Source: a virus
Taxonomy: Duplodnaviria > Heunggongvirae > Uroviricota > Caudoviricetes
DNA length: 8,178 nucleotides
Virus record (IMG/VR): IMGVR_UViG_2778261085_000010
Strand: one strand, 5' to 3'
Shown: piece by piece, positions 1 through 8,178 of the stretch
Numbering within the stretch: position 1 is the first letter of the stretch
Layout of the letters: each line of letters begins with the position of its first letter
Translations under genes and position numbers: made by a program
The notes under the pieces: model-generated
Told to the model about the DNA's origin: nothing
The model's input: the letters and a program-made list of their open reading frames with translations, nothing else
Database searches by the model: none

Positions 1-1
1 G

Positions 2-436
2 GAGCAATCACACCAACTGCAGCAGCCTGAAGCCGATTCCGCCATTCAGCGGGAAGCCGATCGGGTAGTCCCGGAAAACACCGGGCAGTCTGTGGGACGA
101 GTGGATTATCCGGATGTGTTCGAACAGGTCTGGCGGGAGTACCCGTTGCGTGCCGGGGCAAATCCGAAGAAATCCGCTTTCAGTGCCTGGAAGGCCAGAT
201 TACGCGAGGGGGTGCCACCAGAGGCCATGCTGGATGGCGTGAGGCGTTACGCAAGATACTTGGCGGCTACCGGGAAAACGGGAACGGAATTTGTTCAGCG
301 AGCGACGACGTTTTTTGGACCGGACCGGAATTTTGAGAACCCTTGGTTGCTCCCGGTAAGCGGCACGAACAACCAGCGTTGTGTGAATCATATTTCTGAA
401 CCGGATAACGAAATTCCGCCGGGCTTCAGGGGGTAA
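2..436 (+). CDS. Phage replication-module protein, C-terminal part (5'-partial; frame open to window start)
   Basis: Frame 2 is open from position 2 with no stop; the listed ORF start at 92 is a GTG with no convincing RBS, so the gene most likely begins upstream of the window. A polar Q/E/P-rich linker-like stretch precedes a conserved-looking C-terminal domain (WREYP...GANPKK...TFFGP). Its position directly upstream of a ~97-aa Ren-like ORF matches the lambda O/P-ren layout. Product call is from position and general resemblance only. Confidence 0.4.
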   Translation, partial: EQSHQLQQPEADSAIQREADRVVPENTGQSVGRVDYPDVFEQVWREYPLRAGANPKKSAFSAWKARLREGVPPEAMLDGVRRYARYLAATGKTGTEFVQRATTFFGPDRNFENPWLLPVSGTNNQRCVNHISEPDNEIPPGFRG

Positions 437-476
437 GTGTTAATTTCTGGTCATGAGGTAATTTTCAGGGGGGCTT

Positions 477-770
477 GTGGCAAAAGTTTTTACACAAGAA
501 GAGCGGGAAAAAATTAAAGGGCAGGTTCTTGAACTCGTACGCCAGAGTGGGCGCGAGACGTTACGACAACTGGAAGCTAAAACTGGGGCAACAAGATATC
601 TGATGAGCGTTCTGGCCAGAGAGCTGGTTGCCAGTGGCGATGTATACAACTCTGGTTACGGGTTATTCCCGTCTGAACAGGCGCGTAAGGACTGGCAAAA
701 TGCCCGTAAAAAGCTCTCAAGGGCAAAGCTGAAGAAACCATCTGCGGTTGATCCGGACCTTATCTGGTAA
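477..770 (+). CDS. Small basic protein, possibly Ren-like or winged-helix DNA-binding (97 aa)
   Basis: GTG start at 477 with a G-rich RBS (aggggggc) a few nt upstream. Size and position immediately after the replication gene resemble lambda ren. It has a basic C-terminal tail (ARKKLSRAKLKKP) and a TGAT-containing putative helix-turn-helix segment. No strong family recognition. Confidence 0.4.
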   Translation: MAKVFTQEEREKIKGQVLELVRQSGRETLRQLEAKTGATRYLMSVLARELVASGDVYNSGYGLFPSEQARKDWQNARKKLSRAKLKKPSAVDPDLIW

Positions 771-1045
771 TTACCTGATGGAGAAATACGTCGTTACGAC
801 AGGCGTCATAATATGATTTGTACTGAGTGTCGTAAAAGCGAAGTTATGCAGCGCATATTGTCGTTTTATCAGGGGGATGTTCGGCATTTATTGAAGTGAC
901 GAGATTAAAGTGCATTAGTTCAGATGCAAATTGACATTTTGTGGCACAGGGTAGAGCTAGCGTGGTTGTCCGCTTTGTGCCAACAGCGGACATTATAGAT
1001 GGTATATGTAAAAAGTGAACATGCGTAGATTGTATGATTTAGCCG

Positions 1046-1855
1046 TCACTTAATTATTGGATAACTCACACAAGTATGACCGTTGCTTATCGCATACATT
1101 TGGTTTCCCTTAAGATTTACAAATGGAAATGTCGTATACTCATAATTTATAGAGGTCATGTTAAATGTAAGGAATTTATCTTCAAGTTCTAATTTTGTAG
1201 AGTGGGCAGGGTATGTTCCTTCATTTTTCATTGTGATAATAAAACCGATAGGGAAAAAATGTAAAGCACAAATAAATGCCACATGTCCTTCGTTCATAAA
1301 TGCTACACTTTGAGCGGATATGTGCATTCTGTGTGGGTAAAACCAGTAGTAAATATCATGAGTTTCCTCAAAACTTGAATTTTTACCCAAAACATAATCC
1401 TTTAAAGGTGTATAGAAGGGGCTATCTACGGGTTCTTTTTTACAATCTTCAACTGAAGTTGCTGATAGCACGTGCCCAATCATAGCCTTAGTGAAAGATA
1501 TGCTATCAAAAGGTATTCTAATGAATGGATATACATTCATACCATTCATATATCGACTTAACTGTTCTTTAAAGGACTTTGTTACATTTTCAATTGCAAC
1601 ATCGAGCCCACCTAATACCTTATTGTTACAGTGGCTGCAAATGGTTCTGAAATAAGAGCCATTTTTAGCATTTAATGGTTTAACTGGTTCCTGAATACCA
1701 AAAAATTCGCTAACTGTTTTCTGCAAAACAGGGCCTAAGGTTATGGCGCACTTTGGAGGAACATGATCTTTTGTGAGCAAGCCATATTTCCCACAAATAT
1801 TGCAATAACCTTCAGTAATGCCATTGTGCTTCCATCGTTCACTAATTTTCGTCAT
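1046..1855 (-). CDS. HNH nuclease-domain protein with uncharacterised ~190-aa C-terminal domain (269 aa); AT-rich cargo gene
   Basis: Uninterrupted 810-nt ORF on the minus strand. Start ATG at 1853-1855 is preceded on the mRNA by GAGGGA plus a 7-nt spacer. The N-terminus carries a zinc-finger HNH pattern (CNICGKYGLLTKDHVPPKC ... NGSYFRTICSHCNNK). GC content is visibly lower than the flanking prophage genes and the gene is opposite in orientation to them. Confidence 0.7.
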   Translation of the reverse strand: MTKISERWKHNGITEGYCNICGKYGLLTKDHVPPKCAITLGPVLQKTVSEFFGIQEPVKPLNAKNGSYFRTICSHCNNKVLGGLDVAIENVTKSFKEQLSRYMNGMNVYPFIRIPFDSISFTKAMIGHVLSATSVEDCKKEPVDSPFYTPLKDYVLGKNSSFEETHDIYYWFYPHRMHISAQSVAFMNEGHVAFICALHFFPIGFIITMKNEGTYPAHSTKLELEDKFLTFNMTSINYEYTTFPFVNLKGNQMYAISNGHTCVSYPIIK

Positions 1856-2178
1856 TTTTATTCCCTCAGTAGCATAAGCTATCTATACGTTTTTTAATCC
1901 TATCAAAGATACAACTTAACGTCAGGAAAATGATAGTGTTTATCTAAGTAATACAATTAACTTCAACGCGTGACAGTCTGCTTTTCGCTCAAAGCGGACT
2001 AGAAGGTTAGCTTGCGTCGGACTTGGCGTATTTAAAGAAGTGCTGGTGGTGACTGGTTGTTGTGTTCCATTTCTACAGAACAAAATCACAGAAACTATAC
2101 CCAATAGTTGTATTGAATCACTGACGAGACAGCCTCATATTTATCAGGACTGGTGTACGTCCAATACAGGAGGTTGTG

Positions 2179-2268
2179 GTGCTGGTTCTCAAATGTGCGC
2201 TGGCTATTGCTGCTGTAATGGCAATTTATTGCCTTGCTGTTGTTCTTATGGATCGCCTTTCTGATTGA
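2179..2268 (+). CDS. Candidate small hydrophobic peptide (29 aa, MLVLKCALAIAAVMAIYCLAVVLMDRLSD)
   Basis: Perfect Shine-Dalgarno AGGAGG at 2168-2173, 5 nt upstream of GTG 2179. The peptide is a single predicted transmembrane helix. The overlapping listed ORF 2040..2264 is Cys-rich (CCCNGNLLPCCC) because it reads the Ala/Leu codons of this frame out of register. Confidence 0.3.
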   Translation: MLVLKCALAIAAVMAIYCLAVVLMDRLSD

Positions 2269-2317
2269 TTTTATATTGGCGAGGTGACGTGAGTTAAGTA
2301 GAATTGCTGCGGGTGCT

Positions 2318-2358
2318 TGAGGCTATCTGCCTCAGGCATGAACACCAAAGGCAGATAG
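2318..2358 (+). promoter_or_regulatory. hok mRNA leader with mutually exclusive stem-loops
   Basis: Local hairpin TGAGGC(2318-2323)/GCCTCA(2329-2334) overlaps an alternative long-range 9-bp pairing CTATCTGCC(2323-2331)/GGCAGATAG(2350-2358). Alternative folds of this kind are characteristic of hok-family mRNA leaders. Confidence 0.4.
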
Positions 2359-2479
2359 ATAAAAGCCCCAGTTAACATTACGCGTCCTGCAAGACGCTTA
2401 ACATTAATCTGAGGCTCAATCTATGAACGGCAAATCTAGGTTAGCCTCTTACGTGCCGAAAGGCAAGGAGAAGCAGGCT

Positions 2480-2635
2480 ATGAAGCAGCAAAAGGCGATG
2501 TTAATCGCCCTGATCGTCATCTGTTTAACCGTCATAGTGACGGCACTGGTAACGAGGAAAGACCTCTGCGAGGTACGAATCCGAACCGGCCAGACGGAGG
2601 TCGCTGTCTTCACAGCTTACGAACCTGAGGAGTAA
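2480..2635 (+). CDS. hokD: Hok-family type I toxin HokD/RelF (51 aa); possible in-frame upstream start at 2423
   Basis: Translation MKQQKAMLIALIVICLTVIVTALVTRKDLCEVRIRTGQTEVAVFTAYEPEE matches the HokD/RelF sequence as I recall it and carries the Hok signature (TM helix, LCEVRIR, AYE). AAGGAG RBS lies 9 nt upstream of ATG 2480. A second in-frame ATG at 2423 also has a GAGG RBS 8 nt upstream, which would give a 70-aa form. Confidence 0.85.
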   Translation: MKQQKAMLIALIVICLTVIVTALVTRKDLCEVRIRTGQTEVAVFTAYEPEE

Positions 2636-2642
2636 GAGACCA

Positions 2643-2664
2643 GGCGGGGGAGAAATCCCTCGCC
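2643..2664 (+). other. Stable 3' hairpin with GAAA tetraloop after hokD
   Basis: GGCGGGGGA-gaaa-TCCCTCGCC forms a 9-bp stem (one G-U pair) with a GNRA loop, 8 nt after the hokD stop. Consistent with hok mRNA 3' fold-back elements. Confidence 0.45.
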
Positions 2665-2703
2665 ACCTCTGATGTGTCAGGCATCCTCAACGCACCCGCA
2701 CTT

Positions 2704-2730
2704 AACCCGCTTCGGCGGGTTTTGTTTTTT
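2704..2730 (+). terminator. Rho-independent terminator downstream of hokD
   Basis: ACCCGC-ttcg-GCGGGT stem with UUCG loop, followed by TTTTGTTTTTT. Confidence 0.6.
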
Positions 2731-2802
2731 CCTGGCATTCTGGTTTACAATTCGCACGCCAGCCTGAACAACTGGCACCTGCTGCGCCAGCAGAGACAAC
2801 CG

Positions 2803-3081
2803 ATGGCGCACGATACCAAATTACACAATTCTGATAATTCAGCCGTCTTTGCCAGCAGGCACGGGCGGCGCTCTCACGCATTTAAATCTGATTGGTACCA
2901 GCATCCCCCATGTACTGAAGAACAAGCTGAATGGCTAATTCAGTGCTACCGCAGACACGGATACGAGATTAAGAAAGCCCTCAGCCTCGATTATCGTCAC
3001 TGGATAATCTCCGTCAGGCTTCCTTACTCCGAACGCCCACCGCGTCCGTCACGCACATTCCAGCAACGGATCTGGAGGTAA
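2803..3081 (+). CDS. rem: Rem-like small prophage protein (92 aa from ATG 2803)
   Basis: Listed ORF 2674..3081 starts with a GTG inside the hokD terminator, so the internal ATG at 2803 (weak GAGA RBS) is the more plausible start. Position between hokD and the DUF968 gene matches the K-12 Qin order hokD-rem-ydfU. Symbol assigned by synteny and recollection, not by alignment. Confidence 0.45.
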   Translation: MAHDTKLHNSDNSAVFASRHGRRSHAFKSDWYQHPPCTEEQAEWLIQCYRRHGYEIKKALSLDYRHWIISVRLPYSERPPRPSRTFQQRIWR

Positions 3082-3082
3082 C

Positions 3083-4138
3083 GTGCGGGTATTACTTCGA
3101 CCTGTTCCGGTACCGGAACTTGGGCTGGTGGTGCTAAAGCCGGGCCGTGAATCCATGCAGGTATTTCATAACCCTCGAGTGCTGGTGGAGCCGGAACCGA
3201 AAAGCATGCGCGGTCTGCCATCCGGGATTGTTCCTGCCGTTCGCCAGCCACAGATGGAAGATAAATCATTACTGCCATTTTTCAGCGACGAACGGGTGAT
3301 TCGTGCTGCTGGCGGCGCAGGCGCATTGTCTGACTGGCTCCTGCGTCATATTAAATCCTGCCAGTGGCCTCATGGTGACTACCATCACAGTGAAACCGTC
3401 ATTCACCGTTACGGTACCGGCGCAATGGTGTTGTGCTGGCACTGCGACAACCAGCTGCGTGATCAGACATCGGAATCACTCGGGCTACTTGCTCAACAAA
3501 ATCTGACAGCCTGGATGATTGACGTCATACGTCACGCAATAAGCGGTACACAGGAACGGGAATTATCGCTGGCTGAATTATCCTGGTGGGCGGTCCGCAA
3601 TCAGGTGGCGGACGCGCTACCGGAAGCGGTATTACGTCGTTCGCTGGGGTTGCGTGCGGAAAAAATCCGCCCAATGTACCGTGAAAGCGACATCGTGCCG
3701 GGAGAGCAGACCGCCACCAGCATACTGAAGCAGCGCACAAAAAATCTTGCACCGCTGCCTCACGCCCACCAGCAAAACCCGCCACAGGAAAAGACGGTGG
3801 TAAGCATTGCCGTTGATCCGGAGTCACCGGCTCAGTATCTCCAGCGCCAGAAACCACAACGGGAAGAGATGCCTGTATACACGCGCTGGGTAAAAACGCA
3901 GAAATGCATGACGTGCGGTAATCAGGCAGATGATCCGCATCACATCATTGGTCATGGACTGGGAGGGATGGGAACAAAGGCTGATGATTTGTTTGTTATT
4001 CCGCTGTGCCGTAAATGTCATAACGAACTGCACGCCGGGGTAAAAGATTTTGAAGAAAAACACGGCAGCCAGCTGTTGTTGCTGATTCGTTTTTTAATGC
4101 ACGCGAGAAATTCGGGTGTCCTGAAGTGGAAAGCATGA
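3083..4138 (+). CDS. ydfU: DUF968-family prophage protein (YdfU-like, 351 aa) with C-terminal HNH-like zinc motif
   Basis: GTG start at 3083, 4 nt after GGAGG (3074-3078) and 1 nt after the upstream stop. C-terminus reads CMTCGNQADDPHHIIGHGLGG...IPLCRKCHNELH. Length and synteny match K-12 YdfU (~349 aa) next to the Q gene. Confidence 0.75.
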   Translation: MRVLLRPVPVPELGLVVLKPGRESMQVFHNPRVLVEPEPKSMRGLPSGIVPAVRQPQMEDKSLLPFFSDERVIRAAGGAGALSDWLLRHIKSCQWPHGDYHHSETVIHRYGTGAMVLCWHCDNQLRDQTSESLGLLAQQNLTAWMIDVIRHAISGTQERELSLAELSWWAVRNQVADALPEAVLRRSLGLRAEKIRPMYRESDIVPGEQTATSILKQRTKNLAPLPHAHQQNPPQEKTVVSIAVDPESPAQYLQRQKPQREEMPVYTRWVKTQKCMTCGNQADDPHHIIGHGLGGMGTKADDLFVIPLCRKCHNELHAGVKDFEEKHGSQLLLLIRFLMHARNSGVLKWKA

Positions 4139-4516
4139 ATGACTGAACGCATAGAATTTGTTTTGCCTTACCCGCCGACGGTGAACACCTACTGGCGACG
4201 CCGTGGCTGCACATATTTTATATCGGAAGCCGGTAAGCGTTATCGCCGCGATGTGGCGCTTATCGTTCGCCAGCAGAGGCTGAAATTAAATCTGTCCGGA
4301 AGGCTGGCGATAACGGTTATCGCAGAGCCGCCGGATAAGCGCCGTCGTGATCTGGACAATATCCTGAAAGCGCCACTGGATGCGCTGACACATGCGGGGC
4401 TGCTTATCGACGACGAGCAGTTTGATGAAATTAATATTGTGCGCGGTCAGCCTGTTCTTGGTGGGCGACTGGGTGTGAAGATTTTCATAATCAGAGGTGG
4501 TAACGATGGCGCGTGA
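4139..4516 (+). CDS. rusA: RusA-family Holliday junction resolvase (125 aa)
   Basis: ATG at 4139 abuts the upstream TGA (ATGAATGA junction). Conserved RusA catalytic region PDKRRRDLDN...KAPLDALTHAGLLIDDEQ compares well with E. coli RusA (PDRRRRDLDN...KAAFDALTKAGFWLDDAQ) as recalled. Confidence 0.75.
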   Translation: MTERIEFVLPYPPTVNTYWRRRGCTYFISEAGKRYRRDVALIVRQQRLKLNLSGRLAITVIAEPPDKRRRDLDNILKAPLDALTHAGLLIDDEQFDEINIVRGQPVLGGRLGVKIFIIRGGNDGA

Positions 4517-4871
4517 CATTCCATTTGTTCTTGAACGATGGGGGGCATGGGCTGCGAGTGATAGCTCAGGAGTTGATTATTCCCCAATTGCTGCTGGATT
4601 TAAGGGGCTTTTACCGTGTACCAGTAAAATACGACAGGCATGCAGTGATGCGGATGGATTAATCATAGATGGCTGCCTAGCTCTTCTTAAGAAGAAAAAA
4701 CCATATGAGCACTCTCTGATTGTGGCTCATTACTTGTATGGTATATCGAAGCGGAAGATCGCAAAGGCACGTAAAAAAGATGAGAAACTAATACGTATTG
4801 AGATTAAGATGGCTGAAGGGTTTGTTGAAGGCTGTCTCTCAATGAGGGGTGTTAAACTTGAAATGGATTAG
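4506..4871 (+). CDS. Late-gene antitermination protein Q (121 aa)
   Basis: ATG 4506 with GAGGTGG RBS, overlapping the rusA 3' end by 11 nt. Motif LERWGAWAA...IAAGFKGLLP...LEMD is characteristic of the Q antiterminator family of lambdoid prophages (quuD/quuQ type). The listed start at 4497 is a GTG 9 nt earlier. Confidence 0.8.
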   Translation: MARDIPFVLERWGAWAASDSSGVDYSPIAAGFKGLLPCTSKIRQACSDADGLIIDGCLALLKKKKPYEHSLIVAHYLYGISKRKIAKARKKDEKLIRIEIKMAEGFVEGCLSMRGVKLEMD

Positions 4872-4876
4872 TGGAG

Positions 4877-4894
4877 CCCCGGTTTAAGCCGGGG
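4877..4894 (+). other. GC-rich hairpin immediately 3' of Q (weak terminator or Q-region RNA structure)
   Basis: CCCCGG-tttaag-CCGGGG, a 6-bp all-GC stem 6 nt after the Q stop, followed by ATGTTTCTG (only a short U-tract). Confidence 0.3.
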
Positions 4895-5352
4895 ATGTTT
4901 CTGAGCGAAGAGATGTTTGTTTGTGAAGCTATTATATAGTTAATTAGGAAAACATGTGTTTTCGATAGCTGTACAGGTGACTTTTTTCATCAATTTCAAC
5001 ATGGCGTGAGAAGCAGATTTTTTGCGTACCAGATGTTTTATTTGGTTTTAGATTTCAGATTATTTCGAACAACGACAAAATGCCATTGTTCGTAGAGTTC
5101 ACAGATAGAGCCACACCAGCATGAGCTTCAGGAGACAAGGTTACCCGTCGCAGTAGGGGATTTTTAAAGTGCTTATAACGGTGTTGATGTGGACTTTCAG
5201 TGTTCTGGCAGTAACAACAGTAGAAGTGAGCATTGTGGTTCATATCCAGTAAGTGTGATGCACACTCAAAATATATCTAATGGGATTAATGTTTTCTTAA
5301 TGTAAACCATGTAAAATTTCAGGGAGAGTTCAATACTTGTTCATAATTTATT

Positions 5353-6369
5353 ATGTGTAGTATCAATAAACTTAGTGTTATTGTCCCGTTATATAATGCG
5401 GGCGATTATTTCTGCACCTGTATGGAATCTTTAATCACGCAAACGTGGACTGATCTGGAAATTATCATTATTAATGATGGTTCGACAGATAATTCTGTTG
5501 AGATAGCAAAGTATTACGCGGAAAACTATCCGCACGTTCGTTTGCTGCATCAGGCTAATGCTGGCGCATCGGTAGCGCGTAATCGTGGGATCGAGGCGGC
5601 GACGGGCAAATATGTCGCTTTTGTCGATGCTGATGATGAGGTCTATCCCACCATGTACGAAACGCTGATGACCATGGTGTTAGAGGATGACCTCGACGTG
5701 GCGCAGTGCAACGCTGACTGGTGTTTTCGTGAAACGGGAGAAACCTGGCAATCCATCCCCACCGATCGCCTTCGCTCAACCGGCGTATTAACTGGCCCGG
5801 ACTGGCTGCGGATGGGACTTTCTTCCCGCCGTTGGACTCACGTTGTCTGGATGGGCGTTTATCGTCGCGACGCTATTGTAAAGAATAATATTAAATTTAT
5901 TGCCGGATTACATCATCAGGATATTGTCTGGACAACTGAGTTTATGTTTAACGCGCAGCGTGCGCGATATACCGAGCAATCGTTATATAAATATTATCTG
6001 CATAATACGTCAGTGAGTCGGTTGAACAGACAAGGGAATAAAAACCTTAATTATCAACGTCACTATATTAAGATCACCCGCCTGCTGGAGAAATTAAATC
6101 GAAATTATGCCGACAAAATTACGATTTATCCTGAATTTCATCAGCAAATAACTTACGAAGCATTGCGTGTTTGCCATGCGGTACGCAAAGAGCCGGATAT
6201 TCTTACCCGCCAACGGATGATTGCCGAGATATTTGCTTCCGGTATGTATAAGCGTATGATTACGAATGTGCGCAGTATAAAGGTTGGTTATCAGGCGTTA
6301 CTGTGGTCTTTTCGCTTATGGAAATGGCGAAACAAAACACAGGTTATGCGTCCAATTGATTGGATATGA
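5353..6369 (+). CDS. Family 2 glycosyltransferase (GT2), soluble type (338 aa)
   Basis: N-terminal GT-A fold signatures: [53 protein letters not shown] (DxD). No C-terminal transmembrane pair of the GtrB kind is apparent. No obvious RBS upstream of ATG 5353. Confidence 0.8.
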
Positions 6370-6989
6370 TTTATATTTCTCATTTATCAAGATAATCATC
6401 CAGATGATCTTATTTGGTATTTTGCGCGACTTTTCAAATATCATAGGTTACAAAAAAGTTGTTGAATTGCTGTCTATCAACATGCGTTTGCTAACGAGAA
6501 AAGAATTTGTTGGTGTATTTTTTGAGAGGATAAAATACAACCGCTTTATGCCGATATGTTTCATAACAAAAGCGAAATCCGTATTAGCAGCAATCAAGAC
6601 GAACACACCAACGGGCTTCTCATGAGTAAGGATGGTCATATTCATACTGAGCTTAATGTTGACGGCTTTTGGCTTGTATTATTCGTAGTGTACAGCTCAA
6701 GTTGTCCAAGAGGAGCGAGAGTACCATGTCTGGCTTCTGTATGGAGTGTAACAATTAGTTAAGGGTAAGATAACTCTGTCAACCATTTCATATGGGAACT
6801 ATATAAATGCTTACGCGGTCCGCAAAAACAATTGTAACATGTTAAGAGTTATTACTTCGACTTCTTTCATACCCCCACCTCCGGGCTGTTTTTTGTGCCA
6901 AAGGGGAGGACGTTGAATGTGCTGGTTGGTGTGAATATGATGGTTTATTGCTAATTGCTTACTTCCCTGATGCGTGTGAAGTATTGGGT

Positions 6990-7514
6990 ATGACATCGAA
7001 ACAGATAGCGGAAGCCACCGGAAAGAAAAACATGGCTTCGCACTGGTTTGGTACCAGCCAGTGGCAGTTACCGAATGAGGCCGATTACAGTAAACTGCAG
7101 GTGCTGTTTGCACGTGTGGCGGCAGAAAAACATCAGCGCGGTGAACTGGAGCAGCCACACCATCAGCTGGTCAGCACATACAGCGAACTGAACCGGCAAT
7201 ATGTCAGCCTGCTGGAGGAATACAAATCACTGCGGCGTTATTTTTCCGTATCAGCTGCCGTTCCTTATACGGATGTCTGGACGCACAAGCCTGTGCAGTA
7301 TTATCCGGGTAAGCATCCCTGTGAAAAAACGGCGGATATGTTGCGTCAGATAATTACTGCCAGCAGCCGTCCTGGCGATTTGGTCGCAGATTTTTTTATG
7401 GGGTCGGGGTCGACAATAAAAGCGGCACTGTCGCTGGGACGCATGGCGATTGGCGTGGAACTGGAAGAGGAGCGTTTTAATCAGACGGTCAGAGAAATAA
7501 CGAAAGATTTTTAA
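6990..7514 (+). CDS. DNA methyltransferase C-terminal fragment (beta-class N6A/N4C type, AdoMet-binding half) fused to an unrelated HTH/coiled-coil N-terminus; probably truncated and inactive
   Basis: C-terminal ~85 aa (DVWTHKPVQYYPGKHPCEKTADMLRQIITASSRPGDLVADFFMGSGSTIKAALSLGRMAIGVE) matches the HPxxKP...FxGSGT motif-I region of beta-class methyltransferases such as YhdJ/CcrM. No DPPY catalytic motif is present anywhere in the frame, which is open only back to 6846. The listed start at 6948 is a TTG; ATG 6990 (MTSKQIAEATGKK...) is more plausible. Confidence 0.55.
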   Translation: MTSKQIAEATGKKNMASHWFGTSQWQLPNEADYSKLQVLFARVAAEKHQRGELEQPHHQLVSTYSELNRQYVSLLEEYKSLRRYFSVSAAVPYTDVWTHKPVQYYPGKHPCEKTADMLRQIITASSRPGDLVADFFMGSGSTIKAALSLGRMAIGVELEEERFNQTVREITKDF

Positions 7515-7588
7515 TTCAGTGATGGTATTGGTTGTATGTTTTGATGCAGATGCATACATATTCTTAAAAAATGATACAAAATGTATTT

Positions 7589-7616
7589 TTGACATCTGAA
7601 AAACTGTCGTTAGTAT
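7589..7616 (+). promoter_or_regulatory. Candidate sigma70 promoter
   Basis: TTGACA (7589-7594), 16-bp spacer, TAGTAT (7611-7616), with an A/T-rich upstream region. Consensus-matching only. Confidence 0.3.
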
Positions 7617-8064
7617 TCTTCCAGGTATGCAGGGTTTTATCTTTTATGTTAGCTGGTGGTTGCTGGTAACCTGAAATGGTTATGCTTGCTTACATAGTAA
7701 TCCGCGTAATTACGTAATGCAGCATGCCATACAGGTATCGTATAATGGCGATTACATAAGCCTACCAGGTTGATGATGCAGGTTAGATTCCTGCTACCTG
7801 CTACCTGCCCATGGTTGTTTATGCCAAGACTATGTCAGGCACTGACATTATATTATGTGGGGTGTTTTTTATGGTTACTTGCGCACCCTGTTCTGTAATG
7901 AGTGATATTCGTTGCGGTTCCAGTGCCATTTTTTTTACAACATCGGAATGGTGCATTATTAGCAAATATTTTTTCTGCTTCAGGCATTATTCCGATGTTG
8001 TAAACATCGACAAAACAAAACCCAGATTAGTCACATACTAAGTCAAGCCCGGACATCATTCCTT

Positions 8065-8089
8065 AACCGCCGCCCAGGCGGTTTTTTTT
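8065..8089 (+). terminator. Rho-independent terminator (+ strand)
   Basis: AACCGCC-gccca-GGCGGTT stem followed by eight T residues. Confidence 0.65.
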
Positions 8090-8104
8090 ATTGTGCACAG
8101 AAAA

Positions 8105-8123
8105 CCCCCAGCTAGGCTGGGGG
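8105..8123 (-). terminator. Candidate terminator for a minus-strand gene entering from beyond the window end
   Basis: CCCCCAGC-tag-GCTGGGGG 8-bp stem; on the minus strand it is followed by TTTTCTGTG (short U-tract). Confidence 0.4.
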
Positions 8124-8178
8124 TTCCGGAAAGCTTTCAGCTTTGAGCCAGTTATTAAAACCCCTTTTGATTTGTTAA

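What the first reader, a model, noticed from the sequence alone, without database searches (positions are those of the whole stretch)
1046..1855. AT-rich, reverse-oriented HNH-domain gene of unknown function inserted in the nin-region position next to hokD
Seen in sequence: a 269-aa ORF on the opposite strand to every surrounding prophage gene, with clearly lower GC than its neighbours, its own RBS, and an N-terminal CxxC...DH...N...CxxCN HNH motif. The remaining ~190 aa match no family I recognise. Established knowledge: HNH is a nuclease fold used by restriction-like defence proteins and by free-standing homing endonucleases, and counter-oriented low-GC genes in prophage backbones are typical lysogen-expressed cargo. 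Inference: a prophage-encoded single-gene nuclease, either anti-phage/superinfection exclusion or a selfish homing endonuclease. An imperfect inverted repeat GTCCGCT(968-974)/AGCGGAC(985-991) lies 55-78 nt beyond its stop and may mark the transcript 3' end, although no U-tract follows.
Basis: partly seen in the sequence, partly recalled or inferred. Interest (0 to 1): 0.75.

Follow-up and report, generated by a model that had tools for sequence, protein, structure and literature searches.

The report
Palindrome-bounded prophage cassette encoding HNH nuclease
A real, uncharacterised zinc-HNH nuclease gene rides in a 1-kb swap-in cassette bounded by two 24-bp palindromes that also flank dozens of other cargo genes in lambda-like and P2-like prophages and plasmids; it is most likely a one-gene anti-phage defence, but nobody has tested it.

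Summary
ORF 1046-1855 (-) is a real 269-aa gene: GC 0.35 against 0.51 in the flanks, a GAGGG Shine-Dalgarno, and the only large minus-strand gene here. The HNH call is supported at family level: C18/C21/C73/C76, D30-H31 and N77 are invariant or nearly so, and 78 of 133 diverse relatives hit Pfam HNH_5. Residues 82-269 match nothing in Pfam, NCBIfam, PADLOC, PDB or BFVD.

The family is large (1,783 clusters at 50% identity), about 270 aa and stand-alone. I found no conserved neighbour across 66 contexts. Members occupy recognised defence hotspots (P4 int-psu, P2 Z/fun), other prophages and IncF plasmids, and lie near Shedu, Septu, CBASS and similar genes.

Together they bound a 1,032-bp cassette found at 98-99.6% identity in several different backbones. 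The same pair flanks at least 20 other cargos. Sequence junctions map inside the palindromes, which points to site-directed cassette exchange.

Best reading: a lysogen-expressed, single-gene anti-phage or anti-MGE nuclease carried on an exchangeable cassette (about 0.55). A homing endonuclease is unlikely. Function is untested. Interest 0.68.

The parts
1046..1855 (-). CDS, 269 aa (identical to WP_000161640.1, annotated 'hypothetical protein' or 'chaperonin'); member of PHROG 21495, unknown function
1613..1816 (-). codes residues 14-81: Cys4-zinc HNH/EndoVII-type beta-beta-alpha-metal motif. Strand 24-32 ends in D30-H31, a low-confidence insertion of about 35 aa follows, then strand 67-73 and helix 74-80 with C73, C76 and N77
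   Evidence: invariant residues; AF2 secondary structure; HNH_5 hit in 78 of 133 relatives, best E 1.9e-6, and Endonuclease_7 in 7; the window protein alone reaches only E 0.29
1049..1612 (-). codes residues 82-269: alpha/beta domain with no recognisable family. Invariant or near-invariant D85, G127, H128, W171, P202, P244. It models as one compact body with the HNH part (pTM 0.87)
1863..1867 (-). Shine-Dalgarno GAGGG, 7 nt upstream of the ATG
   Evidence: read from the sequence
1897..1925 (-). weak candidate sigma-70 promoter, CTGACG-17 nt-TAGGAT (8 of 12), inside the segment shared by all cassette copies. Inference only; it falls below the scan threshold
   Evidence: read; not reported
968..991 (.). 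left boundary palindrome ('L site') GTCCGCTTT-GTGCCA-ACAGCGGAC, 9-6-9 layout. The outer arm follows the backbone and the inner arm follows the cargo
1976..1999 (.). right boundary palindrome ('R site') GTCTGCTTT-TCGCTC-AAAGCGGAC. The inner arm follows the cargo and the outer arm follows the backbone
968..1999 (.). the exchangeable cassette, 1,032 bp, GC 0.356. It recurs at 98-99.6% identity (about 92-94% in L036, Kluyvera and Erwinia), with homology ending at roughly 959-976 and 1998-2008, in P2-like prophages, two other prophage backbones, Kluyvera, Erwinia and IncF plasmids
477..770 (+). backbone gene to the left of the slot (DUF977; shortened to 97 aa here)
2311..2635 (+). backbone to the right of the slot: sok RNA (2311-2485) and mok/hokD (2423-2635)

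Best explanation
The ORF encodes a stand-alone nuclease. Its N-terminal Cys4-zinc HNH (EndoVII/Cas9-type D-H...N) active site is built into one compact fold with a new C-terminal alpha/beta domain. The gene is not phage backbone. It is the payload of a 1,032-bp AT-rich cassette (968-1999) with its own ribosome-binding site and probably its own weak promoter. The cassette sits against the direction of prophage transcription, between the replication module (DUF977) and hok/sok.

The cassette is delimited by two heterotypic 24-bp palindromes, with centres GTGCCA on the left and TCGCTC on the right. The same pair delimits many other cargos in lambdoid and P2-like prophages. Cassettes appear to be swapped by recombination inside these sites (L with L, R with R).

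Inferred, not shown: the protein is made in the lysogen and protects the cell and the prophage by cutting invading phage or MGE DNA. The C-terminal domain would supply target discrimination (for example modified DNA, as in Type IV restriction) or hold the nuclease inactive until an infection cue.

Shown here: the gene is real, the HNH motif is conserved, it stands alone, it occupies MGE and defence hotspots, and the cassette architecture and junction positions are as described.

Inferred: nuclease activity, the defence role, expression in the lysogen, and the identity of the recombination machinery.
For: The gene is real and conserved. The HNH motif holds up: C18/C21/C73/C76, D30, H31 and N77 are invariant or nearly so; the model shows strand-insertion-strand-helix; HNH_5 hits 78 of 133 relatives; and PADLOC hits are only weak PtuB/HNH-type matches.

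The gene is a single-gene module. In 106 loci falling into 66 contexts, no neighbour cluster within +-3 ORFs occurs in more than 4 contexts.

Hotspot residence is broad. A relative is the sole gene between int and psu of a P4-like satellite. The gene lies between tail-fibre and sheath genes of P2-like pro147. Other relatives sit in an integrase/AlpA/primase island with ParE/RelB, at the end of an inovirus, in a serine-recombinase island, and in a Plesiomonas cassette-like array with HEPN_AbiU2, SduA_C and PLD. It appears in 51 IMG/VR loci and, at 99% identity or more, on 48 plasmids.

Neighbours include SduA (3e-302), PtuA/PtuB, bSEFIR, a CBASS cyclase, DrmC, PD-T4-2_B, PDC-S31 and AbiTii.

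The same lambdoid slot holds other cargos, including PADLOC candidate PDC-S15 (E 1e-98) and a GNAT plus HTH pair.

Cassette evidence. Half-site segregation gives 49/53 and 35/36 against 26/36 and 23/53. Junctions fall inside the palindrome in about 97% of 310 pairwise comparisons.
Against: There is no experimental evidence of defence for any family member in the literature I could search. Brenes & Laub 2025 could not be read. No PADLOC or NCBIfam model matches.

The window protein alone does not reach Pfam's HNH threshold, and even the best family member is probably below the gathering score. The catalytic geometry could not be inspected because no model coordinates were available.

The enrichment for defence neighbours has no matched control. 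Some cargos in the same slots are not defence genes, such as the BetT transporter with DUF2254 and MarR with oxidoreductases, so being in the slot does not by itself mean defence. No promoter passes the consensus scan.
Confidence: 0.55

Rival explanations
1. A selfish free-standing HNH homing endonuclease. It would cut a site in cassette-less or differently loaded alleles, and the cassette would be copied in by recombinational repair.
For: HNH domains are typical of free-standing phage homing endonucleases, and many have the HNH at the N-terminus followed by a DNA-binding region (established knowledge). The gene moves as a discrete unit between unrelated replicons.
Against: The same L/R palindromes border at least 20 other cargos that lack any nuclease, so mobility does not depend on this gene. 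More distant relatives (85% identity or less) lack the palindromes and sit in 60 or more unrelated contexts, including P4 int-psu and chromosomal islands. No NUMOD, IENR1 or HTH module was detected. The gene runs opposite to the phage operons, with AT-rich moron-like composition.
Confidence: 0.1
2. A prophage, satellite or plasmid toxin or competition factor that is not a classical anti-phage system. Examples: an addiction or stress-activated nuclease, an anti-plasmid or anti-satellite factor, or an effector that helps the element against co-resident elements.
For: It is carried by every kind of MGE, including conjugative IncF plasmids next to IS26/mph(A), and by TA-rich islands. In the window it lies next to hok/sok.
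Against: There is no conserved antitoxin or immunity neighbour. A free nuclease toxin without an inhibitor would be hard to maintain in 134 complete E. coli genomes and on more than 1,000 contigs.
Confidence: 0.15
3. A catalytically inactive zinc-finger DNA-binding or regulatory protein, in line with the database names 'metal-binding protein' and 'chaperonin'.
For: The Cys4 treble-clef is also a plain zinc finger. The window protein's own Pfam HNH score is below threshold, with a comparable weak zf-TFIIIC hit.
Against: The catalytic dyad D30-H31 and N77 are as conserved as the cysteines across about 20%-identity relatives. HNH_5 and Endonuclease_7 are the only recurrent families. Nothing supports 'chaperonin'.
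Confidence: 0.08
4. The nuclease that services the palindrome system itself, nicking or cutting L/R sites to start cassette exchange.
For: It co-locates with the sites, and HNH enzymes can nick palindromic or cruciform DNA (T4 endonuclease VII; established knowledge).
Against: Only a minority of slot-bearing genomes carry it: 134 of 1,636 E. coli genomes that match the region. Most family members have no such palindromes nearby.
Confidence: 0.04

Closest known systems
McrA (E. coli K-12 e14 prophage), a Type IV modification-dependent HNH restriction enzyme
   Same: A single prophage-borne gene of about 270 aa, an HNH nuclease plus a second domain, with no methyltransferase partner, and lysogen-expressed cargo (my knowledge of McrA; single-gene status here).
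   Different: The domain order is reversed, with the HNH at the N-terminus here. There is no sequence or fold match to McrA or to any SRA, EVE or other reader domain. Dependence on DNA modification is pure conjecture.
T4 endonuclease VII / Pfam HNH_5 type Cys4-zinc beta-beta-alpha-metal nucleases (also PtuB of Septu)
   Same: The CxxC...DH...CxxC-N arrangement. HNH_5 hits 78 of 133 relatives, Endonuclease_7 hits 7, and there are weak PtuB hits.
   Different: A low-confidence insertion of about 35 aa splits the hairpin. The last metal ligand is Asn, not His. The 190-aa C-terminal domain has no counterpart, and there is no PtuA-like ATPase partner.
Cargo of the P2 (old/tin, Z/fun) and P4 (int-psu) defence hotspots (Rousset et al. 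2022, PMC9122126; NAR 2026, PMC13586616)
   Same: The same physical locations and the same pattern of a low-GC, single-system payload that varies between otherwise similar elements.
   Different: This family is not among the systems named or tested in those papers' main text. It is also present in a lambdoid slot and on IncF plasmids.
Site-bounded gene cassettes: integron cassettes (attC), Acinetobacter pdif modules (XerC/D sites), T4-type PeSL cassettes, and Rci/sfx shufflons
   Same: Discrete cargo units are delimited by short conserved (palindromic) sites. Arrays of units exist (L-BetT/DUF2254-L-HNH-R). Junctions lie inside the site. The L centre GTGCCAA is identical to the 7-bp core of Rci sfx sites (PMC4176322).
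   Different: The sites are 24 bp in a 9-6-9 layout, not 57-141-bp attC or 28-bp dif-like sites. There are two heterotypic centres, so L x R excision is not expected. The arms are unlike the sfx right arm TCCGGTNNNTGG. No dedicated recombinase was identified. Comparisons other than sfx rest on my own knowledge.

Membership tests
HNH / beta-beta-alpha-metal nuclease superfamily (Pfam HNH_5, Endonuclease_7) | Conserved general-base His (here in an Asp-His dyad) at the end of the first strand | tested here: met
   H31 is invariant and D30 at least 90% conserved in 133 relatives. They lie at the end of predicted strand 24-32.
HNH / beta-beta-alpha-metal nuclease superfamily (Pfam HNH_5, Endonuclease_7) | Metal-ligand Asn or His at the start of the alpha helix | tested here: met
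   N77 is invariant and lies in predicted helix 74-80, directly after C76.
HNH / beta-beta-alpha-metal nuclease superfamily (Pfam HNH_5, Endonuclease_7) | Two CxxC pairs forming the structural zinc site | tested here: met
   C21, C73 and C76 are invariant and C18 at least 90% conserved. Their spatial clustering could not be checked because no coordinates were available.
HNH / beta-beta-alpha-metal nuclease superfamily (Pfam HNH_5, Endonuclease_7) | Significant match to a curated family profile | tested here: inconclusive
   The window protein scores E 0.29, 11.6 bits, against a cut-off of 27.5. Across the family, 78 of 133 hit HNH_5 at E<=0.1, best 1.9e-6. The hits are consistent but sub-threshold.
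HNH / beta-beta-alpha-metal nuclease superfamily (Pfam HNH_5, Endonuclease_7) | Metal-dependent nucleic-acid cleavage | not testable with these tools
   Needs biochemistry.
Known or candidate anti-phage systems (PADLOC-DB 2.0.0) | Match to a system HMM | tested here: not met
   The window protein has no hits. Among 133 relatives there are only scattered weak HNH-type hits (PtuB in 4, PDC-M01B in 3).
Anti-phage defence genes in general | Location in recognised defence hotspots or next to defence genes | tested here: met
   P4 int-psu and P2 Z/fun. Neighbours include SduA, PtuAB, bSEFIR, a CBASS cyclase, DrmC, PD-T4-2_B, PDC-S31 and AbiTii. There is no matched control.
Anti-phage defence genes in general | Reduces phage plaquing when expressed | not testable with these tools
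   No experiment was found in the searchable literature.
Type IV (modification-dependent) restriction enzymes, McrA-like | A recognisable modified-base reader domain (SRA, EVE/PUA, McrB-N, etc.) joined to the nuclease | tested here: not met
Free-standing HNH homing endonucleases | Sits at a fixed position between conserved genes of related genomes, with homologous flanks in endonuclease-less alleles | tested here: not met
   66 distinct contexts. Flanks are unrelated beyond the cassette.
Free-standing HNH homing endonucleases | Homing-type DNA-binding modules (NUMOD, IENR1, HTH) | tested here: not met
   None detected in the protein or in 133 relatives.
Phage 'moron' (Juhala et al. 2000 sense) | An extra gene between backbone genes, with deviant composition and its own promoter and terminator | tested here: inconclusive
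   Position and composition are met. Only a weak promoter candidate exists, and there is no intrinsic terminator.
Integron gene cassette | One attC site (57-141 bp, with extrahelical bases) per cassette, and an IntI/attI platform | tested here: not met
   The borders are two different 24-bp palindromes. No integron integrase is annotated in the loci examined.
Rci/sfx shufflon sites | A 7-bp core GTGCCAA plus a conserved 12-bp right arm TCCGGTNNNTGG | tested here: not met
   The core is identical at the L site, but the arm is AGCGGAC-type. The R site has a different centre.

The most novel reading that the evidence does not exclude
Two linked readings remain open. (1) The 24-bp L (GTGCCA) and R (TCGCTC) palindromes are the recombination sites of an unrecognised, integron-like cassette-exchange system. 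It would work like RMCE, using heterotypic sites, and would move defence and other cargo genes between lambdoid phages, P2-like phages and plasmids. That would explain how phage defence hotspots are reloaded without flanking gene homology. (2) The 269-aa protein founds a new, widespread single-gene defence family in which an HNH nuclease is controlled by a previously unseen C-terminal sensor fold.
Probability: 0.3. Interest if true: 0.88.

Novelty: new variant of a known kind. Interest (0 to 1): 0.68.

Why it matters
If the protein is a defence nuclease, it adds a compact single-gene system with a new regulatory or recognition domain. The family has about 1,800 clusters at 50% identity, no curated model, and a misleading "chaperonin" label in public databases. 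The identical protein is already spreading on IncF multidrug-resistance plasmids of E. coli, Shigella and Klebsiella. That matters for phage therapy.

The cassette borders may matter more. The most recent survey of P2/P4 hotspots says the route by which defence genes move between unrelated elements is unknown (PMC13586616). Here the junctions map, almost base-precisely, into two short palindromes shared by lambdoid and P2-like phages. That turns the question into an experiment: which recombinase, which strand, which centre. It also gives a simple sequence handle (L...R) for harvesting unknown cargo genes from prophages.

Tried and rejected
**Fold and sequence searches with no result**
- Foldseek of a good AF2 model (pLDDT 84.8, pTM 0.87) found nothing below E 0.1 against PDB or BFVD.
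- Single-sequence and profile searches of PDB sequences found nothing.
- NCBIfam and PADLOC gave no match.

**Literature with no result**
- The accession appears in no paper and not in the DefensePredictor supplements.
- The P2/P4 hotspot papers name no matching system and no palindromes.
- Brenes & Laub 2025 and Odegrip 2006 could not be opened.
- Nilsson et al. 2004 (Mol Biol Evol 21:1) is not held. Its title suggests it may already propose site-specific recombination for P2 variable loci.

**Ideas rejected**
- The 968-991 repeat as an intrinsic terminator: no U-tract, not found by the scan, and fold z = 0.08.
- The palindromes as a structured RNA: no Rfam family.
- My own first impression of compensatory stem changes: Watson-Crick pairing at the variable positions equals what independent assortment of the arms predicts.
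- A conserved partner, antitoxin or methylase gene: none.
- Palindromes as a general feature of the protein family: they occur only around copies at 89% identity or more.
- The "chaperonin" annotation: no support anywhere.
- One literature search was badly framed and gave nothing.
Full report

Yes. The minus-strand ORF 1046-1855 starts at ATG and encodes 269 aa. Its GC is 0.352 (GC3 0.30), against 0.510 to its left and 0.518 to its right. A GAGGG Shine-Dalgarno sits 7 nt before the start.

The window is a lambdoid E. coli prophage. It is 96.9% identical over 1-4473 to a prophage at tRNA-Ser/mtfA in strain UMNK88. There, every annotated neighbour is on the other strand: DUF977, hokD, DUF968, rusA and Q.

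The gene is no chance ORF. It has 93 homologues in the word-indexed search, all about 270 aa. An exhaustive profile search finds 1,783 cluster representatives at E<=1e-3 and 347 at E<=1e-30, nearly all 255-300 aa. The exact protein is seen on at least 1,000 contigs. It matches PHROG 21495, function unknown.

**2. The HNH call**

The window protein alone gives only a sub-threshold HNH_5 hit, E 0.29 over residues 18-35. The family makes the case.
- In 133 relatives down to about 20% identity, C21, H31, C73, C76 and N77 are invariant. C18, D30, P33, P34 and D85 are at least 90% conserved.
- HNH_5 is hit by 78 of the 133 (best E 1.9e-6) and Endonuclease_7 by 7. No other family recurs.
- In different members the hits fall on one half of the motif or the other: profile positions 1-21 at CxxC...DH, and 33-53 at CxxCN.
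- The AlphaFold model (39-sequence alignment, pLDDT 84.8, pTM 0.87) gives strand 24-32 ending in D30-H31, a low-confidence insertion at about 35-65, strand 67-73, and helix 74-80 carrying C76-N77.

This is a beta-beta-alpha-metal motif split by an insertion. It has a Cys4 zinc site and the D-H...N catalytic pattern of T4 endonuclease VII and the Cas9 HNH domain (that comparison is from my own knowledge). I could not inspect coordinates, so the geometry is inferred.

**3. The rest of the protein**

Residues 82-269 model as helices followed by a sheet of five or more strands. Conserved positions are D85, G127, H128, W171, P202 and P244. This region matches nothing in:
- Pfam, NCBIfam or PADLOC;
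- PDB sequences, by single sequence or by profile;
- PDB or viral (BFVD) structures by Foldseek.

**4. Where the family lives**

From 106 loci I derived 66 distinct gene contexts. No neighbour cluster within +-3 ORFs recurs in more than 4 of them. The gene therefore works alone, or with host factors. The contexts are overwhelmingly mobile or variable DNA.

| Context | Evidence |
|---|---|
| Lambdoid slot, as in the window (15 loci) | |
| Only gene between int and psu of a P4-like satellite in Serratia fonticola; Rousset et al. showed this locus to be an anti-phage hotspot (PMC9122126) | |
| Integrase/AlpA/primase island beside ParE/RelB in Pectobacterium | |
| Distal end of a Vibrio inovirus, beside DUF2726 | |
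| Serine-recombinase island in Pseudomonas | |
| Beside a terminase in an Enterobacter prophage | |
| Cassette-like array with HEPN_AbiU2, SduA_C, PLD and Fic in Plesiomonas | |
| 51 IMG/VR viral contigs, often at the contig edge | |
| 60 plasmids, 48 with the protein at 99% identity or more, mostly conjugative | |

I scanned 148 neighbours (+-2 ORFs) from 62 contexts. They include Shedu SduA (3e-302), Septu PtuA/PtuB, bSEFIR, a CBASS cyclase, DrmC, PD-T4-2_B, three PDC-S31 proteins, AbiTii and three DUF2971 proteins, plus integrases and resolvases. That is well above the share of defence genes in ordinary genomes (1-2%, from my own knowledge). I had no matched control.

**5. The slot and the palindromes**

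Related lambdoid phages align to the window up to about 882-995 and again from 1976 or 2291. In between they carry something else:
- a GNAT acetyltransferase plus an HTH regulator in phage Evi;
- a reverse-oriented 444-aa protein in Tritos that is PADLOC candidate PDC-S15, E 1e-98;
- ea22-type genes in others.

- left, GTCCGCTTT-GTGCCA-ACAGCGGAC;
- right, GTCTGCTTT-TCGCTC-AAAGCGGAC.

Evi and Tritos have the same pair around their own cargos.

The segment 968-1999/2000 recurs at 98-99.6% nucleotide identity in other backbones, with homology ending at the outer edges of the two palindromes. These are P2-like L020 and L027, and L031. It recurs at about 92-94% in L036, Kluyvera L069 and Erwinia L070. 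An older 94% copy in pro147 keeps only the left site.

In the fetched DNA, left sites are followed by right-type sites at 984 nt (this gene) or at 1.1-6.7 kb, with at least 20 different and mostly low-GC cargos. Arrays occur, such as L-BetT/DUF2254-L-HNH-R. Most of these cargos are unknown. Some look like defence genes: PDC-S15, an HNH-ATPase resembling PDC-M68A, HEPN/RES-NTD1 and DUF2971. Some do not: a BCCT transporter, and MarR with oxidoreductases.

**6. Where the junctions are**

Each half of a palindrome travels with the DNA next to it.

| Site | Arm | Same within clusters of its own flank | Same within clusters of the opposite flank |
|---|---|---|---|
| Left | 5' arm | 49/53 (upstream) | 26/36 (downstream) |
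| Left | 3' arm | 35/36 (downstream, cargo) | 23/53 (upstream) |
| Right | 5' arm | 8/9 (upstream, cargo) | 6/20 (downstream) |
| Right | 3' arm | 20/20 (downstream) | 5/9 (upstream) |

The pairwise breakpoints agree. Positions 1-24 are the palindrome.
- Left sites: of 206 window pairs with the same left and different right flanks, 201 first diverge at positions 17-31, and none before 17.
- Left sites: of 35 pairs with the same right and different left flanks, 32 stop diverging at -6 to 8, and none after 8.
- Right sites: 17 of 17 at 21-26, and 51 of 52 at -4 to 9.

So the exchange points lie inside the palindrome. Where the arms differ, they lie between positions 9 and 16.

Watson-Crick pairing at the variable stem positions is no more frequent than independent assortment of the arms predicts. 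There is therefore no sign of a selected hairpin. The sites behave like two protein half-sites around a 6-7-bp crossover region. Only two centres are common: GTGCCA in 78 and TCGCTC in 26 of 115 sites, counted on either strand.

Because the two centres differ, L x R excision is not expected. L x L plus R x R exchange between two replicons would swap cargos without ever emptying the slot. This fits the report that P2 hotspots are never found empty (PMC13586616).

A caveat: my patterns fixed the outer six bases, and the centre as well. Very short-homology recombination is not formally excluded.

I identified no recombinase. The left centre GTGCCAA equals the 7-bp core of the Rci shufflon sites (PMC4176322), but the arms differ, so this is only a lead. 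The hotspot papers I could read do not mention these sites. They call the exchange mechanism open. Nilsson et al. 2004, whose title speaks of site-specific recombination in P2-like phages, could not be read and may have priority.

**7. Not a terminator, not an RNA**

The promoter/terminator scan finds no terminator at 968-991. The region folds no better than shuffles, z = 0.08. Rfam finds only sok (2311-2485), a tRNA and STnc490 in the window.

**8. Mechanism, with steps marked**

Shown:
- a conserved stand-alone protein with an HNH catalytic signature;
- carried as cargo by at least six kinds of mobile element;
- resident in established defence hotspots;
- housed here in an exchangeable cassette.

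Inferred:
- it is expressed in the lysogen, given the counter-orientation, its own SD, and a weak CTGACG-17-TAGGAT promoter candidate at 1897-1925;
- it cleaves invading nucleic acid;
- its C-terminal domain either recognises a feature of foreign DNA, like Type IV enzymes such as the prophage-borne McrA, or keeps the nuclease off until infection.

I put defence at about 0.55. Within that, direct restriction and triggered (abortive) nuclease activity are roughly equal.

Rivals:
- another MGE-competition or toxin role, 0.15;
- homing endonuclease, 0.10;
- non-catalytic zinc protein, 0.08;
- a nuclease serving the palindromes, 0.04.

**9. Novelty and score**

The protein is an unvalidated candidate for a new single-gene defence family. 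It is built on a known nuclease fold with an unknown second domain, so I rate it a new variant of a known kind. Many such candidates exist, and on its own it would rate about 0.5-0.55.

Its priority is uncertain and its mechanism is unproven. Overall interest is 0.68.

Noticed in passing
window 968-991 and 1976-1999; also L003 2469-2492/3887-3910, L004 1468-1491/3269-3292, L020, L027, L031, L231: Two related 24-bp palindromes (centres GTGCCA and TCGCTC) bracket this gene and at least 20 other cargos in lambdoid and P2-like prophages. Sequence junctions map inside the palindromes and the two arms assort independently. This looks like a site-directed cassette-exchange system.
   Followed up: yes
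L231 (Shigella sonnei IncF plasmid NZ_CP099771.1) 5857-10561; L232 (Klebsiella plasmid NZ_CP023918.1): The 100%-identical protein is on at least 48 mostly conjugative plasmids of E. coli, Shigella, Klebsiella and Enterobacter. It is part of the array L-BetT-DUF2254-L-HNH-R, which abuts IS26 and the mph(A) macrolide-resistance module. In the Klebsiella plasmid a 200-aa tyrosine recombinase and a 476-aa unknown protein lie between the HNH gene and DUF2254.
   Followed up: partly
window 977-983 (centre of the left palindrome): GTGCCAA is identical to the 7-bp crossover core of Rci shufflon sfx sites (PMC4176322). The arms are unrelated. This may be coincidence or a hint at an Rci-like tyrosine recombinase.
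   Followed up: partly
window 477-770: The DUF977 gene is 97 aa here but 140 aa in UMNK88 and in IMG/VR copies. It is probably truncated by a mutation in this window.
   Followed up: no
window 3083-4138: The backbone DUF968 (YdfU-like) protein also carries an HNH-type domain (HNHc_6, E 1e-7). The window therefore encodes two unrelated HNH proteins.
   Followed up: no
window 5353-6369: A low-GC family-2 glycosyltransferase lies downstream of Q, the usual position for lambdoid cargo. It is 91% identical at the DNA level to stretches of two 'Campylobacter phage' GenBank records (A18a, A11a), which is odd and may reflect contamination or transfer.
   Followed up: no
window 6948-7514: This ORF matches only the C-terminal part of the N6_N4_Mtase DNA methylase profile (positions 124-219 of 221). 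It is either a fragment or a gene with a mis-called start.
   Followed up: no
window 4473-4871: Homology to the UMNK88 prophage stops at 4473. The Q antiterminator here (124 aa, complete Phage_antitermQ match) is a different allele from the 222-aa Q of UMNK88, so there is another module boundary.
   Followed up: no
window 7731-7802 and 8103-8178: A tRNA-Gly (anticodon ACC, by ARAGORN) and the 5' part of the STnc490 Hfq-binding sRNA, which is cut off by the end of the window.
   Followed up: no
L013 (Plesiomonas shigelloides CP027852.1): A homologue lies in a run of small, evenly spaced genes with HEPN_AbiU2, SduA_C, PLD-like, Fic and NUDIX proteins and an IS110. This may be a chromosomal integron-like or defence cassette array.
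   Followed up: no
public annotation of the family: Many members are named 'chaperonin' in NCBI and UniRef, with no detectable basis. The label appears to be a propagated annotation error.
   Followed up: partly

Follow-up and report, generated by a model that had tools for sequence, protein, structure and literature searches.

Among the described systems with which the small gene dealt with here can be compared are the Hok/Gef type I toxins (PF01848), which, like its predicted product, are small and membrane-targeted, have an N-terminal hydrophobic helix and occur on prophages and plasmids. However, the 29-aa peptide lacks the C-terminal domain of Hok (about 25 residues, with a conserved Cys and the LCE motif), and its gene has neither a mok-type overlapping frame nor a Sok-like antisense. 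Enterobacteria also have shorter type I toxins, such as TisB and ZorO (29 aa each), DinQ (27 aa), ShoB (26 aa) and Ibs (19 aa), whose mRNAs carry long structured 5′ UTRs or sequestered ribosome-binding sites, with an antisense partner encoded nearby. The peptide resembles these toxins in length, in extreme hydrophobicity and in its single predicted helix, while its gene differs from theirs in a perfect Shine-Dalgarno sequence that is open in the predicted fold, and neither a conserved antisense promoter nor an antisense transcription start site (TSS) was found for it.

Another class to be considered is that of the small inner-membrane regulators, such as KdpF and PmrR (29 aa each), MgtS (31 aa), CydX (37 aa) and AcrZ (49 aa). 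They are single helices, are translated directly and bind larger membrane proteins, and their genes lie next to that of the partner or in its operon. A peptide of about 30 aa with one helix is much like the KdpF/MgtS class, and the spacing of its residues A9, V13 and Y17 fits one interaction face. Unlike the genes of this class, the small gene has no evident partner gene, and its neighbours vary apart from hokD. As a genetic element it resembles prophage morons, which in lambdoid phages are independent cassettes of promoter, gene and terminator, in being a compact cassette in a cargo hot spot that is present in some and absent from other, otherwise syntenic prophages. The candidate promoter-like element, conserved with a free spacer, would be a further moron-like feature if it acts as a promoter; unlike morons, the cassette has no terminator of its own. 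By analogy, its mode of action would be most like that of the KdpF/PmrR/MgtS class, and that of the TisB/ZorO class is less likely. The small gene belongs to no described family. It is an unannotated gene for a predicted small membrane protein, borne on prophages and plasmids, and no new principle is involved.

The small gene and its surroundings

The window, i.e., the whole stretch of 8178 nt of DNA that was analysed, is a segment of a Qin-like lambdoid prophage with the following features.

477-770: DUF977
1046..1855, minus strand: cargo ORF of 269 aa, PHROG 21495, with a weak Pfam match to HNH_5 (E=0.29)
1976..2098: conserved upstream block, in most relatives; absent from L060, HannyBb and the 34-aa allele
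2113..2141, plus strand: candidate sigma-70 promoter, TTGAAT (2113-2118), 17-nt spacer, CATATT (2136-2141)
2146..2178, plus strand: predicted 5′ UTR of about 30 nt, which follows from the putative -10; holds a conserved TACGTC element and the Shine-Dalgarno sequence
2168-2173, plus strand: Shine-Dalgarno sequence AGGAGG, followed by TTGTG and then by GTG 2179-2181 (5-nt spacing)
2179..2268, plus strand: small gene, GTG start, 29 codons, TGA at 2266-2268 (sequence and comparative evidence)
2276..2304, plus strand: hokD promoter TTGGCG-17-TAGAAT, from a promoter scan; conserved in relatives
2311..2635, plus strand: hokD locus, with leader and sok region 2311-2485, mok from 2423, hok 2480-2635
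3083-4138: DUF968
4139-4516: RusA
4497-4871: antiterminator Q
After Q: family-2 glycosyltransferase, DNA methylase, tRNA, STnc490

The original prediction was that AGGAGG, followed 5 nt later by GTG, opens a 29-aa frame encoding one hydrophobic helix, and both the sequence and the hydropathy agree with it. The 29-codon frame from GTG 2179 reads VLVLKCALAIAAVMAIYCLAVVLMDRLSD, and its product, MLVLKCALAIAAVMAIYCLAVVLMDRLSD, has one predicted transmembrane helix; its GRAVY is 1.81, and its top 19-residue hydropathy window of 2.7 is consistent with one such helix. AGGAGG occurs as a single copy in the whole window, both strands considered, and lies directly ahead of GTG 2179. The entry in the ORF list is 2176..2268 (30 aa), owing to a second GTG at 2176. 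However, codon 2176 is GTC or ATC in many relatives while GTG 2179 is constant in every intact lambdoid copy, and therefore 2179 is taken as the start. The Shine-Dalgarno sequence is AGGAGG in all intact relatives except for the L015 group (AGGGGG) and phage HannyBb (AGGAGA). The architecture of the peptide is a hydrophobic helix followed by a short polar tail, M-D/E-R-x-S-D, and the peptide alignment has invariant A9, V13 and Y17, spaced i, i+4 and i+8, and then C18 and L19.

As for the neighbours, the small gene had been placed between a divergently oriented HNH gene and the hokD leader. A minus-strand gene does lie on the one side and the hokD leader on the other, while the HNH signature of the former is as weak as listed above. 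The hok/sok leader at 2311-2485 matches Rfam RF01794 with 111 bits (E=2.7e-25), the -10 of the hokD promoter ends 7 nt ahead of the 5′ end of the leader model, and PGAP calls hokD at the equivalent place in relatives. In a search of 1976-2270 against Rfam at E≤1, only a chance minus-strand sok match of 21.9 bits appeared. The cassette that holds the small gene is compact, with a length of about 190 bp (roughly 2099-2285): homology to the window starts at about 2099-2110 in L060 and HannyBb and at about 2075 in the copy on the Shigella virulence plasmid (pINV), and the L015 group diverges about 15 nt past the stop. The block 1976..2098 has graded recombination breakpoints and several indels in the alignments, and shows selection in no reading frame and no match in Rfam.

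Other frames overlap the small gene. The Cys-rich ORF of 74 aa (2040..2264 in the ORF list) had been dismissed as a frame artefact, and the relatives bear this out: a 1-bp indel near 2081 and a 14-bp deletion disrupt its frame, and where it overlaps the small ORF its substitutions are S2/N19 (S, synonymous; N, non-synonymous), without synonymous excess. An N-terminally extended protein, as in database versions of 34-97 aa, was rejected as well, for TGA 2122 closes the extension in most copies, a 1-bp indel interrupts it and no selection is seen in it. The same applies to the antisense ORF called over the small gene by RAST and in the annotation of HannyBb, which shows no constraint (S5/N17). 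Another antisense frame has S11/N10 (p=0.02), yet the consensus has a stop codon in this frame; such an excess is to be expected where third codon positions coincide.

Conservation of the reading frame

How can a frame of 29 codons be told from a chance one? The original prediction proposed to look at conservation and synonymous substitutions across homologous prophages. For this, 120 loci were collected from IMG/VR by a 22-nt motif that precedes the ORF by 60 nt, which avoids selecting on the ORF itself, and loci from E. coli genomes were added. The ORF is intact in 111 of the 112 full-length matches (27 ORF haplotypes), although selection by the upstream 22-mer may under-represent decayed copies in the IMG/VR sample. 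It has 29 codons in 109 of the 112; in the L060 type (2/112), an 11-nt deletion takes out the stop to give 35 aa, and in L050 (1/112) the region is deleted. In L009, which comes from E. coli and does not belong to the motif set, a 2-bp deletion shifts the frame, AGAAAG replaces the Shine-Dalgarno sequence and both promoter hexamers are mutated; loss of the frame together with these two elements is, as read from the sequence, correlated decay. The copy L138 is damaged by Y17H and L23P.

Substitutions were counted as distinct alleles per column against the consensus. In the ORF frame they are S12/N10, where a synonymous fraction of 0.29 is expected (p=0.011; the counts are small), while the other two sense frames, with 6/15 and 2/19, have no synonymous excess. 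Thus, among the three sense frames, the synonymous excess is confined to that of the ORF. Two control windows of 87 nt taken upstream gave no significant synonymous excess in any of the six frames, and variable sites number 22 per 87 nt in the ORF against 47 and 64 per 87 nt upstream. dN/dS by the Nei-Gojobori method (NG86) among six lineages is 0.16-0.55 in 14 of the 15 pairs and 1.18 for L008 versus L060. Replacements are conservative, namely V/I, A/T/V, M/V/I/L/T and D/E/N. It is to be noted that the same test on hok gave S11/N19, which is not significant, so that the power of the test is limited. In the comparison of indels in the flanks, only the upstream and ORF parts of the alignment were used, L015-type non-homologous sequence being forced into the downstream part. 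Among close relatives, the non-coding flanks are well conserved too, and part of the conservation comes from recent common descent.

A more distant copy was found by tblastn on virulence plasmids, namely in 124 records from Shigella and in several from EIEC, with 79% identity at the nucleotide level. On pWR501, about 290 bp separate it from icsP, which lies downstream. The pINV sequence reads AGGAGGTTGTC ATG TTG GTA ... and encodes MLVLKGTLAIAAVMTIYCLIVVLMERFSD, with 29 codons, the same stop and AGGAGG kept, and its ATG aligns with GTG 2179. Of the hokD locus that follows downstream, promoter and leader can still be recognised, though degraded, and the hok ORF is lost. Between the window and pINV there are 18 substitutions in the 87 nt, distributed 8/1/9 over the three codon positions (S10/N8, p=0.017), with no other frame reaching significance. 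The ORF is without indel, whereas identity in its flanks is 74%, with gaps at 2 and 4 positions. In the supplement to the genome paper of strain M90T, Prokka calls exactly this ORF as CP037924_00134, complement 90908..90997 (PMC7132871).

The dRNA-seq TSS table of M90T (TSB, 37 °C, OD 0.3) lists no TSS at the position equivalent to the candidate promoter. On the same strand, the nearest TSSs are that at 91318, an orphan about 320 nt upstream, and those of icsP at 90726 and 90709. From the orphan TSS to the ORF the sequence is free of terminator-like sites, so that the ORF on pINV may ride on that transcript.

A diverged allele of 34 aa is present on an IncY P1-like phage-plasmid (L140) and in a lambdoid region of a 438-kb replicon (L141), with the sequences MSDDLSLAMEGALAVISVVGVYCLVVFLMDRMGN and MSDDISLVMEGALAVIAVVGVYCLVVFLMERLGN. 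Both ORFs are annotated by PGAP as hypothetical proteins. They have GGAGG and ATG, and the same hokD-type promoter follows about 70 nt downstream; they share position and orientation with the 29-aa form, amid unrelated non-coding DNA. The identity to the window peptide is 46%, with E-values of 0.3-1 that are not significant alone, and the two alleles have the motif ALA(I/V)..V..(I/V)YCL.V.(L/F)M(D/E)R in common. From synteny and this shared motif, we lean towards homology of the 29-aa and 34-aa forms. Between the two 34-aa copies, about five synonymous and about five replacement changes were counted by eye, and the 34-aa peptide has no Pfam match at E≤0.01. Across the lambdoid, pINV and 34-aa copies, the start and the ribosome-binding site are at a fixed position.

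Predicted expression of the cassette and competing explanations

The hexamers of the candidate promoter, TTGAAT, TTGAGT or TTGAAG with CATATT, are kept in four lineages (the window together with L003, L060, HannyBb and pINV). The 17-nt spacer between them is constant in length and completely different in sequence in three lineages. Conserved hexamers with a free spacer would be the classic footprint of a sigma-70 promoter. It matches the consensus at 8 of 12 positions, which is under the threshold of the promoter scan, and would start transcription near 2146-2148. The stretch 2146-2178 has no indel across 83 unique sequences. In the fold of 2146-2310, which depends on the predicted 5′ end, the Shine-Dalgarno sequence is unpaired in the centroid and z = -0.49; a structured mRNA was rejected on this value. 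Between the stop of the small ORF and the hokD promoter there is no terminator-like site, and the only weak matches lie inside the ORF.

The explanation that we prefer, and which we hold to be rather probable as a whole, is that the small gene encodes a directly translated single-helix protein of the inner membrane, carried by a conserved cassette, and is not a leader of hokD. The cassette usually sits directly upstream of the hokD promoter, in a variable cargo slot of Qin-like lambdoid prophages, and is separable from hokD. It may be transcribed from a TTGAAT-N17-CATATT promoter of its own, by read-through of the phage early-right operon, or in both ways. Since it points in the same direction as hokD, DUF968, rusA and Q of that operon, it would be transcribed at least during lytic growth. 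The message would then be translated directly, without the RNA gating that is typical of type I toxins, and the peptide would insert into the inner membrane. There, the face A9-V13-Y17/C18-L19 may make helix-helix contacts, either in self-association or with a membrane partner.

It might also be that 2179-2268 is no gene at all, and that a chance frame lies in non-coding DNA which spread recently with hokD or forms a DNA- or RNA-level element. The 29-codon form is never annotated by PGAP in the inspected genomes, 1976-2178 is likewise highly conserved among close relatives, no TSS is listed for M90T where the promoter is predicted, the selection statistics rest on 18-22 substitutions, and some copies are damaged, namely L009 and, by Y17H and L23P, L138, all of which would suit a frame without function. 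However, the frame, its length, its stop and the Shine-Dalgarno sequence outlast 21% nucleotide divergence with zero indels where the flanks gain indels, GTG and ATG are exchanged at the same start codon, and the second codon position is changed in only one of 18 substitutions. The synonymous excess in the ORF frame only, among the three sense frames, the retention of motif, Shine-Dalgarno sequence and ATG by the 34-aa allele amid unrelated non-coding sequence, and the joint loss of frame, Shine-Dalgarno sequence and promoter hexamers in L009 also speak against a non-coding origin. Chance had been left as a possibility by the original prediction; with frame, start, Shine-Dalgarno sequence and substitution pattern as they are, it has become unlikely, and the stretch 2179-2268 is very probably a real coding gene.

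If it is a gene, its product may be a second type I toxin, which kills or depolarises the cell and is checked by an undetected antisense or trans-acting small RNA. The peptide is, as type I toxins are, a small hydrophobic membrane peptide, its size and hydrophobicity are like those of the enterobacterial type I toxins of about 20-35 aa, and a bona fide type I system, hokD, adjoins it. In the window, a promoter-like site on the minus strand (TTAACT-18-TAAAAT, 2297..2268) would yield an antisense RNA. However, this antisense promoter was rejected, for its -10 is TGAAAT in most relatives, which lacks the key A, and its -35 is lost in pINV; moreover, the M90T table has no plus-strand, i.e., antisense, TSS over the ORF. 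The perfect Shine-Dalgarno sequence is not sequestered in the fold, and the gene is kept intact without a recognisable partner on pINV, where its start is improved to ATG, and in L015-type loci. There is no similarity to Hok either: the 29-aa peptide has no match to Hok/Gef PF01848 in Pfam at E≤10, and a truncated Hok paralogue was discarded at an hhalign probability of 0.3-0.7% against a Hok alignment, a value to be taken as a lead and not a strict test. The toxin explanation, suggested when the ORF was first described, appears distinctly unlikely, and the label "type I toxin" for the small ORF is unsupported. The same first description offered a leader role, in which the ORF would control hokD by modulating its promoter or by making a 5′-extended hok mRNA. 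The stop is 8 nt upstream of the hokD -35 (2276-2281) with no terminator between them, and the hokD promoter and leader follow the cassette in 97 of the 112 lambdoid loci and at the 34-aa allele loci. Nevertheless, the stop is also 43 nt upstream of the 5′ end of hok mRNA (about 2311), which places the ORF outside this mRNA, and hokD has its own conserved promoter. In 14 of the 112 loci, the cassette is followed not by hokD but by unrelated genes, a 120-aa ORF on the minus strand and then a 156-aa ORF on the plus strand, and on pINV the ORF is intact after the loss of hok. The peptide sequence is constrained, which a purely cis-acting leader would not need. A leader of hokD is thus highly improbable, and the small gene can do without hokD in cis.

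Returning to the small gene as a membrane-protein gene of its own, it and hokD look like an old pair that has been eroded from both sides by cargo turnover. It might be possible, though we consider it quite improbable, that the small peptide and HokD are functional partners forming two-peptide membrane modules on prophages, on P1-like phage-plasmids and in the ancestor of the pINV icsP region. If so, the helix of 29 or 34 aa would modulate the insertion or the toxicity of Hok or be a second killer that does not depend on Sok, and a hok-independent role would have been kept on the Shigella plasmid, within the upstream region of icsP that is controlled by H-NS and VirB.

Distribution and significance

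With a probe of 187 bp (2099-2285) and a coverage of at least 80%, the cassette was matched in 1703 of 5426 complete E. coli genomes (about 31%), at up to three places per genome, and it is also present in four complete phages, Tritos, Evi, mEp460_ev081 and HannyBb. In the Qin prophage of K-12 the locus is absent and relBE stands at the equivalent site, so that Ribo-seq data from K-12 do not bear on it, while in an O157:H7 prophage the last seven codons and a truncated hok leader remain between queH and a cytosine methylase gene. The small ORF is picked up by gene callers now and then, as by Prokka in the case of CP037924_00134, and RefSeq/PGAP annotates the 29-codon form in none of about 45 inspected E. 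coli genome matches. Exact peptide strings were found in a collection of 15 billion proteins solely among unnamed "hypothetical" or "membrane" proteins, some with spurious N-terminal extensions.

The peptide matches no family in Pfam, NCBIfam or PHROGs. A phmmer search with the 30-aa form against 1.84 billion representatives gave only 9 matches, all at least 86% identical, which means that distant relatives are undetectable in this way. The peptide strings have no match among 8 million searchable full texts and are absent from the searchable supplements of a study on the Enterobacteriaceae microproteome, and the upstream ORF is unmentioned in the hokW-sokW paper and in the preprint on the Pas sRNA.

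What, then, would such a gene mean? Provided that translation occurs, a conserved gene for a membrane protein is carried by about 31% of complete E. coli genomes and by the sampled virulence plasmids of Shigella and EIEC. Deletions of hokD-type loci, and cassettes used to replace them, may also take out or disturb the small gene. The upstream region of Shigella icsP on which promoter studies have been done holds an intact ORF with a strong ribosome-binding site, and what some annotators, such as RAST and that of the HannyBb genome, call over the small gene is a spurious antisense ORF. For the field of small proteins, the small gene is a widespread and testable candidate, and it is found in two much-studied loci, hokD and the region upstream of icsP.

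Cargo slot and upstream block

Between the DUF977 gene and the small ORF lies a hot spot for cargo, whose genes change from one prophage to another (the window and related loci L001-L009 and L142). The 269-aa HNH-like protein in the window is replaced in relatives by a HEPN-domain protein, an AAA ATPase with an HNH endonuclease, a TPR protein, LysE with DUF1989, or QueH, and several of these genes look defence-related.

Window 771-1975: cargo hot spot, with the equivalent slot in L001-L009 and L142
Window about 1978-2001: hairpin at the start of the conserved block, CYGCT..TCGCTCAAAGCGGA

What follows the slot, at window 1976-2098, is a block that is kept in most relatives. Within it, selection was found in no reading frame and an Rfam match was absent. 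The left breakpoints of the block vary between prophages, and it may be no more than the boundary at which the cargo slot recombines.

Decay and separation of the small ORF and hok

Two related loci show the small ORF and hok in decay or parted from each other.

L142 (O157:H7 Z910) 1201-1370: fossil of the small ORF-hokD pair
L005 (pDCE7-1) 1943-3031: IS481-family element, inserted in the hokD leader directly 5′ of the hok start codon

In the former, the small ORF is reduced to its final seven codons, the hokD promoter is kept, and the hok leader ends after ~110 nt; these remnants, hemmed in by queH on one side and a DNA cytosine methyltransferase gene on the other, are a fossil of the pair. 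In the latter, the insertion parts the small ORF from hok and leaves the small ORF undamaged.

Gene calls and RNA matches around the small ORF and hokD

An antisense ORF over the small gene is called both by RAST and in the deposited annotation of phage HannyBb (L133).

L133 2408-2593, minus strand; CP037924 90749..91021: antisense ORF

This antisense frame shows no selection (S5/N17), and the hydrophobic codons of the sense strand keep it free of stops; the call is probably a mis-annotation.

Where the 34-aa allele stands upstream of hokD, on an IncY P1-like phage-plasmid (L140) and in a lambdoid region (L141), another small hydrophobic ORF lies immediately 5′ of the allele. This extra ORF is unannotated and runs over the stop codon of the ORF before it; an in-frame indel of 6 nt distinguishes the L140 copy from that of L141.

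L140 1364-1447: extra hydrophobic ORF, 27 aa, MNWPEAFAITGVAMAIAFLVYVICRWG
L141 about 1388-1465: extra hydrophobic ORF, 25 aa, MSRPDAFAGVAIAIAFLVYVICRWG

Downstream of hokD, the window lacks rem, which many relatives carry between hokD and the gene listed here at 2674-3081.

Window 2644-2725: isrK match, 27 bits, sub-threshold (gathering score 50)
Window 2674-3081: listed 135-aa ORF
Window 7731-7802: tRNA-like gene, anticodon ACC, tRNA-Gly by ARAGORN, Rfam 41 bits
Window 8103-8178: STnc490 Hfq-binding sRNA match, 80 bits, running off the window end

PHROG 1212 matches just the C-terminal 66 residues of the 135-aa ORF, and relatives have a 92-aa protein annotated in its place; the ORF is probably over-extended. 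The isrK match overlaps the 3′ end of the hok mRNA and its terminator, and probably reflects likeness at the terminator only. The tRNA-like gene, which has several non-canonical pairs, and the STnc490 match are both located 3′ of the methylase gene.

The small ORF upstream of icsP

On the Shigella virulence plasmid the small ORF is intact, ~290 bp 5′ of icsP and within the long upstream region of that gene.

L136 (pWR501, NC_002698.1) 2680-3381; CP037924 complement 90617-91318: small ORF-icsP upstream region

The M90T dRNA-seq table places an orphan TSS at 91318, on the same strand and ~320 nt 5′ of the small ORF, and no terminator-like site was found between the two. Therefore, the Shigella small ORF may be co-transcribed with icsP or transcribed ahead of it.

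Follow-up and report, generated by a model that had tools for sequence, protein, structure and literature searches.

Evidence for a complete hok/sok-type toxin-antitoxin cassette around a prophage-borne hokD gene

The toxin gene hokD is described in Escherichia coli K-12 as the third gene of relBEF, without the leader elements of functional hok/sok loci. A copy of the same gene in a lambdoid prophage segment of 8,178 nucleotides (IMG/VR record IMGVR_UViG_2778261085_000010; this whole stretch is hereafter the window) was noted in a preliminary description to stand without relBE and behind a structured leader, and the suggestion was made that it may be an autonomous, possibly antisense-regulated hok locus. 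The question raised is therefore whether this hokD belongs to a self-contained type I toxin-antitoxin system, or is the distal part of a longer transcription unit as in K-12.

The evidence favours the former. Positions 2276–2727 most probably constitute (probability about 0.92) a type I toxin-antitoxin cassette of the hok/sok type that is complete and self-contained and travels as cargo in a lambdoid prophage; it would be hokD in its intact form, orthologous to the mokW/hokW/sokW cassette of Stx phages. The suggestion of an autonomous, antisense-regulated locus is supported at the sequence level by a full-length match of the leader to the Rfam model RF01794, by 93.8% identity to mokW/hokW/sokW of phage 933W, and by the failure of the leader to align with the K-12 junction. 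In its ortholog, the cassette is already described, annotated and experimentally studied, and it is very common in E. coli; the activity of the present copy is suggested by analogy. The Sok gene itself, the pairing between the 5' and 3' ends of the mRNA (tac–fbi), and the fact that the cassette was already described and very common had been missed in the preliminary description.

Genomic setting and identity of the toxin gene

The window is a segment of a lambdoid prophage. Its genes comprise, in order, the end of a replication gene, a DUF977 gene, a low-GC ORF of 269 aa on the opposite strand, the hok/sok cassette, a 92-aa ORF, and the genes for DUF968, RusA and the Q antiterminator, followed by a GT2 glycosyltransferase, a DNA methyltransferase ORF corresponding only to the C-terminal half of its model, a tRNA-like gene and the start of STnc490. 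The two neighbouring ORFs (269 and 92 aa) yielded no match in PADLOC or Pfam, and only families of unknown function in PHROGs. In phage Tritos and several E. coli prophages the cassette is found at the same site, accompanied by different neighbouring cargo.

The toxin encoded by the cassette is identical to K-12 HokD in 51 of 51 residues (tblastn, 2480–2632) and matches the Pfam family PF01848 (HOK_GEF; E = 3e-23, 81.6 bits, cutoff 22), identical copies of the protein being named hokD in RefSeq. HokD is toxic on expression and has served as a toxic control (10.1101/2025.08.07.668861).

A relBEF arrangement was considered for the window and rejected, tblastn with RelE, RelB, Rem and YdfV leaving HokD as the only match. 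The best scores of RelE (E = 0.17) and RelB (E = 3.4) fell at unrelated sites and were not significant, as expected from the earlier observation that no RelE-like coding sequence precedes hokD. The nearest upstream gene (1046–1855) lies on the opposite strand, so that read-through cannot be the sole source of hok mRNA; the closest ORF on the same strand ends at 770.

Leader, candidate antisense RNA and predicted folding of the hok mRNA

RF01794, named 'sok' in Rfam, matched the hok-sense (+) strand at 2311–2485 over the whole model (positions 1–157 of 157), scoring 111.1 bits against a gathering score of 59 (E = 2.7e-25). The model also matches K-12 hokC, K-12 hokB, R1-type hok and 933W hokW, on the strand antisense to the annotated sokC, sokB and sokW; since it runs antisense to annotated sokC and sokB in K-12, it describes the hok leader containing the Sok complement. 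A promoter-like site ends 7 nt upstream of the model start, its -10 box being aligned with the TATAAT/TAGGAT boxes of K-12 hokC and hokB, and model position 1 suggests that hok transcription starts near 2311. The elements recognised in the cassette are collected in Table 1.

Table 1. Predicted and transferred features of the hok/sok-type cassette, in window coordinates.
Feature	Position	Strand	Description and basis
hok mRNA promoter	2276–2304	+	TTGGCG (-35, 2276–2281), 17-nt spacer, TAGAAT (-10, 2299–2304); sigma-70 scan, 9/12; consensus-level prediction
Full-length hok mRNA, ~417 nt	2311–2727	+	Predicted from RF01794 start to intrinsic terminator
tac element, mRNA 5' end	2311–2322	+	GGGTGCTTGAGG; folds of 35-, 65- and 417-nt transcripts
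Metastable 5' hairpin, nascent transcript	2313–2339	+	2313–2323 with 2329–2339, 11 bp; MFE of first 35 nt, -19.6 kcal/mol
Stable leader hairpin	2323–2358	+	2323–2332 with 2349–2358, CTATCTGCC...GGCAGATAG; RF01794 consensus structure and folds
Sok-type antisense RNA, 71 nt	2361–2431	- (2431 to 2361)	14-nt tail, long hairpin, UUUU; coordinates from annotated 933W sokW
ucb / anti-SD box	2363–2371	+	AAGCCCCAG; folds; with mok SD region 2408–2416 (closed form), with tac (open form)
mok frame, 70 codons	2423–2635	+	In frame with hok; SD GAGG 2411–2414; ORF list; co-linear with annotated mokW
Predicted Sok promoter	2438–2466	-	TTGCCT (-35, 2466–2461), 17-nt spacer, TAACCT (-10, 2443–2438), 6 nt before 2431
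hok toxin CDS, 51 aa	2480–2635	+	SD GGAG 2467–2470
GAAA-loop (GNRA) hairpin	2643–2664	+	9-bp stem in all folds
fbi element	2685–2697	+	CCTCAACGCACCC; complementary to tac, one bulged C
Intrinsic terminator	2704–2727	+	AACCCGC-TTCG-GCGGGTT and T-run; 7-bp stem, UUCG loop, U-run; terminator scan

In silico, the tac element changes partner with the length of the transcript, pairing with 2329–2339 in the nascent RNA, with ucb (2363–2369) in the 65-nt fold and with fbi (2685–2697) at full length. The metastable hairpin, which contains the TGAGG-CTATCTG-CCTCA pairing (2318–2334) of the preliminary description, gives way in the 65-nt fold to the stable leader hairpin together with pairing of 2311–2318 to 2363–2369 (tac–ucb). 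The two leader pairings, 2318–2334 and 2323–2358, had been described as mutually exclusive; both are present, and they exclude each other because both use 2323–2334.

Folding of the full transcript, proposed earlier as a check, returned a structure well above chance, the MFE of the 417-nt RNA being -175.4 kcal/mol against -127.5 ± 6.0 in shuffled sequences (z = -8.0). The tac–fbi helix is predicted in both the MFE and the centroid structure, with 12 bp and one bulge (2311–2316 with 2692–2697, and 2317–2322 with 2685–2690). In the same fold the mok SD region is masked by the anti-SD box, and the hok SD/AUG region (2475–2489) is paired with 2603–2618; the roles given here to ucb follow, by analogy, those in R1 hok (PMC9841398). 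The GNRA hairpin and UUCG terminator already recognised at the 3' end were recovered, and the former, by comparison with the stem-loop that ends truncated R1 hok mRNA (PMC9841398), probably protects the 3' terminus of the mRNA once this has been processed to its active form.

On the minus strand, position 2431 is where the annotated 5' ends of sokW, K-12 sokC and K-12 sokB all fall. The 71-mer read from this position folds at -30.0 kcal/mol, compared with -15.1 ± 2.7 for shuffled sequences (z = -5.6) and -19.1 for the sense strand, and its predicted single-stranded 5' tail of 14 nt, GCCGUUCAUAGAUU, lies over the mok AUG. The pairing of UUAAUGUUA with UAAUGUUAA in the hairpin includes two G-U pairs on the antisense strand; the corresponding positions are C-A mismatches on the mRNA strand, which accounts for the 11 kcal/mol by which the antisense fold is the more stable of the two. 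This region had earlier been described as a hairpin, GCGTC (2382–2386)/GACGC (2393–2397), flanked by 9-bp direct repeats; the sequences are present, with TTAACATTA at 2372–2380 and 2398–2406, but what had been taken for direct repeats forms the two arms of a quasi-palindrome.

The Sok promoter was placed through the transferred 5' ends of annotated sok genes and through conservation; it was not called by the sigma-70 scan and agrees with the consensus at only 7 of 12 positions. The block that contains it is conserved across hokW, hokC, hokB and R1 hok, and close variants carry TTGACC/TAATCT. The in-frame upstream start with its own ribosome-binding site, reported previously at 2423, likewise stands, its ATG being in frame with the hok ATG at 2480 and preceded by GAGG.

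A mechanism can be proposed that combines the present in silico results with homology to R1 hok/sok and hokW-sokW. Transcription from the cassette's own promoter would begin near 2311, and the nascent 5' end would fold into the metastable hairpin, hiding tac while transcription proceeds. Once the 417-nt RNA is finished, tac would pair with fbi, the anti-SD box (2363–2371) would occupy the mok SD (2411–2414), and the hok SD/AUG region would be held by 2603–2618; in this closed fold the RNA should therefore be stable, neither translated nor bound by Sok. Slow exonucleolytic trimming of the 3' end as far as the GAAA hairpin would remove fbi, upon which tac would turn to the anti-SD box and free the mok SD. 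Ribosomes translating mok from 2423 would then open the hok start, allowing the 51-aa membrane toxin to be made. The short-lived Sok RNA (71 nt, 2431 to 2361) would counteract this by pairing through its 5' tail with the mok start region, blocking mok translation and exposing the duplex to cleavage by RNase III, so that toxin would appear only when Sok is no longer replenished, for instance when the element is lost, when transcription is blocked or when the prophage is induced. Transcription of Sok, repression of Hok, cleavage of the duplex by RNase III and 3' processing of the mRNA are all ascribed to the present locus by analogy; the processing step is modelled on R1 hok (PMC9841398), the question of whether 3' processing activates hokW mRNA having been left open in the study of that system (PMC8621323).

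Variation, prevalence and rival readings

The alignment comprised twelve related loci (88–99% identical) located in prophages, phages, P1-like elements and a plasmid, two of them (pTB-nb1 and 673R7) being truncated at the 3' end; the comparison was restricted to close relatives, leaving aside the R1, F and pnd loci, as a full-length MAFFT alignment across the family was poor. Both sides changed in 12 base pairs, compared with 4.6 ± 1.7 in shuffled controls and 3–7 with slid partners. The alignment thus lends modest covariation support to the predicted structure, and the percentage of paired positions is biased upward, because the window sequence itself supplied the structure and the relatives share at least 88% identity. 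The tac element is invariant across the 12 loci, and variation within the metastable hairpin is confined to C-to-U or A-to-G changes in which G-U pairs are kept. Substitutions at 2330 and 2331 (C to U) maintain pairing in both alternative helices, the pair 2331/2350 being compensated from C-G to U-A in two loci; in the GAAA hairpin, the pair 2651/2656 is changed from A-U to G-C, also in two loci.

The mok ATG is invariant in the same 12 loci, while its frame relative to hok and the encoded peptide vary, the variants including an in-frame version of 70 codons, a +1 version of 68 codons and a 19-codon ORF whose TGA overlaps the hok ATG. What is conserved in this alignment is translation into the hok start and not a Mok peptide, and the drift of the mok frame fits a selection that acts on the RNA and not on the peptide.

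Among close relatives, variation within the transcript is highest in the 12 nt at 2426–2437 (mean column entropy 0.99, against 0.18 overall). This stretch takes in mok codons 2–5, the beginning of the Sok 5' tail and the bases that immediately precede the Sok start. It might serve as a diversifying 'address' by which each Sok recognises its own hok mRNA and no other, a proposal that we regard as rather unlikely. If it were correct, several prophage-borne cassettes could coexist in one genome without cross-neutralisation.

An intact leader (2290–2465) was detected in 4,245 of 5,426 complete E. coli genomes (78%), the number of sites per genome having a median of 2 and a maximum of 10; at the coverage threshold applied (at least 80%) these counts may include close paralogous hok leaders and are an upper estimate for the exact allele. 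The K-12 relE-hokD junction was present in 1,167 genomes of the same set, and the K-12 relBEF arrangement is accordingly the derived, minority state. The RefSeq annotation under the leader was 'none' in every record shown. The name 'hokD' given by automatic annotation hence usually marks a complete hok/sok cassette, of which the Sok RNA, the mok frame and the leader are left unannotated. This is of use for annotation, and to anyone taking K-12 hokD as a model, and leaves the understanding of the system unchanged.

Intact architecture does not prove biological activity, nor does it fix the role of the cassette. The best-surviving alternative, to which we give somewhat less than an even chance, accepts the same device and assigns it a role other than addiction, namely faster host lysis and phage release upon induction, or abortive-infection defence against other phages. 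In prophage Sp5, mitomycin C depletes sokW and raises HokW, and deletion of the locus halves phage release (PMC8621323), the first of these roles having been shown in this way for hokW-sokW. On the other side, nothing in the sequence tells such roles apart, hok genes are not enriched near known defence systems (10.1101/2025.08.07.668861), and PADLOC detected no defence protein adjoining the cassette.

It is improbable that the cassette is structurally intact and yet a functionally silent relic, which no longer kills or is never activated. Such a state is conceivable in view of a passage in 10.1101/2025.08.07.668861, according to which the intact chromosomal hokA, hokB and hokC gave no post-segregational killing or rifampicin activation, and of the consensus-level nature of the Sok and hok promoter predictions here. 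Against it, no element of the cassette is damaged, and its toxin is the same protein as HokD, which is toxic; the 94%-identical hokW-sokW is active in Sp5 (PMC8621323); and the cassette occurs in most complete E. coli genomes, often in several copies, with substitutions that keep base-pairing. Finally, a K-12-like state, in which hokD would be the distal gene of an upstream operon, expressed by read-through only and behind a leader devoid of regulatory function, draws on the position of hokD in K-12 relBEF and on the roughly 99% identity shared from about 2466 to 2726, and is very improbable given the lack of relB and relE in the window, the opposite orientation of the upstream gene and the early end (770) of the last same-strand ORF, the promoter-like site 7 nt before the RF01794 start, and a leader that does not align with the K-12 junction.

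Comparison with known hok loci

The reading of the locus as a self-contained hok/sok-type cassette is best judged against its known relatives. In the Qin prophage of K-12, the relE-hokD locus shares only about 2466–2726 with the window, at about 99% identity. Alignment with this junction had been named beforehand as a check on the proposed autonomy: the leader does not match it, and K-12 homology begins only at about 2466, inside the Sok -35 box. K-12 hokD retains the hok SD, the coding sequence (100% protein identity), the GNRA hairpin, fbi and an identical terminator, whereas the hok promoter, tac, the leader hairpins, ucb, the Sok gene, the mok start and the Sok -35 box are missing, relB and relE standing in their place. 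RF01794 found no match in the K-12 Qin region, which, with the alignment, agrees with the description of K-12 hokD as a third gene of relBEF lacking leader elements. The prophage neighbourhood is shared, with DUF968 (ydfU-like) and Q antiterminator genes downstream. According to passages in PMC7232551 and PMC12214031, K-12 hokD was inactivated by genetic rearrangement (Pedersen & Gerdes 1999, as cited there); the same passages describe K-12 hok loci as inactivated by IS elements, point mutation or genetic rearrangement, and apparently intact hokD homologs in other strains. By the alignment, K-12 hokD has lost its promoter, leader, Sok gene and mok start to relBE, in agreement with that literature.

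The intended alignment with R1 and with other chromosomal hok loci showed the element order (R1) and the Sok start (sokC, sokB) to coincide with those of the window. The K-12 locus hokC/mokC/sokC (gef) is about 74% identical in the leader, with mokC in frame with hokC as here and the sokC 5' end at 2431; it lacks the 18-nt GCGTC...GACGC insert, and in K-12 IS186 lies immediately downstream of hokC. In the prototype, R1 hok/sok (parB), the same order is found, consisting of promoter, tac, leader hairpin, ucb, Sok target, mok SD GAGG, mok, hok, 3' stem-loop and fbi. Only conserved blocks align at the nucleotide level, among them the one with the Sok promoter, and the R1 locus differs from the present one in leader insertions and in the apical Sok hairpin; at the protein level, HokW and R1 Hok are 44% identical (PMC8621323). 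The R1 hok mRNA passes through a metastable hairpin, a closed form with tac/fbi pairing and, after 3' trimming, an open form with tac/ucb pairing, the last 3' stem-loop protecting the truncated RNA (PMC9841398), and the folding computed here, from the metastable hairpin through the tac/fbi closed form to the tac/ucb pairing, follows the same pathway.

The closest known relative is mokW/hokW/sokW of phage 933W (AF125520), whose 93.8% identity to the cassette extends over window positions 2291–2707 without gaps, so that features transfer directly: sokW at 2361–2431 on the minus strand, mokW at 2423–2635 and hokW at 2480–2635. Shared elements are the -10 box, tac, the metastable and stable hairpins, the 18-nt GCGTC/GACGC insert in the Sok hairpin, the in-frame 70-codon mok, the 51-aa hok, a GNRA-type hairpin, fbi and a 71-nt antisense RNA. 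The toxins differ at six C-terminal positions (...VFTAYEPEE here, ...VFVDYESEK in HokW), and the Sok 5' tail with mok codons 2–5 reads GCCGUUCAUAGAUU here and GUUCAGCAUGGAUU in 933W. The similarity does not extend upstream of the -10 box or downstream of 2707, 933W consequently carrying another sequence in place of the UUCG terminator. The cassette sits near the right genome end in 933W, and between the replication genes and the DUF968/rusA/Q genes here. Phage VT2-Sakai, which we take to be the Sakai Stx2 prophage Sp5, gave a match identical to that of 933W.

In Sp5, hokW-sokW has been validated experimentally as a type I toxin-antitoxin system, in which HokW is toxic and both RNAs are visible on northern blots (PMC8621323). 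Expressed from its own promoter, sokW neutralises HokW, and a mutation of the -10 box abolishes this neutralisation; the two RNAs are complementary over 71 nt, and RNase III and Hfq are partly required for the antitoxic effect (PMC8621323).

Variability within the hok/sok cassette

Among the 10 intact close relatives compared, the 12 nt at window 2426-2437 were the most variable in the entire hok transcript, with a mean column entropy of 0.99 vs 0.18 overall. This stretch, whose position relative to mok and the antisense RNA Sok is given in the table, may be a determinant of cognate Sok/hok specificity among co-resident copies.

Near-identical cassettes also varied in the frame of mok relative to hok (window 2423-2480; related hok loci L013, L016, L014, and L017). 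Three states were found, namely mok in frame with 70 codons, mok shifted by +1 with 68 codons, and a 19-codon ORF with its TGA overlapping the start codon (ATG) of hok. Despite these differences in frame, the ATG of mok was invariant across the cassettes.

Within the hok coding sequence, the UACG motif is kept at the Tyr47 codon (window 2618-2621); low-level A-to-I editing at this motif of hokD mRNA, converting Tyr to Cys, has been reported (PMC12214031).

Distal ORFs and RNA genes

The DNA methyltransferase ORF aligned to positions 168-329 of the 333 in a type II MTase model, and is probably a truncated gene. Near the window end, the tRNA-like gene was assigned by ARAGORN to tRNA-Gly with anticodon ACC (Rfam tRNA, 41 bits), while only the first 76 nt of STnc490 lie inside the window, the remainder extending beyond its end.

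Features flanking and overlapping the cassette, in window coordinates
Feature	Position	Strand	Remarks
269-aa ORF	1046-1855	-	Immediately upstream of the cassette, inside a low-GC island (35-37%)
Variable stretch	2426-2437		Spans mok codons 2-5; also takes in the 5' recognition tail of Sok at its first nucleotides, plus the bases immediately upstream of where Sok starts
GT2 glycosyltransferase	5353-6369		Just upstream of the DNA methyltransferase ORF; lower-GC DNA
DNA methyltransferase ORF	6948-7514	+	Type II MTase model match, C-terminal half only
tRNA-like gene (weak)	7731-7802	+	Downstream of the Q gene
STnc490, Hfq-binding sRNA	8103-8178	+	After the tRNA-like gene

Sites flanking the cassette in related genomes

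The 269-aa ORF contains CxxC...H...CxxC motifs; Pfam and PADLOC searches returned no match, its sole match being phrog_21495, of unknown function. Because phage Tritos, which carries the cassette at the same site, has a different 444-aa ORF in this position, the site looks like a variable cargo slot.

Downstream of the hok terminator (window 2727-2803; 1937-2768 in the related locus L018), the closest E. coli matches (e.g. strain 165) carry, before the next ORF, an extra stretch of ~665 bp, including a gene for a 130-aa hypothetical protein. This stretch is missing from the window, and in phage Tritos two other genes take its place.

Follow-up and report, generated by a model that had tools for sequence, protein, structure and literature searches.

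Phages are known to convert LPS at the O-antigen, where gtrABC and oac of the phages SfV, SfX, P22, and Sf6 form O-antigen-modifying conversion modules. Other cargo acts on the cell surface through porins: the lc porin gene of phage PA-2 lies between Q and the lysis genes and is expressed in the lysogen, and in the DLP12 prophage nmpC follows a QuuD-type Q and precedes a promoter-GTTAAGAGT-terminator module. In phiP27, stx lies downstream of this promoter/terminator module, the methylase gene, and the tRNAs, within the late transcript, and the record of the LT-IIb phage has its toxin genes after the endolysin gene. The host enzyme WaaH is a cytoplasmic GT2 enzyme that uses UDP-GlcUA to add GlcUA to heptose III in the inner core of LPS (PMC6358824). 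Its chromosomal gene sits at tdh-waaH-yibQ, beside the waa cluster, in the E. coli locus that we examined. By its description, a further likeness is WabB of R3-core E. coli O157, a plasmid-encoded HepIII GlcNAc transferase.

Here we analyze an 8,178-nucleotide stretch of phage DNA (the window) in which, judged from its sequence, the gene beside Q is a second copy of waaH (yibD) carried by a prophage. The encoded protein has the GT2 domain and DXD motif of chromosomal E. coli K-12 WaaH and fits the same equivalog model, and the conserved upstream block of the chromosomal gene is also present, but the copy lies in a prophage, between Q and a methylase remnant, rather than at tdh-waaH-yibQ, its last 14 residues have given way to 8 encoded by IS1, and the distal upstream region has been lost. 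It occupies the same slot as nmpC and, like nmpC and lc, is cargo with what is probably its own promoter and a predicted effect on the cell surface; those genes, however, encode outer-membrane porins on the opposite strand, whereas the waaH copy encodes a cytoplasmic LPS-core enzyme on the Q strand and was brought by IS1 into an earlier cargo gene, which encoded an NYN-domain protein. Like gtrABC and oac, it is a temperate-phage gene predicted to alter the LPS of the lysogen, but the target is the inner-core heptose III instead of the O-antigen, and the gene is a near-copy of a host housekeeping-type gene rather than a member of a phage-specific family; unlike the gtr products, the enzyme is a soluble one using a nucleotide sugar, with no TM segment and no GtrA or GtrC partners. 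Stx phages such as phiP27 and the LT-IIb phage are of the same phage type and share the neighborhood (Q, methylase, tRNAs, holins), yet stx of phiP27 lies downstream of the promoter/terminator module and the waaH copy upstream of it. WabB differs in being carried on a plasmid rather than a prophage and in the sugar transferred.

We think it reasonably probable that this is an IS1-captured copy of waaH maintained by selection, which would retain WaaH activity, be expressed in the lysogen from its own promoter, and alter glucuronylation of the heptose region. A prophage-kept inner-core enzyme would extend phage conversion to a structure that is contacted by many phages and host defenses.

Identity of the glycosyltransferase gene

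An earlier, sequence-only reading of this DNA had described a complete 338-aa GT2 gene after Q on the same strand and had called for a homology search to assign its subfamily. The gene is there (5353..6369, + strand), its start 481 bp beyond the Q stop at 4871, and it appears in the ORF list as well as in the matches to PF00535 and NF007482. Residues 8-136 match the Pfam Glycos_transf_2 domain (PF00535, E 3.9e-39) and include a DXD motif at D92-A-D-D (DADD, residues 92-95). The search for the subfamily led to WaaH/YibD: 312 of 330 residues are identical to chromosomal E. coli WaaH/YibD (95% at the amino acid level, with 92.1% nucleotide identity to E. coli waaH), and residues 3-331 of 338 match the NCBIfam equivalog model NF007482 (PRK10073, WaaH/YibD) with 613.9 bits, above its cut-off of 423. 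WaaH is the sole family to reach its curated cut-off, the other listed glycosyltransferase families scoring far below theirs. Given this assignment, the analogy that had been drawn to GtrB and O-antigen modification has to be dropped. The accompanying remark that the C-terminal transmembrane pair of GtrB-type enzymes is lacking was correct, as hydropathy reveals no TM segment in the protein (maximum 19-residue Kyte-Doolittle mean 0.84), and it is explained by the protein being the cytoplasmic inner-core enzyme WaaH. No other intact ORF resembling a gtrA or gtrC partner is found between 4872 and 6948, and a search for a solved WaaH structure found none.

NCBI names two of three phage-borne alleles that we looked up 'UDP-glucuronate:LPS(HepIII) glycosyltransferase [Escherichia coli]' and the third 'glycosyltransferase'. 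Its annotation starts the gene at an ATT one codon upstream, giving 339 aa, which is why a look-up of the exact 338-aa protein returned no match.

The ORF is complete, as had been claimed, but the native gene is not. Native WaaH has 344 aa; residues 1-330 of the phage copy are WaaH, and the last 14 codons are replaced by 8 (VMRPIDWI*), which are read together with the stop codon from the end of an IS1 element, homology to WaaH ending 46 bp short of the native stop codon. The 14 residues that were replaced are conserved among enterobacterial WaaH proteins. At the other end, the first 250 bp have only 82% identity to any Escherichia allele, and 7 substitutions fall within the first ~56 codons. 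Because of the replaced C-terminus and the 5' substitutions, the activity or specificity of phage WaaH could differ from that of the native enzyme.

Capture by IS1 and insertion into an NYN gene

The waaH copy splits an antisense gene that in related prophages comes after Q. The 3' end of this NYN-domain gene survives as a pseudogene remnant at 4885..4926 (− strand), recognized against a related prophage locus (L083) by blastn (window 4511-4926 to L083 5706-6121, 78%) and by tblastn (NYN residues 276-287 at 4922-4887). The middle part, at 6450..6755 (− strand), contains in-frame stops and frameshifts; here blastn to L083 gives 72%, and a tblastn match interrupted by in-frame stop codons spans NYN residues 147-209. 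In total 123 bp of the NYN target is missing.

Between the two remnants lies a decayed IS1-family element (4930..5267, − strand) with both termini, two internal deletions, and no intact transposase, matching IS1-family transposase DNA at 77%. It is followed by 85 bp of native waaH upstream DNA (5268..5352, + strand), the waaH-derived gene, and a truncated second IS1-family copy (6342..6449, + strand), whose inner terminus, GGTTATGCGTCCAATT..., begins at the 3' breakpoint of the waaH fragment and which is cut off after about 108 bp. All Escherichia waaH loci align with the window from 5268 to an end point at 6338-6342, so that the captured chromosomal fragment measures 1,074 bp (5268-6341) and consists of the 85 bp of upstream DNA and waaH minus its last 14 codons; this fragment is all that the window shares with any species-representative waaH locus.

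As expected of an IS1 composite transposon, the passenger has in-register terminal repeats on both sides, at 4930, 5267, and 6342. The terminus at 4930 has 27/50 ungapped matches (P 8.5e-5) and that at 5267 has 28/50 (P 2.8e-6), against at most 18/50 in every other register; at 6342 there are 35/50, where other registers give at most 19. The right copy also stands out in local alignment, about 5 SD over shuffles. For the left inner end, local alignment to one IS1 copy is not significant, but the in-register test at the independently defined breakpoint is. The precomputed annotation of sister loci contains, in the left IS1 region, a 30-aa HTH_Tnp_IS1 fragment that is flagged as weak. An intact transposase, the fourth (outer right) IS1 terminus, and a target-site duplication are absent from the locus, and no flanking direct repeat was found around the IS1-waaH-IS1 unit.

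Reconstructed from these junctions, the route of capture, via IS1 into the NYN gene, is demonstrated at the level of the sequence. Two IS1-family elements bracketed the 1,074-bp chromosomal piece and mobilized waaH, and the resulting unit landed in an E. coli lambdoid prophage of the DLP12/phiP27 kind, in the antisense NYN cargo gene just behind Q. Decay of the IS1 copies and of the NYN gene followed, whereas the waaH ORF stayed intact and spread by recombination onto several prophage backbones. With the IS1 ends still readable and the earlier cargo gene visibly destroyed, the locus offers a clean, datable case of a host housekeeping-type gene turned phage cargo.

Distribution among prophages

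Sister loci were found by looking up the Q protein, which occurs in exactly its 121-aa form in 128 indexed blocks of the assembly collection. Each of the 16 draft E. coli contigs retrieved has the same junctions, and the prophage backbones around them are of several kinds. The two contigs with the longest downstream DNA continue through holins, endolysin, terminase, and portal, one of them also including a capsid gene. The proposal that the GT2 gene is phage cargo beside Q is thus borne out.

The module is rare. None of 5,426 complete E. coli genomes contains the waaH-prophage junctions; 5,421 of them match waaH, and every match among those listed is to the chromosomal gene, so that the phage copy may be redundant. 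The junction 28-mer is absent from viral and metagenome contigs, a protein-pattern scan of viral contigs gave no relative of phage waaH, and no phage record among deposited phage genomes carries the prophage-type gene. A close match in an unverified 'Campylobacter phage' record proved to be E. coli chromosomal DNA, and the remaining close 'phage' matches are either bacterial contigs filed as phage or unannotated fragments of a few kb. Literature searches for waaH with prophage, and for prophage with LPS core, glycosyltransferase, and superinfection exclusion, returned no report of a phage-borne waaH.

Divergence and selection

The waaH ORF is intact in all 11 copies translated (10 loci and the window), and the 10 loci have the same junctions and the same C-terminal tail. 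Between the window and a copy from a second lineage (L090), there are 23 synonymous and 12 nonsynonymous changes (dS 0.114, dN 0.015, dN/dS 0.13; binomial P against neutrality 2.5e-8), and the comparison of phage waaH with E. coli gives a similar dN/dS of 0.115. The flanks of the same two loci have diverged by 11% in IS1R, 12% in the NYN remnant, and 14% in the pR' module. This dead DNA serves as an internal neutral clock, against which the captured gene appears to have been under selection since capture. These comparisons suggest that purifying selection has kept phage waaH intact inside prophages over that time. The sequence-only reading had named, as evidence against phage cargo, clustering with chromosomal LPS-core or O-antigen transferases acquired by a recent rearrangement with no phage linkage. 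The protein does cluster with the LPS-core enzyme WaaH, and it arrived via IS1; the arrival was neither recent nor unlinked to phage, however, for the copies have diverged under purifying selection in prophages.

The gene might instead be a passive hitchhiker on the IS1 composite transposon, of no use to phage or host, that is intact only because little time has passed or because recombination with chromosomal waaH has repaired it. We regard this as unlikely, though it deserves to be weighed. Its surroundings are in decay (the NYN pseudogene, the 5'-truncated methylase, the tR' hairpin, a nonsense codon in DUF977, an IS200 end), a chromosomal waaH is nearly always present in the host species, and the module is missing from the complete genomes. 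At 13 of the 35 sites that differ between the window and L090, one lineage matches the E. coli allele. Gene conversion by chromosomal waaH could thus be a source of some of the variation between phage-borne copies, and it would inflate the apparent constraint. Of the 35 differences, 21 are lineage-specific and unlike the E. coli allele, though, and a short history is hard to reconcile with non-functional DNA on either side that has diverged as far as the synonymous sites of the gene, or chance survival with a low dN/dS between lineages and with 11 intact copies on several backbones.

A selected copy could also have acquired a new function, through a changed acceptor or donor specificity or a regulatory role, and have lost the role of WaaH; to this we give little credence. 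On the phage branch dN reaches 0.026, roughly 5-fold the 0.005-0.012 that separates E. coli from its sister species when dS is similar, and the substitutions cluster in the first 56 codons, where D19Y and R21C fall near the conserved N-terminal SVIxPxYN segment of the GT2 domain. The replaced tail points the same way, as does the finding that native WaaH in O157 (R3 core) affects biofilm without detectable GlcUA addition. Against this, the protein is still 95% identical to E. coli WaaH and has kept its DXD motif and entire GT-A domain, every dN/dS value is far below 1, and the divergent 5' end, with ~11 synonymous to 9 nonsynonymous changes, resembles a different donor allele rather than the product of positive selection.

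Position relative to Q and the probable late promoter

The Q gene (4497..4871, + strand) encodes an antiterminator of the QuuD/phiP27 type (PF06530, E 1.7e-48), started by the gene calls of sister loci at the ATG at 4506 (121 aa). Its identity is 83% to Q of L083, 53% to that of phiP27, 43% to that of another related locus (L003), and 23% to the unrelated Q of L002. Immediately downstream lies a GC-rich, terminator-like hairpin with a weak T tract (4877..4894, + strand; fold -15.6 kcal/mol, z -2.1), in a region conserved with L083, whose Q and NYN genes point toward each other with 12 bp between them; it is possibly the terminator of both the Q transcript and the antisense NYN gene.

Downstream of the waaH copy, at about 6805..6900 (+ strand), is a module in which TTACGC-18-TAACAT is followed by GTTAAGAGT and by a terminator, the hairpin of which has decayed in the lineage of the window. 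The module is conserved with L083, L003, phiP27, and DLP12, and in DLP12 it sits between nmpC and essD, 110 bp upstream of this holin gene. L002, with its different Q, shares only the terminator and the DNA downstream of it; the sequence upstream differs there and directly follows Q. From its position and conservation, the module is probably the late promoter and terminator (pR'/tR') for the Q type of the window. The slot between Q and the module holds an NYN gene (−), an OmpC-like porin gene (−), or a GIY-YIG gene (+) in related prophages; no sigma70-like site was found on the + strand from the Q stop to 6913.

The waaH copy thus probably occupies the Q-to-pR' cargo slot held by nmpC in DLP12, and its expression is unlikely to depend on Q since it lies between Q and the likely pR'; the late-gene position that had been proposed for it is probably wrong, with the module downstream of the gene. 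That it is stx-like late-operon cargo, reached from pR' by Q antitermination at induction so that the surface glycan is remodeled as the cell lyses, is very improbable: it does lie between Q and the lysis genes in their orientation, and the weak T tract of the 4877-4894 hairpin makes read-through of the early operon across Q possible, but the waaH copy comes ahead of the module that, in DLP12, stands immediately before the lysis genes and that varies with Q type, the same slot in relatives holds opposite-strand genes incompatible with a late-operon position, and no promoter-like site was found between the Q stop and the gene. More generally, the variable slot next to Q in phages of the DLP12/phiP27 type precedes the likely late promoter, and control by Q should not be assumed for the cargo in it.

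Regulation and possible effect on the lysogen

For a selected copy that retains the role of WaaH, a source of transcription would be the 85 bp that came with the gene (5268..5352). Within them is the block with the highest conservation among Escherichia, Citrobacter, and Salmonella, ATTAATGTTTTCTTAATG...TGTAAAAT; a distal conserved block is partly lost at the IS1 junction. We considered CTTAATnGTTTCTTAATA as a Pho box and rejected it, as 2 of 7 positions match the consensus half-site CTGTCAT; it appears to be part of the conserved upstream block only. Control of waaH by PhoB is itself disputed, EMSA indicating binding and ChIP-seq none. The phage gene may be transcribed from the native promoter core that it brought along, which responds to phosphate starvation in E. 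coli. With the likely late promoter/terminator module downstream of the gene, such expression would take place in the lysogen and be independent of Q. If, as we infer, the enzyme keeps WaaH activity, the benefit could lie in more glucuronylation of the heptoses, or in a different regulation of it, which could change outer-membrane charge, biofilm behavior, or the adsorption of core-binding phages.

A broader suggestion, and a rather doubtful one, is that these prophages carry lysogen-expressed remodeling of the LPS inner core, with WaaH adding GlcUA to heptose III, sometimes together with an Ais/PmrG-family phosphatase. If so, the two enzymes would alter the charge pattern of the heptoses, blocking core-binding phages or aiding a phosphate-starved host, and this would be the first phage conversion system to target the inner core instead of the O-antigen.

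Downstream neighborhood

Beyond the promoter/terminator module, the 3' remnant of a DNA methyltransferase gene (6950..7514, + strand) matches PF01555 at profile positions 124-219 only. Window positions 6950-7500 align with L083 8176-8726, inside a 1047-bp gene, and relative to such relatives about 900 bp has been deleted, including the first ~160 methyltransferase codons and a 65-aa ORF. A phage tRNA-Gly gene follows (7731..7802, + strand; ARAGORN; Rfam tRNA, 41 bits), which is annotated as tRNA-Gly in relatives and belongs to the conserved methylase-tRNA-lysis region. An Rfam match to STnc490 at 8103-8178 was considered as a late-promoter RNA and rejected; it is the IS200 antisense RNA. The neighborhood of the waaH copy also includes a DUF977 gene with a nonsense codon, and some members of the prophage group have a gene for an Ais/PmrG-family heptose(II)-phosphate phosphatase after the endolysin gene.

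Identity of the glycosyltransferase gene

What is new here is a phage-borne, IS1-captured, selected copy of waaH (yibD) that lies upstream of what is likely the late promoter; the enzyme family is already known, and NCBI names most alleles WaaH. The sequence-only reading had described a GT2 gene carried as cargo after the antiterminator gene Q and had compared its product with GtrB-type O-antigen enzymes. The gene is present (5353-6369, + strand, 338 aa; Pfam Glycos_transf_2, E 3.9e-39), 481 bp from the Q ORF (4497-4871, + strand, 124 aa; Pfam Phage_antitermQ, E 1.7e-48), and residues 92-95 of its protein form a DADD motif, while a hydropathy scan shows no hydrophobic stretch of membrane-spanning length. 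It was right to call it cargo beside Q. The family was wrong: the protein is identical to E. coli WaaH at 312 of 330 residues and scores 614 bits on the NCBIfam WaaH equivalog model (cut-off 423). By megablast, window positions 5268-6338 are matched at 90-95% identity in 5,421 of 5,426 complete E. coli genomes, all of the matches listed being annotated as waaH, UDP-glucuronate:LPS(HepIII) glycosyltransferase, and in the one genome detailed the matching region is the chromosomal tdh-waaH-yibQ locus, adjoining the rfa genes. The GtrB-type transmembrane pair is missing because WaaH works from the cytoplasmic side, with a nucleotide sugar; no solved WaaH structure exists.

Capture by IS1 and origin of the fragment

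Homology to every Escherichia waaH locus starts at 5268, 85 bp before the ATG taken for this ORF, and ends at 6338-6342, 46 bp short of the native stop. The 341 bp to the left of this fragment are 77% identical to IS1-family transposase DNA, with two internal deletions, and the final eight GT codons are read from a right-hand IS1 end. In ungapped comparisons, with registers set by the breakpoints of waaH and NYN, the IS1 termini agree at 27 of 50 positions at 4930, 28 of 50 ending at 5267, and 35 of 50 from 6342 onward (at most 19 in any other register within 8 bases). DNA outside the IS1 remnants is homologous to an NYN-domain gene that related E. coli prophages carry in antisense orientation after Q: its last codons lie at 4887-4922 and its middle, with stops and frameshifts, at 6450-6755, with 123 bp missing between the two parts. 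The sharp fragment limits, the IS1 ends, and the split NYN gene show that an IS1-waaH-IS1 unit was inserted into this earlier cargo gene and decayed afterwards; its fourth IS1 end and any target duplication are gone in the window.

The closest species representatives to the waaH copy are E. coli (92.1%), E. ruysiae (89.7%), and E. whittamii (89.6%), with identity uneven along the fragment: 5268-5520 is about 82% identical to all Escherichia species, 5521-6180 is 96.2% identical to E. coli, and 6181-6342 stands at 91%. The diverged ends could reflect either an unsampled donor or faster change. On the phage branch, dN is roughly fivefold higher than in comparisons of E. coli with its sister species, with similar dS; a changed specificity is a less likely rival reading.

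The 85 bp carried with the gene contain the best-conserved block upstream of waaH in Escherichia, Citrobacter, and Salmonella (consensus CTTAATnGTTTCTTAATAcAAAg.CTGTAaAAc; window version ATTAATGTTTTCTTAATGTAAACCATGTAAAAT), and a second, more distal conserved block was partly lost at the IS1 junction. In O157, phosphate starvation raises waaH expression 46- to 80-fold and PhoB binding was detected by EMSA (bioRxiv 10.1101/536201), while in K-12 ChIP-seq waaH expression was PhoB-dependent, yet PhoB binding was not seen (PMC10294691). Given the retained block and these phosphate data, which conflict on PhoB binding, phosphate-responsive expression of the phage copy is plausible, if unproven.

Position relative to the likely late promoter

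In related prophages, Q is followed by a variable gene, a putative pR'/tR' module (late promoter and terminator), a 65-aa ORF, a DNA methylase gene, tRNAs, and holins, the variable gene being NYN (minus strand), an OmpC-like porin (minus strand), or, in phiP27, a GIY-YIG gene. The module combines promoter-like elements (TATNAT with a weak -35), the motif GTTAAGAGT, and an intrinsic terminator; DLP12 of K-12 has it in the nmpC-essD interval, 110 bp ahead of the holin gene. In one prophage whose Q is unrelated (23% identity), sharing is limited to the terminator and the sequence downstream of it; the segment that precedes the terminator there differs and sits directly after Q. A Q-specific late promoter would be expected to vary with Q in this way.

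In the window, the module lies at about 6805-6900, downstream of the GT gene, its terminator hairpin decayed; the 65-aa ORF and the initial 160 methylase codons are missing here through a deletion of about 900 bp. No promoter-like site was found on the + strand from the Q stop to 6913, and a hairpin directly follows that stop. Late, Q-dependent expression, which the sequence-only reading had offered alongside expression in the lysogen, is probably wrong with the putative pR' downstream; from position and conservation we conclude that the gene probably occupies a Q-to-pR' cargo slot outside the late transcript.

Further downstream, a sigma70-like TTGAAT-17-TATGAT site (6913-6941, + strand) spans the methylase-truncating deletion junction, beyond the decayed terminator, and may allow Q-independent transcription of the tRNA and late region. 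The phage tRNA-Gly at 7731-7802 (+ strand) has the anticodon ACC by ARAGORN, unusual for bacteria; relatives annotate a plain tRNA-Gly. An IS200 left end at 8103-8178 (+ strand; Rfam STnc490/art200, 80 bits) is cut by the window end, and no sister-locus alignment extends past 8092.

Selection on the phage-borne copy

All 11 translated GT copies, the window's included, are intact and share an IS1-derived tail, which indicates descent from one capture event. From Q as far as the GT start, the sister locus L090 hardly differs from the window; past that point the two diverge. Within the gene, 35 of 988 sites differ, 23 synonymous and 12 nonsynonymous (dS 0.114, dN 0.015, ratio 0.13), a synonymous rate equal to the divergence of the dead flanks (11% for the right IS1 remnant, 12% for the NYN remnant, 14% for the promoter module) and a nonsynonymous shortage with a binomial P of 2.5e-8. 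This constraint, the main evidence that the copy has probably been useful while in prophages, argues against a useless hitchhiker. At 13 of the 35 differing sites one lineage matches E. coli, so some conversion of phage copies by chromosomal waaH may have occurred.

Distribution

In the assembly collection, 128 blocks list the Q protein in exactly this form. That look-up returned ten loci, every one of which has Q, an IS1 fragment, and the GT gene, with a methylase remnant where the contig continues, on several different early-region backbones; they are 92-98% identical to the window. The two contigs with most downstream DNA encode holins, endolysin, terminase, portal, and protease, one also a capsid gene. 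Adding six loci retrieved through one GT allele, Q is followed by a 339-aa GT call in 16 of 16. NCBI lists the window protein, with ATT as its start codon, as a glycosyltransferase of E. coli; of three alleles looked up, two bear the name UDP-glucuronate:LPS(HepIII) glycosyltransferase, and the three together occur in 39 contigs. The Q-IS1-GT module is absent from the 5,426 complete E. coli genomes searched and from deposited phage genomes. Two 174-kb phage records contain waaH, MG065686.1 ('UNVERIFIED Campylobacter phage A18a') and MG065691.1; in the former, 6.5 kb matches the waaH region of the E. coli chromosome (kbl to envC) at 97% identity, which points to contamination or chimeric assembly.

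Possible functions

In the likeliest working model, the lysogen would express this WaaH, which would add GlcUA to heptose III. WaaH-dependent addition is PhoB/R-induced and accompanied by loss of heptose II phosphate (PMC6358824). Published work links waaH mutation to lost phage adsorption in Shigella (PMC12671091) and to reduced biofilm in O157 at low phosphate (bioRxiv 10.1101/536201), and with these links a phage-exclusion role and a host-fitness role both seem reasonable. Some of these prophages carry, just after endolysin, a gene assigned to the Ais/PmrG family of LPS core heptose(II)-phosphate phosphatases (NF011945, 203 bits, cut-off 142; minus strand, L098 14768-15349, L089 15670-16254, and, in a locus with a different Q, L002 15312-15887). 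A functional connection with waaH is suggestive because GlcUA addition is reported to be coupled to HepII phosphate loss, yet the phosphatase gene is found both with and without a waaH copy.

Other features of the window

A 269-aa ORF with CxxC pairs (1046-1855, - strand), without a match in Pfam, NCBIfam, or PADLOC, lies in a 33-37% GC island between a DUF977 gene and hokD. This slot may be a defense-gene hot spot, since sister prophages hold there an AbiH gene with a 463-aa gene (L090) or an FRG-domain gene (L094). The DUF977 gene (477-899, + strand) has an in-frame stop at codon 98; the L002 copy, otherwise 97.7% identical, is an intact 140 aa. A hok/sok toxin-antitoxin locus occupies 2311-2485 and 2423-2635 (both + strand; Rfam sok, 111 bits, and a Hok-family ORF).

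Follow-up and report, generated by a model that had tools for sequence, protein, structure and literature searches.

The open reading frame at positions 6846–7514 of the window, by which we mean the whole 8,178-nucleotide stretch of viral DNA analysed here, is very probably a 5'-truncated pseudogene. Its intact counterpart encodes an orphan beta-class adenine methyltransferase, carried by E. coli lambdoid prophages between Q and the lysis cassette. The first-pass annotation had proposed that a deletion fused the 3' half of a phage methyltransferase gene to another gene, leaving a likely inactive remnant. On alignment with intact homologues, the gene is truncated and not chimeric. The expectation of inactivity held up: the half of the enzyme containing the DPPY motif has been deleted, residues 1–161 are absent, and the relic is almost certainly inactive as a methyltransferase. 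What is left over is the helix-turn-helix recognition domain, a charged linker, and the last ~90 residues (the motif I region). Note that this is an ordinary decaying pseudogene of a well-known family, and not a new kind of protein; as such, it is already known.

The reading frame encodes the C-terminal part of a methyltransferase

The frame is open from position 6846, right after a TAA codon at 6843–6845, to a second TAA at 7512–7514. Within it, the only start codons are TTG at 6948 and ATG at 6990. Position 6846, where the described frame opens, is not a gene start; no start codon occurs before the TTG at 6948, and homology to methyltransferases begins at 6950/6951. The AdoMet-binding region of a beta-class methyltransferase had been noticed in this frame, and profile searches agree that it encodes the C-terminal part of an N6/N4 enzyme. 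Pfam family PF01555 (N6_N4_Mtase) matches with an E-value of 4.5e-23, across profile positions 122–219 of 221, which is the C-terminal part only. Similarly, the match to PADLOC profile MTase_II PDLC03265 is restricted to positions 181–329 of 333, and PHROG methyltransferase profiles also matched in the C-terminal part only.

The two sequence motifs originally described in this region fared differently. The FxGSGST motif is present, as FFMGSGST, at 7392–7415 (forward strand). This is motif I (FxGxG), the AdoMet-binding loop; it is intact, follows strand 131–135 of the structural model described below, and occupies columns that are invariant, or nearly so, across an alignment of 55 relatives (55–95% identical). 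The HPxxKP motif, supposed to be intact, is degenerate. At 7314–7331 (forward strand) the window encodes HPCEKT, where intact relatives in the alignment have HPCEKP; P288 and E286 of the latter are each invariant (55/55 relatives).

In beta-class enzymes of this arrangement, motif IV is followed by the recognition domain and then by motif I. The window ORF does not have this order over a complete Rossmann-type catalytic domain. As had been noticed, the DPPY motif is missing; a scan for [DNS]PP[YFWH] in six frames of the entire window found none. The motif could conceivably have been recovered by correcting a frameshift. It was not: besides the empty six-frame scan, a tblastn search of the window with the N-terminal 165 residues of an intact homologue (residues 1–165) gave no match. 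Without its catalytic motif, the product is predicted to lack sequence-independent N6-adenine methylation activity.

In NCBI draft genomes, the ORF is called as 174 amino acids, from the ATG at 6990 to 7514 (forward strand), and the product is named 'site-specific DNA-methyltransferase [Escherichia coli]'. Only this ATG form has been called; a 188-amino acid product, started at the TTG, is not on record. The ATG results from an ATA-to-ATG change specific to the relic (I175M), in a column occupied by I or V in all 55 relatives. No convincing Shine-Dalgarno sequence precedes this ATG, which thus has a poor context for initiation. In a search for a promoter belonging to the relic itself, the sole consensus match was at 6913–6941, where 9 of 12 positions agree, which is chance level.

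The helix-turn-helix segment belongs to the native enzyme

An intact version of the gene is found in E. coli C5 (L001). It is 1047 nucleotides long and encodes 348 amino acids, with TDPPYF at residues 33–38. The relic, at 6951–7514 (forward strand), corresponds to residues 162–348 of this prophage enzyme, stop codon included, as judged by BLASTP, tblastn, and DNA homology. The BLASTP alignment with the enzyme encoded at L001:3519-4562 is gapless, with 178 of 187 residues identical (95%). When the full-length protein was compared to the window, using tblastn, the matches were confined to 6951–7511. Homology to the intact gene, at the DNA level, begins at 6950. Residues 1–161, including TDPPYF, are therefore absent from the window, and TDPPYF is found in the intact copy only.

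The same boundary is apparent among complete genomes. In a megablast search of 5426 complete E. coli genomes, every match begins at window position 6950, inside genes annotated 'DNA-methyltransferase'. Intact copies are the norm: a match to the intact gene at 80% coverage or more is present in 1877 of the 5426 genomes, and many E. coli genomes have matches to it in one to five places. The joint present in the window was in none of the 5426 complete genomes searched.

The N-terminal part of the ORF had been described as a helix-turn-helix-like segment and a coiled-coil-like stretch, contributed by a different gene. Both features are there. However, they match residues 176–260 of the intact enzyme, inside the gapless alignment, and so come from the native enzyme, with no foreign gene fused on. 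TSKQIAEATGKK (6993–7028, forward strand), the helix-turn-helix portion of the enzyme's own recognition domain, is identical in the intact protein. A chimera with a foreign helix-turn-helix gene was rejected on the basis of the gapless alignment, and of the fit to the published domain map of M.EcoGII. Hence, of the proposed sequence of events, the deletion stands, with residues 1–161 gone, and the fusion does not. Upstream of the native segment are only non-homologous codons without a start codon: the 34 codons at 6846–6947 match no methyltransferase, and positions 6798–6937 are homologous to the region upstream of an NYN-domain gene in a related prophage (L010).

Differences from intact copies are unusually dense at the boundary. 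Of the 48 nucleotides right after the joint, 11 differ from the closest intact copy, compared to 14 of 513 in the next stretch. Among complete E. coli genomes, the best match to positions 6950–7010 is no more than 82%. The excess of differences 3' of the joint might stem from a parental allele that has not been sampled, from repair errors made at the joint, or from selection in favour of the new start codon.

A deletion of approximately 0.9 kb accounts for the joint

Comparison with the prophage locus of E. coli TUM1881 (L010) places the deletion joint at 6938–6950, where sequence from upstream of the NYN gene meets approximately codon 161 of the methyltransferase. In TUM1881 the order is Q, an NYN-domain gene on the opposite strand, a 65-amino acid ORF, a 349-amino acid methyltransferase, and tRNAs. 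Window positions 4511–4926, spanning Q and the sequence just after, correspond to L010 2462–2877. Further along, 6450–6688 (inside the NYN gene) corresponds to 3001–3237, 6798–6937 (upstream of the NYN gene) to 3881–4028, and 6950–7500 (the 3' part of the methyltransferase) to 4932–5482. Relative to L010, approximately 903 bp are missing at the joint, consisting of the 65-amino acid ORF and the first 482 nucleotides of the methyltransferase. On each side of the joint, the sequence matches a neighbouring part of the ancestral locus, as expected of a genuine deletion.

The remainder of the NYN gene is a pseudogene fragment at 6523–6755 (reverse strand), detected by DNA matches and by tblastn of the L010 NYN protein. 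Its internal part, at 6523–6714, contains in-frame stops. Amino acids 147–209 of that protein are matched at 53% identity, with stops. Amino acids 42–63 match weakly (E-value 0.10), as does the 3' end of the gene, at 4887–4922 (12 amino acids, E-value 0.89). The NYN fragment marks the ancestral order as Q, NYN, small ORF, methyltransferase.

Synteny of Q, methyltransferase, and holin is shared by the E. coli C5 and TUM1881 loci and by phages SfV and LLS. In the two phages, the order is Q, a terminator, a small ORF, a 350-amino acid methyltransferase, and holin. In phage 933W, no methyltransferase gene lies in the interval from Q to the tRNAs, so this phage was of no use for the comparison. The ancestral module comprised Q, the NYN gene (on the opposite strand), the 65-amino acid ORF, a methyltransferase gene of ~349 codons, tRNA, and holin. 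A deletion of ~0.9 kb took the 65-amino acid ORF and methyltransferase codons 1 to ~161. In doing so, it removed the DPPY motif, the N-terminal Rossmann strands, and the dimer interface. The insertion of an IS1 relic and a waaH-like gene into the NYN gene was a separate event.

The truncated allele is shared by independent assemblies

Among NCBI draft assemblies of E. coli, 14 contigs encode the exact 174-amino acid protein, and seven more encode close variants. The joint at residue ~161 marks a lineage of its own, of at least 21 contigs. The 31-nucleotide joint sequence is exactly conserved in eight loci (L002–L009). Moreover, the 715 nucleotides across the joint (6800–7514) have equal length, and at most three differences, in all 15 truncated loci compared (L002–L009 and L011–L017). 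These loci are from independent draft E. coli assemblies, some within contigs of 31–413 kb, and their early regions vary, being DnaB/Ash-type, YdaT-type, or ParDE-containing.

Such data bear on the trivial explanation that the organism itself has an intact gene, and that the truncation is an artefact of sequencing, assembly, or frameshift. The window does come from a short draft contig, and the exact waaH-like protein encoded alongside the relic is on record from contigs of no more than 8193 bp. We nevertheless regard the probability of this explanation as negligible. The stretch across the joint is alike in the 15 loci, including those inside the contigs of 31–413 kb, N-terminal homology occurs in no frame of the window, and the flanks of the joint match neighbouring parts of the ancestral locus. 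An assembly artefact was rejected for the first of these reasons.

Other decayed copies of the same methyltransferase occupy the corresponding interval from Q to the lysis genes, which is prone to acquiring morons. Their breakpoints are elsewhere. In Erwinia amylovora (L101), a 194-amino acid C-terminal half, with homology starting at residue 130, is encoded 3' of Q and behind opposite-strand genes. In E. coli, variants of the methyltransferase with internal deletions are also found (P0024, P0066, and P0080). The differing breakpoints indicate independent truncation events. Note that matches in protein databases are mostly contig-end fragments; for instance, P0010 (194 amino acids) is cut by the end of its contig. 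Cluster lengths are therefore unusable for counting true truncations. The reading as an inactive remnant could have been called into question by an active full-length family with exactly the architecture of the window ORF. The half-size ORFs found (phrog_6952 and the Erwinia copy) look instead like independent truncations.

In the PHROGs collection, the two halves of this enzyme form distinct families, phrog_6025 (N-terminal, 192 positions) and phrog_6952 (C-terminal, 181 positions). Taken at face value, the two families would suit a split enzyme, in which another gene of the genome supplies the DPPY half, and an active methyltransferase forms when the two parts come together. For the relic, this seems extremely unlikely. 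The two profiles overlap on residues 170–204 of the intact protein and so are not complementary halves of one split gene. No N-terminal half was found in the 8.2-kb window, or in the flanks, of up to 10 kb, of relic-bearing loci. In addition, the adjacent small ORF was lost at the breakpoint too, a pattern typical of simple deletions, and the mutation of invariant residues, described next, argues against continued function.

Conserved residues have been replaced in the relic

At conserved columns, the relic has residues seen in 0 of the 55 relatives: R167P, R170C, I175M, P288T, and R326M. Variation among the 15 truncated loci amounts to three polymorphic sites in 561 coding nucleotides. One (7265) is synonymous. 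The remaining two are non-synonymous, and each alters HPCEKP: E286D is found in one sublineage and P288T in the sublineage of the window. Sister truncated alleles P0123 and P0124 have HPCDKP. Judging from these alleles, two HPCEKP changes after truncation are what relaxed constraint predicts. Pairwise dN/dS is 0.18 for the relic and its closest intact copy, and 0.07 for two intact copies. The difference leans in the direction of relaxed constraint, but rests on too few changes, most of them probably older than the deletion; the conserved columns and the polymorphisms of the truncated alleles were more informative.

There are counter-points. The relic has kept an open frame through all 187 homologous codons, and a dN/dS of 0.18 is not near 1; most of that divergence may be older than the truncation. 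The relic-specific change that made an ATG start could be read as selection for expression. With three polymorphic sites in 15 loci, the relic is conserved, though recent common ancestry is the more likely cause. Finally, a recurrent half-size form exists, in the shape of the PHROGs C-terminal halves of ~181 amino acids.

Relationship to M.EcoGII and to enzymes of known structure

M.EcoGII is a prophage-borne, beta-class enzyme of 349 amino acids that methylates adenine non-specifically; DPPY lies in its N-terminal part and FxGxG in its C-terminal part, with the recognition domain between them (PMC5778455). Murray et al. 2018 called the phage 1720a-02 enzyme very similar to M.EcoGII (PMC5778455), and the intact E. 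coli C5 relative of the relic is 86% identical to that phage methyltransferase. Sequence identity thus gives a strong, but indirect, case that the relic belongs to the M.EcoGI/M.EcoGII family, with the phage 1720a-02 enzyme as the link.

In the published model of M.EcoGII, the Rossmann domain is formed by residues 1–134 and 260–349, and there is a charged two-helix linker (PMC11551740). The recognition domain, residues 160–237, is a four-helix bundle with a helix-turn-helix, and the dimer interface involves residues 97–110 and 116–140 (PMC11551740). On this map, the relic starts almost exactly at the N-terminal edge of the recognition domain. Like M.EcoGII, it keeps the helix-turn-helix recognition domain, the charged linker, and the C-terminal FxGxG region. 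It also shares the position in lambdoid prophages of the M.EcoGI/M.EcoGII type, 3' of Q and before the lysis genes. Unlike M.EcoGII, it is without residues 1–161, and hence without DPPY, the N-terminal part of the Rossmann domain, and the dimer interface. It also has HPCEKT instead of the HPCEKP of the family. With residues 1–161 missing and HPCEKT in place, the relic is not expected to be an active M.EcoGI/M.EcoGII member.

The 174-amino acid ORF was modelled with AlphaFold2, using a 51-sequence alignment (mean pLDDT 83, pTM 0.53). The model has recognition-domain and linker helices, an unstructured segment at 82–114, and then a helix-strand-helix-strand-helix arrangement. Helices are at relic residues 3–10, 16–19, and 30–49, and those of the recognition domain are modelled with fair confidence. 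Of the Rossmann core, two beta-strands and ~60 residues are left. A Rossmann fragment with two sheet strands is unlikely to make a stable AdoMet pocket. On the strength of the model, such a pocket is unlikely in the relic.

Foldseek comparison of the model with the PDB gave matches at probability 1.00 and rmsd of 1–3 Å, over ~60 columns only. The last ~60 residues of the relic superpose on the motif I–III region of M.BceJIV (8urk/9c3s), M.RsrI (1eg2), M1.MboII (1g60), CcrM (6pbd), and M1.HpyAVI (5hfj). The relic covers approximately one quarter of each solved beta-class enzyme, with target-normalised TM-scores of 0.2–0.3. By comparison, the intact relative matches solved beta-class structures in two blocks, one N-terminal and one C-terminal; the N-terminal block, residues 8–114, is absent from the window.

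These comparisons allow a different view of the 174-amino acid product to be weighed, namely that it is a functional stand-alone factor, binding nucleic acid or AdoMet, that might alter or block the activity of intact M.EcoGII-type enzymes encoded by other prophages in the cell. An open frame with a relic-specific ATG (I175M), and recognition-domain helices that are modelled with fair confidence, are compatible with this. The intact gene also has matches at one to five places in many E. coli genomes. Moreover, beta-class enzymes act as dimers, and are reported to require dimerisation (PMC7544214), and phrog_6952 is a family of C-terminal halves. We consider such a factor quite unlikely. The dimer interface (97–110 and 116–140; PMC11551740) has been deleted, and a start at M175 cuts 15 residues from the N-terminal end of the recognition domain (160–237). 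The conserved Arg167 and Arg170 have been replaced, and the invariant HPxEKP has been struck independently in two sublineages. Two Rossmann strands are left, in a model with pTM 0.53; there is no convincing Shine-Dalgarno sequence before 6990, and the promoter-like sequence at 6913–6941 is at chance level. Other half-size copies break elsewhere, at residue 130 in Erwinia or at contig ends. For similar reasons, namely two strands and ~60 Rossmann residues, loss of dimer interface 97–140, and HPxEKP residues mutated in two sublineages, the AdoMet-binding regulatory protein offered as an alternative in the first-pass annotation is unlikely. In its most elaborate form, the idea would have the relic translated at induction from the ATG at 6990. 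The product would then bind nucleic acid or AdoMet, and damp toxic non-specific methylation by co-resident M.EcoGII-type enzymes, or regulate otherwise. The phrog_6952 halves would be exapted, not debris. We regard this as very unlikely.

Expected consequences of truncation

A truncated pseudogene, as favoured here, leads to simple expectations. From the published and inferred picture, the intact enzyme is silent in the lysogen and expressed on prophage induction; its place directly 3' of Q fits the late operon. Its context-independent adenine methylation would protect progeny DNA from many restriction enzymes. The relic would be unable to methylate DNA. Late transcription under the control of Q probably still runs through it, with the relic as no more than a passenger. 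Any translation would start at the weak ATG made by mutation (I175M), and should yield a non-functional fragment. Since the intact non-specific enzyme is reported to be harmful to the cell when expressed constitutively (PMC5778455), its loss may be neutral or mildly favourable for a resident prophage; the loss that we describe fits this reported harm.

In practical terms, this ORF, which draft genomes list under the name 'site-specific DNA-methyltransferase', needs to be marked as a 5'-truncated pseudogene. Surveys of methylomes or restriction-modification systems should leave it out of their tally of active methyltransferases.

Gene turnover between Q and the lysis genes

The relic is downstream of the antiterminator Q gene, at 4497–4871 (forward strand; Pfam PF06530, E-value 1.7e-48), in the late-operon leader region. 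An insert at 5073–6369 (forward strand) splits the NYN gene. It consists of an IS1-family relic, at ~5073–5217, and a waaH-like glycosyltransferase gene at 5353–6369. On the 3' side of the methyltransferase relic is a tRNA gene, at 7731–7802 (forward strand), identified by ARAGORN and by Rfam (tRNA, 41 bits). It is conserved with intact loci, where tRNA-Gly is annotated at the equivalent place in both E. coli C5 and TUM1881. Further downstream, related loci (L011 and L014) have intact-looking holin, endolysin, and terminase genes.

The whole interval from Q to the tRNA is marked by the insertion of cargo and the decay of genes. It provides a small, clean example of turnover between Q and the lysis genes in lambdoid prophages. 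The IS1 relic and waaH-like gene have come in as cargo (moron), and resident genes have decayed, namely NYN, the small ORF, and the methyltransferase in its front half. In the search for a donor of the waaH-like gene, no species representative was above 95% amino-acid identity. This cargo gene is arguably of greater interest than the relic that it adjoins.

A cargo gene between the antiterminator gene and the methyltransferase relic

The interval between Q, the antiterminator gene, and the 5'-truncated methyltransferase relic is occupied by cargo: a waaH-like gene, encoding a family-2 glycosyltransferase. The segment spans positions 5268-6369 (+ strand) and includes, in addition to the gene, some 85 nt of the DNA that natively precedes it. 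Note that the product of chromosomal waaH is the UDP-glucuronate:LPS(HepIII) transferase. Essentially every complete E. coli genome has a chromosomal waaH that shares 92% DNA identity with the window copy. At the protein level, identity to chromosomal WaaH is 94% over 330 residues, with the final 8 residues differing. No second waaH copy was found in complete E. coli genomes, and amino-acid identity to species representatives did not exceed 95%. We did not find a prophage-borne waaH described in the literature.

Between Q and the waaH-like gene, there is an IS1-family relic (about 135-145 nt, approximately 5073-5217) that is 77-78% identical to IS1 transposase genes and may be a trace of the route by which the waaH segment arrived. 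The combined IS1/waaH insert splits an NYN-domain pseudogene, from which an internal piece is also gone. Fragments of this gene, which contains in-frame stops, are found at 6523-6755 (- strand) and 6798-6937, and the 3' end of the NYN gene is weakly matched at 4887-4922. Related prophages, such as that of E. coli TUM1881, have an intact NYN-domain gene.

Substitutions at the deletion joint and decay of other methyltransferase copies

Substitutions are clustered directly 3' of the deletion joint, at positions 6951-6998, where the relic departs from the closest intact methyltransferase copy at 11 of 48 nt, compared with 14 of 513 nt in the next stretch. A search of 5426 complete E. coli genomes gave a best match of 82% for this cluster. 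Within it, a change from ATA to ATG is the source of the only ATG start in the relic.

Other methyltransferase copies have also decayed. In an Erwinia amylovora locus (L101), a 5'-truncated copy at 2914-3585 encodes a 194-aa ORF, with homology beginning at residue 130 of the intact enzyme. Upstream of this copy lie Q and three genes on the opposite strand, and hicAB comes after it. The truncation is independent of that in the window. Loss of the 5' part of the methyltransferase gene, at the spot downstream of Q, recurs across genera. In E. coli, internally deleted variants also occur (proteins P0024, P0066, and P0080), and PHROGs places the N-terminal and C-terminal halves in separate families (phrog_6025 and phrog_6952). 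We conclude that either decay, or mis-split annotation, of the methyltransferase gene is common.

Additional features of the window

In the early region, positions 1046-1855 (- strand) contain a low-GC ORF (about 35%) of 268-269 aa. The predicted protein is Cys-rich, with CxxC-type motifs, and matches phrog_21495, a family of unknown function, from end to end. There was no match in Pfam, NCBIfam, or PADLOC. This ORF may be cargo or have a role in defence. Positions 2311-2635 contain a hok/sok-type toxin-antitoxin pair, comprising a sok RNA (111 bits) and a Hok/Gef ORF (2423-2635). At the other extreme, a match to the Hfq-binding sRNA STnc490 (8103-8178) is incomplete, being cut by the window end. 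Finally, ARAGORN identifies a tRNA gene at 7731-7802 (+ strand) as tRNA-Gly with anticodon ACC, an unusual glycine anticodon for bacteria. The gene has a modest Rfam tRNA score (41 bits) and a weak anticodon stem; at loci with intact methyltransferases, the same gene is annotated as tRNA-Gly.

Follow-up and report, generated by a model that had tools for sequence, protein, structure and literature searches.

Genes and Features of the Window

The window analyzed in this study, a stretch of 8,178 nt of viral DNA, is the junction between the regulatory and late regions of a lambdoid prophage. It contains hok/sok, genes encoding DUF968, RusA, a Q21-family antiterminator, and a family-2 glycosyltransferase, and the C-terminal half of a DNA methylase gene (Table 1). 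The methylase gene is truncated at its 5′ end: of 1,047 nt, the 3′-terminal 565 nt are kept and the first ~480 nt are gone. The first 4.47 kb of the window share 97.7% identity with prophages found in porcine E. coli, which identifies the host as E. coli or a very close relative. After the methylase stop codon begins a unit composed of a promoter, a leader, a tRNA-Gly-like gene, a trailer, and an intrinsic terminator. The left end of an IS200-type insertion sequence abuts the terminator and separates this cassette from the downstream region, where holin genes are found in homologues. It matches STnc490, the structured RNA of IS200 left ends, with 80 bits (gathering score 56), and the element is cut by the end of the window. 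Homology to the prophage of RM11911 ends after the ATT at position 8092, and an IS200C tnpA gene is annotated at the same junction in ETEC4067.

Table 1. Coordinates of the features identified in the window and of their parts.
Feature	Position	Strand	Description and basis
hok/sok	2311-2635		Pfam HOK_GEF; Rfam sok, 111 bits
DUF968 gene	3083-4138
RusA gene	4139-4516
Q21-family antiterminator gene	4497-4871		PF06530
Family-2 glycosyltransferase gene	5353-6369
DNA methylase, C-terminal half	6948-7514
Sigma-70-type promoter	7589-7616	+	-35 TTGACA 7589-7594, 16-nt spacer, -10 TAGTAT 7611-7616
Leader	7623-7730	+	~108 nt from predicted transcription start to tRNA
Degenerate tRNA-Gly-like gene	7731-7802	+	ARAGORN tRNA-Gly(ACC); Rfam tRNA RF00005
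Acceptor stem, 5′ strand	7731-7737	+
Anticodon ACC	7764-7766	+
T arm	7778-7794	+
Acceptor stem, 3′ strand	7795-7801	+
Discriminator T	7802	+
Second TACCTGC copy and displaced CCA	7802-7811	+	TACCTGC 7802-7808, CCA 7809-7811; alignments
Trailer domain 1	7838-7927	+	Helix GGCACTG 7838-7844/CAGTGCC 7921-7927; RNAalifold
Hairpin enclosed in domain 1	7893-7917	+	CTGTAAT 7893-7899/GTTGCGG 7911-7917; RNAalifold
Trailer domain 2	7934-8004	+	21-bp hairpin 7934-7954/7984-8004; minimum-free-energy fold
Stretch before terminator	8005-8064	+	Partly conserved, mostly single-stranded; alignments, RNAalifold consensus
Intrinsic terminator	8065-8092	+	AACCGCC-GCCCA-GGCGGTT 8065-8083 (stem 8065-8071/8077-8083, loop GCCCA), T8 8082-8089, then ATT
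IS200-type insertion sequence, left end	8093-8178	+	Cut by window end; Rfam STnc490 at 8103-8178

The -35/-10 pair at 7589-7616, which had been proposed in an initial annotation of this DNA, was recovered in a promoter scan with 10/12 matches and a predicted transcription start at ~7623. It is conserved in three homologous loci (RM11911, ETEC4067, and CM2010), which have the same -10 hexamer and a similar -35 hexamer. The region as a whole shows no enrichment of promoter-like sites (six found versus 3.9 expected), and the support for this promoter therefore comes from its conservation and not from the count. Because the -35 hexamer of the window is the perfect TTGACA consensus and is better than that of the homologues, transcription of the cassette is probably maintained. 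The leader is ~78-83% identical to homologous leaders and showed no significant fold (z-score -0.5). The possibility that it represents a decayed tRNA-Thr was rejected, as its alignment scores are no higher than those of shuffled controls. At the other end of the unit, the strong terminator that had been placed at 8065-8089 was also found by a scan, and its stem is invariant in 13 aligned units. A cargo located between phage genes is flanked here by a promoter and a terminator of its own, both conserved, as is characteristic of a moron cassette.

A tRNA-Gly-Like Gene With a Displaced CCA

Both ARAGORN and the Rfam tRNA model identified a full-length cloverleaf with 7/4/5/5-bp stems, which scores 41.1 bits with the Rfam model compared with a gathering score of 29 and contains two mismatches, A1.C72 and A28.G42. 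The tRNAs of its homologues reach 61.6-67.8 bits with the same model, 20-27 bits above the window copy. The sequence GCAGG-ttagatt-CCTGC, which the initial annotation had described as a T-arm-like hairpin, lies exactly at 7778-7794. It is a tRNA T arm, but "T-arm-like" understates it since it belongs to a complete cloverleaf. A confident tRNA prediction had been named as a result that would speak against the earlier reading of the region, and the full-length cloverleaf predicted by two programs goes halfway toward such a result.

U33, A37, C35, C36, U73, G18, G19, G53, T54, T55, and A58 are all intact in the window copy, and other positions are lost. The identity set of E. coli GlyRS consists of G1:C72, C2:G71, G3:C70, U73, C35, and C36. 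In the window tRNA this set is incomplete: C2:G71, U73, C35, and C36 are kept, whereas A.C replaces G1:C72 and A:U replaces G3:C70. C56 is universally conserved and pairs with G19. The T loop of the window tRNA, TTAGATT, has an A at position 56 (coordinate 7785), where 12/12 homologues have C, and it therefore lacks the T54-T55-C56 motif and the C56-G19 pairing. In the anticodon arm, A38G generates a C32-G38 Watson-Crick pair, which is disfavoured in functional tRNAs, and the minimum-free-energy fold shuts the anticodon loop to 3 nt. Although U33 and A37 are present, the tRNA thus has no open 7-nt loop with an anticodon used by the host; its anticodon is ACC, and A34 is normally confined to tRNA-Arg(ACG).

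The tandem TACCTGC TACCTGC that had been noticed earlier is located exactly at 7795-7808. Its first copy is the 3′ strand of the acceptor stem and its second is an extra copy. Compared with the homologues, this corresponds to a 6-nt insertion that converts ...CCYGC-TA-CCYGC-T-CCA into CCTGC-TA-CCTGC-TA-CCTGC-CCA and lengthens a CCYGCTA near-repeat that already existed across the 3′ strands of the T and acceptor stems. The insertion is a slipped-strand extension, or duplication, of this near-repeat. The CCA is shifted by 6 nt and is no longer at positions 74-76, and an alternative register competes in the minimum-free-energy fold when the extra TACCTGC copy is included.

Homologous Cassettes in E. 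coli Prophages

Homologous units were identified by megablast and blastn searches of 5,426 complete E. coli genomes, a phage collection, IMG/VR, and metagenomes. Gene order is the same in every annotated relative. A Q-like gene (PF06530 or DUF1133) comes first, often followed by a 198-nt ORF and a 1,047-nt DNA methyltransferase gene, and then by a tRNA array that ends in tRNA-Gly, which stands alone or behind tRNA-Thr, Ile, Lys, or Arg. Downstream of the array are the same trailer and terminator, in some cases genes for TerB and DUF3927, and then two holin genes and an endolysin gene. The location of tRNA genes downstream of Q, which the initial annotation had described for Stx-type phages, is the arrangement found in the annotated relatives. 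The promoter and leader of the window are common to RM11911, ETEC4067, and CM2010, whereas the tRNA-Thr/tRNA-Gly arrays, which begin with tRNA-Thr, are preceded at the corresponding position by another promoter-like site. This makes the unit an autonomous promoter-to-terminator tRNA cassette in the late region.

The closest counterparts are annotated tRNA-Gly(UCC) genes in lambdoid prophages and phages of E. coli (for example, RM11911 F7D04_RS02710, ETEC4067 QDX30_RS21280, and those of phages JLK-2012 and SerU-LTIIb), which likewise lie between the methylase and the holins. Their trailers and terminators are homologous to those of the window, a subset of them also has a homologous promoter and leader, and their tRNAs are 81-87% identical to the window copy. 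Different from these genes, the window tRNA has the anticodon ACC, C56A, two stem mismatches, the C32-G38 pair, and the 6-nt insertion at its 3′ end.

Divergence and Structural Constraint of the Window tRNA

The window tRNA was compared with 12 homologues in a 13-sequence alignment. The 12 homologous tRNAs are at least 95.8% identical to one another (at most three differences), and their trailers are down to 71% identical. Between the window and the homologues, identity is 81-83% for the tRNA and 68-87% for the trailer, and the window copy gave no sign that its tRNA is under stronger purifying selection than the flanks. The window tRNA has diverged (17-19%) as much as the non-coding DNA around it, which indicates that selection for decoding has been relaxed along the lineage of the window.

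The window tRNA differs from the consensus at 12 positions, of which 11 are invariant in the other sequences; the remaining one, position 28, is nearly invariant among the homologues and varies between C and T. In standard tRNA numbering, the acceptor stem carries G1A, which produces the A1.C72 mismatch, together with G3A and C70T, which compensate each other. Next in order are U20aG and C26A. Substitutions of the anticodon arm include C28A (an A.G mismatch), U34A (UCC to ACC), A38G, and C40U (a G.U pair), and those of the T arm include the compensated G51A and C63U as well as C56A. The anticodon is TCC in 14/14 homologues called by ARAGORN.

Decayed tRNA genes also occur in related cassettes. 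RM11911-type prophages contain a second, unannotated copy of the module ~785 nt upstream, whose tRNA scores 31.8 bits with the Rfam model and is dead, with a 2-nt deletion in the anticodon loop. Five derived states of the window tRNA (A3, A26, G38, T40, and T63) are common to this dead copy. A simple gene-conversion tract from the dead upstream paralogue does not fit these data because shared and unshared sites are interleaved and T63 is polymorphic in TUM1881, which has a G51.U63 intermediate within an otherwise canonical gene. In the array of strain C311, the tRNA-Thr has decayed to a comparable degree (47.8 bits) and is unannotated in RefSeq. Decay in the window also extends beyond the tRNA, to the 5′-truncated methylase and to the IS200 next to the terminator. 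Searches of GTDB representative genomes and IMG/VR for the exact T-arm variant of the window gave no match, and none of the 5,426 E. coli genomes contains a copy more than 87% identical to the window tRNA.

Both stem pairs that were hit on two sides are compensated, with G3:C70 changed to A:U and G51:C63 changed to A:U. When 12 random substitutions were simulated, two or more compensated pairs occurred in 1.9% of trials; broken stem pairs number two in the window tRNA versus 4.3 expected (P = 0.12). The compensated pairs are both in the acceptor/T-arm minihelix, whereas the disruptive changes are in the anticodon arm and the elbow. Because both double-sided stem changes are compensated and few pairs are broken, the cloverleaf structure remained constrained to some degree for part of its history, and the decoding function probably did not. 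The two compensated pairs argue against a purely neutral decay and leave room for a retained structural role.

These results refine the earlier view of the region as a degraded tRNA cargo remnant. It is tRNA cargo located downstream of Q in a lambdoid prophage, in the same order as in its homologues, and "degraded" is appropriate given 12 unique substitutions, the loss of C56, a changed anticodon, and a score of 41 bits versus 62-68 bits. "Remnant" is less apt, as the gene is not fragmentary: two programs predict a full-length cloverleaf, and two of its stem pairs are compensated. The other earlier suggestion, a small noncoding RNA, may apply to the conserved plus-strand structure of the trailer.

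A Structured Trailer Between the tRNA and the Terminator

The tRNA is separated from the terminator by a trailer of ~290 nt. The predicted fold of positions 7803-8092 is far more stable than that of shuffled sequences, with z-scores of -4.67 (plus strand) and -3.34 (minus strand). The RNAalifold consensus is composed of a long-range helix, an enclosed hairpin, a long hairpin, and the terminator. In this consensus, 97.2% of cells are paired across 10 sequences and eight pairs have changes on both sides, compared with 34-55% of cells that pair in a control in which the 3′ partners were slid by one to three columns; the 10 sequences represent only ~4 types, and the structure and the pair counts come from the same alignment, which inflates these controls. 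The helices of domain 1 are 97-100% paired and vary only by one-sided changes from G.U to A.U, and consensus helices 5 and 6, in domain 2, include six pairs changed on both sides. G.U cells number 80 versus six A.C cells in the alignment, and the structure therefore holds only as plus-strand RNA. As modelled here, the trailer forms a conserved RNA structure on the plus strand.

Of the 5,426 E. coli genomes, 167 (~3%) contain the trailer family. A pattern search recovered 11 viral and four metagenome contigs, all of the canonical TCC type, and no match in GTDB representative genomes. The trailer is the segment with the highest identity between the window and its nearest relatives (87%, compared with 81-83% for the tRNA and 78% for the leader). 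No Rfam family was assigned to it at E-values up to 10, where the matches consisted of weak miRNA-like hairpins in domain 2, as expected for a long hairpin, and a sub-threshold match to isrD (21 bits versus a threshold of 37). AgvB and AsxR were considered as identities of the trailer and have no Rfam match in it. STnc100 has a weak match in RM11911 (19 bits), and a real STnc100 is located elsewhere in one relative.

The initial annotation had also proposed a small GNRA-looped hairpin in this region. Its arms (7993-7999/8003-8009) are only 3 nt (GTA) apart, which leaves no GNRA tetraloop, and its 5′ arm, CGATGTT, is also part of the 3′ arm of the much stronger, conserved 21-bp hairpin. The ORF at 7811-8041 that had been described as the sole ORF of the region does exist, with 76 amino acids and without a Shine-Dalgarno sequence before 7811, and it is the longest but not the only one. 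It is broken by T-run indels in the homologues and is not conserved.

Interpretation of the Locus

We consider it probable that the unit represents a decaying tRNA-Gly paralogue, itself probably non-decoding, inside a moron-type cassette that is still intact. The most likely status of the window tRNA is that of a pseudogene; at best it would be a crippled tRNA. Moron logic and the logic of Q antitermination are both established. The proposed cassette occupies the late region of this lambdoid prophage, whose host is E. coli or a close relative, and in intact relatives it would supply a tRNA-Gly(UCC) closely similar to the host tRNA-Gly genes. Its promoter may drive expression of the tRNA without Q, and its terminator may halt unmodified polymerases before the lethal lysis genes, while Q-modified polymerases that start from the late promoter would read through. 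In the window, the tRNA would have lost purifying selection for decoding while the promoter, the trailer structure, and the terminator are still intact. The damage proposed to reflect this loss comprises the ACC anticodon, the lost C56, A1.C72, A28.G42, C32-G38, two lost GlyRS determinants, and the displaced CCA.

The divergent gene could instead be a functional tRNA-Gly with an unmodified A34 (ACC) that decodes glycine codons, for example GGN broadly, for the prophage or its host. Such a function would agree with the complete cloverleaf above the Rfam threshold, which ARAGORN calls without complaint, with the 7-nt loop containing U33 and A37, with the kept C35, C36, U73, and C2:G71, and with the stem compensation and the intact promoter. 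An engineered tRNA-Gly(ACC) was reportedly found by Boren and colleagues in 1993 to read all four GGN codons. We nevertheless regard a functional tRNA as improbable, because all 14 called homologues have TCC, C56A is accompanied by the loss of G1:C72 and G3:C70, by the A28.G42 mismatch, by the disfavoured C32-G38 pair, and by a CCA displaced by 6 nt, the score lies 20-27 bits below those of the homologues, derived states are common to the dead copy, and the variant was not found in GTDB representatives, IMG/VR, or the 5,426 E. coli genomes. In another explanation, the tRNA-like fold is kept as a processing handle; this reading overlaps with the preferred one, with which it is compatible, and we judge it rather unlikely. 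RNase P and 3′ tRNA-processing enzymes would cut at the acceptor/T-arm minihelix, and the functional product would be the ~290-nt trailer, or a 3′ fragment ending in the U8 terminator, acting as a prophage-encoded regulatory RNA in the manner of a 3′ETS-type, Hfq-dependent sRNA or sponge. Both compensated pairs lie in the minihelix and the damage lies in the anticodon arm and the elbow; the trailer is the best-conserved segment, its structure is confined to the plus strand, with high pairing, eight two-sided pairs, and a low z-score, it recurs in 167 of 5,426 E. coli genomes, and both the promoter and the U8 terminator are intact. On the other side, the trailer matches no Rfam family and has no similarity to the PasA, PasC, and PasD loci of EPEC, the structural evidence comes from ~4 sequence types with one alignment reused for structure and pair counts, C56A weakens the T-loop/D-loop elbow that RNase P reads, and recent recombination could account for the conservation of the trailer. 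A bolder form of this proposal, in which the decayed tRNA is only an acceptor/T-arm handle and the trailer RNA (7803-8089) is the real product, made from its own promoter in the lysogen, released by tRNA-processing enzymes, and serving either as a prophage-encoded regulatory RNA or sponge or, under RNase III control, as a gate just ahead of the lysis genes, is unlikely in our estimation.

Two further explanations concern the unit as a transcript and as a coding region. The arrangement could be a Q-dependent late unit similar to lambda pR′-qut-tR′ with its 6S-like RNA, in which the tRNA would lie inside a short constitutive transcript. In the homologues, as in lambda, a promoter-to-terminator unit immediately precedes the holin genes, and a conserved block contains -10-like hexamers at ~+17 to +33. 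Position and lack of co-variation nonetheless led us to reject an identity with pR′ of the Q21 type, and the explanation as a whole is very unlikely: the promoter is 2.7 kb from Q, with the glycosyltransferase gene and the methylase remnant in between, the same promoter occurs beside different genes in the Q position (PF06530 in the window, DUF1133 in RM11911 and CM2010), the phages with the closest Q (cdtI and SfIV) show no match to the unit, and other homologues have a tRNA-Thr array and a different promoter in place of the leader. The text of the paper on this system gives no QBE sequence. That the ORF at 7811-8041, or an internal start at 7871, encodes a small Cys/Phe-rich protein is extremely improbable. 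The 76-amino-acid frame is open, GGGG precedes the ATG at 7871 by 8 nt, and some RefSeq annotations set hypothetical proteins over homologous trailers; these points are outweighed by the missing Shine-Dalgarno sequence at 7811, by variation in the T-run (T6 to T8) and other 1-2-nt indels that shift the frame between homologues, and by the differing frame and extent of the longest trailer ORFs. A recurring ORF of 41-43 amino acids extends through the terminator; neither the window nor the ETEC type contains it, and it differs at 9/20 residues between types. This frame evolves without amino-acid constraint, and variation in the trailer fits RNA pairing rules.

Comparison With Known Systems

A decaying tRNA-Gly in a moron-type cassette, the reading preferred here, can be compared with several known systems. 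The ileZ-argN-argO cluster downstream of Q in Stx-converting and related prophages is likewise tRNA cargo between an antiterminator gene and the late and lysis genes, and in CFT073 the order is Q, a terminator, IS200, and then tRNA-Ile-Arg-Arg. Its isoacceptors differ from that of the window, and a search of the phage collection with the window trailer returned no Stx phage. Among host genes, an annotated tRNA-Gly matches the window copy at 85-87% in 5,420 of the 5,426 E. coli genomes, as closely as the canonical prophage copies do. The matching gene is presumably glyT (tRNA-Gly2 UCC), in the context thrU-tyrU-glyT-thrT-tufB. The host gene has no such trailer, and the window copy is far more diverged.

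Other parallels concern the trailer. In 3′ETS-leuZ and other sRNAs derived from tRNA or mRNA 3′ ends, a segment likewise lies between the 3′ end of the tRNA and a terminator with a long U tail; the window terminator has a U8 tail, and an Hfq-dependent 3′-derived sRNA would be expected to have at least seven U together with Hfq binding and targets. The trailer is longer than 3′ETS-leuZ (~290 nt versus ~50 nt) and has no sequence relationship to it. PasA, PasC, and PasD are prophage sRNAs that adjoin lysis cassettes and are holin-adjacent in EPEC (bioRxiv 10.64898/2026.05.13.724894; PMC8550237). Like these sRNAs and STnc100, AgvB, and AsxR, the trailer is intergenic, lies just upstream of a holin/lysozyme operon, and ends in a U-tract terminator. 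Location beside holin genes made the Pas sRNAs a lead, which was rejected because BLAST detected no similarity between the trailer and the EPEC pasA, pasD2, and pasC loci (best E-value 0.19 or worse). Neither covariance models nor sequence placed the trailer in the STnc100, AgvB, AsxR, Esr41, or Pas families.

tRNA cargo after Q is routine in lambdoid prophages, as is its decay in domesticated prophages. In annotations, the locus is best marked as a tRNA-Gly pseudogene or variant, and the ORF at 7811-8041 should not be listed as a gene. The window also offers a case of erosion in a phage tRNA whose acceptor and T stems remain compensated. The trailer that follows tRNA-Gly arrays in prophages, modelled as a conserved RNA structure of the plus strand, belongs to no described family, and because it is located where expression of the lysis genes must stay off, it is a candidate for a new prophage RNA element.

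tRNA modules and trailer annotations in related prophages

In RM11911-type prophages, the promoter–tRNA–terminator module is present in two tandem copies (L001:5180-5925 and L001:5994-6604), the upstream of which contains a dead tRNA that scores 31.8 bits on the Rfam tRNA model, has a 2-nt deletion in the anticodon loop and is not annotated in RefSeq. The tRNA-Gly/holin module of phage SerU-LTIIb is likewise duplicated. In strain C311, the tRNA-Thr preceding tRNA-Gly (L021:2322-2394), which also lacks a RefSeq annotation, scores just 47.8 bits compared with 73.8 bits in its relatives and is a further decaying tRNA within the same array type.

Hypothetical proteins are annotated by RefSeq over the trailers, between tRNA and terminator, of three homologous cassettes (L019:2639-2890, L024:2922-3242 and L025:3003-3263), and a recurrent frame of 41-43 aa in homologous trailers continues through the stem of the terminator and its poly-T tract. 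Judged from the sequences, these calls look spurious because variation tracks RNA pairing rather than codon constraints.

Gene content upstream of the cassette

Homology to the best-ranked E. coli records ends near 4473-4491 of the window and restarts at 6950. In the intervening region (4474-6950) lies a Q21-family gene that is most similar, at 77-79% identity, to Q of phages cdtI and SfIV. The region also contains a glycosyltransferase gene of the GT2 family (5353-6369), which could be an O-antigen-modifying moron. A glycosyltransferase between Q and the methylase is an unusual cargo. The stretch of the window from Q to the glycosyltransferase gene yielded no convincing sigma-70 promoter. The methylase ORF aligns with the final 565 nt of a methyltransferase gene that spans 1,047 nt in strain CM2010-0578/1, and is probably a 5′-truncated pseudogene. 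These and other features of the window are listed in the table.

Additional features of the window
Feature	Position	Description
hok/sok type I toxin-antitoxin locus	2311-2635	Complete; Rfam sok, 111 bits
Hok/Gef ORF of the hok/sok locus	2423-2635	
GC-rich hairpin CCCCGG-TTTAAG-CCGGGG	4877-4894	6 nt past the Q stop codon; poor U tract
DNA methylase ORF	6948-7514	188 aa; TTG start; C-terminal half only

IS200 junctions

An IS200-type element (window 8093-8178) starts right behind the T-run of the cassette terminator plus ATT. The same junction is present in ETEC4067 (L002:6572-7164), but lies 4 nt nearer to the terminator stem than in the window. In CFT073 (L032:2480-3126), the same IS200 end follows another intrinsic terminator shortly downstream of a Q gene. 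These junctions may reflect either a preference of IS200 for landing just 3′ of terminator hairpins or common descent.

Comparison with the GcvB target consensus

The 5′ arm of the trailer's long hairpin includes the motif ACAACAU (window 7937-7944), and the 3′ arm (window 7994-8001) holds its complement, GAUGUUGU. The ACAACAU motif resembles the CA-rich consensus of sites targeted by the R1 seed of GcvB, a likeness that may be coincidental.
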